A stretch of DNA of 64,000 nt from a bacterium (GTDB taxonomy: Bacteria > Zixibacteria > MSB-5A5 > GN15 > FEB-12). Shown here piece by piece: positions 1 to 64,000 of this stretch. The notes beneath the pieces are model-generated. The model was not told the DNA's origin. It saw only the letters and a program-made list of their open reading frames with translations, and ran no database searches. The translations under genes and the position numbers were made by a program. Location: NCBI GenBank assembly GCA_043811375.1, contig JBDRNJ010000036.1, positions 648-64,647 on the forward strand, given 5' to 3'. Position 1 is the first letter of the stretch. Each line of letters starts with the position of its first letter.

Positions 1-113
1 TTAGCTTCTCTGACTGAGCCAGCTCTGATCCACTTGTGCCTGCCCCGAAGGCAAACCACTACATAGTAGGTCTTCTTACCGTTCTTACCCTTCTTGGACT
101 GTATACTTGCCAC
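1..113 (-). CDS. Partial CDS (N-terminus only, continues off the left edge): probable tyrosine-type integrase with an arm-type N-terminus
   Basis: Too short for the ORF track. Hand translation from GTG at 113 gives VASIQSKKGKNGKKTYYVVVCLRGRHKWIRAGSVREA... AAGAGG Shine-Dalgarno at 119-124. The basic K/G-rich start followed by a YYV...G..KW...G pattern resembles integrase N-termini. It lies directly 3' of a tRNA gene in the same orientation. Confidence 0.4.
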   Translation of the reverse strand, partial: MASIQSKKGKNGKKTYYVVVCLRGRHKWIRAGSVREA

Positions 114-211
114 ACCAACCTCTTAGAAATCTGTTAGATAATCTAAGGATCGGAGAGGATTGTGTCAATAACTTATTGTGGGACAGCGGAGACTTCTGTT
201 AGAAAAAAATA

Positions 212-300
212 TGGCGGAGAGGCAGGGATTCGAACCCTGGATGGCTATTAACCATACACACTTTCCAGGCGTGCGCCTTAAACCGCTCGGCCACCTCTCC
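212..300 (-). tRNA. tRNA-Ser (anticodon GGA), class II with long variable arm, CCA encoded
   Basis: Reverse complement reads GGAGAGGTGGCCGAGCGGTTTAAGGCGCACGCCTGGAAAGTGTGTATGGTTAATAGCCATCCAGGGTTCGAATCCCTGCCTCTCCGCCA. The 7-bp acceptor stem GGAGAGG/CCTCTCC, the anticodon loop CT-GGA-AA, the T-arm CAGGG-TTCGAATC-CCTG and a long variable arm all fold by hand. Confidence 0.93.
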
Positions 301-439
301 GACAACAGATAAGAATACACGATCCGGCCACGTCGCCGCATCAACAACTAATTTATATAACACCGCCCAAAAGACAAGAGCTATCTTCTTACCGCCTGTC
401 CGGGGCCGTATCGCAGATCATGATCGGCTTTCGCGCTCA

Positions 440-1192
440 TCACCGCAACTGGTGCCGAGTAGTAAACAGCTGCCGTACGGCCAGTTGGACAGCGACAACA
501 GATGTAATCGTAACCGCCGAGAGTAACATGTAGGCGACAATGACCTGAAGCAATACCGCTTCCAGTGGCTCGGCGCCGCCCAGTATCATACCGGTCATGG
601 CGCCGGGAAGAGCCACGATACCTACCGTTTTCATGAAGTTAAGAGTGGAGATCATTCCGGTGGTGATGGCCTGGCGGCGGAATCGCCCTGACGCTGTCGG
701 CCAGTCTTTGCCCAGCGCCAGGGCCGTCTCGATGGCCAGCCGGTTGTCGACCACGTCGGACATCAAACGATCAATCGACAGGGCCGAGGCATTCATCGAG
801 TTGCTGATTATCATCCCGGCCAGCGGGATCACGTAACGTGACTGCAGAGGTATGATGTCCAGCAGGAGCATGGTCGCCAGAGTGAATAGCGAACCGATAA
901 CCATCGCCACCAGAGTCACCGGGAAGGCACCGCTGAGTTTCTTGATCCGGCCGGAGGCCGCCTGCGCCCCCACGACTATCATTACCATCATCACCACCCC
1001 CATGAGCCACAGCGATTCAAGACTGAAAATCAGCTCCAGAGCATACCCGACCGCGATCAACTGTATGAAAGTCCGGACCGATCCCAGTGCCATCTCGCGG
1101 GCGACCGGTATACGCCACCAGCGGGTAATGCCGATCGACACTACTACCAGAACCAGTGCCAACAGGGCATCAACAATAGTGGGACTGGTCAT
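440..1192 (-). CDS. fetB: UPF0014/YbbM-FetB family ABC transporter permease (iron-export type)
   Basis: 250-aa polytopic membrane ORF. Its start (WWRIPVAREMALGSVRTFIQLIAVGY) and overall pattern are typical of the FetB/YbbM family. It overlaps the upstream ABC ATPase by 4 nt. Confidence 0.75.
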   Translation of the reverse strand: MTSPTIVDALLALVLVVVSIGITRWWRIPVAREMALGSVRTFIQLIAVGYALELIFSLESLWLMGVVMMVMIVVGAQAASGRIKKLSGAFPVTLVAMVIGSLFTLATMLLLDIIPLQSRYVIPLAGMIISNSMNASALSIDRLMSDVVDNRLAIETALALGKDWPTASGRFRRQAITTGMISTLNFMKTVGIVALPGAMTGMILGGAEPLEAVLLQVIVAYMLLSAVTITSVVAVQLAVRQLFTTRHQLR

Positions 1193-1947
1193 TTCAGCCG
1201 CTTTTCCTTGAAGAGTCGACCCGATTCGGTCAGCGGGCTGCTCACAACCTGCTCACACGGTCCGGCTTCGGCCAACCGCCCGCCCACCATCAGAACCGTC
1301 CGCCCCCCCATGCGCAAAGCCTGACGAGGATTGTGAGTAACCATAACGACGGTCCGCTCACTCATAGACATCAATTTCGTGATCAGTTGTTCGACAGACT
1401 CGGTGTGACTCGGGTCAAGCGCTGCAGTCGGTTCATCGAGAAGAATGACCTCAGGATCGGTAGCCAGCAGTCTGGCCAACGCTACCCGCTGCTTCTCGCC
1501 GACCGAGAGAGTACTGCTATCCTGATCGATCAACGTCCTCGGAATCTGCGCCTGGTCGGCCAGACGCCGCACGTCGCTCTCTGATAGAGAACTGTCGGCA
1601 AACAGGATATTGTCACCAACGGTACCGGGAAACATATATGGTGTCTGCAACAGATAGCTCACCCGGCGACGCAACTGACAGGGATCGTATTGGCTGCTGT
1701 CGCGGCCATTGAAACGAACCTGCCCGGAAGTCGGCTCGTCCAGACGATTAAACAGTCGCAGTAGCGATGATTTTCCCGCCCCGGAGGGGCCGACGATAGT
1801 AGTGAGCTGTCCCCGGGCAAAGGCACAGGAAAAATCGTCGACTATGGTCCGCAAACCTCCTTCGCTGCGCACTGTTCGTGTCAAATGCACCGCTTCGATG
1901 ACAGGGGCACCGGAGTCGTCGGCGAGATGGTTATTGTTCACGGTCAC
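1189..1947 (-). CDS. ABC transporter ATP-binding protein (FetA/YbbL-like partner of the permease)
   Basis: Walker A GPSGAGKSS, signature LSVGEKQR and Walker B ILLDEPTAALD are present. The ORF track extends to 2052, but that would overlap the upstream gene. The GTG at 1947 (VTVNNNH...) sits just past the upstream stop (1931-1933), so the start is uncertain. Confidence 0.8.
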   Translation of the reverse strand: MTVNNNHLADDSGAPVIEAVHLTRTVRSEGGLRTIVDDFSCAFARGQLTTIVGPSGAGKSSLLRLFNRLDEPTSGQVRFNGRDSSQYDPCQLRRRVSYLLQTPYMFPGTVGDNILFADSSLSESDVRRLADQAQIPRTLIDQDSSTLSVGEKQRVALARLLATDPEVILLDEPTAALDPSHTESVEQLITKLMSMSERTVVMVTHNPRQALRMGGRTVLMVGGRLAEAGPCEQVVSSPLTESGRLFKEKRLK

Positions 1948-2923
1948 CAAAATACAAATAACGCTGAAGCAGCTTAACGTAATCCGACCACCCCGATCCA
2001 TCATGCCGGTCCCGAATGCGACTAATAGCCCCCATCTTGCTGTCGATCTCATCGCAGTAGTATATTACAAAAGCCTCCGGCATCTGCGGCACTACCGGCG
2101 ATGCAAACTCCAGCGTACCGTGATGGGAAAGAATGATGTGCCTGAGCTGCATCAATAACCCTGCCGGGAATGATTCGACAGCAGCCGCCTTCTCGCAAAT
2201 CCAACTGTCGGCGATACTGATATGCCCCACCAAGCGGCCTTCGTCGGTGTAATCGATGGCAGTCTGAACCGAATACTGCCGAACCTTGCCCAGGTCATGA
2301 AGCAGCCCGCCGAATACCAGGTAGTCGCGGTTGAGAAAATCATATCCCTTTGCCACCCGCAAGGCCAGTTCGGCTACATCGGCCGAGTGCTGTGAAAGAC
2401 CGCCGACACAGGCATGATGCCACAGTTTCCCGGCTGCCGCATTGAGAAACTGGTCGAAGAACTCTTCATCAGACCAGAATGAGGCCACCAACCACTTAAT
2501 ATCCTGGTTTTCGATTTTGTCCGTGAGAGACAGAATTCTCTCTCGTCGGCGCTCCCGGGGTTCGGCTGACTGCGGTAGGATATCCTCGATAGCATACTCG
2601 TCGTCCTGAGCCGGGCGCACCTGGTGGACGGTCAATTGCTTCCTGCCCCGGTACTCTCCCACCAGCCCGCGAACCTTGACAACCATGCCCTCACTGAGGT
2701 CACTCAGGCAGAACTGGTCCGGTTCCCACATGACAGCGCCGATACGGCCGGTGCAGTCGCCCAGCTCCAGCGAGACATACTTCCCCCGGGTGTACTCGCG
2801 AACCTCCCTTTTCCTTACCGCAAAAAAGGAAGTTATCGTGTCATCGATCACCAAATCCTGGATTTTCTTGTGATCACCGGCAATCATCGCAGCAAGCCTC
2901 CCGACAGACATTTCCCAGAGCAA
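1931..2923 (-). CDS. OB-fold plus HD-domain 3'-5' exoribonuclease, YhaM-like
   Basis: N-terminal OB-fold segment (YVSLELGDCTGRIGAVMW...VKVRGLVGEYRGRKQL) followed by an HD domain (HSADVAELAL...GGLLHDLGKV...ILSHHG). The exact start is unclear: M1, or an internal M at aa 5 (MSVGRL) or aa 13 (MIAGDH). Confidence 0.65.
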   Translation of the reverse strand: MLWEMSVGRLAAMIAGDHKKIQDLVIDDTITSFFAVRKREVREYTRGKYVSLELGDCTGRIGAVMWEPDQFCLSDLSEGMVVKVRGLVGEYRGRKQLTVHQVRPAQDDEYAIEDILPQSAEPRERRRERILSLTDKIENQDIKWLVASFWSDEEFFDQFLNAAAGKLWHHACVGGLSQHSADVAELALRVAKGYDFLNRDYLVFGGLLHDLGKVRQYSVQTAIDYTDEGRLVGHISIADSWICEKAAAVESFPAGLLMQLRHIILSHHGTLEFASPVVPQMPEAFVIYYCDEIDSKMGAISRIRDRHDGSGWSDYVKLLQRYLYFGDREQ

Positions 2924-2983
2924 CCGAACGGTTTAATATGATCTTGGAAGCGGCACGTTTTATCAATATATTCACGTGACGCC

Positions 2984-4333
2984 ATGAAGATACTCAGCCG
3001 ATATATTCTCAGAGAGCACCTGGGGCCTTTTCTGTTTGCATTTTCCACTATTACTTTTCTGCTCATTATTGACTTTGTACCCAAGATTGTCAACAGCGTT
3101 TTAGACAAGGACTTGCCCGTTTCGGTGGTGTTTGAACTTATCGGACTCAACCTGGCCTGGATGGTGGCTCTATCAGTCCCTATGTCGGTCCTGGTGGCTA
3201 CGCTGATGGCCTTTGGCCGGCTCACTTCCGATTTCGAGGTAACGGCAATGAAGGTATCGGGAGTCAATCTGTTACGGGTCATATTGCCCCTTCTGGTCGC
3301 CGGCGGGGTGATCATGGCTCTGATGATCGCTTTTAACGACCGCGTCCTGCCGGACCTCAACAAACGTGCCCGGACTCTCCGATCCGACATCTCGCGCATG
3401 CGGCCAACGCTGGTGTTTCGCTCGGGTATTTTTATCTCTGACATTCCGGGGTACTTGATTCTGATTGAGAAAATTGACCACACTACCTCGCGAGTCGAAC
3501 AGGTGCGTATTACAGACACCAAAGACCCCTCCAAACCACAGATTATCGTCGCCGACTACGGCTACCTGAAAGTGACCGATCGCGGTCGCAATATGCAGTT
3601 CACACTTTACGACGGTGAACTGCATTCGCTGGATACCGAAGATCCCGAGAATTACCGCCGTCTGGATTTTCAACAGCAGGTAATAAACATAGCCGGCACG
3701 GCTTCGGAACTGGACCGCAGCGATTCCGACTACCGTACCGATCGTGAGATGTCACTCGATCAGATGCAACTCAACGTCGATCGCGCTCAAACCTCGATCA
3801 AACCCTTCCGGGAACGAATCAACCGATCGCTGGGCGAGCGGATCGATCTCCTGTTTGACGGCAACCCGGTTGTTGACTCCGACAGCAACCTGACCGACTC
3901 GGCTGCCCTGATGGGTGTACTGCGGGGAGCCGAGGCACTTGTGCAACAGTTGACAAGAAGCCGCCAGCAGATTAAGGCTCAGTGCCGAGTAGCCAACAAG
4001 TATGCCATTGAAATTCACAAGAAATACTCCATCCCGGCCGCATCACTGGCCTTTATCCTGATCGGCGCACCGCTGGGAGTAGTGACACGACGGGGCGGTA
4101 TGGGAACCGCAATTTCGATCTCAATCCTGCTGTTCATCGTCTACTGGGCTTTCCTGATCGGTGGTGAGGATCTGGCCGACCGCGGCCTGGTGTCGCCCTT
4201 CTGGGCCATGTGGAGTGCCAACATCCTGGTCGGTGGCATCGGTCTCTATCTGTTGTACCTAGTGGTGACGGAAAAGCCACCGCTGGGGCTGTTCAGGAAG
4301 AAATACTCGAGACATCATGATAAGAAAGATTGA
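2984..4333 (+). CDS. LptF/LptG (YjgP/YjgQ) family LPS export permease
   Basis: MKILSRYILREHLGPFLFAF... is the family's canonical N-terminus. It has 3+3 TM segments around a large periplasmic insert and is paired with a second family member downstream. Confidence 0.85.
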   Translation: MKILSRYILREHLGPFLFAFSTITFLLIIDFVPKIVNSVLDKDLPVSVVFELIGLNLAWMVALSVPMSVLVATLMAFGRLTSDFEVTAMKVSGVNLLRVILPLLVAGGVIMALMIAFNDRVLPDLNKRARTLRSDISRMRPTLVFRSGIFISDIPGYLILIEKIDHTTSRVEQVRITDTKDPSKPQIIVADYGYLKVTDRGRNMQFTLYDGELHSLDTEDPENYRRLDFQQQVINIAGTASELDRSDSDYRTDREMSLDQMQLNVDRAQTSIKPFRERINRSLGERIDLLFDGNPVVDSDSNLTDSAALMGVLRGAEALVQQLTRSRQQIKAQCRVANKYAIEIHKKYSIPAASLAFILIGAPLGVVTRRGGMGTAISISILLFIVYWAFLIGGEDLADRGLVSPFWAMWSANILVGGIGLYLLYLVVTEKPPLGLFRKKYSRHHDKKD

Positions 4334-5396
4334 CCTCTACCTGCTGAAATCTTTTTTCCAGGCGCTGGTGGTCGTCACGGCAGCCGTGGGGCTGACAATT
4401 ATTGCCATCAATGCCATAGAGGAGATGCGTGATTTCATAGATCACGAAGTACCGCTGCTGAGCATCCTCGAATACTACCTGTACTTCGGTGGCTGGGTAA
4501 TCAAATCGTTTCTGCCGATGTTCGTTCTTCTGGCCGCTCTTTTCTCCGTCTCCATCATGGCACGACGGAACGAGTTGCTGGCCATGAAGACATCAGGTCT
4601 GTCGTTATACCGAATAGCCTGGCCGCTTTTTGTGGCCGCCGTCCTGCTGTCGCTGGGTCACCTCTACTATAACGAGTACCTCTATCCACCGGCCAACAAG
4701 AGGCGTCTGGAGATCAAGGAGTTCACTATCGAAAAACGATCCCAGCAGCGCCTGCACCATGTCAAGAATATTTACCGGCAGATTCGTCCCGGTTACTTCT
4801 ACACAATCGCCGGCTTCCAAGTCGACCGGGCCGAGGGTCGGGATCTGAAAGTTTACAAGACCGATCACAATCGCCTCAGCCAGATCATCACGGCGGCTAC
4901 CATTCATTACCAGGATTACCGCTGGGTGGCCCGCAACGGTGTCGTCCGTACCTTTGATTCCACCGGTGAGACATTCAGTGAGTTTACCGTCCTGCCCCTG
5001 CCCGACATCATGGACAAACCGGCCGATTTCTCCCTGCCTATCGGCAAACCGGAGGATATGAGCTACGACGAACTGAAAGCATACATTGAACTGATGAAAC
5101 GCACCGGCGGACCCTACCTGCGCGAATCGATCGATCTGGAAACCAAGCTGGCCTACCCGCTGTCGTCAGTCATCGTGATTCTGATGAGTATCCCCTTTGC
5201 ATCCAATCCTCGTCGCGGCGGAATTGCGGTCTCCATTGCCTCCGGAGCCTTGATCTCGCTGGCCTATTTTGTGCTCTTCAGGGTGCTGCAATCGGCCGGA
5301 TACAACGAACGCGTCCCCAGGGAGCTGGCTGTCTGGGGTGTCAACGGACTCTTTCTTGTCATCGGCGTAGTGGCCATGTTGAAAGCGAGGAAATAA
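4317..5396 (+). CDS. LptF/LptG (YjgP/YjgQ) family LPS export permease, second paralogue
   Basis: MIRKIDLYLLKSFFQALVVV... and the C-terminal NPRRGG...motif match the family. It overlaps the upstream paralogue by 17 nt. Confidence 0.85.
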   Translation: MIRKIDLYLLKSFFQALVVVTAAVGLTIIAINAIEEMRDFIDHEVPLLSILEYYLYFGGWVIKSFLPMFVLLAALFSVSIMARRNELLAMKTSGLSLYRIAWPLFVAAVLLSLGHLYYNEYLYPPANKRRLEIKEFTIEKRSQQRLHHVKNIYRQIRPGYFYTIAGFQVDRAEGRDLKVYKTDHNRLSQIITAATIHYQDYRWVARNGVVRTFDSTGETFSEFTVLPLPDIMDKPADFSLPIGKPEDMSYDELKAYIELMKRTGGPYLRESIDLETKLAYPLSSVIVILMSIPFASNPRRGGIAVSIASGALISLAYFVLFRVLQSAGYNERVPRELAVWGVNGLFLVIGVVAMLKARK

Positions 5397-6178
5397 TGCC
5401 GCATCCTGACCATGAAAAAAACCGACAGGCCTGGAACGAAATGACCGAGGTACATTTCCGGCACCCCGACTACCATGTAAAGGAATTCCTGCAGGGACGC
5501 TCCTCTCTCAAGGCGACTGAACTCGACGAGATCGGTGATGTTAACGGCAAGAACCTCCTGCATCTGATGTGCCAGTTTGGTCTGGACAGTCTGTCATGGG
5601 CGCGGCGCGGCGCTATCGTCACCGGCGTCGATATCTCCGACCGGTCAATCGAGAGAGCCAACGAATTGAAGGAAAAGGCTCGCCTGACGGCGCGCTTCGT
5701 TCGCTCCGACGTGCTGGACCTGGTGGGCAAAATCGATGACCGGTTCGATATCATCTATCAGTCGTACGGCACTCACTGCTGGATAGCCGATCTCAACCGT
5801 TGGGCGCAGGTGATTGCGCACTACCTCAAACCGGGCGGAATCTTCTACTTTATCGATGGTCACCCGATCACTCAGATATATGAGGTGGAAAACGGGTCGT
5901 ATTTCGACACTGCCCCGGAGCGTTACAGCGGGGAACGTGATTACTGCGACCGCTCCTACCAGATCAAGAACGAACTGGTCGAATGGCAGCACACCCTGGC
6001 AGACTTTATTAATGCCGTTATCAAAGCCGGACTGATTATCGAAAGACTTAACGAGTACAACGGGGGGTATTACCCGGTTCATGAGGACTGGTATGAAAAG
6101 GATGGCTTCTGGTACCCGCCCGACGGCCCGCCGCCTTACCCCCTGATGTTTTCACTCAAGGCGCGCAAACCGGGGTAA
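5396..6178 (+). CDS. Class I SAM-dependent methyltransferase
   Basis: Motif I-like LLHLMCQFGLDSLSWARRGAIVTGVDIS and a post-I acidic residue, followed by YLKPGGIFYFIDGHP. The start overlaps the LptF/G stop (TAATG). Confidence 0.7.
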   Translation: MPHPDHEKNRQAWNEMTEVHFRHPDYHVKEFLQGRSSLKATELDEIGDVNGKNLLHLMCQFGLDSLSWARRGAIVTGVDISDRSIERANELKEKARLTARFVRSDVLDLVGKIDDRFDIIYQSYGTHCWIADLNRWAQVIAHYLKPGGIFYFIDGHPITQIYEVENGSYFDTAPERYSGERDYCDRSYQIKNELVEWQHTLADFINAVIKAGLIIERLNEYNGGYYPVHEDWYEKDGFWYPPDGPPPYPLMFSLKARKPG

Positions 6179-6234
6179 GCCGTTTTCTGCACATGCTCCT
6201 TAGAATGTGATTGTAGAAGTGTGCATTTACTGTT

Positions 6235-6271
6235 CTGTCAGGTCTTGCGGCGCAGCCGTGTGACCTGACAG
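6235..6271. repeat. Perfect 10-bp-stem hairpin CTGTCAGGTC-N17-GACCTGACAG, followed by the small palindrome GCCACAAGTGGC and a T-run
   Basis: Read directly from the sequence. It lies between convergent genes (methyltransferase stop at 6178, PEBP stop at 6361) and could serve as a terminator. Confidence 0.6.
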
Positions 6272-6297
6272 CCACAAGTGGCTTTTATTCTGTGGGC

Positions 6298-6317
6298 GGC
6301 AGATGTCCACATCTGCC
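6298..6317. repeat. Hairpin GGCAGATG-TCCA-CATCTGCC, preceded by TGTGGGC
   Basis: Read directly. It resembles the TGTAGG-hairpin modules at 7046 and 8479 and lies about 45 nt downstream of the minus-strand PEBP gene stop. Confidence 0.55.
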
Positions 6318-6360
6318 CCACTCTGACCATACCCGGCCCAACGAGACTACAGCACAACTT

Positions 6361-6945
6361 TTACTGCCGCGTGTAAATCCCCATCAGTTGTCCCTCGGCC
6401 AGGATATGCCCCGCCATCGCCTGCTCCAGGTCCGCCCTGGTAGGCGGATCAGGAAAGCCCAGATCGGAATCGATGGCATACACTTTGAAGAAATAGCGGT
6501 GCGTGCCGTCGGGCGGGCAGGGTCCACCATACCCGGTGCTGTCGAAACTGGTCATGCCCTGACAGGCACCAAAAGCAAGCGTCTCATCAGGCGGCACGTC
6601 CGGCGGCAACCCCGGCGTGATCGCGGGAATGTTGTAAAGCACCCAGTGCACCCAGGTACCCGCCGGCGCATCGGGATCGTCGACGATAAGAACCAGGCTC
6701 TGCGCGTCCTCGGGAATATTGCCGAAAGCCAGCGGCGGGGAAATGTCGGCACCGTCACAGGTGTACTCCGGCGGAATCATGCCACCCTCTTCAAAGGCAG
6801 TGCTGGTAACGGCAATCATTTCGCTCTTTTCCTCCGGTGGTGGGGAAGCATTGGCAGTATCAGAAGCATCGCTTCTTTTGTCCCCCCGACATCCGCTGAA
6901 AATGGCTATCAGGAATGCTACGATTACCACAACTTTCAAACGCAT
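6361..6945 (-). CDS. YbhB/YbcL (PEBP, Raf-kinase-inhibitor-like) family lipoprotein
   Basis: Lipobox IFSGC near the N-terminus. PEBP signatures LIVDDPDAPAGTWVHWVLYNIP and GYGGPCPPDGTHRYFFKVYAID are present. Confidence 0.85.
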   Translation of the reverse strand: MRLKVVVIVAFLIAIFSGCRGDKRSDASDTANASPPPEEKSEMIAVTSTAFEEGGMIPPEYTCDGADISPPLAFGNIPEDAQSLVLIVDDPDAPAGTWVHWVLYNIPAITPGLPPDVPPDETLAFGACQGMTSFDSTGYGGPCPPDGTHRYFFKVYAIDSDLGFPDPPTRADLEQAMAGHILAEGQLMGIYTRQ

Positions 6946-7045
6946 AAATCCCTCCTTGGTTTATCACGTTCATCCTGGTGTTTGATCAAAAAGTATATCC
7001 AGCCGCTGCAACCGCAAACAAAAAAACGCGCCCCCCACAATGTCC

Positions 7046-7074
7046 TTGTAGGGCAGGTCTTCTTGAGACCTGCC
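7046..7074. repeat. TGTAGG-hairpin element: TTGTAGGGCAGGTCTTCTTGAGACCTGCC (9-bp stem GGCAGGTCT/AGACCTGCC)
   Basis: Read directly. A degenerate copy lies at 8479-8507 (23 of 29 positions identical by hand alignment). A hairpin with a related TCTTGAG loop lies at 15115-15132. Confidence 0.7.
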
Positions 7075-7222
7075 ATCTTACGGTAAATCTCGAGATAAAC
7101 TCTTATTCTGTTGTAAGATATTAGTTGACAAGCATATCCAGATTCGTATCTTTCATATGGAGAGGGTTGGTCGGCTATGAGCCGGTTCCTTTCCGCGCAG
7201 CATCCCCCGAGAACGGGAGAAT

Positions 7223-8461
7223 ATGATGAAACTCACATTGATTGCTGTTGCAGTTTTCGTGCAGACAGCCATAGCGGCGGTTTGCCATGCCGAAAACACT
7301 GCCGTTGTGCCGGTCTGGGATACGATCAGCACCGCGTGCACTAAGTTGATCGTCAGCAACACCGGCAATTTCGGCAAAGAAGGGATCGGCGGTGTCAACC
7401 TCGATTATCACGCTGCCGGTGACTGCGATCCCACGGCTGATATATACATATACGACGGTTCTGTCGTTATCGGTTATGTTCGTAACGGCAACGACACTGT
7501 GGTCAACCACTCCATCTATGGCACCAGTTATCTTGACCCTAACGGTTTTGTGCCTGTGGGAGACTACTCACCTACAGCGGACTCCGGCTACTATCACGTT
7601 TTCCGCAGCGGTAAGTTTGTAACCCATGATTCCCTGATAGCTCTTGAGATAGACTGGTACGCCCCAACTTTTCAACCCGACACGTGCAGCTTTGTGCTGC
7701 AGTCGATCCGGACGTACCTAAACGACACCACCAAACCGGCCCCGACGAGTATTCGCATTGGTGAAGTAGTCGACTTCAATATCCCGGCCGACACCGGTTA
7801 CCGCAATCACTCTGGATTCGACTACCCGCACCAGTTGATGTATCAGCAGGGGTCCGAAGAGGACTGGGACGGCTGCCAGCCCAATGACAACCGCTGGGGC
7901 GGAGTCTGCTTCCTGAGAGCCTATAAGAACGGAGCTCTCTACGACAGCACGCCACATGGTGCTGGCACTATGGACAATGCCACTCAGGTCGATCCCACCG
8001 GCGGGCTGGTCGGGGACTCGCTGTTTAAGTACATGGCTAATTGCGGGTACGCCGTCTCTGACTCCGACAATGTTGATCTGCACACTATCATGATATTCGA
8101 CACGCTGCCTACCCTGACGGCAACTGACACATTTGTCTTCTGGGTTGGAGTTCTGTCTCACTGGAGCGGCACGATTGCCGATTTCCTGGAAGAAGTCGAG
8201 CAGTGCCGGCAGGTGTTAGAGGATTGGTTGTGGACTCCAGACCCAGGACCGTGCATTTTACGAGGCGATGTAGACCACTCCGGCGGCATTGATGTTGGCG
8301 ACCTGACTTACCTGGTCGCATATCTGTTCCGAGGCGGTCCCCCGCCCGCAGTCGATACGGAAAGAGATGTCGACGGAAGTGGCAGCATCGACGTGGGAGA
8401 CTTAACCTACCTCGTTGCCTACCTCTTCAACGGTGGACCCTCACCACCTCCGTGCTGGTAG
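7223..8461 (+). CDS. Secreted protein of unknown function with two C-terminal dockerin-type (EF-hand-like) repeats
   Basis: Signal peptide MMKLTLIAVAVFVQTAIAAVCHA. The C-terminus carries GDVDHSGGIDVGDLTYLVAYLFRGGPPP and RDVDGSGSIDVGDLTYLVAYLFNGGPSP, a duplicated D-x-D-x-S/G-G-x-I-D calcium-loop pattern. I recognise no catalytic motif in the first ~345 aa. Confidence 0.7.
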   Translation: MMKLTLIAVAVFVQTAIAAVCHAENTAVVPVWDTISTACTKLIVSNTGNFGKEGIGGVNLDYHAAGDCDPTADIYIYDGSVVIGYVRNGNDTVVNHSIYGTSYLDPNGFVPVGDYSPTADSGYYHVFRSGKFVTHDSLIALEIDWYAPTFQPDTCSFVLQSIRTYLNDTTKPAPTSIRIGEVVDFNIPADTGYRNHSGFDYPHQLMYQQGSEEDWDGCQPNDNRWGGVCFLRAYKNGALYDSTPHGAGTMDNATQVDPTGGLVGDSLFKYMANCGYAVSDSDNVDLHTIMIFDTLPTLTATDTFVFWVGVLSHWSGTIADFLEEVEQCRQVLEDWLWTPDPGPCILRGDVDHSGGIDVGDLTYLVAYLFRGGPPPAVDTERDVDGSGSIDVGDLTYLVAYLFNGGPSPPPCW

Positions 8462-8478
8462 TAGTCTGAACGATTTTG

Positions 8479-8507
8479 TTGTAGGACAGGTCTCTCCAAG
8501 ACCCGCC
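8479..8507. repeat. Degenerate TGTAGG-hairpin element: TTGTAGGACAGGTCTCTCCAAGACCCGCC
   Basis: Hand-aligned to 7046-7074. It begins 18 nt after the stop of the dockerin-tailed gene. Confidence 0.55.
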
Positions 8508-8715
8508 AAAAGAAGCAACTGCCCGCTATTGCACCTTTAATACAAAACTTGTGGTTTCTGCCAATCCGTCCCGTAACTGTGAACAACCTCGTCCCCGGCC
8601 ACAGATTTACGTCCGGCAACTGATTTAGGAGGTGAAAAAAGTAAAATTACGAAACAAACCCATTTTAAGAATAATTGTAGGTCGGCCACAAATGGCTTTT
8701 AATACAAATCCCATC

Positions 8716-8743
8716 TGTCATTCCTGCGAAAGCAGGAATCCAG
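8716..8743. repeat. TGTCA-hairpin element: TGTCATTCCTGCGAAAGCAGGAATCCAG (stem ATTCCTGC/GCAGGAAT, GAAA loop)
   Basis: Read directly. It has the same TGTCA-stem-loop-stem architecture as the elements at 15022, 26667 and 26968. Confidence 0.65.
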
Positions 8744-8774
8744 TCTTGACCTGCCGGAAGAAGCGGATTGCCGC

Positions 8775-9743
8775 TTAATTGCCCAACTCCGCCTGGAACT
8801 TCTTAGTGAGAGCCGGGACGATCTTAAAAGCATCACCAACGATACCGTAGTTGGCGACGTTGAAAATCGGCGCGTCCTTGTCCTTGTTGATAGCCACAAT
8901 CGTCTGCGAGGTGCGCATCCCCACCAGGTGCTGAATCGCACCGGAGATACCCACCGCGATATACAGCTTGGGGTTGACCGTTTTGCCGGTCTGCCCCACC
9001 TGATGCGAGTAGGCAATCCAGTCGGCATCGACAATCGCCCGCGACGCTCCCAGCGCCGCTCCTAACGAGTCGGCCAGCTCCTGCATCATCGGCAGGTTCT
9101 CCTTGCCCTTGATACCGCGCCCGGCTGCGACAATGACATCGGCTTCATTCAGGTTCACTGCACCGGCTGTCTCCGTCTTGACCTCTTTGATCACCGTCCG
9201 CACTTCTACACCGGCGGCGGCCACTGATTCGACCATCACCTCACCGGCGCCATCTTTTGATTCGGGGTAAATCTTGGGACGCAGGGTGACAAAAAACGGC
9301 CTGTCGCCGTTGGTGACCATTCGTGAGACCACCGAACCACCGTAATGAGGCCGTGTCGCTACAACTTTGCCGTCCTCGACTACCAGGTTGGTCGCGTCGG
9401 ACACCATCGACCCGCCGTTTTTGGCCGCCAGTCGCCCGAACAACGCCTTGCCGTAGAACGTCGCCGGACCCAGCACCAGGTCGGGGGAGTATTTGCCGAT
9501 CAACTCCGTCAGCACATTACAGTAGAGTTCATCATTAAAGCAGCAGGGGTTGGCGTGCGATACCGCCAGCACCTTGCCCCCACCGCGCGACGCCAGTTCC
9601 TGCGCCGGACCATCGGCCTGCTCAACCATAATGACGGTGTACAATTCGCCACCGAGAGATTTGGCCGCCTCAATCTGCTCAAAGGAGGTTGGGATCGGCT
9701 TGCCATCTTTTTGCAGGGCTACAACGAGTATTTTCATTCTCAC
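8775..9743 (-). CDS. etfA: Electron transfer flavoprotein subunit alpha
   Basis: The C-terminal FAD-binding signature PKLYIAVGISGAIQHLVGMRTSQTIVAINKDKDAPIF and the overall length and pattern are typical of EtfA. Confidence 0.88.
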   Translation of the reverse strand: MRMKILVVALQKDGKPIPTSFEQIEAAKSLGGELYTVIMVEQADGPAQELASRGGGKVLAVSHANPCCFNDELYCNVLTELIGKYSPDLVLGPATFYGKALFGRLAAKNGGSMVSDATNLVVEDGKVVATRPHYGGSVVSRMVTNGDRPFFVTLRPKIYPESKDGAGEVMVESVAAAGVEVRTVIKEVKTETAGAVNLNEADVIVAAGRGIKGKENLPMMQELADSLGAALGASRAIVDADWIAYSHQVGQTGKTVNPKLYIAVGISGAIQHLVGMRTSQTIVAINKDKDAPIFNVANYGIVGDAFKIVPALTKKFQAELGN

Positions 9744-9867
9744 ACCTTTTCGTTTGGTCGATATTTGAGGAGGAATATAGGCAGTCTTCCATTGTCGGGC
9801 AACAGTTTTGAGGCCGATCCCCTCACGAATTGATTGAGAGTAAGCAAAATCCCTTTGTGGTTTTTCT

Positions 9868-10854
9868 CTACATTCTAACTTCCAAACCAGTGTCGATCAG
9901 GTATAAGTTAAAGACATCAATGATGTCCCCCATCGAACTCACCTGAAACAACTTCGGGCGCAACCGGGCGGCACCCGGAAAACCCTTGACATACCAGCCC
10001 AGAGTCCGGCGCATCTTGATCACCCCGCGCGGCTGGCCGTACTGGTCGACCATCAGTTGGGCATGTTGGCAGGCCATCTCTATCCGCTGGGGAATCGTCG
10101 TTTCCGGCAGCAGTTCACCGGTCTCCAAAAAGTGGCTGACCTGTTGGAATACAAACGGATTCCCCAGCGCCGCCCGGCCGATCATTACGGCGTCACAGCC
10201 GGTTTCGTCCAGCATCCGTCTGGCGTCGGCGGGAGTGCACACGTCGCCATTACCAATCACCGGAATGCTTACAGCTTTCTTAAGCCGGCCAATAGCCGTC
10301 CAGTCAGCTTCGCCGGAGAACCCCTTACTGCGGCTGCGGGCATGGAGAGTAACAGCCGCCGCCCCGGCCCGCTGGGCGATCTGTCCAACTTCGAGGTAGA
10401 CCGGAGTAGCCTCATCCCAGCCGGTACGAATTTTGATTGTCACCGGTGTATCACCGGCTGCTTCAACAGTAGCCCGAATTATTTCCTCGGTCAGTACCAG
10501 GTCCTTAAGGACAGCCGCCCCGCCATTGTGTTTGACCACTTTTTTGACCGGGCAGCCGAAATTGATATCAATCAGATCGGGCTTGTTCAGTTCAACTACC
10601 ATCCGGGCTGCCCGCCCCATGACCTCCGGGTTGCCACCAAATAGTTGTATCCCCAGGGGTTGCTCTTCAGAACAGAACTCCATCATGGCCAGCGTCTTTT
10701 TCTGGCGTCGGATTATTCCCTCTGATGAAACCATTTCGGTATAGGTCATGGCCGCGCCGCAACTTAGCGCCAGCAGGCGAAATGGTCGGTTGGAAACCCC
10801 GGCCAGCGGCGCCGCCACTACTCGGCCCTTCAGGTTTAGAATTGCCCTCACCAT
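9868..10854 (-). CDS. dusB: tRNA-dihydrouridine synthase B
   Basis: LAGVSNRPFRLL...TEMVS...INFGCPVKKV...TIKIRTGWD...TLHARS pattern, with a C-terminal helical domain. Confidence 0.88.
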   Translation of the reverse strand: MVRAILNLKGRVVAAPLAGVSNRPFRLLALSCGAAMTYTEMVSSEGIIRRQKKTLAMMEFCSEEQPLGIQLFGGNPEVMGRAARMVVELNKPDLIDINFGCPVKKVVKHNGGAAVLKDLVLTEEIIRATVEAAGDTPVTIKIRTGWDEATPVYLEVGQIAQRAGAAAVTLHARSRSKGFSGEADWTAIGRLKKAVSIPVIGNGDVCTPADARRMLDETGCDAVMIGRAALGNPFVFQQVSHFLETGELLPETTIPQRIEMACQHAQLMVDQYGQPRGVIKMRRTLGWYVKGFPGAARLRPKLFQVSSMGDIIDVFNLYLIDTGLEVRM

Positions 10855-10983
10855 GCCGACAATATAACTGACTGTATAGCCAACTCCAAGAGGTCGTCAG
10901 GAAGCGCGTTCTGTAGCAACAAGATGTGCGACTGAGGGTCGTCTTATTGACACCTGATAACCAGGGACAGAAAGGAATGGCCT

Positions 10984-11682
10984 ATGCCGGAAATTATTGT
11001 CAAGTACGAAGACAAGGTGATTGAGCGTGTGGTAACCGAGAAAAAACGTCTGTCGATCGGCCGCACCAACGACAATGACATCGTGCTGGAGAACCGTGCC
11101 GTTTCGCGCAGACATGCCATGATTGAGTTCAATAACAACGCTGCGGTGGTGGTCGACAACGAGTCGCTCAACGGTGTCTTTGTAAACAACCGTAAGATTT
11201 CAGAGGAAGTCCTGCGCAACGAAGACATTATAACGATTGGTAAGTATTCTCTGGTATACCACGCCGAATCGACCCAGGGTGGTGATGATGCCGGTGCCAG
11301 TTTCGACGGCACTATGGTGCTGCGAACCAAAAAACAGAAAGAACTGCTGGATAACGACCGCGTCGAGCGGGAGATGGTTACCAAATACGGTGGTTCCCTG
11401 CTGATAGGCGAGGAAAACGCCGATTTTTCCGAGTATCGGATCGATCGGGACGTAACTACGATCGGTAAGGCCAAGTTCGTGCACGTGCGCGCTCGGGGCT
11501 TTATGGTCTCCGGCATCCAGGCCAAAATAGTCAAACAGAGTGACGAATATATGTTGGCCAATCTCGGCCGCCGAGGTAAGACCAGTGTCAACGGTGAGGC
11601 TATTGACCAGTGTATCCTCAAGAATGGCGATATCATCTCAGTCGGAAAAACATCTTTTAGATTTGTGGAGGGGAACCGCTGA
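10984..11682 (+). CDS. Protein with two FHA (forkhead-associated) domains
   Basis: FHA1: LSIGRTNDNDIVLENRAVSRRHAMIEF...NGVFVNNRKI. FHA2: TTIGKAKFVHVRA...SGIQAKIV...GKTSVNGEAI...GDIISVGKTSFRF. Confidence 0.85.
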   Translation: MPEIIVKYEDKVIERVVTEKKRLSIGRTNDNDIVLENRAVSRRHAMIEFNNNAAVVVDNESLNGVFVNNRKISEEVLRNEDIITIGKYSLVYHAESTQGGDDAGASFDGTMVLRTKKQKELLDNDRVEREMVTKYGGSLLIGEENADFSEYRIDRDVTTIGKAKFVHVRARGFMVSGIQAKIVKQSDEYMLANLGRRGKTSVNGEAIDQCILKNGDIISVGKTSFRFVEGNR

Positions 11683-12411
11683 ATGAAGCTTGCGCTGATA
11701 TCGGATATCCACGGCAATCTCGAGGCGTTCACGGCCGTCCTTGAGGACATTGAGAAAAAGTCGGCGGACCGAATCCATTGCCTGGGGGACGTTGTCGGTT
11801 ACGGCAGCGAACCGGGCGCCTGCCTTCAGTTGGTGGCCGACACCTGTGAGTTCAAACTGATGGGCAACCACGAGCACGTCATCCTGGGGCTGGATCAACC
11901 CGATAATTATACCCATATAGCCAGGATTTCGGCAGCCTGGACCCGCAAACAGTTGAGCGATCGGGCACTGTCAATAATCGCAGAATTCAGGATCGATCAC
12001 CATGACGACGAATTTTACCTGGTGCATGCCTCGCCGGATCAACCGGACCGGTGGCACTACGTTCTGACCCCTGAAGAAGCTGCCGGAGCTTTTGTGAAAC
12101 TGAATGAAAGGCTCTGTTTTTACGGACATTCGCATGTGCCGATGATATTCACGGAATCGCCCGGTACCATGCCGCGCCGACGAGTCGGGCATACCTTTCT
12201 TCCCGATCCCGACAGCCGCTACCTGATCAACGTCGGCTCGGTAGGTCAGCCGCGGGACAATGATCCCCGGGCCTGCTATGTAATCTATGATACCGATGAA
12301 GACGACGTAACATACTGCCGCGTTGACTATGACATCGAATCCGCCCAGAGCAAAATGGCTCAGGCGCAGCTTCCTGATATGCTCATTGACAGATTGGCAG
12401 TAGGACGATAA
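11683..12411 (+). CDS. Metallophosphoesterase (calcineurin-like, PPP-type candidate Ser/Thr phosphatase)
   Basis: SDIHGN, CLGDVVGYG, GNHE and GHSH metal-ligand motifs are in the canonical order. The start abuts the stop of the FHA gene. Confidence 0.8.
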   Translation: MKLALISDIHGNLEAFTAVLEDIEKKSADRIHCLGDVVGYGSEPGACLQLVADTCEFKLMGNHEHVILGLDQPDNYTHIARISAAWTRKQLSDRALSIIAEFRIDHHDDEFYLVHASPDQPDRWHYVLTPEEAAGAFVKLNERLCFYGHSHVPMIFTESPGTMPRRRVGHTFLPDPDSRYLINVGSVGQPRDNDPRACYVIYDTDEDDVTYCRVDYDIESAQSKMAQAQLPDMLIDRLAVGR

Positions 12412-12427
12412 TAGCAGAGAGGCAGCC

Positions 12428-14920
12428 ATGAGCAAGTACTCTTCGTACATCCTGTATCTTCTCATTTCATTCCTGGTGGTCATTTTATATGTGAACGACT
12501 TCGGGCCCCTGAACGACATGCAGCGCTCGCTGGATGACTTCCTCTGTCGTGTAACAACGACCGAAGGCACCCGGCCTAACATAGCCCTGGTGACGATTGA
12601 CGGTAGCGCCCAGAGTGAATTTGGCAACTGGCCGTGGAACCAGGACCTGATTGCCGATCTGCTGGCGGCGGTTGCCGGAGGTGAACCGCGAGCTATTGCC
12701 GTCAACTTCGAACTCAACGAAGACGCCCAACAGGATTCGGCCGGTTATACCGATATCCTGAACGGACAGCTCACCTGGATCGACAACGTGGTTATTCCTT
12801 ATGATATCGCTCTGGCCACTTTCCGCAGCAACAAAACCAGCAATCCGGAACATCTGTTTAACAACTCCATCATGGTCGACAATCCGGTCGGTATTCTGGA
12901 TGAAAGCTCCAGCCTGCTGACCCGAAAGCTTTTTCTGCCGGCCGACAAGCTGCTTCAGTCCAAGCCGTATCTGGGGTTTGTTTATACCATGCCGGATAAG
13001 GACCGGGTCCTGCGCCGACAGCCGCTGGTGATGAATTACGAGGGTTACTACTACCCCTCGCTGTCGTTAATCAGTGCCGCCGTCTACCTGGGCGTGCCCC
13101 CCGATGAAATCAAGGTCATCGAAAACAAGGAGATCCTTCTGAGCAATCAGCGGCGCATACCGATCGACGGCAACAGCCGGTACTTGGTTTCGTTTCCCGG
13201 AACCAATTCCCTCACTCGCTATTCCGCTGCCGAGATTCTTGGCGATGGTTTTGATTTTAGTCGTCTGAAAAACAAGCTGGTGGTACTGGGCCTGGATGAG
13301 TTCATCTCCGGCGAGAGCTTTGACACGCCTGTCCGGACGGGCCTGTCATCGTTGACTTTCCGAGCGGCCGTCATGGAGAACATCATCAACGACAACTTCC
13401 TCACGCCAAAAAACAATCAGCCGCTGGTGATCATGCTGGCCCTGTTCCTGATCGGCGGCCTATGCGCTTTCTTCCTGCCCCAGGTTGGTCTGGTGCATCG
13501 TATGATAATCCTCGCGGTCGGTTTCATCATCCTGGCCAACGCCAACTACTTCCTGTTAAGCTCCTTCAGAATCATCCCCGAGACAATCTACATCGCCCTG
13601 GAGTTGTTGCTGTTTATGATCGCCTGTCCCTTCCTTGACTCGTCATTGTTAACCGGCCGGGACGGCGACACTAAAAACGAAAAGACCAGGCTGCCCAAAA
13701 TCGAAATCGCCCCCCGGACAATTGGGCCGGCGGAGCCGGTGGTGAGAACGATTCGTTCAACGGAACAGGATGCAGAAAACCAACGAACAGTTGCGGTCGG
13801 TGCCGGCAGCGATAAATTCCCTACCGACCACCAGTCGATAGATATCGACGATGAGACCAACGCCGATGCCACACCGGCAATGGGCATCAGTGACGAGGGC
13901 TGGGAAACTGTTGGTGAGACAGAGAAATCCACGGATAAAACCACCACTGAGCAGACTAAAGAGCCTCCCTCAACACCGGAAATCATCTCCCCGGCCGGTC
14001 TGGTTCCGTCGGCACCGACTAAAACGGCTGCAGAATCCGGGAAAACGGAAAGCCGGCAACCGATGCGCCAGGGCTCACAGGAAGAGATCAGAAACCTGGG
14101 ACGATACCAGGTAACCGGCACCCTGGGGAAGGGAGCCATGGGCCTGGTTTACAAGGGCGTTGATCCGGCTATCAATCGACCGGTTGCTCTCAAGACCATC
14201 CGCCTGGATTTTGTCAACGACCCGGATGAGGAAGCCGAACTCAAGGAACGGCTGCACCGTGAAGCCCAGGCCGCCGGCAAGCTGTCGCATCCCAATATCG
14301 TAACCATCTACGACGTCGGTTCCGAGGGACACCTGCAGTATATCGCCATGGAATACCTCGAAGGTCAGACGCTGGAAGATCTGATAAAGAAGAAAACGCA
14401 GTTCAACTACCGGATCATTTCGCAGATGATCATTCAGATTTGCAGCGCCCTGGAGTACGCCCACAACCAGGGTATTGTCCACCGTGATATCAAACCGGCC
14501 AACATTATGGTTCTCAAGAACTACAGTGTCAAGGTGATGGATTACGGTATCGCCCGGGTCGATTCCAGTTCGATGACCAAGACCGGGATCGCTATGGGTA
14601 CCCCCAACTACATCTCACCGGAACAGCTCAAGGGCCAGCCGGTTGACTTGCGCGCCGATATCTTCTCACTCGGCGTTGTCATGTACGAGATGCTGCTGGG
14701 ACGGCGTCCCTTCAAGGGCGAAAACATCACCTCGTTGATCTACGCCATCACGAACCATAATCCGGAGAAACCGTCCAACGTCAACCCGCAAATACCGCTT
14801 CTTTTCGACCATATTATAGATCGGGCTCTCAAGAAGGAGCCTGCTGAGCGTTACCAGAACGCCCGGGAAGTTGCCGCCGATCTGGCTGATTTCGTCGAGT
14901 CATTTGCGTCGAAGTCATAG
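12428..14920 (+). CDS. CHASE2 sensor domain - transmembrane - Ser/Thr protein kinase
   Basis: N-terminal TM helix then a CHASE2-like segment (LVTIDGSAQSEFGNWPWNQDLIADLL...AIAVNFEL), three TM helices around aa 330-400, and a low-complexity T/E/P linker. The Hanks kinase carries GKGAMGLVYKG, VALK, HRDIKPANIM, DYG and SPEQ. Confidence 0.88.
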   Translation: MSKYSSYILYLLISFLVVILYVNDFGPLNDMQRSLDDFLCRVTTTEGTRPNIALVTIDGSAQSEFGNWPWNQDLIADLLAAVAGGEPRAIAVNFELNEDAQQDSAGYTDILNGQLTWIDNVVIPYDIALATFRSNKTSNPEHLFNNSIMVDNPVGILDESSSLLTRKLFLPADKLLQSKPYLGFVYTMPDKDRVLRRQPLVMNYEGYYYPSLSLISAAVYLGVPPDEIKVIENKEILLSNQRRIPIDGNSRYLVSFPGTNSLTRYSAAEILGDGFDFSRLKNKLVVLGLDEFISGESFDTPVRTGLSSLTFRAAVMENIINDNFLTPKNNQPLVIMLALFLIGGLCAFFLPQVGLVHRMIILAVGFIILANANYFLLSSFRIIPETIYIALELLLFMIACPFLDSSLLTGRDGDTKNEKTRLPKIEIAPRTIGPAEPVVRTIRSTEQDAENQRTVAVGAGSDKFPTDHQSIDIDDETNADATPAMGISDEGWETVGETEKSTDKTTTEQTKEPPSTPEIISPAGLVPSAPTKTAAESGKTESRQPMRQGSQEEIRNLGRYQVTGTLGKGAMGLVYKGVDPAINRPVALKTIRLDFVNDPDEEAELKERLHREAQAAGKLSHPNIVTIYDVGSEGHLQYIAMEYLEGQTLEDLIKKKTQFNYRIISQMIIQICSALEYAHNQGIVHRDIKPANIMVLKNYSVKVMDYGIARVDSSSMTKTGIAMGTPNYISPEQLKGQPVDLRADIFSLGVVMYEMLLGRRPFKGENITSLIYAITNHNPEKPSNVNPQIPLLFDHIIDRALKKEPAERYQNAREVAADLADFVESFASKS

Positions 14921-14954
14921 ACGGCACCGGCTTTTGCCGGCACCCGGAAATCAG

Positions 14955-14992
14955 ACGGCGGAACCGTTGCCACCACGGTCCCGCCGTTTTTT
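14955..14992 (+). terminator. Rho-independent terminator of the kinase operon
   Basis: ACGGCGGAACC...GGTCCCGCCGT stem (7 bp plus 3 bp with one mismatch, 11-nt loop), followed by TTTTTT at 14987-14992. It lies 35 nt after the stop. Confidence 0.75.
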
Positions 14993-15021
14993 ATTGTAGA
15001 AGATGTAAGGCAGCCGATATC

Positions 15022-15075
15022 TGTCACCCTGAGCGGAGTCGAAGGGTGCCATGCCTCGACTCCGTTCAGCATGAC
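15022..15075. repeat. Head-to-head pair of about 26-nt GTCA-NN-CTGAGCGGAGTCGAAG-NN-TG elements forming a long composite palindrome
   Basis: TGTCACCCTGAGCGGAGTCGAAGGGTG plus the inverted diverged copy CCATGCCTCGACTCCGTTCAGCATGAC. A 14-bp arm CTGAGCGGAGTCGA pairs with TCGACTCCGTTCAG (one G:U). Related copies lie at 26667, 26917 and 26968. Confidence 0.8.
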
Positions 15076-15163
15076 TATCCCACCGTGCTGTCAGATTTCT
15101 ATAGGCTGAGGTGGCGCACCTCTTGAGGTGCGTTTACAGTTCTTCTTACAATCAATCTATAAG

Positions 15164-15193
15164 ATGGAAAAGAAACTCACCGCAAGCGGTGAG
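15164..15193 (-). terminator. Rho-independent terminator downstream of the EVE-like/nuclease gene
   Basis: On the minus strand CTCACCGC-TT-GCGGTGAG (perfect 8-bp arms, so effectively a 7-bp stem with a 4-nt loop) is followed by TTTCTTTTCC. It lies about 100 nt after the stop at 15294. Confidence 0.6.
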
Positions 15194-15293
15194 CCACCCA
15201 CCACGATCTTTGATCGCGGTTCTTCTTCTGCGATCGCAGATCGCGGCCAAACCTGCCGAGAGTCGGTGTGATCGTTTTCTTATTATGTTGCAT

Positions 15294-16085
15294 TTAGATA
15301 ATTCGTACTCGTAACACTTTTATATCTGCCTCCTTTGCAGCGAGACGAAGCTGTTCATCAAAGGAAGGCGTCAGAATAATACCTTTCACTTCCTTTCCTT
15401 CTTTTTGTGCCCAGTTTTCCCTTATGTACCCCATGTAACGAAGTATCTGCCCAACAGCATTATCAGACGTGTGAACAGCCTTAAGTTCAAGCACAATATA
15501 ATTATCTTTTTCGTCTCGGCATATCAAGTCAGTTCTTCCACTCCCTATTCCAAGACTGCATTGCTGTTGAATATCCTCTTCTGCCAACCGAAGTTTGAGT
15601 TGCGAAAGGTTTGCCTTAACTGCTTCTTCAATACCTGACTCCAAGATAAAGAAGCTACCATCGGATTCGCCGTACCCAAGGTTTCGATATATCTTTCGAG
15701 CGAGCTCTATCTTGTCTTTGTCATCATCTGTTGCTGTTGCGATTCTTAATCTGTGGTTTTGGTTTGATAATTCAGAGCGAATCACTTCATATGGCAGGGT
15801 TACTTTCCATTTCTTTATATTGTCTATTGGAAACCACCCCGCTTTTTTCTGGTGCTTTTCTTCAACCCTTTCATCCTCAACCCAGTCATCAGATATTTTA
15901 CACGTTCCCCAAAAGCCCAATCCATATTCGCGAAGTAATACAGCATCCCCTTTTTCAACCTTAGCTCGATTAGATTCACTCGTTTTAAAGTAATAATGTT
16001 TGGTTTTAAGAATGGTCGAGGTGTCCCAATCGGAATCTTCGTAGTAGCCAGGAGAGTTATTCGAGAAAATCCATACTTTTGCCAT
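15294..16085 (-). CDS. Fusion protein: N-terminal PUA-like/EVE-like domain plus C-terminal NucS/DUF91-type PD-(D/E)xK nuclease domain
   Basis: C-terminal half: GRTDLICRDEKDNYIVLELKAVHTSDNAVGQILRYMGYIRENW...VKGIILTPSF gives the D...E-x-K core and the NucS-like Q-x-x-x-Y pattern. N-terminal half: VWIFS...KVEKGDAVLLREYG..GFWGTCKI...WFPIDNIKKWKV...RLRIATAT follows the EVE strand order. The gene is AT-rich: 51 of 120 nt are G+C at 15301-15420, against 68 of 120 at 14101-14220 (hand counts). Confidence 0.6.
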   Translation of the reverse strand: MAKVWIFSNNSPGYYEDSDWDTSTILKTKHYYFKTSESNRAKVEKGDAVLLREYGLGFWGTCKISDDWVEDERVEEKHQKKAGWFPIDNIKKWKVTLPYEVIRSELSNQNHRLRIATATDDDKDKIELARKIYRNLGYGESDGSFFILESGIEEAVKANLSQLKLRLAEEDIQQQCSLGIGSGRTDLICRDEKDNYIVLELKAVHTSDNAVGQILRYMGYIRENWAQKEGKEVKGIILTPSFDEQLRLAAKEADIKVLRVRII

Positions 16086-16183
16086 TTTTCACACTACCTT
16101 TCCATTGCAACATAATGCAGGGCGGCTCACAGCTTGCTGTGTGTTCTTCAAGACGAATTGGCAGTAGCGCATGGACCCCCGCC

Positions 16184-16645
16184 CTACTTTTTCTCCTGCT
16201 TCCCCTGCGAAAGTATCTCCTCGGCCAGCGACATAGCCACACCGGAGAGCATTACCTCTACACCCAGTTGCGTGAAATCTGATGAGATCAGTTCGCGGTT
16301 GAGAGCCGCATACATCGAACAGGAAGCCCCTTTTTCGACTACCAGTCCGGACAACCGGTCATCTTTTTCAGCCACGAACGTAACTTCACCCAGTTCCTCG
16401 GAGATAACGTAGCCGGTGCAATTGTGGAGCTGCAGGTGCGAGTTGCCGGTGTAGATCACCACCAGCATACCGCTGGTCTCTCCCAACGACGTTTCGGGGT
16501 ATATCTCCAGCGACAGCGCCCGCTTCTCTTCAGGATTATCAACCTTGAGACGGAAATGGTCCTTCAGAGAGCTTACATCCCCGGCGCCGATAACCGCGGC
16601 GATGCGGTCAATATCTTTTTTTGAAATTTTGTCGGCCACAATCAA
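16184..16645 (-). CDS. Hypothetical protein, 153 aa, no recognised domain
   Basis: The ORF has host-like composition and sits 18 nt downstream of tatA on the same strand. I recognise no motif. Confidence 0.5.
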   Translation of the reverse strand: MIVADKISKKDIDRIAAVIGAGDVSSLKDHFRLKVDNPEEKRALSLEIYPETSLGETSGMLVVIYTGNSHLQLHNCTGYVISEELGEVTFVAEKDDRLSGLVVEKGASCSMYAALNRELISSDFTQLGVEVMLSGVAMSLAEEILSQGKQEKK

Positions 16646-16663
16646 CTCGTTGTGCTTTACGCA

Positions 16664-16903
16664 CTACTTCTCAGGCTTCTTCTTGTCGTCGTCGCTCTTC
16701 TCGGGTGGTTTGGGTGCCGGAGTTTCGGCGATGTCACCCTCAACAGATTCCTTCAGGTCCTTGGTAGTATCCTTGACCGCCTTGCGAAACTCCTTGATCC
16801 CTTTCCCCATACCCTGAGCAATATCCGGGAGCCGCTTGGCTCCGAACAGAAGCAGCACCGCCACAAAAATAAGCAGTAACTCCGGCCAGCCCAGACCAAA
16901 CAT
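16664..16903 (-). CDS. tatA: Twin-arginine translocase subunit TatA/E
   Basis: [42 protein letters not shown] is the canonical TatA TM plus amphipathic helix. The ATG at 16903 is preceded by GAGGAGG. The ORF-track start at 16960 is an upstream extension. Confidence 0.9.
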
Positions 16904-16931
16904 GTCCGACCTCCTCAGGTTGCTCCCATGT

Positions 16932-17198
16932 CTACAGGTACCACCATCTAAAGTACACAATCACCAGCAGTACCACCAGCACCGACATGAAATTGATCTT
17001 CAGTGTCAATCCAAAAGTAAACGAAATAGCGTAAAAATCAACCTTGAAGGTATCTATACCCACCTCCAGCGATTTGGTGAAGACGGTCTTGGCGGCACTC
17101 GCCGGCAGGAAAGTGCCCACGATATCGCCGATCAGCCCGCCTATAGCCGCCCCCAGGATAAGCGCCACAATCAGGAATGTCAACTCGCGACGTCTCAA
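16932..17198 (-). CDS. Small membrane protein, DUF4321-like
   Basis: 88 aa with two TM segments. The pattern [16 protein letters not shown]...[26 protein letters not shown] resembles DUF4321. It overlaps the purQ stop by 4 nt. Confidence 0.5.
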
Positions 17199-17908
17199 GA
17201 GCCACCTACCGGCGAAAGTGTTGACAGAGATGCCCTAATCGACCGGAACACCTTCAGCCCGTCAGCCGAACCCAAAATCTCCTCCACCGCTCGTTCCGGA
17301 TGGGGCATCATCCCCAGCACATTACCTTCCCGGTTGATAATACCGGCGATATTGTTCTGTGAGCCGTTGGGGTTGGCGGCGGCGGTGGCATTACCTTCAC
17401 TATCTACATATCTAAACACCACCTGGCCGTTGTCCTCCAGGGTCCGCACCTCATTATCGAAATGATAGTAGTTGCCCTCGCCGTGCGCAATGGGGATTCG
17501 CAGTTTTTCACCCCGCTTACATTCACGCGTGAAGGGGGTGGTATCGTTTTCAACCTTCAGGTTGACATATTTGCAGCTAAAACGCAGGTGGTTGTTGCGC
17601 ATGAGCGCACCCGGAAGCAGACCGCACTCGGTTAAGACCTGGAATCCGTTGCAGATACCGATAACCAGGCCACCGGACTCGGCAAAACGCACCACCTGGC
17701 GGACTATCGGCGAGAACCTGGCAATCGCCCCCGCCCGCAGGTAGTCACCGTAGGAAAAGCCGCCGGGAAGTATCACCACGTCGCAGCCGGCCAGCTCTTC
17801 GGACTTGTGCCACAGGAACTCCACATCCTCCTTCAGAACGTGACGAGCGGCGGCGTAGGCATCATAATCGCAGTTGGAGCCGGGGAATGTCACCACGCCG
17901 AATTTCAA
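17195..17908 (-). CDS. purQ: Phosphoribosylformylglycinamidine synthase, glutaminase subunit
   Basis: [32 protein letters not shown] (nucleophile Cys) and MPHPER. Confidence 0.92.
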
Positions 17909-18156
17909 GGCAGCTTCTCCACTGTATATTTCTCGATGACGGGATTTGTCAATAGTTTGGAGCAGATATCCTCAATCTGCTGATCGATATGAGCGGCATC
18001 ACCCTTGATTTCCAGTTCAAAGAAACGCCCGGAGCGAACAGCCAGAAAATCCTCATAGCCCATCTGGGTCAGAGCCTTGTGAATAGTCTGCCCCTGCGGA
18101 TCCAGAACACCGTCTTTGAGCCGAACGTAAACAACAGCCTTGTGATTGTCACTCAT
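17905..18156 (-). CDS. purS: Phosphoribosylformylglycinamidine synthase subunit PurS
   Basis: 83 aa with [16 protein letters not shown] and NPVIEKY motifs. It is translationally coupled to purQ. Confidence 0.88.
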
Positions 18157-18925
18157 GTCTGTCCTTCCTGCGTGGACGGTGAACTCTGTCGGGTCGACCG
18201 GTTACCCGGTCCACCCCGACACTGAAGAGGCGAAAGAGTTCTCGTATCATTCCAAATAATATATACGAAGCTATCAGTGGAAACAACAACAGTCTCGGCT
18301 GGAAAATGATAGCCACCGCCGCTCCCAGCAGCACAGCTAACTTAATGCGGTTCTGGCGCGTATCAAACCGGTTCGGGAAAGTATCGTACTGTACCTGAGA
18401 CACCATCAGGAAAGCGAACAGGATTATCATTGAGACCAGCAGTTCGCTATACATCAACTCACCCCACAGGTGGTAGGAAAAAATGATATATGCCACCAGC
18501 CCAAAAGCCGCCGCCGGCACCGGCAAACCCAGGAAATCCTTTTTTTCATCGGTGTCCGCCAGAAGGTTGAAACGGGCCAATCGATAGGCCGCCGCCATGA
18601 TATAAACTATGGAGATAATCCAGCCCCATTTGCCAAGGGCATTGAGCTTTATGGAATAAACCAGCACCGCCGGAGCCACGCCAAAAGAAAGAAAATCGGC
18701 CAGAGAATCCAGTTCAATGCCGAATTGAGAAACTCCTCCGCTGATCCTGGCGACACGGCCGTCCAGCGCATCTAAAAAACCTGCCAGGATCACAAACCAG
18801 CAGGCAGTGGTGATATTGCCTTCAAAGGCTGACAGGATGGCCAGAAAACCGCACACCACGTTGCCCATTGTGAAGGTGCCCGGGAATATACCCCTATATT
18901 TCGACATCCGCCTCCCTGGCAGCAT
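18149..18925 (-). CDS. pssA: CDP-diacylglycerol--serine O-phosphatidyltransferase
   Basis: CDP-alcohol phosphatidyltransferase motif DALDGRVAR...G.ELDSLADFLSFGVAP. The start may instead be the internal MSKYRG at 18907. Confidence 0.85.
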   Translation of the reverse strand: MLPGRRMSKYRGIFPGTFTMGNVVCGFLAILSAFEGNITTACWFVILAGFLDALDGRVARISGGVSQFGIELDSLADFLSFGVAPAVLVYSIKLNALGKWGWIISIVYIMAAAYRLARFNLLADTDEKKDFLGLPVPAAAFGLVAYIIFSYHLWGELMYSELLVSMIILFAFLMVSQVQYDTFPNRFDTRQNRIKLAVLLGAAVAIIFQPRLLLFPLIASYILFGMIRELFRLFSVGVDRVTGRPDRVHRPRRKDRHE

Positions 18926-19595
18926 TCCCGGCGGCGGCGGCCGCTCCCTCCGGAAGTTTGGCCAGCACCGTCAAACCGGCCCGGACCTTTTCACCCAACT
19001 GCACCCGTACTTCACTGCCGGCCGGTATCAGAAGTTCGGTGCGCGAGCCAAAGCGGATCATGCCGAACTTCTCACCCGCTTTCACATTGTCACCATCCTC
19101 GATACGACAGACAATGCGGCGCGCCAGAACCCCGGCGATCTGCCGCACCACCAACCGCTGCCCTGAAGCCGATGTCAGTCCGATCTCCGTTCGTTCGTTC
19201 GCTTCGGAGGCATTGTCCTTGTAAGCGGCGAAGAACTTCCCCGGTCGGTAGGTGACGAAATCGACCCGGCCGTCGATGGGTATGCGATTTATATGGACGT
19301 CGAATATCGAGAGGAAAATAGCTACCCTGGTGGCTCGACCACCAATATGCGGCTGATTCTCGATGTTGTCTATCTTTACGATCGTACCGTCGGCAGGAGC
19401 CAGCAGCACGACCGGGTTCGCCCGGCACTGACGCGGTGGATCACGAAAGAAAAACATACAGAACAGAGTCAGCAGCGCCAGCAGTGCCCCCACACCAAAG
19501 AGCCACCAACTGTCCCAGCGCAAAGCCGCCCAGATAACCGGCACCGTCACCACCAGCCCGGTCATTATAAACAGCAACCCTTCGCGCGCAATCAT
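18894..19595 (-). CDS. psd: Phosphatidylserine decarboxylase (short, membrane-anchored type)
   Basis: Two N-terminal TM helices, then HINRIPIDG and the self-cleavage region GEKFGMIRFGSRTEL (FGS). Confidence 0.85.
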   Translation of the reverse strand: MIAREGLLFIMTGLVVTVPVIWAALRWDSWWLFGVGALLALLTLFCMFFFRDPPRQCRANPVVLLAPADGTIVKIDNIENQPHIGGRATRVAIFLSIFDVHINRIPIDGRVDFVTYRPGKFFAAYKDNASEANERTEIGLTSASGQRLVVRQIAGVLARRIVCRIEDGDNVKAGEKFGMIRFGSRTELLIPAGSEVRVQLGEKVRAGLTVLAKLPEGAAAAAGNAAREADVEI

Positions 19596-20887
19596 TTTCC
19601 GAATACCCGTTTGAAGATAGCGCCAACATTGCGTGTGTAGTAACCCAGATCAAAGCAGCTTTCTATCTCGGATTCAGACAGATGCTTGAGTATCTCCCGG
19701 TCGCGCAGAACCAACTGACGAAAGTTACCCTTCCCCTCAGCCGCTATCAACCCGTGCTTCTGCACCAGGCGATAGGCTTTTTCACGCGAACCGAGCGGAT
19801 CGACCAGTTTCAAAAGCAGGCGCTGCGAAAACACCAGGCCGCCGCCATAGTCGATATTTTCAAGCATTCGCTTCTTATTTATCACCAGCCCCTTGAGCAG
19901 TTCATGGAACTTATGCAATCCGTAATCGACGATGATAACGGCATCGGGGATAATCACTCTCTCTACGGAGGAGTGAGCGATATCACGCTCGTGCCAGAGA
20001 GCGATGTTTTCCATGGCGGTTACGGCGTATCCCCTCAGCAGACGGGCGATACCGGTAATCCGCTCGGCGGTGATGGGGTTTTTCTTGTGCGGCATAGCCG
20101 AGGAACCCTTTTGCCCTTTCGTAAACCCCTCGGCCATTTCACTTATTTCGGTTCGCTGCAGATTGCGAATTTCGGTGGCGAACTTTTCCATCGACGAAGC
20201 CAGCAGTGCCAGGGACGTGATCATATGGGCGTGACGATCCCGCTGCACCACCTGTGTGGAGACTTCGGCCGCTTTCAATCCGAGTCGCCGGCAAACGGCC
20301 GTTTCAATCTTAGGGTCAAGATTGGCGAAATTACCTACGGCGCCTGAAATCTTGCCCACCGCCACTTCTTCGAAAGCCCGACTGACTCGCTGCCGACCGC
20401 GCGTCAACTCGGTGTACCAGAGGGCAAACTTCAGCCCGACCGTCATTGGCTCCGCCAGAACGCCGTGAGTGCGACCAATACAGGGCACCATCTTGTGCTT
20501 GAGGGCCAGCGACCGGACAACTTTCAACACGGCGTCCATCTTCTTGTCCAGAATACGCCCGGCCCGCTTCAGGCGCAGCGCCAGAGCCGTGTCCAGGACA
20601 TCGTAAGATGTCATCCCGTAGTGCAGATACTTCGCCTCTTCGCCGACCGACTCCGCTACCGATGTCAGGAAGGCAATGACATCGTGGTTGACCTCAGCTT
20701 CAACCTCGTTAATACGATTGATGTCAAAGGCGGCTTTTTTTTCGATCGCCTTAAACGCCGCCGCCGGGATAATTTTGTACCGGGCCATAGCACGCGCCGC
20801 TTCGGTCTCCACTTCCAGCCAGGAGGCGAACTTGCTCTCCTCCGTCCACAGAGTCCCCATCTCCGGCAGCGTGTACCGATCTATCAT
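19592..20887 (-). CDS. purB: Adenylosuccinate lyase
   Basis: [10 protein letters not shown]...; GRTHGVLAEP; fumarate-lyase signature GSSAMPHKKNP; 431 aa. Confidence 0.92.
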   Translation of the reverse strand: MIDRYTLPEMGTLWTEESKFASWLEVETEAARAMARYKIIPAAAFKAIEKKAAFDINRINEVEAEVNHDVIAFLTSVAESVGEEAKYLHYGMTSYDVLDTALALRLKRAGRILDKKMDAVLKVVRSLALKHKMVPCIGRTHGVLAEPMTVGLKFALWYTELTRGRQRVSRAFEEVAVGKISGAVGNFANLDPKIETAVCRRLGLKAAEVSTQVVQRDRHAHMITSLALLASSMEKFATEIRNLQRTEISEMAEGFTKGQKGSSAMPHKKNPITAERITGIARLLRGYAVTAMENIALWHERDIAHSSVERVIIPDAVIIVDYGLHKFHELLKGLVINKKRMLENIDYGGGLVFSQRLLLKLVDPLGSREKAYRLVQKHGLIAAEGKGNFRQLVLRDREILKHLSESEIESCFDLGYYTRNVGAIFKRVFGK

Positions 20888-21534
20888 TAGCTTTTACCGG
20901 CTTTCTTGTAATCGGCGATGAACTTTTCCAGACCGATGTCGGTCAACGGATGCCGAATCAGAGCGGCAATAACATCAAACGGCATCGTGATCACGTCGGC
21001 TCCCAGAAGCGCCGCTTCCACCACGTGCATCGGATGCCGGACCGAAGCCACCAGCACCTCGGTATCGAAGCCGTAGTTGCCATAGATGGTGACGATATCA
21101 CTGATAAGCGCCATACCGTCACAAGAAATATCATCCAGGCGGCCAATAAACGGAGAGACGTAGGCCGCTCCGGCTTTAGCTACCAGCAGCGCCTGCGAAA
21201 CCGTGAATACCAGCGTGGCGTTTATCTTGACACCTTCCGTACTGAGAGTCTTAATCGCTTTAAGGCCTTCCAGAATAGTCGGTATCTTGATCACTATGTT
21301 GTCGGCAATCCGGCACAGCTCTCTGGCTTCTGCTACCATCCCGTCATGGTCGGTGGCCAGCACCTCGGCTGAAACCGGTCCGGGAACCACACGACATATC
21401 TCAGACAACAATTCCCGATAGGGAGTGGTCTCTTTGGCCGCCAGGGAAGGGTTGGTGGTAACGCCGTCAAGCACTCCCATCGCCGCCGCTGACTTGATTT
21501 GTTCGATGTTGGCCGTATCAATGAAAAACTTCAT
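20887..21534 (-). CDS. tal: Transaldolase type 3B / fructose-6-phosphate aldolase family
   Basis: [14 protein letters not shown]...GVTTNPSL...IKIP...NATLVFT...SPFIGR; 215 aa. Confidence 0.88.
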
Positions 21535-21537
21535 GCA

Positions 21538-22299
21538 TTATTCCTTCCTGTATTGAACCGACACCAGGTAAAGACCCTGGGGCGGTGCCGTGAATACAAC
21601 TCTCTCCAATGTGGAGGATTGAATAATATCCCCGAAGCGCTGCAATGTCAAGTTTTGCGGGTTGTTGTCCTTCGACATGGCGGCAAGATTGACCATAGCG
21701 CCCACCAGCGATCGAACCATACCATGTAAAAAGCGATTACCCCTTATCTCAAAGACCAGCAATGGCCCAACACTATACCAACGAGCGGTGTAGACAATAC
21801 AAACGTTGTTGGGGCGACGCGAGGCAGTGACACAAAACGGCGCAAAATCGTGCTCACCGACAATCAACCGCGCCGCCGCTCGCAGTAATGGCATTTCCAG
21901 TTCGACCGGATACTCCCAGCGCAAATGACGGTACAATGCTGATTTCTCCCGCCCAATCAGGTAACGGTACCGTCTGGAGACAGCATCGTGGCGAGCGTGA
22001 AAAATATCTCCGGCGTTGATCGAATCCATAATCCGGATATCATCCGGCAGGTAGTAGTTCAGGGCGTCCTGATATCGATTCGGCTCCAGGCGATGGTCGA
22101 TCCTGAAATTGGCTACCTGACCCAGGGCATGGACACCGGTGTCGGTCCGGCCGGCGCCAGTCAGAGTGACATGGCAGCCGGTGGTTCGGTAGATGGCGTC
22201 GGTGATCTCGCCCTGGATCGTTTTCAGCCGATCCTGTATCTGCCAACCGGAGAAATCCGTGCCCCGGTATTGGATTACAAGCTTTATATTGCGTACCAC
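21538..22299 (-). CDS. truA: tRNA pseudouridine(38-40) synthase
   Basis: IQYRGTDFSGWQIQ...GAGRTDTGVHALGQV (catalytic Asp)...RFLHGMVR. Confidence 0.9.
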   Translation of the reverse strand: MVRNIKLVIQYRGTDFSGWQIQDRLKTIQGEITDAIYRTTGCHVTLTGAGRTDTGVHALGQVANFRIDHRLEPNRYQDALNYYLPDDIRIMDSINAGDIFHARHDAVSRRYRYLIGREKSALYRHLRWEYPVELEMPLLRAAARLIVGEHDFAPFCVTASRRPNNVCIVYTARWYSVGPLLVFEIRGNRFLHGMVRSLVGAMVNLAAMSKDNNPQNLTLQRFGDIIQSSTLERVVFTAPPQGLYLVSVQYRKE

Positions 22300-22303
22300 A
22301 GCC

Positions 22304-23107
22304 TTATCCCGTCAGTAAATAAGTAACCAGCACCAGGGCTGATGAACCCAGCATGAACAACCATTCCGACAGGCCAAAATGATGGCGGGAAAAGTAAGTT
22401 CTTTTTGGGCTGAGCCCGTATCCACGCGCCTGGATGGCCAATGCCAACTCATCGGCTCTCTGAATGGCGGCCACAAAGACCGGGATAATGATATAGACGC
22501 TTTTTTTTATCCGATTGAACACCGACCCTCGAAAACGAACACCCCGTACTATCTGCGCGTTGCGAATAGTAATAAACTCCTCGTAGAGAACCGGAATGAA
22601 GCGGATTGCTAAAAACAGTATCAAAGCCAGGTCATGCACCGGTATACGAAGCTTCTCCAGCGGTCCCAGCAGACGGGCGAAGGCATCGGCCAACTCCGAG
22701 GGAGAACTGGTAAGGGTCACCAGGAATGCTACCGCCACAAAAAGAACCAGCCGCAGCGAAAAGAAAATCGCCCGCTCAACGGCTCCTTCGGTAACCCGGA
22801 GTCCGAATACCTCGACCAGTGACCGTGACTCCCCGGGCGCAAACAGAATGTGGTAGATCATCGTGATCAACACCAGAATCAGGATAGGTTTGAAGTTGTT
22901 GAGCAACACTGCCGGTGCGACTCTCGAGACCAGCAGGCCGCCGACCAGAAAGGCCAGAGTTACCAGGTAGAAAACGATCGAATTGGTCAGCAGGGACAGC
23001 ACCAGCACCAGCAGTACCGGCACCATCTTGGCCCGGGCATCCTGCAAATGCAGGAAGGAATCCAGTGGGCGATACTGCCCCAGCAATATGGGACTACTTT
23101 GGAACAT
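22304..23107 (-). CDS. ecfT: Energy-coupling factor transporter transmembrane component (CbiQ/EcfT family)
   Basis: Polytopic membrane protein with the conserved LDSFLHLQDARAKM start and the two Ala-Arg-Gly type coupling helices (IRNAQIVRGV.., AIQARGY). Confidence 0.75.
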   Translation of the reverse strand: MFQSSPILLGQYRPLDSFLHLQDARAKMVPVLLVLVLSLLTNSIVFYLVTLAFLVGGLLVSRVAPAVLLNNFKPILILVLITMIYHILFAPGESRSLVEVFGLRVTEGAVERAIFFSLRLVLFVAVAFLVTLTSSPSELADAFARLLGPLEKLRIPVHDLALILFLAIRFIPVLYEEFITIRNAQIVRGVRFRGSVFNRIKKSVYIIIPVFVAAIQRADELALAIQARGYGLSPKRTYFSRHHFGLSEWLFMLGSSALVLVTYLLTG

Positions 23108-23168
23108 AACGGCAACTTCAGGGAAAATAGGCAGTGGCGATCAGAGAGCAAAGCAGTTATTTTCCTGC

Positions 23169-23330
23169 TCAGTCATTCTCCGGGCGTTGCCGTTCGTCAA
23201 GGTCCCTCATCACCGGGCAGGAAGCACAGCCGGCCTGGCGACGACGGCGGCGAACGTAACGTATAATCAGGTAGGTCACGGCCAGTCCCACAGCAACACC
23301 AACCAGAACCTGCTGCCAGAAAATGTCCAT
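23169..23330 (-). CDS. FeoB-associated Cys-rich small membrane protein
   Basis: Not in the ORF track (53 aa). Hand translation: MDIFWQQVLVGVAVGLAVTYLIIRYVRRRRRQAGCASCPVMRDLDERQRPEND. It has one TM helix, an Arg cluster and a C-x-x-C. Its ATG overlaps the feoB TAA (TAATG). Confidence 0.6.
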   Translation of the reverse strand: MDIFWQQVLVGVAVGLAVTYLIIRYVRRRRRQAGCASCPVMRDLDERQRPEND

Positions 23331-25711
23331 TACCATCCCCACCAGGCCGCAAGCTGGTACGTAGCCAGCGCCAGCAGGTAGGCCAGGATAGTCATGTAGG
23401 TAAAGGCGAAGAGAGCATAGCGCCAGCCACCGGTTTCATGTCGGATAGTAACCAGTGTCGCTCCGCACTGACAGCAAATGGCAAAAAAGACCATGATCGA
23501 TAGAGCCACTGCTATCGTGAAAATCGGTTGCCCGGCCCTGGGGCCGTGGTGCCATCGGTCCTGCCGCATCTTATCCACCAGCGAAGCCGATTCGGCATCG
23601 ACATCGGTCCCCAGGTTGTAAATCGTGCCCAGGGTGGCAATGATCACTTCCCGCGCCGGGAACGCCGCCAGGGTAGCCATAGTGATCTTCCAGTCCCAGC
23701 CCAACGGACCAAATGCCGGTTGCAGCACCCGGCCCAGTTGACCGATGTACGAGCGACGCAATTGCTCACCGGCAGACCAACGTCTAAGCTCCGCGATCGC
23801 GGCCCGGCGACATGACTCCAAATCCCGCAGTTGGTCAACGGCCGGCGACGCTTGCGATATTGAAAACTCACCGGTGCTGTCCAGATGCTCCAATAAACCT
23901 GTCAGGTCGTCATTGTCTCGTATGTCGGTATCAACCAGACCGGTTAACCGGGCGGCGGCAGTCATGGCGGCAAAATCATAGTATTCAAGCACGGCCTTGT
24001 TCTGTCGGTCATACTCCACTTCAACATCGCGGGAACGCGGGTAGTAGCTCAACGCCCAGATGACAACGGTGATGGCCATTATAACGGTGCCGGCCCGGAT
24101 CACAAACGTCCGTACTCGAATGAACACCTTTATCATAACCGTCTTGAATGTCGGCACCTTATAGCTGGGTAACTCCATCAGGAAAGTGCCCTGCTCGGTT
24201 TTGAGAATGACTCGGCTCAGGATATAGGACACTATCACCGCCACCAGCACTCCCAGAAGGTAAAGCAGTAACAGGACGATTCCCTGCAGGTTCAAAACCC
24301 CCAGGTAGCTGCGGTAGGGTACAAAAGCGGCAATCATAATAGCGTAGACCGGCAGTCGGGCGGAACAGGTCATCAGGGGCGCTACCATGATCGTTATCAG
24401 ACGCAGTTTGCGATCCTCGATAGTGCGGGTCGCCATGATCCCGGGCACGGCACAGGCGAATGAGGACAGCATCGGAATGAACGATTTGCCCGACAAACCA
24501 CACCATCGGAACATGCGATCCACCAGAAACGCCGCCCGCGACATATACCCCGAATCCTCCAACAGCGCGATAAAGACAAACAAGATGGCAATCTGCGGCA
24601 CAAACACCAGCACCGAGCCGACTCCCCCAATAATACCGGCGGTTATTAACGACCGCAGCGGCCCTGACGCCATTTGGGTGGTCACCCAGTCGGCCAACGA
24701 GTTAAAGATGCCGTCGATCAATCCCATGAACGGCTCCGCCCAACTGAAAATCGACTGGAAAATCAAAGCCATCATCACCAGCAGTACCAGTGGTCCCAAC
24801 CACCGGTGCAAAAGGTACCGGTCCACTTTCTCGGTAAGCATTCTCTCACCGGAATGGTCGGTGGCAACGCATTTGCCGAACACCTCGGTCGCTTTGTCGG
24901 TCAGCGGCGTGGTTTCGGCGGCAGTCAGAGATAACCACCGTTGCAGTATGGCTGCCCGTCCGCGAGCCACTACCTCTGTTGCGCGTGGTCCTTCACGCTC
25001 AATGAACTTGGCTTCCGCCGGACCTCGAGTGTCAAACAGTATCCTGAAAAGGTGTGCCCGGGTGCGTTCACGCCTGGAAAACCCAGACTGCAATTGTGCC
25101 AGCACTTCTTCCGTCACACTGTCGTACTGAATGACAGACGAATCTGCCGGAGCCACCGTCGATACCCGAGCTGTCTTCAGCTTGAGCCGATCAATCCCGT
25201 TACCCCGATTGCCCACCACCGGCACCACCGGCCAGCCTCCGATCGCCGCCGACAGACAGGCCACGTCGATCTGTATCCCTCGCCGTTGAGACAGGTCTAT
25301 CATATTGAGCGCTACCACCACCGGCAGGCCGGTCTGAAGAACCTGAAACAATAAGTATAAACCACGCTCGATATTGGTGGCATCCAGCACATAAATAATG
25401 GCATCCGGCATCCGGCCTTCGTCAGCTTCACCGTAGAGAGTGGCCGCCGCAATGTATTCATCCGGAGAAAACGCAGCCAGGGAATAGGTGCCGGGGACAT
25501 CGACCAGAACGAATCGCTGCGGATTGTCCCGGTCAACAGAGAACCGACCGGTTACTTTCTCGACCGTTACTCCCGGATAATTGGCCACCCTTTGATTGAG
25601 CCCCGTTATGGCGTTGAATATGGTCGTCTTGCCGGAATTAGGATTACCGCAGATAGCTACCCGCTTGAAGTCTATAGCAGAACCCTGCCGAGTAGTTCGA
25701 GATGTGCCCAT
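23330..25711 (-). CDS. feoB: Ferrous iron transporter FeoB (G-domain plus permease)
   Basis: GNPNSGKTTIFN (G1), DVPGTYSL (G3) and NMID (G4), followed by a large polytopic permease region; 793 aa. Confidence 0.93.
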   Translation of the reverse strand: MGTSRTTRQGSAIDFKRVAICGNPNSGKTTIFNAITGLNQRVANYPGVTVEKVTGRFSVDRDNPQRFVLVDVPGTYSLAAFSPDEYIAAATLYGEADEGRMPDAIIYVLDATNIERGLYLLFQVLQTGLPVVVALNMIDLSQRRGIQIDVACLSAAIGGWPVVPVVGNRGNGIDRLKLKTARVSTVAPADSSVIQYDSVTEEVLAQLQSGFSRRERTRAHLFRILFDTRGPAEAKFIEREGPRATEVVARGRAAILQRWLSLTAAETTPLTDKATEVFGKCVATDHSGERMLTEKVDRYLLHRWLGPLVLLVMMALIFQSIFSWAEPFMGLIDGIFNSLADWVTTQMASGPLRSLITAGIIGGVGSVLVFVPQIAILFVFIALLEDSGYMSRAAFLVDRMFRWCGLSGKSFIPMLSSFACAVPGIMATRTIEDRKLRLITIMVAPLMTCSARLPVYAIMIAAFVPYRSYLGVLNLQGIVLLLLYLLGVLVAVIVSYILSRVILKTEQGTFLMELPSYKVPTFKTVMIKVFIRVRTFVIRAGTVIMAITVVIWALSYYPRSRDVEVEYDRQNKAVLEYYDFAAMTAAARLTGLVDTDIRDNDDLTGLLEHLDSTGEFSISQASPAVDQLRDLESCRRAAIAELRRWSAGEQLRRSYIGQLGRVLQPAFGPLGWDWKITMATLAAFPAREVIIATLGTIYNLGTDVDAESASLVDKMRQDRWHHGPRAGQPIFTIAVALSIMVFFAICCQCGATLVTIRHETGGWRYALFAFTYMTILAYLLALATYQLAAWWGW

Positions 25712-25725
25712 CTGATCGAAAGTCG

Positions 25726-25956
25726 CTACTCTTCCACTTTCACCGCTACCAGCGCCGCCTCGGAGTGACGCAGGGAGAGTCGACTGACACCAACCTGTAA
25801 TTCCAACGGGTCTCGCAGAGGGGCGTCCCGGAGATAGGTAAAGACGCGACCCGGCACCAACCCCATCTCCAACATCCGTCGTGTCACCGGGCTGTCGGTC
25901 GCAAAGCCGACAACTCGTCCTCGCTGTCCGGGTACCAGTTGGTCAAGGTAAGTCAT
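25726..25956 (-). CDS. feoA: FeoA (SH3-like ferrous iron transport protein A)
   Basis: MTYLDQLVPGQRGRVVGF...RRMLEMGLVPG...LRHSEAALVAV. The start is taken at the internal ATG at 25956; the ORF track extends to 25995. Confidence 0.8.
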   Translation of the reverse strand: MTYLDQLVPGQRGRVVGFATDSPVTRRMLEMGLVPGRVFTYLRDAPLRDPLELQVGVSRLSLRHSEAALVAVKVEE

Positions 25957-26010
25957 AATCTGTCTTCGGCCGTAGCATGACAACCTCCGGGGCATCCCTG
26001 TCCCGGACGC

Positions 26011-26460
26011 TCAGGCCTTCTTTCCTTTCTTCGGTGATGCCTGTTCCTTTCGGGTGCGACACTGACGACACAATCCCGACACCTCTATCTTAAAACCTTC
26101 CGGAGAGAACCGGCGTCGTCGTGCTGCCTGAGTCAGGATTGTCACCACCCGATCAACGTCAAACTCGATAAAGCTGCCGCAACCCTGACAGTAAAAATGA
26201 CCATGCGGCACCTGCGTCACCCGATCATACCGGGTGACACCATCACCGATATTCACTTCTTCCGCCAGACCTACCTGGCAGATCAGTTTGAGATTACGCC
26301 AGACGGTGCTGTAACCGACGGTATGGTCCTGCTGCCGTACTTTATCATACAACTCAGCCACTGAAACATGCTGGCCCAGCTCAAAGAACGAACGAAACAC
26401 CAACTCCCGCTGGGGAGTTATCTTGTAACCTTTGGTTCGCAGTAGTTCTCGCATCAACAA
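26011..26460 (-). CDS. fur: Fur family transcriptional regulator
   Basis: Winged-helix N-terminal half (LRTKGYKITPQRELVFRSF...SVAELYD), then HGHFYCQGCGSFIEF and GLCRQC metal-site cysteines. Confidence 0.88.
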   Translation of the reverse strand: MLMRELLRTKGYKITPQRELVFRSFFELGQHVSVAELYDKVRQQDHTVGYSTVWRNLKLICQVGLAEEVNIGDGVTRYDRVTQVPHGHFYCQGCGSFIEFDVDRVVTILTQAARRRRFSPEGFKIEVSGLCRQCRTRKEQASPKKGKKA

Positions 26461-26510
26461 TCTTCCCGTCCGGGTTCCGAATCAATGGATATTAAATCGG
26501 CCCGGCCAAA

Positions 26511-26525
26511 TGAAAACGATTTTCA
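26511..26525. promoter_or_regulatory. Candidate Fur box: perfect inverted repeat TGAAAA-CGA-TTTTCA
   Basis: AT-rich palindrome 51-65 nt upstream of the fur ATG at the head of the fur-feoAB array. It loosely resembles the GATAATGATAATCATTATC-type consensus. Confidence 0.4.
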
Positions 26526-26666
26526 ATTTCAATAACGCACATATGGGCAAAAAGTCAAGCGCTTGTTGCCTTTTTCTTTCCCCGCTAAACTGCTCCCGTA
26601 ATACTACTTTTTTGGTTGTTGTGACGCCAAATTGAAGGCGGGCATAGATATACTGCGAAATGCAGA

Positions 26667-26692
26667 CACCCTTGGACTCCGCTCAGGGTGAC
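26667..26692 (-). repeat. Copy of the GTCACCCTGAGCGGAGTC-N-AAGGGTG element
   Basis: The reverse complement GTCACCCTGAGCGGAGTCCAAGGGTG differs at one position from 15023-15048. Confidence 0.8.
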
Positions 26693-26717
26693 TATAAAGT
26701 TCCGTCAGATCTTGACA

Positions 26718-26749
26718 CCGACGAAGTCGGAGTGATCCGACGAAGTCGG
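26718..26749. repeat. Two tandem copies of the palindrome CCGACGAAGTCGG, 19-nt period
   Basis: Read directly: ccgacgaagtcgg agtgat ccgacgaagtcgg. Confidence 0.75.
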
Positions 26750-26781
26750 GGGGGTGACCTGACGAACGTTTTTCTTGCGCC

Positions 26782-26838
26782 GTCACGAATCCTTTCGTAA
26801 CGGCTACATTTGGTACGGTCAGGAAAGGATTCCTGACC
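26782..26838. repeat. Long imperfect hairpin GTCACGAATCCTTTC ... GAAAGGATTCCTGAC, containing the local palindrome GGTCAGGAAAGGATTCCTGACC
   Basis: The 15-nt arms are complementary with one mismatch, and the second arm is itself a 9-bp-stem hairpin. Confidence 0.65.
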
Positions 26839-26916
26839 GCGCGTAAAAGGTGGCTTGCCACAGACTTGTCACTGGCGATGCCAATAAAAGTGGCTATGCC
26901 ACCGGATTGCAACTCA

Positions 26917-26936
26917 GCCTGTCCGCTCAGGGTGGC
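26917..26936 (-). repeat. Partial copy of the CTGAGCGGA-type element (GCCACCCTGAGCGGACAGGC on the minus strand)
   Basis: Shares the CCCTGAGCGGA core with 15022 and 26667. Confidence 0.55.
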
Positions 26937-26967
26937 TTAGTGCTTGGGATAATGAGTTTTCACGTTA

Positions 26968-26996
26968 TGTCATGCTGAGCGGAGTCGAAGCATGAC
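26968..26996 (+). repeat. Copy of the element: TGTCATGCTGAGCGGAGTCGAAGCATGAC (stem CATGCT/AGCATG, 12-nt loop)
   Basis: It has the same loop GAGCGGAGTCGA as 15023-15048, but the stem bases have changed in a compensatory way (CACCCT/AGGGTG versus CATGCT/AGCATG). Confidence 0.8.
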
Positions 26997-27044
26997 CCTG
27001 CGAGACTTACCACAACTTATGAGCGGCATAACTGACTAAACAGC

Positions 27045-27071
27045 AATAAAATAGCCGCCCACGTGGGCGGC
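27045..27071 (-). terminator. Rho-independent terminator of the M6 protease gene
   Basis: 18-nt perfect palindrome GCCGCCCACGTGGGCGGC (27054-27071), followed on the minus strand by TATTTTATT. It lies about 28 nt after the stop. Confidence 0.75.
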
Positions 27072-27098
27072 TGTATCAAAATCAGATGTCTGACTCTG

Positions 27099-29951
27099 CT
27101 ATTTTAAAAGAATCATCTTTTTGGTTTCTACATCTTCTCCCCGGCGCAGCCGATAGAAATATACCCCGGTGGCCACCGGCCGGTGGAAACGATCGGTGCC
27201 GTCCCAGGTCACGACGTGTTGGCCGGGAATCTGGATTTCATCTACCAGTGTCCTGACGTGCCTACCCAGCACGTTGTAGATCGAAAGGTTCGTTCGGGAC
27301 GGTACCTGTCCGCCGCCACCGGTAGCACGCAACGTATAGGTTATATGAGTGGACGGGTTGAAAGGATTGGGGTAATTCTGGTGCAGATCAAAGTTACGGG
27401 GCATCTCGCCAAACGGGCGACCGTCATACACCGATGTCGTTATCCCCCCGAAAAACTCCAGTGCCCGCAGCAGCAACGTGTCTTTCGGGTCCGTGCTGTA
27501 ATCATCCCGGAGCATTTCAACAGGGAAAGTCAGTAGAATGGAACTGTGTACATCCGTATATGTTATGCCGCAGATCATGCTGGTATTGGGTGAGGGAAGT
27601 GTAAAGGCCACTACCCCTCCATTAACCGGTTCCAGTAAGTGTGTCGGAGTGAGATCCGGTGGCGGACTGATGCGTTGATATACTGTACCCTCAGAAACAG
27701 GATGGCCGTCAACTCCGGCCCATTTGAAGTACAAGAACGAATTGCCATTATAAGTGGCATGGAAGTAATCGGCCAGAAAAGCTGGATCCAGTGCATCCAT
27801 ATCGTCAACACCGGATGCGGTTGACAGCAACAGATTGCCGCTGTTGTCCATAAACATCTTCATAGCGGCGATGTCGCTGTTGTTGAGAACGCCGGTGGCA
27901 GCCTCCCCGGTGTGCCAGAAAACATACGGATATGTCATCAGATCCGTCCCGCTGGGTGAACCCTGGGTCTGCTTGATCCAGGTACGGGTGGGAATACGCA
28001 GCCGGTAGAAAGCGTTTTCGATTTCTGTCTCGTAACTGTCACCGCGATCATCATCGACAATCAGCACCTGCGGCGCTCCCAGGCTGAGTTCCAGGCCGAA
28101 GTGGAAGGAAAACTCACCGCTGCCGGGTGTGGACTCCAGCGAGTCGGTAGTGATGGTCAAATAAAAGGAGTCTATAGTCGGTATGAGAGAGTCAGCCAGA
28201 CGGAATTCAATCGGCGCAGCGGCGTTATCGCGCGGCAGACCAAACAGATCGCTGCCAAAAGCCACGTTGTTGCTCAGGAAGGTAACGCCCGGATTGTCCG
28301 TTTCCAGGGTGGCGTGAATGTTGAATGACTCGCGCATCTGGTTCTTAACCCCACAGTAGAACTGTATCGTCTCCCCCGCTTCCATTACACCGTTACCATT
28401 CCCGCCCGGTGGGTCATCGATCACCGCGATGGAATCGTATAGAAGTATGCCATCTGTTCTGGCCAGGCTCACATAGGGCCGCGAGTAATCGGTGATATCG
28501 AAATCGGCCGTCATGAGTGAATCGGAATCCGATATCCGCCAGACAGCTATCCTGGTCACATCGGGATCGTCGACTGGAGTAACGGCGTTGGTCATGGTGT
28601 TGGGATTGGTCAGATTATGAAACTCCCGGGCATCGCTCGATCCGGGCCAGGGATCACCGCCATCGCCTCGATTCATGATAGCGGCCGCCAATTGGTTCAA
28701 ACCGTCAGCCTGCTCCATGGCGACAAAGTAACGTGTATAGTCGGCATTGTTGGCCGGCGCCGCCGAGTCAACATGGTAGATGCACAATCCCCATCCGGGA
28801 AGAGTGGCATCAGAAGTGTACGGCTGCCGGTTTTCAACCACCCAGTACTGACCCTGGCTCCATCCGTTGCTGAATTTGTAAGCAACCGGGTTGTACTCGA
28901 CCGCCGGGATAGTGTCATGGAAGTGATTGGTGGTAACTTCAATTAAATCCAGAAAACCGACCTGGTCCTTGCACCAGGCATCAAAATGAGCCGGTCTCTT
29001 CGAGTCGCCGTTGTAGCTGCCGCTGGCCATCAGCGACCACTTTCCCAGCCCGGAGCGGGAATTGGTCGTAATGTCGTATAGGTCTGGCAGGCCGATAAAA
29101 TGTCCGTACTCATGGCAGAAAACCCCAATCGGCGAGAGCTCGTTGCCGGACTCTTCCGGGTTCATAGTGTAGTCGGAGATGGATACGCCGTCATAGTATT
29201 TGGCGGGGTTTATGCTCGATTTATGTGACCATATATGGTCGGAACCGGCCTCTTCGGCTCCCGGTCCGGAATGAATGATAATTACTCCGTCACAGATACC
29301 GTTGGAGTCCAGGTCATATTTGGAGAAATCGACCTCTGGATCCAGACCAGCGGCATCAACGGCATCAGCGGCCAACTGCGGCCCCAGGGTCATACCATTA
29401 TCATCGTTCTCATAGAACTGGTATGTCTGCGGCATTTGGTACCAGCCGTAAATGTCCCCTTTGATATAGAACTGATCGTATGAGTTCTCCAGGTAGAAAT
29501 CCGTCATTGACCCGGTGGGATTATAAATAGCGTCTATCGTGCTGTCGGAAAACAGAATCGAGTCAAAATCCTCTTTGGTACCGGCGACCGACTGCGAATC
29601 CGAGGGCCAGTCACTGAAATCGACCAGGATTACAATTACCCTTACCGTGTCGGTCGTCTGCACGCCGAGAGCCAGATCCTGGCGGTGCTTCTCCTTGTCG
29701 AAAACAGAATGTTCCACCGGTGAACATCCCCCGGCCTTCTTGAAGGCCTGCCAGTTGGCGACCTTCTGCTCCCAGACACCTTCGGCTATCCACCGGGCGA
29801 TAACTTCATCCGTAGGCGGTATAGCTGACACACTTGAAACCAGCATTACCAACAGCAGTCCGCTCAGGACAGTCAGACCGTATTTCCGCATTCGCATTCT
29901 CATCATAATCTTTCGTTCGCCTCTCTTATCCAAAAAAACCGCCCGGGGCAC
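27099..29951 (-). CDS. Secreted M6 (immune inhibitor A-like) family metalloprotease with a T9SS-type / FlgD-Ig-like C-terminal sorting domain
   Basis: Signal peptide. Zincin motif VFCHEYGHFIGLPDLYD. C-terminal tail NYPNPFNPSTHITYTL...GVYFYRL...KKMILLK. The start may be one of the internal Met codons (MMRMRMRKYG). Confidence 0.85.
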   Translation of the reverse strand: MPRAVFLDKRGERKIMMRMRMRKYGLTVLSGLLLVMLVSSVSAIPPTDEVIARWIAEGVWEQKVANWQAFKKAGGCSPVEHSVFDKEKHRQDLALGVQTTDTVRVIVILVDFSDWPSDSQSVAGTKEDFDSILFSDSTIDAIYNPTGSMTDFYLENSYDQFYIKGDIYGWYQMPQTYQFYENDDNGMTLGPQLAADAVDAAGLDPEVDFSKYDLDSNGICDGVIIIHSGPGAEEAGSDHIWSHKSSINPAKYYDGVSISDYTMNPEESGNELSPIGVFCHEYGHFIGLPDLYDITTNSRSGLGKWSLMASGSYNGDSKRPAHFDAWCKDQVGFLDLIEVTTNHFHDTIPAVEYNPVAYKFSNGWSQGQYWVVENRQPYTSDATLPGWGLCIYHVDSAAPANNADYTRYFVAMEQADGLNQLAAAIMNRGDGGDPWPGSSDAREFHNLTNPNTMTNAVTPVDDPDVTRIAVWRISDSDSLMTADFDITDYSRPYVSLARTDGILLYDSIAVIDDPPGGNGNGVMEAGETIQFYCGVKNQMRESFNIHATLETDNPGVTFLSNNVAFGSDLFGLPRDNAAAPIEFRLADSLIPTIDSFYLTITTDSLESTPGSGEFSFHFGLELSLGAPQVLIVDDDRGDSYETEIENAFYRLRIPTRTWIKQTQGSPSGTDLMTYPYVFWHTGEAATGVLNNSDIAAMKMFMDNSGNLLLSTASGVDDMDALDPAFLADYFHATYNGNSFLYFKWAGVDGHPVSEGTVYQRISPPPDLTPTHLLEPVNGGVVAFTLPSPNTSMICGITYTDVHSSILLTFPVEMLRDDYSTDPKDTLLLRALEFFGGITTSVYDGRPFGEMPRNFDLHQNYPNPFNPSTHITYTLRATGGGGQVPSRTNLSIYNVLGRHVRTLVDEIQIPGQHVVTWDGTDRFHRPVATGVYFYRLRRGEDVETKKMILLK

Positions 29952-29985
29952 CGGAAGGTTTCACACTATTATAACGTCCTCACCG

Positions 29986-32937
29986 TTATTTCAAAAGCGT
30001 CATTTTCCTCGTTTGTGACTGACCGGCTACCATCAGGCGGTAGAAGTAGACACCGCTGGCGACACTGCTTCCCCGGCCGTCGGTTCCGTCCCACCGGACC
30101 GTGTGGGTACCTGGTGGCAACATTCCGGTCACTACCGAGTTTACTCTCTGCCCCAGGATGTTATACACCTCCAGCGAAACCTCGCCGGCCTCGGGCAGTG
30201 AGAACTGGATGGTGGTGGCGGGATTAAACGGGTTGGGATAGTTCTGGCTCAGTGTGAAGGTCTCCGGCCGGGCCGCGATCTCATCCGCGTCGGTAGCCAA
30301 AATGTATCTTTCCCGTGCAGCCGCCGCGTTAGCATAGAGATCACCGGCGTCCTCACCGGCCAGCAGCGCCATCGTAATTTCAATTGAATCACCCGGCTCG
30401 ATAGTGAAGGGGCCACCACTCACCAGCGAAACCATGTCCGCCATCAGTGTGTCATCGACATCGACAACACCGGAGGATATCATGTCATACAACTCGGTTC
30501 GGGTAAATCCTCTCTTGGCCGGGCCGTTGTCTATCGTTGTGAATGATGTCAGATTTTTCAAGGCCAGCAGTCCGGTTTGCGGACCCGCTCCGGCCCGGTG
30601 ACCCAGCAGCGCCATTGTCTCATCCCATGCAACCGACTCACCGGCTTCGGTCAGGTCGAAATCGGCCAGAAATCCGAAGTGCAGATTGGTCAGCCGTTCA
30701 TTGGAATCGTTACGCAGGTAGTATCTCAGAATCAGCAGACCGTTGTCCGGGGTGTCCGGGTAGCTGATGGTTTGCTGTATTACGGTGACCGGGATCGGTA
30801 TTTCCGACCGGTTGTCGCCAAAACTGGCCGTCACGCGATAGCCACCGGTGGCATCGGTGAAACCGGCGCTCAGCCATTCAACGGGAGTGAAATCCGATGG
30901 AGCAACCTGGGCGAGACTGTCTCTCACGGCACAGGAGAGCTGCAGTGGGTTGCGGCCGACAACGATACCGGCCTCATACAACAGGTTGGCGCCGCCATTA
31001 AAGCGGAACCCCTCACCCTGCACGTTATAGATCGAACCCGGTGCAAAACCGTACTGGCCAAAATCGGAGATTGAGTAGTCCAGCCGGCCGGTGCTGTAGG
31101 CGGCAATTTCCCCCTCGGGAGGAATTCCGACCTTAATCGTGAAATCAGCCGTATCCCGGAACATACCGTTGTGTGCTTCCAGGTAGAGCAGACAGCTAAT
31201 CTCCTGACCGTGGTAAAACGCCGAGTCAAACCGCACCCGGAATGGTTCATTGTTCACTGCGGCCGTGCCACCCTCTCCAAAGAAGAAAACAGCCTGGTCT
31301 TCAACCGCGACGACGCTGTCGTTACCATCCACCGCCAGTATGGAAGTCACCATCTCTATGTTACCGGCGGCGTTGCGCAGCAGCAATTGCAGATCGAACT
31401 CTTCACCGGGGGCAGCCACTCCGTCATCGGAGATAATCACTCGCTCGATGGTAAATTCGGGTTCCGTCGGGATCGGCAGATAATCCAGCACTCTGCCGGC
31501 ATCGGGCAGGCCATAGCCATAGGCGTTGTCTTCACCCGGTCCCCCCAGGTCGGTGCACGACTGCAACAGCGCATTTTTGATCTGTTGAACAGTAGCATCC
31601 GGGTTGTACTGGCGCATCAAAACCACTAATCCGGCTATGTACGGAGCCGCCATCGAGGTACCGCTCATTGTATAATAGCCGCCTCCTTTGTAGGACGAAC
31701 GGACACTAACACCGGGAGCAACCACTTCCGGCTTGATTGCCGTGGCGTCACACGATGACGGACCCCGGCTGGAGAAATCGGCTATCGTAAGGCTATTGTT
31801 GACGGCGCCCACGGCAAAGCTGTTAGTCGAGGAACTGGCCCGATCAGCCGGATTGCGTATTGAGGTGGCAGAGGGGCCTTCGTTTCCACAGGCAAAGATC
31901 GTCACTATCCCGGCCGCTTCCACATTATCTATCACGGTGTAAAAAGTTTCGTCGCAGGATGCAAACAGCCCCTTGGGAATGCCCCAACTGTTGAGAATCA
32001 CGTCGGGCACGTCATCGGTGGTGGCCGGGTCGCCATCAGGGTCGAGAGCCCATTGAAATGCCCGGAGTATGTCACTGATTGTTCCACTCAGTGATTTCCC
32101 CTGGTCAATGACACCGGCGGTAATCCATTCGGCTCCGGGCGCCACGCCAAAGGTGTCTGTAAGAGATGCGCCTACCATGATACCCATGGTGTGCGTTCCG
32201 TGGCCAACCTTGTCACTGGGTAAAGCAGTCGGAGATATGGTTGAGAACCAGCTTGACGACAGCGGCGCATTGTTACCGCGCCAACGGGCAGCCAGAGCCG
32301 GATGACCCTGCTCCACTCCGGTATCGAACGAACAGACCAGGCGGCCATGCCCGGTCAGTCCCCGATTCCACAGGATCGGAATGTTTAACAGATTCAACTG
32401 ATCCGATATGCTCGTGGCCAGAGGGGAAGCACTCTTTACCTCAACCGGCGGCTCGTAGATCAATAAGCCGTTCTCAGCCACCAGTCTGACTCCGGGAAGA
32501 GCTGCCAATTCCGACAGGCAGGAGGTCGGCACTGATACGGTGACGGCCGGCACCACCCAGTGCCGGATCATTCCGGTGGCGTTATGAGCGACAAGGAATC
32601 TCTCCAAAGCAGGCAGGTACCGACCGGAGAACGATTTGAGATTCGACACGACAGTCTTGATGCGCGCCGAACGAGTCATGGTTGAGTTACCGGCCACGCG
32701 TGACAACTCGTCTCGTACCGGCTGGTCTTCCAAAAAGACAACCACGCTGACCCGGCTGTCGGTATCAATGATTCTGTCGGTCGATATCATCTGCATCAAT
32801 GACGGCGACAGATCAGCCGAAACTGATTGATGTAAACTCAGCAACAGCCAGGTTGTGAGCAGTATTGACGTTGTGATGCAGGGTGCTTTTGGCAACATTG
32901 GTCCTTCCTCAGCAAAGTCCAATGATCCTCTGCGCAA
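29986..32937 (-). CDS. Secreted S8 (subtilisin) family serine peptidase with a T9SS-type / FlgD-Ig-like C-terminal sorting domain
   Basis: Catalytic triad contexts FDTGVEQGHPAL (D), GHGTHTMG (H) and SGTSMAAPYIAG (S). C-terminal tail NYPNPFNPATTIQFSL...GVYFYRL...RKMTLLK. The start is probably MLPKAPC at 32898. Confidence 0.88.
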   Translation of the reverse strand: MRRGSLDFAEEGPMLPKAPCITTSILLTTWLLLSLHQSVSADLSPSLMQMISTDRIIDTDSRVSVVVFLEDQPVRDELSRVAGNSTMTRSARIKTVVSNLKSFSGRYLPALERFLVAHNATGMIRHWVVPAVTVSVPTSCLSELAALPGVRLVAENGLLIYEPPVEVKSASPLATSISDQLNLLNIPILWNRGLTGHGRLVCSFDTGVEQGHPALAARWRGNNAPLSSSWFSTISPTALPSDKVGHGTHTMGIMVGASLTDTFGVAPGAEWITAGVIDQGKSLSGTISDILRAFQWALDPDGDPATTDDVPDVILNSWGIPKGLFASCDETFYTVIDNVEAAGIVTIFACGNEGPSATSIRNPADRASSSTNSFAVGAVNNSLTIADFSSRGPSSCDATAIKPEVVAPGVSVRSSYKGGGYYTMSGTSMAAPYIAGLVVLMRQYNPDATVQQIKNALLQSCTDLGGPGEDNAYGYGLPDAGRVLDYLPIPTEPEFTIERVIISDDGVAAPGEEFDLQLLLRNAAGNIEMVTSILAVDGNDSVVAVEDQAVFFFGEGGTAAVNNEPFRVRFDSAFYHGQEISCLLYLEAHNGMFRDTADFTIKVGIPPEGEIAAYSTGRLDYSISDFGQYGFAPGSIYNVQGEGFRFNGGANLLYEAGIVVGRNPLQLSCAVRDSLAQVAPSDFTPVEWLSAGFTDATGGYRVTASFGDNRSEIPIPVTVIQQTISYPDTPDNGLLILRYYLRNDSNERLTNLHFGFLADFDLTEAGESVAWDETMALLGHRAGAGPQTGLLALKNLTSFTTIDNGPAKRGFTRTELYDMISSGVVDVDDTLMADMVSLVSGGPFTIEPGDSIEITMALLAGEDAGDLYANAAAARERYILATDADEIAARPETFTLSQNYPNPFNPATTIQFSLPEAGEVSLEVYNILGQRVNSVVTGMLPPGTHTVRWDGTDGRGSSVASGVYFYRLMVAGQSQTRKMTLLK

Positions 32938-33187
32938 AGGTCATGCCGCCCCCAGAGCCAATCCGGAGGTGGTAATTACCTGCACAATAATGCCTGATGT
33001 GATCCCGGATACCCTGCAACACAGTATCCGACAATGGAATAACAAACCGTCTTTTATGCCGCCCGGTCGCCCGGGATATGTCGTTGCTTTGCAGCTTCTG
33101 TCTACTGTGATTCCTGCTGCATAAAGACGAACTATATTACGCATTTTTTTTCAGGCCTTTTCCCGGGCCAAAATCTATATTGCACCC

Positions 33188-35365
33188 ATGAGTTCGAACC
33201 ATTCAGCGATAACCGGGACTATCCGTCAGTTGTGGCCGGTGCTGGTTCTGGCGATTTTGATCCGAATTATTTTCCTTCTGCAATACAGCGATCTGCCGGC
33301 CTGGGACCAGTTAACCGTAGACAACAACTACCATCATCACTGGGCCCGGTCCATCGCCGACGGCAACATCACCGGTGACACCACCTATTTCCGAGCCCCT
33401 TTCTACGTCTATTGTCTGGCCGTTCTGTACGCTGTTTTTGGAGCGTCATTATGGGTGGGTCGAATCTTTGGTCTGCTGACAGGTTTGGGATCAATAGTCA
33501 TGACTTTCCTGTTAGGCAGGAAAATCCGGGGGGTCAGGGTTGGTCTCACGGCGGCGGTGATCCACAGTCTGTACCCGATCATGATCTACTTTGAAGGCGA
33601 GTTGCTGCTGGATCCGCTGTTTACTCTGTTGCTGCAAATAGCAATTCTCAGACTGTTGATATGGCTCGAAAAGCCATCGATACCGACAGCTTTTCTGACC
33701 GGTCTCTGTCTGGGAGCAGCCGCCATAACTCGTCCAACTGCTCTGGTGTTGGTACCAGTGATCATACTGGTGGCGGCGGCAAGCGTCAAACCCCTTCGCC
33801 GGTGGCTGAGCCAGGCCGCAATCATGATAACCGGCATCGTCCTGCTGGTAGCTCCGATTTTCGTGCGCAACCTGGTTATTGCCGATGATCCTACGCTCAT
33901 TGCATCACAGGGAGGGATCAACCTGTACATAGGCAACAACAGCGAAGCTGACGGTGTTTCTGCCGTTCTGCCGGAACCGCTGGGGTACAACTGGCAAATC
34001 CGGGAGATAACCCACCTGGCTGAACAGGGGGCCGGTCGTCGTCTTAAACCGGGTGAAGTCTCCGCTTACTGGACCGGCCAAGCCGTTGACTGGATCTGTA
34101 CCTGCCCGGGACAGGCGATTACTCTGTACATGAAGAAGCTCTATCGCAATTTCTCCAACCGGGAGATTTCCAATAACCGTGACCTGGGGAGTTTCTTTCA
34201 ACAGGTCCCTCTCCTGAGATACAACCCTCTTTCCTTTAGCTGGCTTTTCGGCCTGGCGGTGGTCGGCCTGGTGGCACGGTTTTGCCATGATTCCCGGATA
34301 CGATGGCTCTCGCTCATCATGGTCGTGTACATACTGGCCTCGGCGCTGTTTTTCTTCAACAGCCGTTTCCGTCTGCCGTTGCTGCCTTATTATATGGTGC
34401 CGGCAGCCATCGGGTTGTCGACCCTGATTGACCGTTTTCGAGCCCGGTGGAGATCATCGGTAGTGCTGTTGCTGATTCTGACAGTCGCGATCGGGTTCTC
34501 ACAACTTAACCTGGTTCCCCTAACTTCCGGATCCTCTCCTCAGCCATTTACATCAAGAGGTTCCCATGCCCTCAGTCAGGGAGAGTATCTTCAAGCTGTC
34601 TCATGGTACCGGCGCGCTCGAGCGGTTGATTCCACATTTGCCGATGTCAACCTCAACCTGGGAGCCGCATTTCTGCGTCTCGGGCAAAGCGATTCCGCCC
34701 GCCATTACTTTGAACGCGAGATTCTCTTTCACCCCGGTCGAGCCGGTGCCTACACCAACCTGGCATCGCTGCATCTACTTGACGGCAACTATGCCGAATC
34801 GTTCCGGTTGGCAGGTCTGGCCCTGAGTCGCCGACCGTTTGACATCACCGGCAATATGATCTCTCTGAGGGCGGCCGCGTCGATGAAGGAAGTTTCAGAT
34901 GACAGCCTTATGTGTCTGGTTGAGCGTGCGACAGCGATCACCGGCGATGATATCTTCCTGCTTTACGACGCTGCCGGTCTTTTCGTCATCAGGGGTAACC
35001 TGGCGCGCGCCGAGTCACTCCTGCTGAAAGCAATCAATACCCAGCCACCTCCGATTGAAACCGATGATGAGGCCTTTCGCCATACCTTCCGCAACAGCCG
35101 ACATCTATGGGACCGGGAACGAGCCCGCAGTTATCACCAACTGGGGTATCTCTACGGCAGGCAGGGTCGCTACCACGATGCAGTTCACTGCAGCCGTCTG
35201 GCCATACAGACTGATCCCGATCTTGCGGATGCCTACCTGAATCTTGTCGTCGGGCTGATCTCTCTGGGGCGGTTGTCACCAGCCGACTCTGTCCTGGCGG
35301 CCGGTCGAGCCCGGTTTCCCCGACACCAGGGCCTGCAGCAACTTCAGAGCCCGCTGCATCCATAA
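33188..35365 (+). CDS. GT39/ArnT-PMT-like polytopic glycosyltransferase fused to C-terminal TPR repeats
   Basis: About 430 aa with about 11 TM segments and a YFRAPFYVY.. loop typical of ArnT/PMT_2 proteins. This is followed by about 290 aa of TPR-like repeats (AVSWYRRARAVDSTFADVNLNLGAAFLRLGQ...). Confidence 0.7.
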   Translation: MSSNHSAITGTIRQLWPVLVLAILIRIIFLLQYSDLPAWDQLTVDNNYHHHWARSIADGNITGDTTYFRAPFYVYCLAVLYAVFGASLWVGRIFGLLTGLGSIVMTFLLGRKIRGVRVGLTAAVIHSLYPIMIYFEGELLLDPLFTLLLQIAILRLLIWLEKPSIPTAFLTGLCLGAAAITRPTALVLVPVIILVAAASVKPLRRWLSQAAIMITGIVLLVAPIFVRNLVIADDPTLIASQGGINLYIGNNSEADGVSAVLPEPLGYNWQIREITHLAEQGAGRRLKPGEVSAYWTGQAVDWICTCPGQAITLYMKKLYRNFSNREISNNRDLGSFFQQVPLLRYNPLSFSWLFGLAVVGLVARFCHDSRIRWLSLIMVVYILASALFFFNSRFRLPLLPYYMVPAAIGLSTLIDRFRARWRSSVVLLLILTVAIGFSQLNLVPLTSGSSPQPFTSRGSHALSQGEYLQAVSWYRRARAVDSTFADVNLNLGAAFLRLGQSDSARHYFEREILFHPGRAGAYTNLASLHLLDGNYAESFRLAGLALSRRPFDITGNMISLRAAASMKEVSDDSLMCLVERATAITGDDIFLLYDAAGLFVIRGNLARAESLLLKAINTQPPPIETDDEAFRHTFRNSRHLWDRERARSYHQLGYLYGRQGRYHDAVHCSRLAIQTDPDLADAYLNLVVGLISLGRLSPADSVLAAGRARFPRHQGLQQLQSPLHP

Positions 35366-35431
35366 GAGGAAACGGGACCGAGTTGCCTCGATCCCGTTTA
35401 CAACGTCCGTCGCTTTTACTGTAACTTAACC

Positions 35432-37693
35432 TCAGGGCGCAGTTTTGGCCAGACCCTCGGACTCCATCAGCAGTTTTTTCTCCAGAGCCCGCTCGTCGCA
35501 CCGCCGCCAGTACCGCTCACGAGCATCAGACGTCGAAATCTTCGTGGGAGCATCGGGATAGCGCATACCATCGGCAACAGGGGATGCATACCCCTCATAC
35601 AACCAGTCCAGGACGTTGTTGACAACCATCTGCATTTGCAGCGAGTCAATTGCCAACGGCGTGAAGTTGAAGTGAACCGTTCTGAATGCTGATGTCGGCA
35701 GCCGGATCCCGACCGGTTTGCCTTCCATATTGTAATTCCCGCCGCGGGGGTGGTTAGCCGGCTGGCCGGGCGATTCGGTGTAGGAAGATTTGTAGAGATA
35801 GAGCGGTTCCGTCAGAGTCGTCCTCATACTCCAGTCCACTTCGGGCAGGCCGGGATGCTCTGATCTGTATCCAGTCTCACAGGGCCATCCGCTCCATAAG
35901 TAGCGTTTTTTAAGAAGATTAGTGTCAATAGTCAGATTGGGCCAGTTAATTGAATCGAGAGCGTAGGCACCGTTGAAGTCTTCGACGCGGTCAGGCTCCA
36001 AACCCATTTGGTTGCAGGTGCTGGCAGGATGGCACGCAGTCGCCAGACAGAACCAGCCCGAGTATACCGTCCCGATAACCCCAAAGTAATACATGTAGTC
36101 AAAGCCCGGGTTAACGTGCCAGTTTGGTCCATCTCCCGGGCTGCCAAACGTAGCAGCTCGCCAGGTTGCCCATACATTGACTCCGGCATCGATTGCCTTG
36201 TAGATATTATCCGAGTGAGACATAAATCTGGTGTTGGTGATATTGTCATCATAAAGGATCATAATCTTGTGCTGCAACAATGTCTTCAGCGGCACATCGT
36301 TGACAATGAGAACATTAACATAGTCAGGCGCGAGCCCTCTAAAAATACCGGTGGTACCCATGAATACGTCATCATACTCCACTCCCGTTGGTCCCTGGTC
36401 AATCCACCGGTTAATTGACTTCCTCCAGAATGCCTTGCATGTATCCAGGTGAATCGCTCTTGTCCCCGACAAGCCTCCACCGTGAGATAAGTCGACCACC
36501 ACAATCGCCCGTTCCTTCCTGGGTTCGATGACCGTGAAGGTATCAAAGGCGGGCACCAGATCGGCCACGAAGGCATCATCACGGCACCTCATCCAGAATA
36601 CGAAGTGTTCTTCCACCGTCTCCGTAGGCACATGGTTTCGGAAGACATCATACAAGGTCACGGAATCAGTCAATACCCAAGTGGTGTTGCGAGTGCTGTC
36701 GAAACTGCTGTCCACTAACCGGTTGAAATTGACGGTATCGTCTCGGAAGCCGGGAGCATCAATATAGAGCTTACTGGTGATGCTCGCCCAGGCCGGAAGT
36801 TCCACCGCACCGGAGACGATGTCTGCAACAGCTATCGTGTCGCAGGCAATAGTGACGCTGTCGCCGAAGGTCGTATCGCAATGCTCGACTGTATCCTCAT
36901 AATCGTATAGGAAACCATCGATCGTCACCAGAACCGGTTTCACGAACGAATCAATCAACGCCGTATAAAGAGAATCCGGGTACGGCCCGTACATGCGCCA
37001 TTCATATTCCAGAGGCGGCCAGTCACCCTCGGGATAGTCTATACGGTCCGTACCGTACCAGAACAGCCTCACACCGGCTACAATACTCTCAGAAGTACCG
37101 TTGACAAATGGCAGATAATGCCGGTATGCCTGTCGTTGCATTTCTGATTCCGGGGGGTGGTCGTTTCGGGAGAACAAGCGAAAGACGATATCCGACCCCA
37201 GGCCTTCCATGTCAAACGCCTGCAGAAAAACCCACTGGGAAACAAACGAGTTCACCGGGTCATTGGGGTCGGCAGCCAGCATGATCGTATTTTCAGTATG
37301 CGGGTCAGATTCAGCCGGGTCTACATCAATTATGGTCCACTCGGAATCGTTCAGGGTATCGATATAGTCCTCCGGAGCAGTAAAACCGACCCGATTTACG
37401 GTAACCACGTGGTAGCGGTAGTAGTCAATCAGTCCGTCCGGATCGCTGCCAAACCAGTACACCACCGGGTTCCGAGAGAACCGCTGGCCTTCCAGCGGTA
37501 TGTTGACGAACTCCACGACCGGTTTCTGATTCTGGAAGGTTACACCCTCGAGAGTCTCGGTACAACCGGCCAGATACATTATTGCTGCCGCGGCGGCCAG
37601 CAGCGTCAAGGCTGCTATCACCATCGTCAGTCTCATCTTTCTCATCCCTTCGCGCACTATCTTTGCTTTCATAATAGCCTGTCGTCCTCTCAA
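35432..37693 (-). CDS. Large lipoprotein of unknown function (third gene of the OMP-PorV-like triad)
   Basis: Signal peptide with lipobox MYLAGC. I recognise no domain. The ORF start overlaps the PorV-like stop (ATGA); the true start may be the internal MRKMRL at 37645. Confidence 0.6.
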   Translation of the reverse strand: MRGRQAIMKAKIVREGMRKMRLTMVIAALTLLAAAAAIMYLAGCTETLEGVTFQNQKPVVEFVNIPLEGQRFSRNPVVYWFGSDPDGLIDYYRYHVVTVNRVGFTAPEDYIDTLNDSEWTIIDVDPAESDPHTENTIMLAADPNDPVNSFVSQWVFLQAFDMEGLGSDIVFRLFSRNDHPPESEMQRQAYRHYLPFVNGTSESIVAGVRLFWYGTDRIDYPEGDWPPLEYEWRMYGPYPDSLYTALIDSFVKPVLVTIDGFLYDYEDTVEHCDTTFGDSVTIACDTIAVADIVSGAVELPAWASITSKLYIDAPGFRDDTVNFNRLVDSSFDSTRNTTWVLTDSVTLYDVFRNHVPTETVEEHFVFWMRCRDDAFVADLVPAFDTFTVIEPRKERAIVVVDLSHGGGLSGTRAIHLDTCKAFWRKSINRWIDQGPTGVEYDDVFMGTTGIFRGLAPDYVNVLIVNDVPLKTLLQHKIMILYDDNITNTRFMSHSDNIYKAIDAGVNVWATWRAATFGSPGDGPNWHVNPGFDYMYYFGVIGTVYSGWFCLATACHPASTCNQMGLEPDRVEDFNGAYALDSINWPNLTIDTNLLKKRYLWSGWPCETGYRSEHPGLPEVDWSMRTTLTEPLYLYKSSYTESPGQPANHPRGGNYNMEGKPVGIRLPTSAFRTVHFNFTPLAIDSLQMQMVVNNVLDWLYEGYASPVADGMRYPDAPTKISTSDARERYWRRCDERALEKKLLMESEGLAKTAP

Positions 37694-38673
37694 AACGCCA
37701 TGGTCATCGTGAATCGGTGAATTTCAGTGAGCACTCCGAAATCCTGGTAAGCATAATCGAATCCCAGTTCACCTTCCTCGCCAAACGGCAGCCGCAGGCC
37801 GCCGCCGGCCGTGAAACCGTCAACATTATAGTTGAAACGACCGCCGGTCCGGAGAATGAAACGGTCCATGAATATGTACTCGATGCCAGTGTTATACTTT
37901 TCCAGATTGTCCGACGGGTGGGAACCCTCAAGAGCAAAAGTCACCAGATGGTTATCGCCTTCTACCACATTAATAGCGCCACCGAACTTGAAGTTTATCG
38001 GCAGCGGAAAGGCGTTCTGGATAAACTTCATATCGGGACCGAAATTGGTGATCCCCATACCGATACGGAATCCACGAAAGCCGGTGTTGAACAGCGTGCC
38101 GACATCGGCCGCCCAACCGTTGGCGGAGTAGGAATGCACCTTCTCGTGCACGTACTTCACCGTGACGCCAATGGAAAATCGATCGGTCAGATAGCGTCCG
38201 TAGCTCACAGCCAGAGCCATATCGGTCCAGGTGAAGGTTTGCCCGGTGGGAATCCGGTTGTAGTCCGTCTCGTCAATCGAGCCGGAGGACAGGCCATAAG
38301 CACTAATGCCTAACACGCCTCCGATCGACTCCAGGGGCAACCCCAGTGCGGCAAACCCATAGCCGATATCAGCCGGCATCTGGACATAGGTGAAGGCTGC
38401 CTCCCGGCCGTATAGATAGGTGAGACCAGCCGGGTTGTAATAGACCGACGAGATGTCATCGGAGACGGCCACAAAGGCTTCCGCCATACCCATCGCCCGA
38501 GCCGAAACTCCCAATTCCAGAAACTGGGCGCCGGTAGTACCCACCTTGGCCTGTGCCCGCACCGTCACCGGACTGAGCATGACTGCCAGACCCAGCAATA
38601 CAACGAAGCTCGTCAGCAACGGAGTCGGATATCGCCTTCCCCAGGTGACTAAACGACTATCTTTGAAAACCAT
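37690..38673 (-). CDS. PorV/PorQ family outer-membrane beta-barrel protein
   Basis: Signal peptide ending VRAQA, then the family hallmark GTTGAQFLELGVSARAMGMAEAFVAVSDDISSVYYNPAGL. Alternating beta-strand pattern through to the C-terminal F. Confidence 0.75.
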   Translation of the reverse strand: MVFKDSRLVTWGRRYPTPLLTSFVVLLGLAVMLSPVTVRAQAKVGTTGAQFLELGVSARAMGMAEAFVAVSDDISSVYYNPAGLTYLYGREAAFTYVQMPADIGYGFAALGLPLESIGGVLGISAYGLSSGSIDETDYNRIPTGQTFTWTDMALAVSYGRYLTDRFSIGVTVKYVHEKVHSYSANGWAADVGTLFNTGFRGFRIGMGITNFGPDMKFIQNAFPLPINFKFGGAINVVEGDNHLVTFALEGSHPSDNLEKYNTGIEYIFMDRFILRTGGRFNYNVDGFTAGGGLRLPFGEEGELGFDYAYQDFGVLTEIHRFTMTMAF

Positions 38674-38716
38674 GGTATCCTCTTCTATGTATCAATGCCA
38701 ATTGTCTTCTCATTAG

Positions 38717-41700
38717 CTACAGATTCAGCTCCAAACCAATCCTGATCTGCCGTCCGTAATCCCAATTGGATGGATTCCTGTCATACTCTGTGCCACCGAT
38801 GATAGCTCTCCCCAGTGGTGGCTGAGAGGTGTCGGCCCGTCCGGTCTTAGTGTACACCTCGGTGACATTGCGACTGTCGAATACGTTTTCAACCCAGAGG
38901 ATGTAGCTGCAGTCAAGACCCACAAACTTGAAGTCCTTGGTAAAACGGACATCAAAATTAATGACCGACGGCATCCGCATCGAGTTCCGCTGAATGTCCT
39001 CGCCACTTCCGGAAGCTACGATATTCGGGTACGATGGATCGGGTGTGAACGGTCGGCCGCTCTCGATCCGGGCAATAACAGCCGTAGACCAGGAATTCGG
39101 AATAGGCAGCCCGAACAGCCGCGGCTTAACCGTACTGGGCACGAACACCTGAATGCTGGCGTTGAGCTTATGCCGAACGTCATTATCCAGCGGCGCCTCC
39201 GACAACGGCTCCCGTGCCACCTGAGTCGGCGACTGCCAGTCACGAGCCGCCTCTGAGGCCTTACCAAAGGCAAAGGAGTACACATAACTCATCGAACCGT
39301 TGACATAGCCACCACCACGTTTCTCAAGTAGAATCTCAAAGCCGCGGCTGCGACCATAGTCACGGTTCCGGTACTGCTGATGTTCCAGCCCGCTTATACG
39401 GACATTGGAAGCGTTGATCTTGTCAAACTCATCCTTGAAGTAGCCCTGAATGTCAACCGAGTAATCCGAAGACATGGCATATTTAACGCCGAAGGAATAC
39501 TGGATCGTTTTCTTGTAGTCCAGGTTGTAATTGCCGATGATCGTGTTGGCATCCACCGTGGCCGTGTTCCGCGCGTACATATAAGACAGCGGCGGCATCT
39601 GATAAAAGTGACCGTAGTTGAAATAAACCTTGGCTTTGTCGGAAATGGGATAGGAGAAACCCAGGCGCGGCGACAGCTTCTGACGGTCACCCAGGATAAC
39701 GCCCGAACTCAGGTCGTCATTCTGTGCTACCGGTACCAGCTTGTCCTTGTCCTGAATAAAGAAATCCCAACGCAGGCCAAGCGACGCGATCATCGAACCA
39801 TATGCCATCTTATCGCGCAGATAAACCGTTCCGGCCCACGGGCTATACTCAAACATATCTCGGAACGAACCCCGATTGGGATATGGCCCGCCGTCGCTGC
39901 GGCCCGTATAAAGCACGTACGGCTCTTCAATGTGCTGGTAGACGAAATCCAGCCGGCGTATCGATGCACCCCCCTTGACCTGGTGGGCACCCATCTCCCG
40001 AAAGATTTTCAACTCACCCCGATAGGTATCGGTCCGGTGATAGTGCCACTGGGATTCCTCGTCATAAGTCAACGGATCAAGAAAAGTACTACTGCCGCCG
40101 GCATCGTGGATACCGTTGCCGTTGACGTCCCGGTAAGGTTCCCCTTCGTCGTACTGGAAGTTGCGATAATCATACAGGCCGTTGCCGTTACGGTCAATGT
40201 AAGGGATACCCGGTGTCCACGGATCGCCGGGACCATCACGCAGGCCGTTATAATTGTAGTCCATATTTTCCGGGCAAACACATATAGTGAATTGGTCGAT
40301 ACCTTCATCATAGCTGTTGTTGCTGTTGATATCTATGAAGGGTTCGCCGATTATCGAATCACCATCGATATACGGTTCTTCCGTGGGCGGCCTGATGTTC
40401 TTCTCCCGGTAGTTGTCCAGTATCCCATTACCATTCTTGTCATGAAGGTAGTCGCCGGCATCCCACACACTATTGCCGTTCAGATCAACAAAGGCCTCAC
40501 CTTCCATATAGTCGAGATAACCGTTCTGATTGAAGCGAAAGTCCGACAACTCAGCCGTTCCGCTCTGGACGTTCTGATCATACCGGTACTCACCCCGGTC
40601 GGCCAGGTACTCCCCGTAGGTATAAGCCGGCCCGGTGAAGCCGGTGCCGTACTCAGCCGTGTCCGGATACAGGTTTATGATCGGCTCGGGAGGATCATAC
40701 ACGCCATTCCTATTGTTGGGATCATCATCAAACCACTCCCACTGTTGCTCCAGGGGAATTTGGGGGGGGTCGACACCATGGCCCGGGTTATCGGGATCGC
40801 CCGGCTTCCGAGTGTAACTGCGTCGCGTGAAGGACAGAATCATTTCGTAGTTGGTGTTTTTTGACAGGGACTGCAGAACTTCAAGCGAAATCGTCCTCAG
40901 TTTGACTTCAGAAATTGGAGCTGTGGCGGAAGTGTATCGATAGGACCAGCCAAACATTGTGTTGCGATCTTCCGTATCCTTGTAGGACAAGATGAACTTG
41001 AGGTTCTGCCGCGGGCGGAATTTCAGGTTCATCATCCAGTGATAGCGATTCTGAAGACGCTCCGGAATCTTGACACCCATCAGGTTGAAGAACCCCCAGT
41101 CTCGATGCGTAGTGGGAGAATCATACCGCTGGTACTGGTTGAAGCCGTCAGACTTGTCGACCTCTGCATATAAGTAATAGGTGAATTCACGGTCCTCCAT
41201 GAAATTCAGCCCTAAAGCCGGTAATATCCGGCTTCTGAGAATCGGATCGGGACCATGGACGGAAAAACGCACGTAATCCTGGTTACGGGAGTACTTATTC
41301 AGATCAGAATTACCGAAGTCATCGGTGATAAACATCATGTTCATGCGCGTGTTGTCTTTTGAGCCGGTGCGGGTGGTAATCTTGATAATTCCCGATACGG
41401 CGTCACCGTACTCGGGGTCGAATCCATCCTTGATTACCGTAAGTTCCTGAATGGACCCGGAGACCAGCGACAGGTTGGCGCCGGCTTGACCGACCCCGGC
41501 CAGGGGATCATCAATCGGGACACCATCAAGAATGTAGGAAACTTCGCCGGCGCGGCCGCCACGGATGAAGATCTCACCCTCGCGACCCGTTACCACACCG
41601 GTCACCTGTTTCAACAGGTCCTGAACCGTGGTGACGGGCTGTACGTTGATCGCTTCGGCGGTCATAGTCACCTCCGAGGAGACCTCCGTAATGTTCAGCG

Positions 41701-42079
41701 GATCCCGCTCGGCCCGGACCACGATCTTGTCCAGTTCGGTGGTTTTCTCCTGCATCTGAACCAGCACCTCCTTGGTCTGGTCCGATTTTACCTCCACATC
41801 CGTTACCTCCACCTCGGCATAGTGGATGTGAGTGACTTTAAGAACGTAACTACCAGGCTCAACCTGAGTGATGAGATATTTTCCGTCGGCGTCGGTCATA
41901 TCTCCGCGAACCGTTCCCATCACCATTATTGATGCGCCAAAAACCGGTTCACCCGTGTTTTTGTCTGTAATTACTCCTTTTATCTTACCGGTCGCAGCAG
42001 CCTGCAGACCTGTTGGTAAAGCCATCACACAAGCGGCCAGAACCAGCATCCAAATCATCTGCCGTTGGCAACGTAGCAT
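38717..42079 (-). CDS. Giant outer-membrane protein: CarboxypepD_reg domain, TonB-dependent-receptor-like plug and barrel, with an inserted calcium-binding repeat region
   Basis: Signal peptide. GKIKGVITDKNTGEPVFGASIMV...GSYVLKVTHIHY is carboxypeptidase-regulatory-like. The plug-like segment is VTGREGEIFIRGGRAGEVSYILDGVPIDD. There is a long beta-rich C-terminus. D-x-N/D-G-N-G-x-x-D repeats lie around aa 515-670. Confidence 0.75.
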   Translation of the reverse strand: MLRCQRQMIWMLVLAACVMALPTGLQAAATGKIKGVITDKNTGEPVFGASIMVMGTVRGDMTDADGKYLITQVEPGSYVLKVTHIHYAEVEVTDVEVKSDQTKEVLVQMQEKTTELDKIVVRAERDPLNITEVSSEVTMTAEAINVQPVTTVQDLLKQVTGVVTGREGEIFIRGGRAGEVSYILDGVPIDDPLAGVGQAGANLSLVSGSIQELTVIKDGFDPEYGDAVSGIIKITTRTGSKDNTRMNMMFITDDFGNSDLNKYSRNQDYVRFSVHGPDPILRSRILPALGLNFMEDREFTYYLYAEVDKSDGFNQYQRYDSPTTHRDWGFFNLMGVKIPERLQNRYHWMMNLKFRPRQNLKFILSYKDTEDRNTMFGWSYRYTSATAPISEVKLRTISLEVLQSLSKNTNYEMILSFTRRSYTRKPGDPDNPGHGVDPPQIPLEQQWEWFDDDPNNRNGVYDPPEPIINLYPDTAEYGTGFTGPAYTYGEYLADRGEYRYDQNVQSGTAELSDFRFNQNGYLDYMEGEAFVDLNGNSVWDAGDYLHDKNGNGILDNYREKNIRPPTEEPYIDGDSIIGEPFIDINSNNSYDEGIDQFTICVCPENMDYNYNGLRDGPGDPWTPGIPYIDRNGNGLYDYRNFQYDEGEPYRDVNGNGIHDAGGSSTFLDPLTYDEESQWHYHRTDTYRGELKIFREMGAHQVKGGASIRRLDFVYQHIEEPYVLYTGRSDGGPYPNRGSFRDMFEYSPWAGTVYLRDKMAYGSMIASLGLRWDFFIQDKDKLVPVAQNDDLSSGVILGDRQKLSPRLGFSYPISDKAKVYFNYGHFYQMPPLSYMYARNTATVDANTIIGNYNLDYKKTIQYSFGVKYAMSSDYSVDIQGYFKDEFDKINASNVRISGLEHQQYRNRDYGRSRGFEILLEKRGGGYVNGSMSYVYSFAFGKASEAARDWQSPTQVAREPLSEAPLDNDVRHKLNASIQVFVPSTVKPRLFGLPIPNSWSTAVIARIESGRPFTPDPSYPNIVASGSGEDIQRNSMRMPSVINFDVRFTKDFKFVGLDCSYILWVENVFDSRNVTEVYTKTGRADTSQPPLGRAIIGGTEYDRNPSNWDYGRQIRIGLELNL

Positions 42080-42313
42080 TTTTCTGTCTCCTCGAAATTG
42101 CAGCTATATTGTCACAAACAAGTCGATATCGTATACTCAGATCGGCATCCGGTATGAGTCTGCCTCACCCTTGATAAACAGCAACCGAAATCTGCCGGGC
42201 CGGGCAGTTAACGGTCAGAAGTCTCAGCCGGAACACCTGATCACACTCACATTTCATAACGGTTGAGCGGATTAACATTGCAGATCCGTCTTCCCAACCT
42301 TAGTAGTCAGAGC

Positions 42314-42343
42314 ATAATAATTCCGCTTCGCCCGGCAAGTCAA
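42314..42343 (-). promoter_or_regulatory. Candidate sigma-70-type promoter (TTGACT-18 nt-TATTAT) for the OMP triad
   Basis: Read on the minus strand. It would give a leader of about 225 nt before the ATG at 42079. The -35 lies inside a CCGCTT/AAGCGG hairpin, so the call is tentative. Confidence 0.3.
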
Positions 42344-42398
42344 GCGGTTTTTTCCCTTCATACCTCATGATGATAGACTGCTGGGGAACAGGCTCCGT

Positions 42399-43193
42399 TT
42401 AAAGAAAAGTCCGCCTGGCCAAAGGATTTTCTTTCAGATCACGCTCACGTTTTTGTATTTCCCGCAACGCCTCGGCATTTAACCGCGCCATGGTCACCGG
42501 AACCTCAAGGGAAACGCCCACTTCCTGTGCGAATAATGTTGCCGCCCGATCAAACTGCTTCCGAGTAAACGGTGCCGGCAGAGCGCAATAACTGCGTTGC
42601 ACGCGCCCTGGCAGTGCCCGATGCAGTGCCACACCGCCCAATTTGATGGAGCCATGCTGCAACAGTGCCGAGCGTGTGCGCCGCTGAGCGGATGCTATAA
42701 TTTTGCCTGAGTGAGTAATAATCTCATGCCTGGCTACCGATTCAAAGCACGGCGTAGTGTGCAGAACACCGCGTTGCGATTCGGTCGCTGATGACTGCCT
42801 GACATATCGGGATTCGATCCCCAGCCGTTTCAGGAAACGAATCAGAACCGCCGCGATCCACTCCGAGGTCTGCCGCAACGAACCTTCCAGATGACTTGTC
42901 CCCGGATTGAGCCGATTGGCGGCCACTGCATAAGTCAGTTCGGACGGTTCGTGAAAAATGGCCCGACCACCCGTTACCCGCCGGATAACGGTAGTGTTAC
43001 CCAGTCGGGACGGATCCAGCGCCGTCTCGGCCCGCTGATTCATCCCCAATGTTATCGTTGGGGATGCCCAGGTATACAGCCTCAGGAATACCTGACCGGG
43101 GTGAAGCGATGCCCGAGCGGCCAGCCACTCATCGACAGCCATGTTCCGCAGGGACTCGCCTGCGAAATGTCGGTAGAATACAGCCGTTGTCAC
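42399..43193 (-). CDS. Biotin/lipoate A/B protein ligase family protein (LplA/LipM-like catalytic domain only)
   Basis: LRLYTWASPTITLGMNQ...VIRRVTGGRAIFHE.SELTYAV...GSIK pattern of the BPL_LplA_LipB catalytic domain; 264 aa. Confidence 0.7.
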   Translation of the reverse strand: MTTAVFYRHFAGESLRNMAVDEWLAARASLHPGQVFLRLYTWASPTITLGMNQRAETALDPSRLGNTTVIRRVTGGRAIFHEPSELTYAVAANRLNPGTSHLEGSLRQTSEWIAAVLIRFLKRLGIESRYVRQSSATESQRGVLHTTPCFESVARHEIITHSGKIIASAQRRTRSALLQHGSIKLGGVALHRALPGRVQRSYCALPAPFTRKQFDRAATLFAQEVGVSLEVPVTMARLNAEALREIQKRERDLKENPLARRTFL

Positions 43194-43358
43194 CAGCCCA
43201 AATTAAGGCATAACATCGGCTGGAGCAAGTCTGCCGCAACGATGCCACCCGGAATCGGATACTTGCACCCAATCCGGTGGAGCACCGGCGAACTCAGATA
43301 TGCTGGATAGGTAATTATCCGAGACGGGGCAATGTTCGCCGCGCCGGATTAACGCCGC

Positions 43359-46289
43359 TCAGGAAACGGAGCCGCGAATATCGATATCGTATTGCTTGAT
43401 CTTCAGCCGCAGGGTCGATTCCGGAATATTCAACACCGCGGCGGCGTGCTTTTTGATTCCGTTCTTCTCCCGTAAGGCCTTGATGATATGCTGCTTCTCA
43501 AGTCCGGCCAGATAGTCGTAGAGTGAGTACTCCTGCGAGAACTGCAAATGCTCAGTAACCTGGCTGGACACAGCCGATCCGTTGCCGTTGTCGTCGGTAG
43601 TAGCGAGAACCTTTCCAGACAGCACACTGGAATCGATTTCCTCACTATCACCGGCCAACAGTACGAGTTTCTTGACCTCGTTTTCCAACTCGCGGATGTT
43701 GCCCGGCCAATCGTAAGCCGTCAGCAACCTCATTACTTCCGCCGATACCCGACGGCCGGTGCCATTGAGGAAATGAGACACCAGCAACGGAATATCCGCT
43801 CGCCGCTCTCTCAACGGCGGTAACCGGAAAGTAAGAGCCGTCATACGATAGTACAGATCCTGCCGGAACAGCCCCGCCTCCATTTGCTCTTTGAGATCCT
43901 TGTTGGTAGCCGAGATAACCCGAACATCCACTTTGCGGGACACCGTCTCACCCAGCCGGACAATTTCCTGCTGTTCCAGGACTCTCAGGATCTTAGCCTG
44001 GATACCAAGCGGCATGTCCGCTATCTCATCAAGGAAGAAAGTCCCGCCGTCAGCTTCTTCAAAAAGTCCGGGCTTATCGCGGTCGGCACCGGTGAACGCC
44101 CCCCGCTTGAAACCAAAAAGCTCCGACTCCAGAAGTGTCTCCGGCAGCGCGGCACAGTTAACGGAAATCAGGCGTTTATCCCGCCGATCGGAATTGAAGT
44201 GTATCGCCCGGACCAGCAGATCCTTGCCGGTGCCGGTCTCACCCTCAATCGATATCGATATGTTGGCATTGACAACCTGCCGCACCCGACTCAGCATCTC
44301 CAGCAACTCCCCGCTCTGAGTGACGATATTAGGGAAAGCCGCTTCCTCCTTCAACTGATCTCTCAATCGACGGTTGTCTTCAGCCAACTCGCGCTTCTGA
44401 ATCTCCGCCCACTTGAAAGCAATTAAATCTGAAAAACCAACAGCGAAGTTGAGGTTCTCCTGGCTGAAAGGATTCAAACCGTTATCGCGCGAAATTCGAT
44501 CCAGATACAGGTAGCAGACAGTGTCGTCACTCATCTTGAACGGCACCACCACTACGCTGGCAACCACATCCGGAACATCCGGGAACAAGTCATTGAGGAA
44601 CGGGTCCCGACGGCAATCCAAAATCAGGGTCGGTTTGGTTCGGGATATTTCCTGGCCGAGAAGATTACTAAAATTCTCACAAAAACGCCTGGCCCGCTGG
44701 TCAGACATGGAGAACGAATTGATTACAGGTGTCTTATCATCACCCGGTGCATACAATAAAGCCCGACTACCCCCGGTTCTCCTCAGGAGAATACCCAGAA
44801 TTTCCTCCATGGCGCCCGACTCGAAGTCGGACAGCTCCGCCGGAGTTATCAAGCTGCCGAAAATTTTGTATTCGTTTTCCTGAGATATCGACAACGCCAC
44901 CGCCTGCTCCGAAAGCGACTGCAAGAATTTGTGTACCGCCCGTACTTTGACCTTCTCATCCAGGGATGCAAACGCTTTCTCGGCCCGATTCAATTTTTTG
45001 AAGCCATGAGCCAGATCTCCATGCCGGCAGGCGAGAATTCCAGCCTTGAAATCGGTCCGGGCAACCCAATAATCCGCCTTCAGCTTTCTAAAGAGCCGGT
45101 GCGCCTCATCCAGAGCGGCACGAATACCCTGCTGATCTTCCTGGGGAATTGCCATACATATTTCCGCCATCGTCAGCAATGTGCGGCCAAGATCGTAAGG
45201 ATCAGCAACTTCCCTGAGAATCTCGATAGCCTGACGAATGTTCTGCAGAGCTTCTTCATGCTCATCGTGAGCCCCATAGACCTGCGCTATCACGCGGTAC
45301 GACAGACCAATCTCAACCTTCTCACCCAGCGCCAGTGACATTTCCAGGGCTTTCTGACCATACTTCATGGCATCGTCGATATTGTCCAGCGCCAGTTCCG
45401 CCTCGGCCAGCCGTCGCCCGGCCTGAGACACCAGTGATGATGCCGGAGCCAGCACCAGCCCCTGCTGATAAGCTTCGCTTAAAAGCGTCTTGGCACGAAA
45501 CATATCGCCTCTCTCAAGTGCCAACTCACCGGCAAATTTCAAATAGAGAATCTTCTCCCTCTTCAGACCCAGACGACTGATAATTTCCAGAGCATTATCA
45601 AGATCGCGGCGGGCCAGTATAAACTGGCGACGCCTCAGACGAAGGTACCCCAGAGACAGGAGGTTTATCACCTTCGACACTTCATGATTGTGCTCGGTGT
45701 TGTATTTGAGAGCTTCCGTCAGGTCTTTCTCGGCTTGTTTCCATCGGCCGGTGCAGATGAGCAAAGTGCCGGTGTTGCCGAGCAACTGCGATACCTTGCG
45801 CGGGTTGTCACCCACTTTCGATACCGCTTCGGTGAGAAAACTCACCCCCGCTCGATATTCAGAGCGGATGGACGAAATTCGCGCCAGTTCGTTCAGCGAG
45901 TTAACCTGACCAACCGGATCCGACGCTCGCCGGAACGATGCCAGCGCATCACGCGCCCGTATCTCGGCGTTTTTCAGGTCACCCATTGCCGAATATGACT
46001 TGGACAAAACCAGCTGCGTCCAGCCGTAGCGGCGATTGAGAGGGAAGTCGGCCAGCAACTTGGCCGCCCGTAACCCGGATTGCAGAGCTTTGCGGTAGTT
46101 GCCCTCGAAGTAGCTGCCCTCCGCCTTCAACAGCAGGAACAAACCATGTTCATGTTCTTTTTCGGAAAACTCGGATTCAGACAGGTCGGCCAACTCCTGC
46201 AACGCGGCATTATACTGACGTTGCCGGAATAGACCCTCAAGAGAGAGCAGACGGCCATCAAAAGACACTTGTGGCGAGGAAAGTGGCAT
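43359..46289 (-). CDS. Sigma-54-dependent transcriptional activator with N-terminal TPR-like repeats and a GAF-like domain
   Basis: AAA+ core GETGTGKDLLVRAIH, GAFTGA loop (ESELFGFKRGAFTGA), FFLDEI and RERRADI. C-terminal Fis-type HTH (AAAVLNIPESTLRLKIKQY). About 430 aa of TPR-like repeats lie upstream. Confidence 0.88.
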   Translation of the reverse strand: MPLSSPQVSFDGRLLSLEGLFRQRQYNAALQELADLSESEFSEKEHEHGLFLLLKAEGSYFEGNYRKALQSGLRAAKLLADFPLNRRYGWTQLVLSKSYSAMGDLKNAEIRARDALASFRRASDPVGQVNSLNELARISSIRSEYRAGVSFLTEAVSKVGDNPRKVSQLLGNTGTLLICTGRWKQAEKDLTEALKYNTEHNHEVSKVINLLSLGYLRLRRRQFILARRDLDNALEIISRLGLKREKILYLKFAGELALERGDMFRAKTLLSEAYQQGLVLAPASSLVSQAGRRLAEAELALDNIDDAMKYGQKALEMSLALGEKVEIGLSYRVIAQVYGAHDEHEEALQNIRQAIEILREVADPYDLGRTLLTMAEICMAIPQEDQQGIRAALDEAHRLFRKLKADYWVARTDFKAGILACRHGDLAHGFKKLNRAEKAFASLDEKVKVRAVHKFLQSLSEQAVALSISQENEYKIFGSLITPAELSDFESGAMEEILGILLRRTGGSRALLYAPGDDKTPVINSFSMSDQRARRFCENFSNLLGQEISRTKPTLILDCRRDPFLNDLFPDVPDVVASVVVVPFKMSDDTVCYLYLDRISRDNGLNPFSQENLNFAVGFSDLIAFKWAEIQKRELAEDNRRLRDQLKEEAAFPNIVTQSGELLEMLSRVRQVVNANISISIEGETGTGKDLLVRAIHFNSDRRDKRLISVNCAALPETLLESELFGFKRGAFTGADRDKPGLFEEADGGTFFLDEIADMPLGIQAKILRVLEQQEIVRLGETVSRKVDVRVISATNKDLKEQMEAGLFRQDLYYRMTALTFRLPPLRERRADIPLLVSHFLNGTGRRVSAEVMRLLTAYDWPGNIRELENEVKKLVLLAGDSEEIDSSVLSGKVLATTDDNGNGSAVSSQVTEHLQFSQEYSLYDYLAGLEKQHIIKALREKNGIKKHAAAVLNIPESTLRLKIKQYDIDIRGSVS

Positions 46290-46315
46290 TCTTAAGCTCT
46301 TCGTTAGCGGTTACA

Positions 46316-46699
46316 TCATCTGATAGATCCGGTATGCTCTGCTTTCGTGTTCATCTTCTCACCGGTGGCTGAAACCGCTTCGCCGCGATCGAAGTCGCTA
46401 CCGGATGAGATGGTCTGCACGTTCGCTCCGTCAGCAATGATGACATCTGAAGAAAAGTTAACAAACTTCAAAAACAGATTCAACCACCACGGCGACTCCC
46501 AACCACTCGGAGGGTTGTAAGAAGTTTCCTTTTCGTCACCGGGGTTGACCACCGTAGTGTCATCACCGACATTTTCACCATTGCCACCATCATCGGCATC
46601 CCATGGTAACTCATCGTCGGACATAACGGGTGCAGAGAAGAAGCAGGTGAAAGCGAACACCACCATCATGAGCGCTGCACCGAACTGCAAACGTTTCAT
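46316..46699 (-). CDS. Small secreted acidic protein, unknown function
   Basis: Signal peptide MKRLQFGAALMMVVFAFTCFFSAPVMS followed by a D/E/G-rich stretch. AGGAGG lies 7 nt before the ATG. The gene sits 27 nt upstream of the sigma-54 activator on the same strand. Confidence 0.6.
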   Translation of the reverse strand: MKRLQFGAALMMVVFAFTCFFSAPVMSDDELPWDADDGGNGENVGDDTTVVNPGDEKETSYNPPSGWESPWWLNLFLKFVNFSSDVIIADGANVQTISSGSDFDRGEAVSATGEKMNTKAEHTGSIR

Positions 46700-46811
46700 G
46701 AGCTTTGCCTCCTATTGTGTTATTTCCCGTACTAGCCGCAACCATACGGGTACGACAGATACTTAAATTACAGGACAAAAACGTCGAAAAAACGCACATC
46801 TTTCCATTTGA

Positions 46812-46840
46812 AGGATAACCAATTCATAGCCCCTTGTCAA
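46812..46840 (-). promoter_or_regulatory. Candidate sigma-70-type promoter TTGACA-17 nt-TATCCT for the small secreted protein / activator operon
   Basis: Read on the minus strand, about 110 nt upstream of the ATG at 46699. Confidence 0.4.
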
Positions 46841-46854
46841 GCAATATCTTAGTA

Positions 46855-46879
46855 TGGCGCAGATTTTGCGCCTTAATTT
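46855..46879 (+). promoter_or_regulatory. Ambiguous element: sigma-54 -24/-12-like box TGGCGCAGATTTTGCG, which is also a GGCGCA-GATT-TGCGCC hairpin followed by TTAATTTTT
   Basis: The GG and GC dinucleotides have exactly the canonical TGGCAC-N5-TTGC spacing. The same bases also fold as an intrinsic-terminator-like hairpin plus T-run. No plus-strand gene is annotated on either side. Confidence 0.3.
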
Positions 46880-47384
46880 TTGAAACTTTATGGAATCGCC
46901 GGTAATTCCCCTGCCGGAACCGGTCTGTTGTGAACACCAATGCTCCTGTTCAGTGTGATTGGCAGTAACCTCAAGCGTTCGCAGTAACTATCTTAACCCG
47001 TTGTATCCCTTGGTGGTACATAGATTGAGATCGTCTAAAACAGGTTCCGGCCATGTCACTTCGCACGCCAAACGAAACTGCGATTCACCAACTCCGCGTA
47101 AAGGCGGGCCTTGCGTCCGCTGCCTGCATCACCAGTCCCTGGTCAATGCAGCCAGGGCATTTCGCGTTCCGGTCGTTTCTATTCACACCGCGTACGAACG
47201 GAATCCGGCTCAATTGAGACCGTACGGTCATAGCCACGGCGCTGTCGTCTCCGACAAGCCTGTACGATATCCATGTATCCAAGTCGAATCGGTTCTTACC
47301 CGTGTGAAACAGGTTCTTGCCAGCCGGTCGGATTCTTCCGACGACAATGGAGCGTCCGACTGATCGCCGTGGTTCCGATTTCAA

Positions 47385-48359
47385 TCACCTGACCTTCAGC
47401 GACCGATGGAACCGATCCAGTTGTTTCAGGAGTTGCCGATCGTCGACTATGCTCTGCTGCCTCTCCCGCTTGCGTGCGGCCAGTATACGACGGATATTCT
47501 TCAGAGCCATGAAAGTACTCCGCCAGATCGTGGGATTCAGCGAGAGCAGTCTCAACATGTGGAAGAACACATGGGAAACCAGAAAAACCGGAGAGTGGAT
47601 GTTTTTCCAGGTGAAGATCAGGCGGTTGCGAGTTGCTATCAAACGCACTCGCCGCCGCTTGAAGACGCCCAAGCTCTGGCTCACTTGGTGGTATGCTACG
47701 GACTTCGGCTCGTACACAATCCGCCAACCACGTTTCAAGGCCCGGTAGGCCATATCGGTCTCTTCAAAAACGAACGGCGACAGCAGCTCGTCAAAGCCTC
47801 CGAGCTCTCCCACCTTAGCCGCGTCGGCAAAGAAGTATGCTCCCTGTACACCGGCAGACCAGAGTGGTCCCGGATCGGCCAGATTGTTCGGTAGCTTGTC
47901 ATTCACGATGTTCTCGGTGACCCGCAAGAGTCCCCGGCGCCATTTCATGAGCTTGACACCATCGATCTGCTCATCGGAACCATAGCGGTAGCCGCAGGTT
48001 GTCACTGCAAACGTATTGGGATCGTCAAAATGTCCTGCAAAATGATCGAAGAAGTCCTCGCTGAGCTCTACGTCGGTGTTCAGGAAGAACAGGATCCTGC
48101 CCGTCGCTGCTCTAATGCCGGTGTTGCATGTCTTGGAGAACCCGCCGTTACAATTGCGTTTCAGAATCTCCAACGCCGGACACTGTCGCCGATAACAATC
48201 AATTAGGGTTAAAGAATCGTCGGTCGAACAATCGTCGACGAACAGAATCTCCTTTTGACCCTGGTACCGCTCGACCGCCTTGATCACTGATGGGAAGAAC
48301 ACCGGTACCAGGTCCACACCGTTATAGTTCGGGATGATTACGCTGAGTGATGGAAGCAT
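47385..48359 (-). CDS. Family 2 glycosyltransferase
   Basis: LSVIIPNYNG...ILFVDDCSTDDS...FLNTDVEL (DxD-like) are GT2/GT-A hallmarks; 324 aa. Confidence 0.85.
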   Translation of the reverse strand: MLPSLSVIIPNYNGVDLVPVFFPSVIKAVERYQGQKEILFVDDCSTDDSLTLIDCYRRQCPALEILKRNCNGGFSKTCNTGIRAATGRILFFLNTDVELSEDFFDHFAGHFDDPNTFAVTTCGYRYGSDEQIDGVKLMKWRRGLLRVTENIVNDKLPNNLADPGPLWSAGVQGAYFFADAAKVGELGGFDELLSPFVFEETDMAYRALKRGWRIVYEPKSVAYHQVSQSLGVFKRRRVRLIATRNRLIFTWKNIHSPVFLVSHVFFHMLRLLSLNPTIWRSTFMALKNIRRILAARKRERQQSIVDDRQLLKQLDRFHRSLKVR

Positions 48360-48708
48360 TCTATGCCCGACCGTTCCAGACCGTGATCATGATCCATCCG
48401 AGGACTGTCATCGCCATTGAGAACGACCGCGTTCTCCCCGGAAGACTTTGTGTAACCACGACGGCGCCAGTCATGGAATCCCTATTTTGGCGTAGTGATG
48501 AACTACCTATTGCGACGCAGGGTAGGTCAGATGCGGCGGCATGTCAAGCCTGGTACAGATAGCCGTCGGGTTTGTCACCGCTCTGACCGAGCTGGGTAGC
48601 TCACCTTATGAGACTACCCCGACTCACCAGGCACAATAGCATTCACAGACAGCTTGCCGGCTGCGTCATGTGGCAGATTCCGGATAGTCCCAAGGGATGA
48701 GGTCGTTT

Positions 48709-49977
48709 TCAGTCGCTTTCGAGTCTCCTGATATAGGCCGGAATCGTTCGGTCGTCTTCTGAAAACAGCGGCACCCGGTTGCGACCGCTGTTGCCGTTAC
48801 CGTTACCTTCTCCGGAATCGGGATTATCCTGATAACCGCTGCTGTCGGCAACAGCTCCCACCGGTTCGGGTTGCTCAACCTGTTTTGTCTGGGGGAAGCT
48901 GGCGTCGGGAAACAATGAAATAGGCCTGGCGGCCATGACGGCCGGTTTTTCCTCGGGAATTCTGACGGGTTTTGTTTCCAGCGTGGATGAGAACCCGGTG
49001 GCGATAACGGTCACTCGCATCTGGTTGTTCATATTCGGATCGATAACGGCCCCAAAAATGATATTGGCATCATCCCCGGCTGCTTCGTAGACCAGTGAAG
49101 TCGCCGCATTAACATCAAACAGCGTCAGATCCTCACCGCCGGTTACGTTTATGAGAACACCCCTGGCGCCACCGATGGACACATCCTCCAACAATGGCGA
49201 AGAGATCGCTTGTTGAGCGGCGTCGATCGCCTTTTCATCCCCCTCCCCCAGTCCGGTGCCCATCAGGGCGTTGCCCCTTTCGAGCATAACCGTGCGCACA
49301 TCGGCGAAATCGCAATTGATCAGACCGGGGATCGTGATCAGATCGGATATGCCTTTGGTGGCCTGGTGCAGGACATCGTCGGCAGTGGCAAAGGCAGCGT
49401 TGAGAGTCGTTTTCTTGTCGACTATTTCCAGCAGTCGTTCGTTGGGTATGGTAATCAGGGTATCAACTTTATCCCGCAGTTCCGAAAGTCCCTGGTCGGC
49501 TCGCCGGGTTCTTTGGGCTCCCTCAAACTTAAAAGGTCGAGTGACAATAGCCACCGTCAGGGCTCCGGCCTCTTTGGCAATTTCAGCTACTACCGGGGCA
49601 GCTCCGGTACCGGTGCCGCCGCCCATCCCGGCCGTGATAAAGACCAGATTGGGAGTGCCGATTTCCTGGGCTACATCCTTCCGGTTTTCCTCAATAGCCC
49701 GCTTACCAACTTCAGGATTGGCTCCGGCCCCAAGCCCGCCGGTCAGTTCCTCCCCGATCTGCACCTTTTTGTCAGCCCGATTCTGGTCGAGTACCTGAGC
49801 ATCAGTGTTGACGGCAATAAACTCCACTCCCCGCAGACCGGCTTCGATCATCCGGTTGACGGCGTTACCGCCGCCGCCACCAACTCCGACGACTTTGATA
49901 TTGGCATAGCCGACAAAGTCCTCGGAAAACTTGAAAGTATGCTTCTGTTCCGCCATATCCGGTTCCTCCATGAACAC
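48709..49977 (-). CDS. ftsZ: Cell division GTPase FtsZ
   Basis: [17 protein letters not shown], tubulin signature [16 protein letters not shown], and the C-terminal conserved peptide IPAYIRR. The start could be one of three Met codons between 49956 and 49977. Confidence 0.95.
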
Positions 49978-49984
49978 TTTGATA

Positions 49985-51229
49985 TTAAAATTGTCTTGAT
50001 ATCCAACTTTCCAGTCGTTTCAAAAGCCGACGCGACGCCCCCCGCTTGCCGGCCAGTGCCGGTTCGTGCTTGAAGCCATACAACAGCAGGCCGTGAGCGG
50101 TGGTGAAGCGGGTTGTCTTCAGTTCATCCGGAGTGTGTTCGATACCGCTGATGTCAGCCACCCGGACAGGCAGGTCAAACATCTGCTCGACCAATTCTCC
50201 GGTGCCGGGCAGCATGGCTCCGCCGCCGGTGAGAACGACTCCCGTCGCCAGTACGTCGGCGGTAACGGAGCGTTTCAGCTCTCGAATGACCAGCGACAGT
50301 ATCTCTTCCATGCGGGGCTCAATTATAGCCGCCAGGACACTGTGTGAAATCTCTTTCGTTTCCGAACGCGAGGCGCTGTGGATGGGTAACATTTCCTCCG
50401 GATCTACCAGCGACGCCAGGGCTGCCCCATGGCTCAATTTGAGTGTCTCGGCCCGGTCCACCGTCATACGCAGACCGATGGCGATATCGCCGGTCACGTT
50501 GCGGGCGCCCAGCGGTACTACCGCCGTGTGTTGAATGGCGCCTTCATAGAACACGGAAACATTGGTGATGTCACCGCCCAGGTCGACCATAATAACGCCG
50601 GTTTCCATTTCATGATCGGTCAGCACCGTCTGTGACAGGGCCAGTGATTCGAGTACCATGTGGTCAACTTCGAGCCGGCAGCGCTCCAGGGCGCGGAAGA
50701 TATTGCGCGCCGTCGTCACCGATGCCGTCACAATGTGGGCTTCCACCTCCAATCGGACACCGGACATCCCCACCGGGTCCCGTACACCGGTCTGATCATC
50801 CACCGAAAACTGTTGTGGGATGACGTGGATTATTTCCCGGTCGACGGGGATGGCCACGGTTCGAGCCGCCTCGATGGCTCGCCTGACATCACCGGAAGTA
50901 ATTTCATTGTCGGCACGATTAACTGCCACCACGCCGTGGCTGTTGATGGATCGGATGTGCTCACCGGCAATACCCACCGTGACACGGTCGATCTCGGTTC
51001 CCGAAACCAGAGCCGCATCACGAACAGCATTCTGTATCGAGCCGACTGTCTTCTCCATATCCACCACCATTCCCCGCCGCATTCCTTCCGTGGGGGCGAT
51101 TCCGTGCCCGATCACATAGATACGCCCCTCCTGATCCATCTCCCCCACCAGGGTCACGATCCTGCTGGTGCCGATATCGAGTGCCGCCAGAATGTTCTCG
51201 GTAGCCATCTCAGTTCTTCCCACCATCAC
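49985..51229 (-). CDS. ftsA: Cell division protein FtsA
   Basis: Actin-fold motifs [23 protein letters not shown] and [11 protein letters not shown]; 414 aa, located upstream of ftsZ. Confidence 0.93.
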
Positions 51230-51935
51230 AGATAATCAAGCTGTCGTATCTCAGATCAATACGACTGACACCTTCCAGATCGGCATCAAATCGAGTGATC
51301 ATCTCTACCAGTCTTTCCAGGTCCGCCACCAATCTTTCCGGTCGCATCGCCAGACGGTATGACTGCCCGGCCAGAGCAACCTGCAGGTAGTCAGTTGTTT
51401 CGAAGTCAATTTCATCCACCAGCCGAAGCAGGTTACGGTTGCGATGGCGCAGCGACGCCAACTGGTCAGCCACCACCTTGACCCTGACATCGCGGGCGTA
51501 TTGAAAAGCCCTGATCCCGCCGATTCCGGTAAGCATCGGTCGCTCCCAGTCAGTGACGGCGTGATCCAGCGGAACAGCCCGGCCGCCGGGGTCAAGTCCC
51601 CAGATCATGCCGGTGGATTTGTCCACCAGAAAACAAACCGGTTCAAAGGCATTGGTCCTGATCTGCAGTGTGTGTGGCCAGGAACAGGAAATATCTACCT
51701 GAAACGTATTCTCACCGGCCAGCAGCGCTTGAGCCAGACTATCGAAGGGTTGGCGGAAGAGAGACCCCTGCCGGAGCATGTCGAACTGCTGTGGCCAGTC
51801 ACTGACCGGCCGGCCGTCCAGAGTGACCGTTTCGAGACGGCAGGCATCAGTATAGTTGACGATCACGGTCAACACCGCGACGATCAGAGTCACCGCCACC
51901 AGCAGTAGTTTCATTCTGCGTGACAGCATCTTCAT
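51210..51935 (-). CDS. ftsQ: Cell division protein FtsQ (POTRA-containing)
   Basis: A single N-terminal TM helix followed by a POTRA-like segment. The call rests mainly on its position between murC and ftsA. Confidence 0.7.
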   Translation of the reverse strand: MKMLSRRMKLLLVAVTLIVAVLTVIVNYTDACRLETVTLDGRPVSDWPQQFDMLRQGSLFRQPFDSLAQALLAGENTFQVDISCSWPHTLQIRTNAFEPVCFLVDKSTGMIWGLDPGGRAVPLDHAVTDWERPMLTGIGGIRAFQYARDVRVKVVADQLASLRHRNRNLLRLVDEIDFETTDYLQVALAGQSYRLAMRPERLVADLERLVEMITRFDADLEGVSRIDLRYDSLIICDGGKN

Positions 51936-53362
51936 ACCTGCGTCAGCTCCATGAGCAACCGCTGTTTGATCCGAGTGATCGTGCCTGCTCCCATGGTGAT
52001 GATAGTGTCACCGGGTCTTGCTATCCGGGCTGCTTCGACCGGAGCTTTTTCCATTGCTCCCAGGTAACGGAAGTCACCGCCACCCTGTTGGTGCGCTTGA
52101 CGCATGATCACTTCCGATGTAATACCCTCGATCGGTTTCTCGCGGGCCGGATAGATGTCCACCAGCAGACAGACGTCGGCTGTGGCCAGCGCCCGGGCAA
52201 ACTCAACCTGAAAATCACGCGTGCGGCTGAAGAGATGCGGCTGGTAGATCACGATTATGCGACCGGAGTAGACTTCGCGGGCGGCACTGAGGGTGGCGGT
52301 AATCTCCGTCGGGTGGTGAGCGTAGTCGTCTATCACCGTGACGCCGTTGACCTCACCGATGACTTCGAATCGTCGTCCGACACCTCTGAATGACTGCAAG
52401 CCCTCCGCAATCGCTGCAAACGGCACATCCAGTTCGCGGCAGGCCGCCACTGCTGCCATCGCGTTGGCGACATTGTGTCGGCCCGGCACCCGCAGCCTGA
52501 TCTCACCCAACAACTCCTCTCTGTGAAAGACGCTAAAAATCGACCGGCTCGACTGCCCGGTCGGTGCGATCGCCCGGTAATCAGCCTCTTCGGAGAACCC
52601 GAACGTCACACTCCGGCGTGTCAGCCTGGGTCGCAGCGCCATCAGCCGGGAGTCATCCGCCGACAGTACCACCGCTCCGTAAAAGGGCACCTGGTTCATA
52701 TACTTCATAAACGAATTCATCAGGTCATCCATATCGGCGTAGCAATCCATGTGGTCGCTTTCGAGATTGGTTACTACCGCCATAGCGGGATACATCGAAA
52801 GAAAAGACCGGTCATATTCGTCAGCCTCGGCCACCAGATAATCGCCCTTTCCCAGGGAGGCGCCGGTACCCAGTTCCGCCACGATCCCGCCGACGATAAG
52901 TGTCGGCTGGTAACCGCCGTGCTGCAGAATCATACCGATCATCGAGGTGGTGGTCGTTTTGCCGTGCGTACCGGAAACACCGATGGAGTACTTCAACCGC
53001 ATCAACTCACCCAGCATCTCCGCCCGTTTGATTACGGGGATGCCGCACTGCCGAGCGGCAATCACTTCCGGATTGTCTTCCCCCACCGCCGATGAGATAA
53101 CCACCACATCGGCCTCGTGAACCTGTTGGCCGGAGTGCTCGGCGTGTATCGGCACTCCCAGTGACTGCAGATAGCGCGTGATATCACTGGGGGATTGGTC
53201 CGAACCCGCCACCTGGTAACCGAGATTATACAGAATCTCTGCGATACCGGACATGCCGGCTCCGCCGATACCCACAAAATACAGTTTTTTAACTTTGCCG
53301 AACATTATTGAGCTACACCTGAACGGTTTGACCCTGTCCTTCAGTACCGATACCTCAGACAA
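51932..53362 (-). CDS. murC: UDP-N-acetylmuramate--L-alanine ligase
   Basis: FVGIGGAGMSGIAEIL, GTHGKTTTTSM, and its position in the dcw cluster. Confidence 0.93.
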   Translation of the reverse strand: MSEVSVLKDRVKPFRCSSIMFGKVKKLYFVGIGGAGMSGIAEILYNLGYQVAGSDQSPSDITRYLQSLGVPIHAEHSGQQVHEADVVVISSAVGEDNPEVIAARQCGIPVIKRAEMLGELMRLKYSIGVSGTHGKTTTTSMIGMILQHGGYQPTLIVGGIVAELGTGASLGKGDYLVAEADEYDRSFLSMYPAMAVVTNLESDHMDCYADMDDLMNSFMKYMNQVPFYGAVVLSADDSRLMALRPRLTRRSVTFGFSEEADYRAIAPTGQSSRSIFSVFHREELLGEIRLRVPGRHNVANAMAAVAACRELDVPFAAIAEGLQSFRGVGRRFEVIGEVNGVTVIDDYAHHPTEITATLSAAREVYSGRIIVIYQPHLFSRTRDFQVEFARALATADVCLLVDIYPAREKPIEGITSEVIMRQAHQQGGGDFRYLGAMEKAPVEAARIARPGDTIITMGAGTITRIKQRLLMELTQV

Positions 53363-54506
53363 GGCCGATTTCTCCCCGGACTTTTTTCTGAATCAGTCCG
53401 ATTATATCTTCCGCGATAACATCTGCGGCCGGTCGCCGGTCACGGTTGAAAGTCGCTATCGCCTGTTTCATCTGTACCCACTGGTCGGAGCGATGCAATC
53501 GGACCGCCTCGCCCAGCAGGCTTAACTCGGCCAGTTGCCGTTGCATGATCACCTTCGCCATTCCCTGCCGAACGAGATTGGCGGCGTTTTTGCTCTGGTG
53601 ATCTCCGGCAGCATACGGGTAAGGCACCAGAATCGACGGCACTCCGCAGGCCAGCAGCTCCGCCAGGGTCAGCGCCCCGGCCCGGGCTATGGCCAGATCG
53701 GCTGCGGCATACACTAGGTTCATATCCCTGGCAAAGGGAAAAAGGGCGCAGTTAGTAACCTTTCTGCCCGCGCTCGCGGCCACTTCCTTGTAGTCCCTTT
53801 CTCCCGTTTGCCACAGTAGCTGATATTGTTTTGGCAGACCGTCCTGGTGCAGGGCGGCCAGTACGGCCCGGTTCAGCGTCCGGGCACCCTGGCTGCCACC
53901 CAGTATCAGAATAGTGGTTTTGCCGGCATTCAGACCAAACGTTTTCAGAGCTTCCCTCCGGTCACCCCGAAGCACCGATCTCCGCACCGGGTTACCGGTA
54001 ACAGTGACGACGGCATCGGTGCGCAAGTACTGACGGGCCGATTCAAAACCGAGATATATCCGACTCGCCTTACGCGCCAGCGAACGGGTGCTGACACCCG
54101 GAAACGAATTCTGTTCCTGAAGAACACAGGTGATCTTCCGCCAGGCGGCCACCGTCAACACCGGCAATGATACGTAGCCTCCCGTTCCGACCACCACATC
54201 CGGAGACAGCTTGCGCAGCAACAGCCATGACTGCAACAGCGCCCTGATCAGAATAAACGGCACCAGCAGATTCCTTAAGGTGATGGTCCGCGCCAGACCA
54301 CGCACATTGATCGTGTGCAGCGGGTACTCCAGCGACTTGCGCAGGCGGTACTCCAGTCCTCTCCTGGTTCCTACGAAAGCGATGTCAACTTTCATATTGT
54401 CGCCGGCCAATTCCATAATCCGGTCAGCGATAGCAATCGCCGGAAACAGGTGACCGCCGGTGCCGCCACCGGCAAAGACCACCCGGGCTGGAATCGCTTT
54501 GCTCAC
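53355..54506 (-). CDS. murG: UDP-N-acetylglucosamine--N-acetylmuramyl-(pentapeptide) pyrophosphoryl-undecaprenol GlcNAc transferase
   Basis: FAGGGTGGHLFPAIAIA, GGSQGA, and AGALTLAELLACGVPSILVPYP. Confidence 0.93.
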   Translation of the reverse strand: MSKAIPARVVFAGGGTGGHLFPAIAIADRIMELAGDNMKVDIAFVGTRRGLEYRLRKSLEYPLHTINVRGLARTITLRNLLVPFILIRALLQSWLLLRKLSPDVVVGTGGYVSLPVLTVAAWRKITCVLQEQNSFPGVSTRSLARKASRIYLGFESARQYLRTDAVVTVTGNPVRRSVLRGDRREALKTFGLNAGKTTILILGGSQGARTLNRAVLAALHQDGLPKQYQLLWQTGERDYKEVAASAGRKVTNCALFPFARDMNLVYAAADLAIARAGALTLAELLACGVPSILVPYPYAAGDHQSKNAANLVRQGMAKVIMQRQLAELSLLGEAVRLHRSDQWVQMKQAIATFNRDRRPAADVIAEDIIGLIQKKVRGEIGLV

Positions 54507-55615
54507 AACGCCACCCTCCGTGACAGATTAAGCAGCACCGCCACGGCGGCGCTGGAAACCAGCAGTGATGATCCGCCATAGGAAAAAAACGGCAGCGCCA
54601 AACCGGTCACCGGCAACAGGCTGGTGACCACTCCGATATTGATGGCCAGGTTGATAAACAACGACAGCGTCATTCCCGCGGCCAACAGAAAACCGAACCG
54701 GTCCGGTTGCGCCGAGGCAATCTTCAACCCCCGCCACAGAATGTAAAACAGTGCCGACAGGACCAACATCAAGCCCAACATGCCTATCTCTTCACCCATG
54801 GTGGCGAAGGCAAAATCGGTATGCGGGTAGGGCAGGAAAAATAACTTTTGTCGTCCATCGCCGAGTCCCACTCCCAGGATTCCCCCGGCCCCCAGAGTCA
54901 ACGCTGCCTGTTTGGCCTGGTAGCTTCCCTGCAGCGGGTCCATCACCGCCGACAGATAGTCCAGCACCCGAGCTTTTTTGTAGCCGAGACCAAACACTAC
55001 CACTGCCGCAGTGGCCGCCAGCGGCACCAGCGCCAGTAACAGATGCTTCAGACGTGCCCCGGCCAGGAAAAACATGCCCAGCGCCGTCATGAAAATCACA
55101 ATCGTCGTCCCCAGGTCCGGTTCCAGCAGCACCAGCACCAGCCCGGTGCCGACCAGGGGAGCATAGCGCCGCACCAGTTGTCGTGTGTCGGCCACGTTTC
55201 GCTTTCGATTGGAAAGCGAAAAAGCCAGAAAGAATACCAGCACAAACTTAAACATCTCCGAAGGCTGGATTGTCATCGGTCCCAGTTCCAGCCAGCGGTT
55301 TGCCCCGTTACGCTCCGGCATCAGGAAAACAGCCGCCAGCGCCAGCAACATGGCCATAAACGCCAGTGGCGAATAGACCGACAGACGGGTCAGGTCAACC
55401 CTGGTGATTATCACCAGCACCACCAGCGACAGCACCACCCAGATCACCTGGTGCCACAAAAAATACCAGTGTGACCCGAACCTGGCCTCGGCCAACATCG
55501 ACGAGTTCGAATAAATCATCACCAGGCCGGCCACCAGCGTGGCCAGAAACACCAGCAGCAGTCTCTCGTCGATTCGCCGCTTAGTTTGCAAATGTCTCGT
55601 TTTTCTGGGCACCAT
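54503..55615 (-). CDS. ftsW: SEDS family peptidoglycan polymerase FtsW
   Basis: Ten-TM SEDS pattern with QPSEMFK, LEPDLGT and PFFSYGGSSLL, between murD and murG. Confidence 0.9.
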   Translation of the reverse strand: MVPRKTRHLQTKRRIDERLLLVFLATLVAGLVMIYSNSSMLAEARFGSHWYFLWHQVIWVVLSLVVLVIITRVDLTRLSVYSPLAFMAMLLALAAVFLMPERNGANRWLELGPMTIQPSEMFKFVLVFFLAFSLSNRKRNVADTRQLVRRYAPLVGTGLVLVLLEPDLGTTIVIFMTALGMFFLAGARLKHLLLALVPLAATAAVVVFGLGYKKARVLDYLSAVMDPLQGSYQAKQAALTLGAGGILGVGLGDGRQKLFFLPYPHTDFAFATMGEEIGMLGLMLVLSALFYILWRGLKIASAQPDRFGFLLAAGMTLSLFINLAINIGVVTSLLPVTGLALPFFSYGGSSLLVSSAAVAVLLNLSRRVAL

Positions 55616-56975
55616 TTTTCAGACTCGCCACGGCCGTCTTAAAAACTCGGCCGCGATGTTCATAATTATCAAACATATCAAAACTGGCGCACCCCGGTGA
55701 CAACAGCACCGTCTCGCCGGGATGAGCCATTTCAAAACTGACGCGCACTGCGTCGGAGAGGGAATCCGCCAGTTGTACCGGGAAGCTCCGTCCCAGTTCG
55801 TTGCTGATCTTATGGCGGGCTTCTCCGATAGCGACCAGGCTCTTGATCCTGCCGGCGCCATGTTCCGCTAGCGGTTGATAGTCGTTACCTTTGTCGCGTC
55901 CACCGGCAATCAGGTGAATCGGCGTATCAATGGAACGCAGCGCCCAGCAGACGGAATCGATATTGGTGGCTTTGGAGTCATTGACAAAACTGACTCCCGC
56001 CACTCGTCCGGCATTCTCCAGACGGTGCTCCACCCCCGGAAAACTGCGCAGGGTTTTTGAAATAGCAGTCGCTTCGATATCAAACAACGTCGCGGTGGCA
56101 ACGGCGGCGGCAGCGTTCTGCAGATTGTGCGGACCGGGAATCAGGATATCGTTGTACTTGACGATTCGCGATACTTCGGACCCGCTCCGACCGCACAAAT
56201 AGCCACCGTCATCGACAAAGGCGACCGCATCGGCGCTGTCACCGGCAGTAAAAAACAGCTTCCGGGCACTGGTGGTGATAGTGTCGTGGGCGAGATGATG
56301 ATCATCGCGGTTGACAATCAGGAAATCTTCAGTTCCCTGGTTGGCGGCAATGCGGTACTTGAGTGCCTTGTATTTCTCAAACGTGCCGTGGCGATCAAGA
56401 TGATCCGCCGTTAGGTTGAGAATCAAGGCTACCTGCGGCTGGAAATCGGCGATAGCTTCCAACTGGAAAGTCGACACCTCCACCACAGCGATACCTTGTG
56501 GTGTTACCTGGTGGGCTACTTCACAGAAAGGGCGACCGATATTGCCACAAACAAAAACTTCGTATCCGGCGGCGGCGAAAATTTCACCGATGAGGGTAGT
56601 GGTGGTAGTTTTGCCGTTGGACCCGGTGACGGCTACGATCCGGCCCCGGTTGACCCAGGAGGCGAACTCCAGCTCCGAAAAGACCGGAATTCCCCTCCGG
56701 CGCGCTTCCTCCAGGATGTCCAGATGCGGCGGTACTCCCGGCGAAACCACCAGGTAGTCCGACTGAAGCAGGCGCTCCGTATGGCCGTCGGTCTCAAACG
56801 GGATAGCATCGCGTTTCAGTCGGTCGCCGGCCTCTCGCAACAGTTCGGAGCGGGCACTGTCGGACACAAACGGCTTTCCGCCCTGGCTGACGGCCAGGTA
56901 AGCGGCCGCCATCCCGGAGCGGGCCATGCCGACAATGCCGATCCGTCGACCTCGTATTAATTGCTCTGTTGTCAT
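55581..56975 (-). CDS. murD: UDP-N-acetylmuramoylalanine--D-glutamate ligase
   Basis: IGIVGMARSGMAAA and GSNGKTTTTTLIG. The start is taken at MTTEQL (56975), which overlaps the mraY stop (ATGA); the ORF track extends to 57029. Confidence 0.92.
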   Translation of the reverse strand: MTTEQLIRGRRIGIVGMARSGMAAAYLAVSQGGKPFVSDSARSELLREAGDRLKRDAIPFETDGHTERLLQSDYLVVSPGVPPHLDILEEARRRGIPVFSELEFASWVNRGRIVAVTGSNGKTTTTTLIGEIFAAAGYEVFVCGNIGRPFCEVAHQVTPQGIAVVEVSTFQLEAIADFQPQVALILNLTADHLDRHGTFEKYKALKYRIAANQGTEDFLIVNRDDHHLAHDTITTSARKLFFTAGDSADAVAFVDDGGYLCGRSGSEVSRIVKYNDILIPGPHNLQNAAAAVATATLFDIEATAISKTLRSFPGVEHRLENAGRVAGVSFVNDSKATNIDSVCWALRSIDTPIHLIAGGRDKGNDYQPLAEHGAGRIKSLVAIGEARHKISNELGRSFPVQLADSLSDAVRVSFEMAHPGETVLLSPGCASFDMFDNYEHRGRVFKTAVASLKNGAQKNETFAN

Positions 56976-58060
56976 CGTACTTTCAAAGTTGCCAGTGTCA
57001 ACAAGGCGCACAGTGCGCCAATGATCCAAAACCGAACCACCACCTTGGACTCCGGCCAGCCGGACAGTTCAAAATGATGATGAATCGGCGCCATGCGAAA
57101 CACCCGCCGTCCGCCGCGATAACGATACGACGCCACCTGGATTATCACTGAAAGTGCTTCTACCACGAACACCCCGCCTACGATTACCAGCAGTAGTTCT
57201 TTCTGGAGCAGGATGGCGATGGCGCCCAGGGCTCCGCCCAGCGCCAGCGACCCGGTATCGCCCATAAAAACCTCGGCCGGGTGCGAGTTGAACCACAGGA
57301 AGCCGATACAGGAGCCAATCGCCGCGCCGCAGTACACCGTCAACTCACCGGCTCCGGGCAGATATTCAAACTGCAGGTAGTTGGAGAAATCCAGTCGGCC
57401 GGTAACGTAAGCGATCCCCCCAAATGTGAAAAAGCATATCGCACACAGACCGATCGCCAGCCCGTCCAGGCCATCGGTGAGATTGACGGCGTTGGACGAC
57501 CCGGTTATGACGGCAACCACAAAGGGTATATACAGGATACCCAGTACCAGCAGGTAGTTTTTGAAAAACGGTATATCGGTGGTGCCGTCATAGCGACCAT
57601 CCGGACTGGCGTAGTACAGCAGCACTCCCACCAGCAGACCCAGCACAATCTGCCCCACCAGTTTCTTGCGCGCCACCATCCCCTTTGGCTGGCCCTTGAC
57701 GGCTTTTAAGTAATCATCCATGTAACCGATCAATCCCAGCCAGACCGTCACTAACAGCAGCATGAGAACACTGAAATTGGTCAGGTCGGCCCACAAAAGC
57801 GTAGGTACCACGATGCCCGCCAGGATGATCAGCCCGCCCATGGTCGGCGTGCCGGCCTTCTGCTGGTGACTGGCGGGACCATCCTGACGTATATTCTCCC
57901 GCACCTGGTACTTGTTCAACAGCCGAATAAAAAACGGTCCCAGGATAAGACAGATGAATATAGCGGTAACCGTGGCGCCGGCAGTCCGGAAGGTGATGTA
58001 CTTGAACAGATTGAAACCGGAAACGTACTCCGTCAAAGGATACAACAGGTGGTACAGCAT
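56972..58060 (-). CDS. mraY: Phospho-N-acetylmuramoyl-pentapeptide transferase
   Basis: K.GTPTMGG, NAVNLTDGLDGLA, MGDTGSLALGG and PIHHHFE. Confidence 0.95.
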   Translation of the reverse strand: MLYHLLYPLTEYVSGFNLFKYITFRTAGATVTAIFICLILGPFFIRLLNKYQVRENIRQDGPASHQQKAGTPTMGGLIILAGIVVPTLLWADLTNFSVLMLLLVTVWLGLIGYMDDYLKAVKGQPKGMVARKKLVGQIVLGLLVGVLLYYASPDGRYDGTTDIPFFKNYLLVLGILYIPFVVAVITGSSNAVNLTDGLDGLAIGLCAICFFTFGGIAYVTGRLDFSNYLQFEYLPGAGELTVYCGAAIGSCIGFLWFNSHPAEVFMGDTGSLALGGALGAIAILLQKELLLVIVGGVFVVEALSVIIQVASYRYRGGRRVFRMAPIHHHFELSGWPESKVVVRFWIIGALCALLTLATLKVR

Positions 58061-59451
58061 CAGGACACCTCACCCGAATCGTTGACAGCCGCGATAACGG
58101 CCTCCAGGCCTATGCCGCGCGATGCCTTGACCAGCACCATGTCTCCAGGTGACAGGCAAGCGGGCACTGCCGCAGCCGCTTCCCCGGCATTATGATAGTG
58201 ACGAACCACTTCCGGTGACACGCCGGCGGCGAGCACTTCCTGCATAGTCTGCCGGGATAATGGTCCCACAAATACGGCCAATGCGAAATCGTGCCGTGCC
58301 AGCAGTCGGCCGATCTCCCGGTGATAGGCGGCTCCGGCGGTGCCCAACTCCAGCATGTCACCCATCACGACAATCCGCCGTCCGCCGCAGGGAATCTCAA
58401 AAAAAGTTTCTACCGCCGCCTTCACCGAATCCGGGTTGGCGTTATAGCAATCGGCATAAAAGGTAATGCCGCCGCGGGTGACAAGTTGCCCTCTCATGGG
58501 CATAGTCGTAAGTGTCAGGCTGCCGGTGTCCACGCCGTCGAAATCAAAACCGAGAACACGCACGGCAGCATAGGCGGCCAGCAGATTGTAAACCTGATGT
58601 CGCCCTCTCAACGGCAGGTGGAAACTGTCGCCGTCAATGGTTACGCGGGTGCCGCCATCTTCGGTTGTAAACGATTGCGGCCGAAAGTCGGCTTGGCCGT
58701 CAATCGCGAACGTCGTCAGGTTCGACCGCAGTCGGCGCACCTGCTCTATAAGTATCCTGTCGTCGGCGTTCACGATTACCGGCACCGTATCGGCTGCCGC
58801 CTGAACCAGTTCCAGCTTGGCCCGCGCTACTGACTCGACCGAATCGAGAAACTCCAGATGCGAGGGACCGACATTAGTGATGACAATGACATCCGGTTCT
58901 ACTATGGCGGCCAGCGAAGTCATTTCACCGGGAGTGGAGATGCCCAGTTCCATGACGGCCATCTGCGTCTCCCGGGGCATAGCCAGCAGGGCCAGAGGCG
59001 CCCCGTAAAGATTGTTGAGATTTCCGGAAGAACGATAGACTCCTGCCGTCACTGCATTAAGCAGATGGAAACTTAGTTCCTTGGTGGTGGTTTTGCCGTT
59101 GGAGCCGGTTATAGCCACAAAACGGGCACGGCCGGACTGCCGATATTCCCTGGCCAGCCGTATCATGGCCTGATGGCTGTCCTCGACCGCCACAACCGCC
59201 ACATCACTTCGGATACGGTTCAATTGCGGATAGCTGAATTCGACCATCACGCCGCCGGCACCTTTGGCAACGGCCTGACTTATGAAATCATGCCCGTCGT
59301 GACGCACGCCACGCAACGCAATAAACAACTGGCCGCTCTCAAGGGTGCGGCTGTCAATCGACACCCCGGTAAACATCTGCTCGGCCCGATCGCTGTTATA
59401 GAGCGTCCCACCGGTCATGACCGTCAGTTGATCAAAACGCAAAGTTATCAA
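58060..59451 (-). CDS. murF: UDP-N-acetylmuramoyl-tripeptide--D-alanyl-D-alanine ligase
   Basis: ITGSNGKTTTKE, the Mur ligase middle and C-terminal domains, and its position between murE and mraY. Confidence 0.9.
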   Translation of the reverse strand: MITLRFDQLTVMTGGTLYNSDRAEQMFTGVSIDSRTLESGQLFIALRGVRHDGHDFISQAVAKGAGGVMVEFSYPQLNRIRSDVAVVAVEDSHQAMIRLAREYRQSGRARFVAITGSNGKTTTKELSFHLLNAVTAGVYRSSGNLNNLYGAPLALLAMPRETQMAVMELGISTPGEMTSLAAIVEPDVIVITNVGPSHLEFLDSVESVARAKLELVQAAADTVPVIVNADDRILIEQVRRLRSNLTTFAIDGQADFRPQSFTTEDGGTRVTIDGDSFHLPLRGRHQVYNLLAAYAAVRVLGFDFDGVDTGSLTLTTMPMRGQLVTRGGITFYADCYNANPDSVKAAVETFFEIPCGGRRIVVMGDMLELGTAGAAYHREIGRLLARHDFALAVFVGPLSRQTMQEVLAAGVSPEVVRHYHNAGEAAAAVPACLSPGDMVLVKASRGIGLEAVIAAVNDSGEVS

Positions 59452-60917
59452 TTCCCTTCGCCCGTCACCTTAGTTGTGAAACCGGACTCAGCCAGAAATT
59501 TCTCAGCCTCTTCAATATCATCAAACGGGTGCCTGGCACCTTTCACTTCCTGGTACTTCTCCGCTCCCTTGCCGGCCAGCACCACGGCGTCGCCGGCCCG
59601 CGCCTGTTTGAGTATCGTACCGATCGCCTCACGACGATCGACCACAACCTGGTAATCACTTCCCTGCAAACCCGGTTTAATATCATCGATTATCGCTTGC
59701 GGGTCTTCACCACGCGGATTGTCCGATGTGATCACCGACAGATCAGCACCCGAGGTGGCCGCCCGGCCCATCAACGGCCGCTTGCCACGATCGCGATCAC
59801 CGCCACAGCCGAACAGCAGCAGTAACCGTCCTTCGGTAATCTCCCGCACCGATTGACACACCCGCTCGATGGCATCCGGCGTATGAGCGAAGTCGACATA
59901 GACCGCAAATGGCTGCCCGGCTCGTACCGTTTCCAGCCGTCCCGGCACCACCGGCGCCGATTCCAGACCGGCCGCCACGTTGTCCAGATCGATTCCGCAG
60001 GCCAGTCCCGCCGCAGCGGCAGCTACGGCGTTCAACAGGTTGAACCGCCCCGGCAAATGATAGGTTACTGTCCGGGTACCCATTGGAGTCACCAGGTCAA
60101 GTATGGTTTTCTCCGCTTCCAGTTCGAAGTCGGCGCAGTGGACATCGGCCGAGTTGTCACTGAGCGAATAACTGATATGCGATGACTTGAAATCGCCGAA
60201 AAACTGCCGAAACTCAGGCACGTCGATGTTAACCACTAAATAACTGAGTTCGCCCTCGATTTTCTCCACCAGCAGCGACTTGGCCTTGAGGTACTGTTCC
60301 ATGGTGCCGTGAAAATCAAGATGATCACGAGTGAAGTTGGTCAGGACGACCACGCGGAAATTGATATTTTCCACGCGCTTGAGCGCCAGGGCGTGCGAGG
60401 AGACTTCGACCACGGCATTGACACACCGGTTTTTTTTCATAAGTGTAAACAGACGCTGCAGATCGAGCGACTCGGGTGTGGTCCGTTCGGCGGGGAATGT
60501 CTCCTGACCGGTATCGTAGACTATCGACGATACCAAACCAACGGTCTTGTTCCTTTGCTCGAGAATCCGTTTGACCAGGTGGCAGACAGTGGTTTTACCG
60601 TTGGTTCCGGTCACACCGCAGACCTTCAAATCACGACCGGGATAGCCGTAAAAACGGGCCGCTACATCGGACATGGCCTGCCGAATGTCCGGCACCCGGA
60701 TATGGGTTTCGACACCGTCGCATTCGGAGCGCTCACCCATAACCGCCACTGCACCGTTGGCCCGGGCCTGCTCGACGAAATCGTAACCGTCCTGAGTGAA
60801 ACCGGTCACGGCAAAAAACAACGCCTGCGGCCGTATCAGACGGGAATCGTATTCCATCGTCTCGATCTCAATATCCGTCGGACCGGTGACTTCCGTCTGT
60901 GGCAGTTCTTCAATCAA
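59448..60917 (-). CDS. murE: UDP-N-acetylmuramoyl-L-alanyl-D-glutamate--2,6-diaminopimelate ligase
   Basis: VTGTNGKTTV, and DNPR in ITSDNPRGEDP (a DAP-type determinant by established knowledge). Confidence 0.9.
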   Translation of the reverse strand: MIEELPQTEVTGPTDIEIETMEYDSRLIRPQALFFAVTGFTQDGYDFVEQARANGAVAVMGERSECDGVETHIRVPDIRQAMSDVAARFYGYPGRDLKVCGVTGTNGKTTVCHLVKRILEQRNKTVGLVSSIVYDTGQETFPAERTTPESLDLQRLFTLMKKNRCVNAVVEVSSHALALKRVENINFRVVVLTNFTRDHLDFHGTMEQYLKAKSLLVEKIEGELSYLVVNIDVPEFRQFFGDFKSSHISYSLSDNSADVHCADFELEAEKTILDLVTPMGTRTVTYHLPGRFNLLNAVAAAAAGLACGIDLDNVAAGLESAPVVPGRLETVRAGQPFAVYVDFAHTPDAIERVCQSVREITEGRLLLLFGCGGDRDRGKRPLMGRAATSGADLSVITSDNPRGEDPQAIIDDIKPGLQGSDYQVVVDRREAIGTILKQARAGDAVVLAGKGAEKYQEVKGARHPFDDIEEAEKFLAESGFTTKVTGEGN

Positions 60918-60944
60918 CTCTGCGAGTGTAATGACATCCTCCCG

Positions 60945-63023
60945 TTAAAGCGGCCGGCATTGAAGTTGACAATGTTCATCTCCGGCCAACCGGGCACCCG
61001 ATTTAACCGACTGGCGCATCACCCGGCCGTTGCCCGTTACTCGACAGGCCAGGCCGGCAAATTCCAGAAAAGCAGCCGCCTGGCGTATCGACAGACCGGT
61101 TAAGTCCATCATGGTTATCCCCGGGGCCGAAAGCGATTCCACGACAGTCAGTATCTCTTCATCGCCTAAGATCAATCGATCCGGGGCCGGGTATTGCCAG
61201 ACGACATTTCCCTCTTGGGAACTGGCACGCAGTTTCAATCCGCAACGGTCAGCCATACCGGTCGCCAGGGTCAATTCGCGCCCCACCAGGTCCGGCACCC
61301 GCACCGCGCCGGCATCGGATCGCGGATTCCGGGCCAACTGCATCGCATCTATATTGAACAGATCGGGTCTCAGCACCAGGTGACGTTCGGCTATCCGTCG
61401 AAACACGGGACCTGCTGTCCAGCCACCGTAGTGAATCGGTTCCGGCTCGTGCAAGATCACGATTCCGGCAATCCGGGGCTTCTCAAACGGAAAAAAACCG
61501 GCAAAACTGGCAATAAAACGATTCTTGAAATAGCGACGGTTGACCAGGTCCGGAATCTCCGCGGTTCCCGTTTTGCCCGCGATGGAGATCACCGGTGAAT
61601 TGACCGGCTCGGCCGTTCCTTGTTTAACTACACCCCGCAGGATATTGCAAAGGGTGGCGGCTGTTGATTCACTCATGACCGATCTGACCACCTCGGCAGT
61701 TCGTCGGAAAGGCTTAAATCCATCCTCATCCACGCAGCCGAGAATCAACCGCGGTCGCAGCAGTTGACCACCGTTGGCAATGGCTGCAAACGCGACCGCC
61801 AGTTGCAACGGTGTTACCGCCACGGCGTGACCCATAGCCAGGGCTGCGACATTGAAATCGGACCAGCGCGCGGGACGCACCAGATGTCCTCTGGCCTCTC
61901 CCGGCAAGCCTAAGGCCGTCTTTTGTCCAATCCCGAAATCCCGGGTCGCTCGGTATAACTCATCCCCGCCCAACTCTACGGCACACTTGGCCAGCCCGAT
62001 GTTGCTGGACAATTGAACTACTTCTTCGAAGGTCAACCAACCGCGTTTCTTGTCGTCGTGAAGATAACGACGACCGATCTTGAAGCGACCTTCCTCACAA
62101 TAGATGGAATCTTCCAGCGCCACCAGTTCGGCCTCGAGCAGAGCCGCAACAGTTATGGCCTTAAATACCGATCCCGGTTCAAACTGATCGGACACAGCGC
62201 GAAGTTTGACCGGTTTATCACGGTTCTGTTCATCGGGATCATAGTGGGCAATCGCCAGGATGTCACCGTTATGACAGTCCATAAACACCGCCATGCCGGC
62301 TTTGGCATCGTATTCCTGCACTCCCTTTATCAACTCCTGCTGCACGATTTCCTGCAGCGGCCAGTCGATCGTCAGCACCAGCGACTGACCGGGGCGTGGT
62401 TTGACGGAGGCCGTTTCCTTAACCCGGAAAGTATTGCGCAAACCGTCACGCCGCAGATCCGCCAGACCTTTCTGACCGGCCAGAAGCGAATCGTAAAACA
62501 GTTCCACACCGGCCAACCCGTGGTGATCAATGTCGGTAAACCCCAGCACCTGCCGACCTACCAGGTCAAACGGGTAAACGCGCTGGGTCTCATGGCGCAA
62601 ATAAAGACCCCGGGGAGCGTCGGCCTCGATCCGGTCGGCCTGGACATCAGTCAGGCAGCGCTGGATCCAGCGAAACTTACGCGGGGCCAGTCCAAACTTC
62701 CCGGTCGCCGCCCGTCCCGGCAGATCGAAAAACCGTTCCAGATATCTGCTGACTGTCTGCAGTTGCTTTTGACCGACCGGATAGGCATACAGTGATGAGA
62801 CCCTGACGTTGTCGGCGATCACGGTCCCGTGACGATCATAGATACGGCCCCTCTCGGCCGGGATTGATACCATGCTGGTGGACTGCTGACTGACAATCTT
62901 GCTGTATTGTGGATGCAGGATGATCTGCAAATGCCCCAGCCTGATGACCACCACTGCGAAAAAAAGACAAACAAGAACAAACAATGTACCCAGCCGCAAT
63001 CGCTCTTGCCTGGTACGCTTCAC
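60945..63023 (-). CDS. ftsI: Division-specific class B penicillin-binding protein (FtsI type) with two C-terminal PASTA domains
   Basis: N-terminal TM helix and PBP dimerisation domain. Transpeptidase motifs S-x-x-K (PGSVFK), SSN and KTGT. C-terminal VPDLVGREL...QYP and MDLTGLSIRQA...RQSV are PASTA-like repeats. Confidence 0.9.
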   Translation of the reverse strand: MKRTRQERLRLGTLFVLVCLFFAVVVIRLGHLQIILHPQYSKIVSQQSTSMVSIPAERGRIYDRHGTVIADNVRVSSLYAYPVGQKQLQTVSRYLERFFDLPGRAATGKFGLAPRKFRWIQRCLTDVQADRIEADAPRGLYLRHETQRVYPFDLVGRQVLGFTDIDHHGLAGVELFYDSLLAGQKGLADLRRDGLRNTFRVKETASVKPRPGQSLVLTIDWPLQEIVQQELIKGVQEYDAKAGMAVFMDCHNGDILAIAHYDPDEQNRDKPVKLRAVSDQFEPGSVFKAITVAALLEAELVALEDSIYCEEGRFKIGRRYLHDDKKRGWLTFEEVVQLSSNIGLAKCAVELGGDELYRATRDFGIGQKTALGLPGEARGHLVRPARWSDFNVAALAMGHAVAVTPLQLAVAFAAIANGGQLLRPRLILGCVDEDGFKPFRRTAEVVRSVMSESTAATLCNILRGVVKQGTAEPVNSPVISIAGKTGTAEIPDLVNRRYFKNRFIASFAGFFPFEKPRIAGIVILHEPEPIHYGGWTAGPVFRRIAERHLVLRPDLFNIDAMQLARNPRSDAGAVRVPDLVGRELTLATGMADRCGLKLRASSQEGNVVWQYPAPDRLILGDEEILTVVESLSAPGITMMDLTGLSIRQAAAFLEFAGLACRVTGNGRVMRQSVKSGARLAGDEHCQLQCRPL

Positions 63024-63514
63024 TCGCCGGCTCCCTTCAGGACGCTGGAGTCAATCTCCAGTGATCGGGGTTCTCCGGCATGGGCACTCGTCGGCGATAC
63101 CACCGGCAGGTACCGGGCCATCCTCTTAGCCGCCGACGCCAACGCCTCCAGATCATCTTGCGGCGGCAGCGGATCTTCCGGACGCGACAGGGTCAACAGT
63201 CGATCGGCGGCAATCAACTCCAGACCGAGCGTATCGCGGGCATAGGCCTGAATGCGCGAAGCCGCCTGCAAAGACGCAATCTGCGACCGGGTTTTCTTGA
63301 GTTGGTCCAGCAGATCGGCATGTTCTTTCCGTTCATGCTCCACTTCCTGCAGCAGTCCCATCACTTTCACTCTTTGCCAGACATGAAGGCACGACGCGGC
63401 CAGCACGGCTGCGATCAGGATAGTCACCAGAAAATAGCGATGTGAGCGCCACTGATTGACCCACGAGGATCGAATCTCGACGGTTTCTTTGAATTTGCGA
63501 ACAGTTTCCCTCAT
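63020..63514 (-). CDS. ftsL: Cell division protein FtsL-like (single TM helix plus coiled coil, extended C-terminus)
   Basis: The ATG at 63514 overlaps the rsmH TGA (ATGA). It has the TM helix YFLVTILIAAVLAASCLHVW and then a heptad-like region. The ORF-track extension to 63796 overlaps rsmH and is rejected. Confidence 0.65.
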   Translation of the reverse strand: MRETVRKFKETVEIRSSWVNQWRSHRYFLVTILIAAVLAASCLHVWQRVKVMGLLQEVEHERKEHADLLDQLKKTRSQIASLQAASRIQAYARDTLGLELIAADRLLTLSRPEDPLPPQDDLEALASAAKRMARYLPVVSPTSAHAGEPRSLEIDSSVLKGAGE

Positions 63515-64000
63515 GCTGCCAGCCTCTGAACCACCCGGAGTCGGGCCGACCGCGACCGGGGATTGTCTTGTTTCTCGGCCGCAGATGCCACAACCGCCCG
63601 GCGCGTCACCAATCTCACCCGCGCCGTTGCCCCGCAGGCGCACTGCGGCAGCCGTGGCGGGCATGTACATTGCCCGCATTCGCGGCGGAAGAAATGCTTG
63701 ACCAGCCGGTCTTCCAGCGAATGATATGATATGACCGCCAGACGACCTCCCACCTTGAGACGCGACAACGCCTGCGGCAGAACCTGCTCGAGACAATGCA
63801 GTTCGCCGTTAACGGCAATACGAATAGCCTGAAACACCCGCGCCAGTGACTTCATCCGATGAGCACCGGGCACTGTCGCCGTCACGACCTCGGCCAATTG
63901 AGACGTCGTTTCCAGCGGTCCCGTGGCACGCCGACGGACTATAGCCCGGGCGATTCGCCGCGCCTGCCTCTCCTCGCCATAAGAGCGGATGATATGAACC
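63511..64000 (-). CDS. rsmH: 16S rRNA (cytosine1402-N4)-methyltransferase RsmH, 3' part (5' end lies beyond the right edge)
   Basis: RIAVNGEL..L...L...L..GGRLAVISYHSLEDRLVKHFF is the conserved RsmH C-terminal region. The reading frame stays open to position 64000. Confidence 0.9.
   Translation of the reverse strand, partial: VHIIRSYGEERQARRIARAIVRRRATGPLETTSQLAEVVTATVPGAHRMKSLARVFQAIRIAVNGELHCLEQVLPQALSRLKVGGRLAVISYHSLEDRLVKHFFRRECGQCTCPPRLPQCACGATARVRLVTRRAVVASAAEKQDNPRSRSARLRVVQRLAA

Follow-up and report, generated by a model that had tools for sequence, protein, structure and literature searches.

A single AT-rich gene closes a housekeeping operon in the 64,000-nt stretch of Zixibacteria DNA analyzed here (the window), and the locus raises the question of what this gene encodes and how it came to be there. 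A sequence-only reading had proposed a horizontally acquired, single-polypeptide defense nuclease, in which an EVE/PUA-like reader is fused to a NucS/DUF91-type PD-(D/E)xK nuclease to give a candidate type IV (modification-dependent) restriction enzyme. We examined the gene, its protein domains, and its relatives, and the vehicle that the sequence-only reading had missed, an integron gene cassette, turned out to be part of the answer.

An insertion at the end of a housekeeping operon

The open reading frame lies at 15294..16085 (stop codon included), the position given by the sequence-only reading, and the open reading frame list places it on the minus strand. It ends a same-strand run, purB-psd-pssA-purS-purQ-DUF4321-tatA-p153, in agreement with the housekeeping array described earlier. 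The G+C content of the gene is 0.409 versus 0.548 for the window; in a scan of 792-nt windows across the 64 kb (mean, 0.548; standard deviation [sd], 0.027), it is the lowest of all, approximately 5 sd under the mean. The hand counts behind the earlier AT-rich claim (G+C of 51/120 at 15301-15420 and 68/120 at 14101-14220) were exact. The convergent intergenic region that holds the gene, between two stop codons at 14921..16183 (no strand assigned), spans approximately 1,263 nt, whereas the corresponding empty sites in syntenic relatives usually span 53 to 157 nt. In these relatives (80 species), the gene order is the same and the 263-amino-acid (aa) gene is absent in 80/80. The gene is thus an insertion into a conserved housekeeping locus, and the 80 empty sites together with the G+C deficit uphold the proposed horizontal acquisition. 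The other inserts that relatives carry at this position yielded only weak HEPN-like matches (E of approximately 0.005, under the cutoff), and we do not claim the site as a defense hotspot.

Full-length homologues of the 263-aa protein (n = 183) share 64 to 87% identity with it across phyla, which is unusually conservative for a defense gene and counts against a type IV reading. The gene is under purifying selection, with dN/dS values of approximately 0.07 to 0.08 against its closest relatives. The contexts of the relatives vary, and the relatives are AT-richer than their own flanks in 17 of 19 cases. A tblastn search of 50,697 phage records gave no match to the family, plasmids carried at most distant relatives (≤36% identity, none covering 80% of the query), and BFVD contained no full-length viral analogue.

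Downstream, the transcript appears to be closed by a terminator-like hairpin with a T-run (15164..15195, minus strand; terminator scan), whose stem runs from 15195 to 15174 about 100 nt past the stop codon, and which agrees with the gene-specific terminator proposed earlier. This hairpin doubles as one copy of a 26-nt hairpin repeat, which accounts for the palindrome pair previously noticed on the left flank; it forms one inverted pair, 15173-15198 on the minus strand and a second copy, GGTGGCnCACCnCTTGnGGTGnGTTT, at 15110..15135 on the plus strand. The chance expectation for such a repeat is 0 matches, and its two copies, as read from the sequences, differ by two compensatory base-pair changes. 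GATC-rich repeats (15204-15246) and another inverted repeat (15023-15075) are also found on the left flank. Being the sole inverted pair in the window, the hairpin repeat was rejected there as a genome-wide REP element, and it was also rejected as an attC site, since its GTT and AAC stand in the wrong order. On the upstream side, an imperfect hairpin (16114..16190, minus strand; inverted repeat I10) extends from the stop codon of the preceding gene to the cassette boundary described below. Because the terminator scan called no minus-strand terminator between 16086 and 16184, read-through from the tatA-p153 operon into the gene is plausible.

Predicted reader and nuclease domains of the 263-aa protein

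All nine motifs listed in the sequence-only reading are found in the protein, at aa 4, 42, 57, 84, 112, 183, 197, 212, and 234. The C-terminal part (aa 180 to 263; 15297..15548, minus strand) is a NucS_C PD-(D/E)xK nuclease domain, which substantiates the NucS/DUF91-type core seen earlier; Pfam NucS_C (PF01939) matches aa 180 to 260 with an E value of 1.3e-10 (41.8 bits; cutoff, 24). Foldseek returned 5gkj, 5gke, and 2vld for this domain, and D186, E200, K202, Q213, and Y217 line up with the corresponding residues of EndoMS (5gke) and NucS (2vld), being invariant or nearly so among 37 homologues. The C-terminal half therefore has a NucS-type fold with its catalytic residues in place, and it probably has nuclease activity. 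It is joined to the N-terminal half by a partly helical linker (aa 136 to 179; 15549..15680, minus strand) modeled with low confidence, and the pLDDT of the full-length model falls below 50 at aa 140 to 150 and 175 to 183.

The N-terminal domain (aa 1 to 135; 15681..16085, minus strand) adopts a predicted PUA-like EVE fold and is a presumed modified-base reader. Its domain-only AlphaFold (AF2) model has a pLDDT of 91.2 and a pTM of 0.84, and the best Foldseek matches of this model are EVE proteins, so that the proposal of an EVE/PUA-like N-terminal half, checked on that half alone as had been suggested, came out PUA-like. The best matches (2gbs, 2p5d, 2ar1, 5j3e, 1wmm, 6yex, and 1zce) have TMq values of 0.61 to 0.70 at a probability of 1.00; they include THYN1 with 5mC DNA (5j3e; TMq, 0.70) and the EVE-HNH restriction enzyme VcaM4I (6yex; TMq, 0.68). 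All 50 listed fold matches are EVE, YTH, ASCH, or McrB N-domains, plus DrmA of DISARM, and no NucS entry is among them. Pfam EVE gave no match to the 263-aa protein at an E value of ≤1, and a 24-sequence profile of the N-domain retrieved nothing meaningful from all PDB sequences; in the model, the domain is recognizable as EVE by fold alone. RNA is also among the ligands of EVE and YTH domains, and this, together with a reader known by its fold alone, counts against a type IV reading. Sixteen residues of the N-domain are invariant, many of them aromatic or polar and hence candidates for a flipped-base pocket (W5, F7, N9, Y31, Y32, E37, N39, R40, D47, R52, Y54, W59, W68, D71, F85, and W93). In an exhaustive HMMER search, the domain was found in only 56 clusters, two of which (P0154 and P0158) combine it with an McrB GTPase (NCBIfam McrB; E values of 1.6e-30 and 2.7e-40). 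McrB is the classical type IV restriction motor.

The NucS-like C-domain raises the possibility of a housekeeping DNA repair paralogue of NucS/EndoMS, which would recognize mismatched, damaged, or deaminated host bases via a substitute N-domain. EndoMS-DNA structures reveal that NucS, too, inspects flipped-out bases, which fits such a role, as does the fact that the gene is the last of a housekeeping operon. However, the protein falls far short of the NCBIfam NucS equivalogs (NF003270, 42 bits for a cutoff of 216; NF002876, 25.7 bits for a cutoff of 252), Pfam finds no NucS_N domain in it, and its N-domain is EVE-like, as seen in the 50 listed fold matches. The gene is moreover missing from every syntenic relative, AT-rich, cassette-borne, and patchily distributed across phyla, whereas NucS/EndoMS, which shares the C-terminal catalytic domain with its D-E-K triad and aligned Q/Y but carries NucS_N in front of it, is a lineage-wide repair gene. 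We consider the repair explanation highly improbable.

The two domains could also work as a Shedu-type immune nuclease under the control of a sensor, in which the PUA-like domain would sense a cue other than modification (free DNA ends, single-stranded nucleic acid, RNA, or a nucleotide) and free an autoinhibited, sequence-nonspecific NucS-like nuclease during infection. The DUF4263 nuclease of Shedu is distantly related to NucS (10.1101/2023.08.10.552762); Shedu N-domains are regulatory sensors, and 45 Shedu proteins have PUA, EVE, or SRA domains (10.1101/2023.08.10.552793). The low-confidence linker would permit a domain rearrangement, and the defense contexts of the relatives suit this explanation equally. 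Type 1E Shedu, which combines PUA/EVE/SRA with DUF4263, is likewise a single protein with a PUA-fold sensor and a PD-(D/E)xK nuclease, but its nuclease is DUF4263 whereas that of the 263-aa protein is NucS_C, and no Shedu model matches (DUF4263, PF14082, at a Pfam E value of ≤1; SduA in PADLOC). The reader has base-flipping, modified-base-binding domains as its best structural neighbors, it also occurs on McrB of a modification-dependent system, and the Shedu authors themselves predict the PUA class, type 1E included, to be type IV-like (10.1101/2023.08.10.552793). Sensor gating by a nonmodification cue thus appears unlikely, although clearly less so than a repair role.

Integron cassette structure of the family

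For the family as a whole, an attC hairpin stands directly behind the gene at 13 of 35 distinct loci, compared with 6 of 140 shuffles. The test used a constrained fold, since a duplex-based criterion proved overly stringent and overlooked the most obvious sites. The attC of locus L027 is 61 nt long (ACATAAC...GTTAGGC) and that of L022 is 66 nt, while L024 carries a pair of 150-nt attC sites with 96% identity across 138 nt. We sought the cassette boundary as an upstream G|TTRRRY able to pair with the R'' (RYYYAAC) that the cassette itself carries past the stop codon. A mismatch-free inverted repeat of 8 nt or more, with arms at -10..-47 and +1..+23, is present in 17 of 37 distinct loci (shuffle p of ≤0.03 each); in 12 of these 17 it reads GTTATGTT..., with the upstream arm at -22..-32. 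The family thereby shows a conserved boundary, G|TTATGTTGC...GCAACATAAC, a mark of integron cassettes, and the attC hairpins of the relatives together with this boundary therefore mark the family as an integron gene cassette. No integrase was seen among the genes within 10 kb of L002, L022, and L024, and these sites look like the CALIN/SALIN type.

The cassette structure is plainly present in the relatives, whereas the window copy appears to lie outside integrons; three scans found no intact attC there. Its boundary is still traceable. The upstream arm (16106..16116, minus strand; inverted repeat I8) reads ATTATGTTGCA along the gene strand and is the counterpart of the relatives' R' G|TTATGTTGC, and the downstream arm, TGCAACATAAT on the gene strand (15282..15292, minus strand), is the counterpart of their attC R'' box. 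That box reads ACATAAC in the relatives, whereas the downstream arm in the window ends in AAT; the window repeat is degenerate, with ATT/AAT replacing GTT/AAC. DNA homology between the window and locus L008 runs from 16115 to 15280. A ribosome-binding site, GGAAAGG (16097..16103, minus strand; read from the sequence, 12 to 18 nt upstream of the ATG), lies within a conserved 30-nt cassette leader and is kept in L008. We propose that the family spreads as a promoterless integron cassette with the order G|TTATGTTGC, ribosome-binding site, open reading frame, GCAACATAAC, and attC, and that the window copy landed at the 3' end of the tatA-p153 operon and has lost its attC.

Integron cassettes are known to carry defense genes (BRiCs; 10.1101/2024.07.02.601719), and the family resembles the BRiCs in being a single-gene defense candidate on an attC-bearing cassette. 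The motifs of the 263-aa family were not found in the supplement of that paper, nor was there any family motif for the Brc142 cassette, a "putative dimeric restriction endonuclease," considered as a possible match. The END nucleases (PMC12191111), whose sensor is an inactivated EndoIII, were ruled out as the family.

A cassette vehicle, frequent toxin-antitoxin neighbors, very strong conservation, and wide horizontal spread would also be expected of a cassette-stabilizing toxin or selfish nuclease, kept since its loss or silencing harms the cell, like the toxin-antitoxin cassettes of chromosomal integrons, and not for blocking phages. However, the gene is a single open reading frame with no conserved antitoxin-like partner and with neighbors that differ by locus, the window copy persists without an attC or an array to stabilize, and placement within three restriction-modification (R-M) operons favors defense. 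Such a toxin is in our view improbable, less so than a repair enzyme.

Defense contexts and the proposed mode of action

The suggested survey of homologue neighborhoods showed relatives flanked by hsdS and hsdR in type I R-M operons at three independent loci (L001, L026, and L071), where they adjoin HEPN, Abi, PIN, and Schlafen genes. Other relatives adjoin hipBA, higBA-like, PIN, and BrnT toxin-antitoxin genes, transposases, or a prophage end; the distribution of the family is patchy across phyla, and the neighbors differ in every locus. Some homologues stand alone amid housekeeping genes with no further defense gene in view, which counts against a type IV reading. PADLOC, also suggested in the sequence-only reading, matched the candidate family PDC-S02 (PDLC04824, E of 1.4e-14, aa 181 to 260; PDLC04799, E of 1.4e-13, aa 45 to 248). 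One PDC-S02 representative, not necessarily close to the 263-aa protein, gave no protection of E. coli B against T4, T5, or T7 (10.1101/2024.09.26.614923), and this negative phage test likewise counts against a type IV reading. A defense role of the protein is nevertheless supported by its context, namely the R-M operons, the toxin-antitoxin and transposase neighbors, PDC-S02, and the McrB-fused reader.

With a probability of about 0.58, we read the 263-aa gene as encoding a self-contained modification-dependent (type IV-like) restriction nuclease. Its architecture joins a reader to a nuclease, and no methyltransferase is present among the 10 window genes nearest to it. According to this model, the EVE-type PUA domain would bind DNA and take a flipped-out modified base into a putative conserved aromatic pocket, by which the NucS-type PD-(D/E)xK domain (D186/E200/K202) would be held on the marked DNA; the nuclease, probably dimeric as in NucS, would then cut both strands nearby. 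A partner methyltransferase would be unnecessary, because the host's own DNA would be without the mark. We infer that the protein acts on DNA and not on RNA, that a modification is read, that the protein dimerizes and cleaves, and that it has an antiphage phenotype.

Several known systems approach this design. VcaM4I and TspA15I (EVE-HNH; PMC7897488, PMC6765204) also have an N-terminal EVE domain and a C-terminal nuclease on one small polypeptide without a methyltransferase, but their nuclease is HNH instead of PD-(D/E)xK, they have no detectable sequence similarity to the 263-aa protein, and their dependence on 5mC/5hmC has been measured, whereas modification dependence of the 263-aa protein is a prediction. 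EVE-McrB proteins share its N-domain family, as in P0154 and P0158; McrBC differs in being a two-gene, GTP-driven translocating system, whereas here the reader is joined directly to the nuclease. EVE-PD(D/E)XK fusions were predicted to be type IV enzymes by Bell, Wolf, and Koonin (2020, PMC7641849), a class that agrees with the 263-aa protein in its two-part architecture and predicted role; their census makes no mention of NucS or DUF91, and Pfam EVE misses the N-domain of the 263-aa protein. The earlier statement that no characterized enzyme has this domain pair holds, but it overlooked that the class had already been predicted computationally: the protein is a new candidate member of a kind foreseen in the EVE-PD-(D/E)xK type IV enzymes, PUA-Shedu, and PADLOC PDC-S02.

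The spread of the family can be traced from integron arrays (Photobacterium and Halieaceae) through solitary cassettes (L022) to the attC-less window copy, which is established in a distant phylum as the last gene of a housekeeping operon, with 80 empty sites marking its landing. This is in line with recent claims that integrons bank antiphage genes and that their cassettes are able to settle elsewhere. Should the protein cut modified DNA, it would be a very small single-chain enzyme made of an EVE reader and a NucS-type cutter. Comparable cutters of modified DNA (MspJI, AbaSI, and VcaM4I) are used in mapping DNA modifications. The divergence of the reader may mean a new specificity. More tentatively, the protein could be the founding member of a compact class of restriction enzymes. 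NucS-type nucleases normally cut the two strands a short, constant distance from a flipped base; in this class, EVE would re-aim such a nuclease at one particular base modification of phages, perhaps one outside the range of all known enzymes. A dedicated integron cassette with a conserved boundary would have carried the gene into at least six phyla. Were this so, it would provide a new tool for mapping DNA modifications, and for no earlier type IV enzyme would the spread have been traced to integron recombination, solitary insertions outside integrons included.

Domain organization and fold of the reader-nuclease protein

The gene (15294..16085, minus strand) encodes a 263-aa protein, and the nine protein motifs quoted in the sequence-only reading, which proposed an EVE/PUA-like reader joined to a NucS-type PD-(D/E)xK nuclease, were all located where it had put them. 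Residues 180 to 260 match Pfam NucS_C (E 1.3e-10, 41.8 bits, cut-off 24), and D186, E200, K202, Q213, and Y217 lie in register with EndoMS (5gke) and NucS (2vld), which bears out the nuclease core; among 37 homologues, D186, K202, Q213, and Y217 do not vary, and E200 hardly does. The protein is not a member of NucS proper. Orthology to NucS is excluded by the NCBIfam equivalog models, which score the protein at 42 and 26 bits where 216 and 252 are required, and a repair paralogue is the weakest of the rival explanations.

The N-terminal domain is recognized by none of the profile methods used, the Pfam EVE profile included. Its pLDDT exceeds 90 in the full-length structure model, in which residues 140 to 150 and 175 to 183 of the linker region have low confidence, and the domain modeled alone reaches a pLDDT of 91.2 and a pTM of 0.84. 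The top Foldseek matches of this separate model are the EVE proteins 2gbs, 2p5d, 2ar1, 5j3e, 1wmm, 1zce, and 6yex, among them human THYN1 with 5-methylcytosine DNA (5j3e, TMq 0.70) and the EVE-HNH restriction enzyme VcaM4I (6yex, TMq 0.68), followed by McrB N-domains, YTH, and ASCH. Since the best matches are EVE proteins and the 50 listed matches are of the EVE, McrB-N, YTH, and ASCH kinds, with DrmA of DISARM as the sole exception, a PUA-like reader fold is supported for the N-terminal half, as had been suggested.

Searched exhaustively with HMMER against 1.84 billion representatives, the N-domain profile hit only 56 clusters, the majority being the same fusion or its fragments. In two protein clusters, P0154 and P0158 (553 and 685 aa), the domain is carried on an McrB GTPase motor (Pfam AAA_5; NCBIfam McrB E 1.6e-30 and 2.7e-40), and in another, P0140 (340 aa), it occurs with DUF7662. 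In the McrB fusions, the same reader thus acts as specificity domain in a classical system of modification-dependent restriction, and this independently supports the view that it reads modified DNA. RNA, too, can be read by EVE and YTH domains, which counts against the restriction reading.

The reading with the most support is a predicted restriction nuclease that depends on modification and consists of a single chain. Its EVE-type reader would examine a modified base in the flipped state, its NucS-type domain would make the cut close to it, and the host would be spared because its own DNA lacks the mark. The analysis establishes the folds, the catalytic residues, selection, the insertion, the vehicle, and the genomic contexts; the DNA target, the identity of the modification, dimerization, cleavage, and protection are all predicted features. 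A rival explanation is a Shedu-like nuclease gated by a sensor: the Shedu nuclease is distantly related to NucS (10.1101/2023.08.10.552762), and Shedu "Type 1E" members have PUA, EVE, or SRA sensors (10.1101/2023.08.10.552793), but the protein studied here falls outside Shedu. Bell et al. (PMC7641849) predicted that EVE-PD(D/E)XK fusions are type IV enzymes, and characterized EVE-HNH enzymes exist (PMC6765204, PMC7897488); the protein is best described as an uncharacterized family inside that already predicted kind.

Insertion into a conserved housekeeping locus

The gene is the last in a same-strand run of purB, psd, pssA, purS, purQ, DUF4321, tatA, and p153 (a 153-aa gene), in agreement with its described position at the end of a housekeeping array, and is convergent with a CHASE2 Ser/Thr kinase gene. 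p153 (16184-16645, minus strand) has no Pfam match, yet this uncharacterized, lineage-wide gene follows tatA in 80 Zixibacteria-type species. Relatives of p153 occur in 80 species-level genomes, almost all labeled Zixibacteria or Ignavibacteriales MAGs; 72 retain the order purQ-tatA-p153, convergent with kinase and phosphoesterase, and none of the 80 has the nuclease gene. The convergent stop-to-stop gap measures 53 to 157 nt across the ten nearest relatives inspected, with one obvious terminator hairpin in most of those shown, whereas it is about 1,264 nt here; these nuclease-free syntenic relatives with short gaps thus show that the gene is an insertion. The G+C content of the ORF is 0.409 versus 0.548 window-wide, the minimum among all 792-nt windows of the 64 kb (sd 0.027), and the hand counts of 51/120 and 68/120 G+C were recounted exactly. 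Absence from syntenic relatives, the enlarged gap, and this minimum uphold the proposed horizontal acquisition. At 17 of the 19 other loci, the homologue likewise has a lower G+C content than its flanks, by 3 to 15 points. The same gap (14921-16183) holds differing inserts in several related species (loci L073 5459-7608, L150 5435-7494, L084, L138, and L142), some with ORFs bearing HEPN-like Rx4H motifs (Pfam HEPN_RiboL-PSP E 0.005, under the cut-off), and may be a site where accessory genes insert repeatedly.

The terminator assigned to the gene was found as a minus-strand terminator-like hairpin 3' of it (stem 15195..15174, then a T-run), and several palindromes are indeed present at the left flank. 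There, a 26-nt hairpin-forming repeat, GGTGGCnCACCnCTTGnGGTGnGTTT, forms a single inverted pair (15110-15135, plus; 15173-15198, minus), the sole pair within 64 kb and reproduced in no shuffle; two compensatory base-pair exchanges (T-A to G-C, G-C to T-A) distinguish the copies, one of which also serves as the terminator. The dispersed repeat CTGAGCGGAGTCGAAGGGTG (15029-15048, 26667-26686, and 26975-26994) is part of an inverted repeat at 15023-15075 with 20-nt arms, recurs in a related Zixibacteria MAG (L111 5528-5815, judged from an ORF translation), and resembles a small element of MITE or REP type belonging to this lineage. GATC-rich direct and palindromic repeats (CGATCTTTGATCGCGG / CGATCGCAGATCGCGG, 15204-15246) are found past the cassette end and before the terminator, within about 375 nt of extra DNA missing from the relatives' empty sites. 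An imperfect 77-nt hairpin (16114-16190) runs from the p153 stop codon exactly to the cassette boundary, and could be an old host terminator or an upstream-attC remnant.

An integron cassette as the vehicle of the family

DNA homology to the closest genomic relative, L008 (82% nucleotide identity), is confined to 16115..15280, the ORF with 30 nt ahead of it and 14 nt behind, and ends at an 11-nt perfect inverted repeat bracketing the ORF (16106-16116 and 15282-15292). Such repeats of at least 8 nt surround the ORF in 17 of 37 distinct loci (each shuffle p <= 0.03); 12 of the 17 read GTTATGTT... 22 to 32 nt upstream of the ATG, the complement lying mostly 1 to 8 nt past the stop. This arrangement is the one expected of an integron cassette, whose 5' end (G|TTRRRY) is the complement of the R'' box (RYYYAAC) at the start of the cassette's own attC. 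The attC itself occurs in L027 (ACATAAC...GTTAGGC, 61 nt, -20.5 kcal/mol) and L022 (CTCTAAC...GTTAGCG, 66 nt); similar sites are found in L041, L044, and L053, and further ones were seen by eye. By one uniform criterion, attC-like hairpins occur in 13 of 35 loci versus 6 of 140 shuffles. In the Halieaceae locus L024 (the same as L013), the homologue lies directly after lon between two 150-nt attC hairpins (9817-9973 and 10797-10953 in L024), which share 96% identity over 138 nt. The cassette's own R'' (ACATAAC) is matched by the upstream R' (GTTATGT) but not by the downstream R' (GTTAGCG), exactly as expected from site-specific recombination. No integrase was found within 10 kb of this pair, a small attC cluster adjoining transposases and two methyltransferases. 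In Photobacterium indicum, the homologue lies among consecutive small ORFs of one strand, and a neighboring acetyltransferase cassette ends in a Vibrio-type attC, as read by eye. These features point to a family that travels as an integron cassette, a new finding; defense genes are known on such cassettes (10.1101/2024.07.02.601719).

The window copy keeps the boundary repeat only, with ATT/AAT in place of GTT/AAC, and scanning it revealed no attC. Cassettes can insert outside integrons, at GWT sites, be expressed from a resident promoter, and lose their attC by slippage (10.1101/2022.09.11.507474), all of which fit this copy. Its 30-nt leader holds a ribosome-binding site only, and because the terminator scan called no minus-strand terminator between p153 and the gene, the gene is likely expressed by read-through from the housekeeping operon.

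Distribution, neighborhoods, and the defense reading

The family has 183 homologue matches at E <= 0.001; among the 120 listed, nearly all are about 263 aa with 64 to 87% identity, and they come from Deltaproteobacteria, Planctomycetota, Vibrionaceae, other Gammaproteobacteria, Flavobacteriales, and Actinomycetota. No tblastn match was found in 50,697 phage records. The dN/dS of 0.07 to 0.08 between the window copy and its closest relatives indicates purifying selection; conservation of the family is unusually high for a defense gene, which counts against restriction.

The suggested survey of neighborhoods did turn up defense genes. The family or more distant relatives lie between hsdS and hsdR in three independent type I R-M operons, namely, at L001 (adjoining HEPN), on the Acinetobacter plasmid pAP2044-1 (adjoining an Abi gene), and on the IMG/VR contig L071 (with Schlafen/AlbA_2 and PIN genes). 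Other copies are beside hipBA and higBA-like pairs, with a DUF433-PIN pair and an R-M system, or near BrnT, transposases, and methyltransferases; one is at a prophage tail end, and several are solitary amid housekeeping genes. A toxin stabilizing its cassette is a further rival explanation. No neighbor is conserved across the loci examined, so the protein probably works alone. It matches the PADLOC candidate defense family PDC-S02; one PDC-S02 representative gave no protection against T4, T5, and T7 (10.1101/2024.09.26.614923), which counts against the defense reading.

What this analysis adds is the integron-cassette vehicle and its conserved boundary, the proof from empty sites that the gene was inserted, and the connection between the reader domain and McrB; a specialist would find no surprise in the family, but it is a clean, testable candidate.
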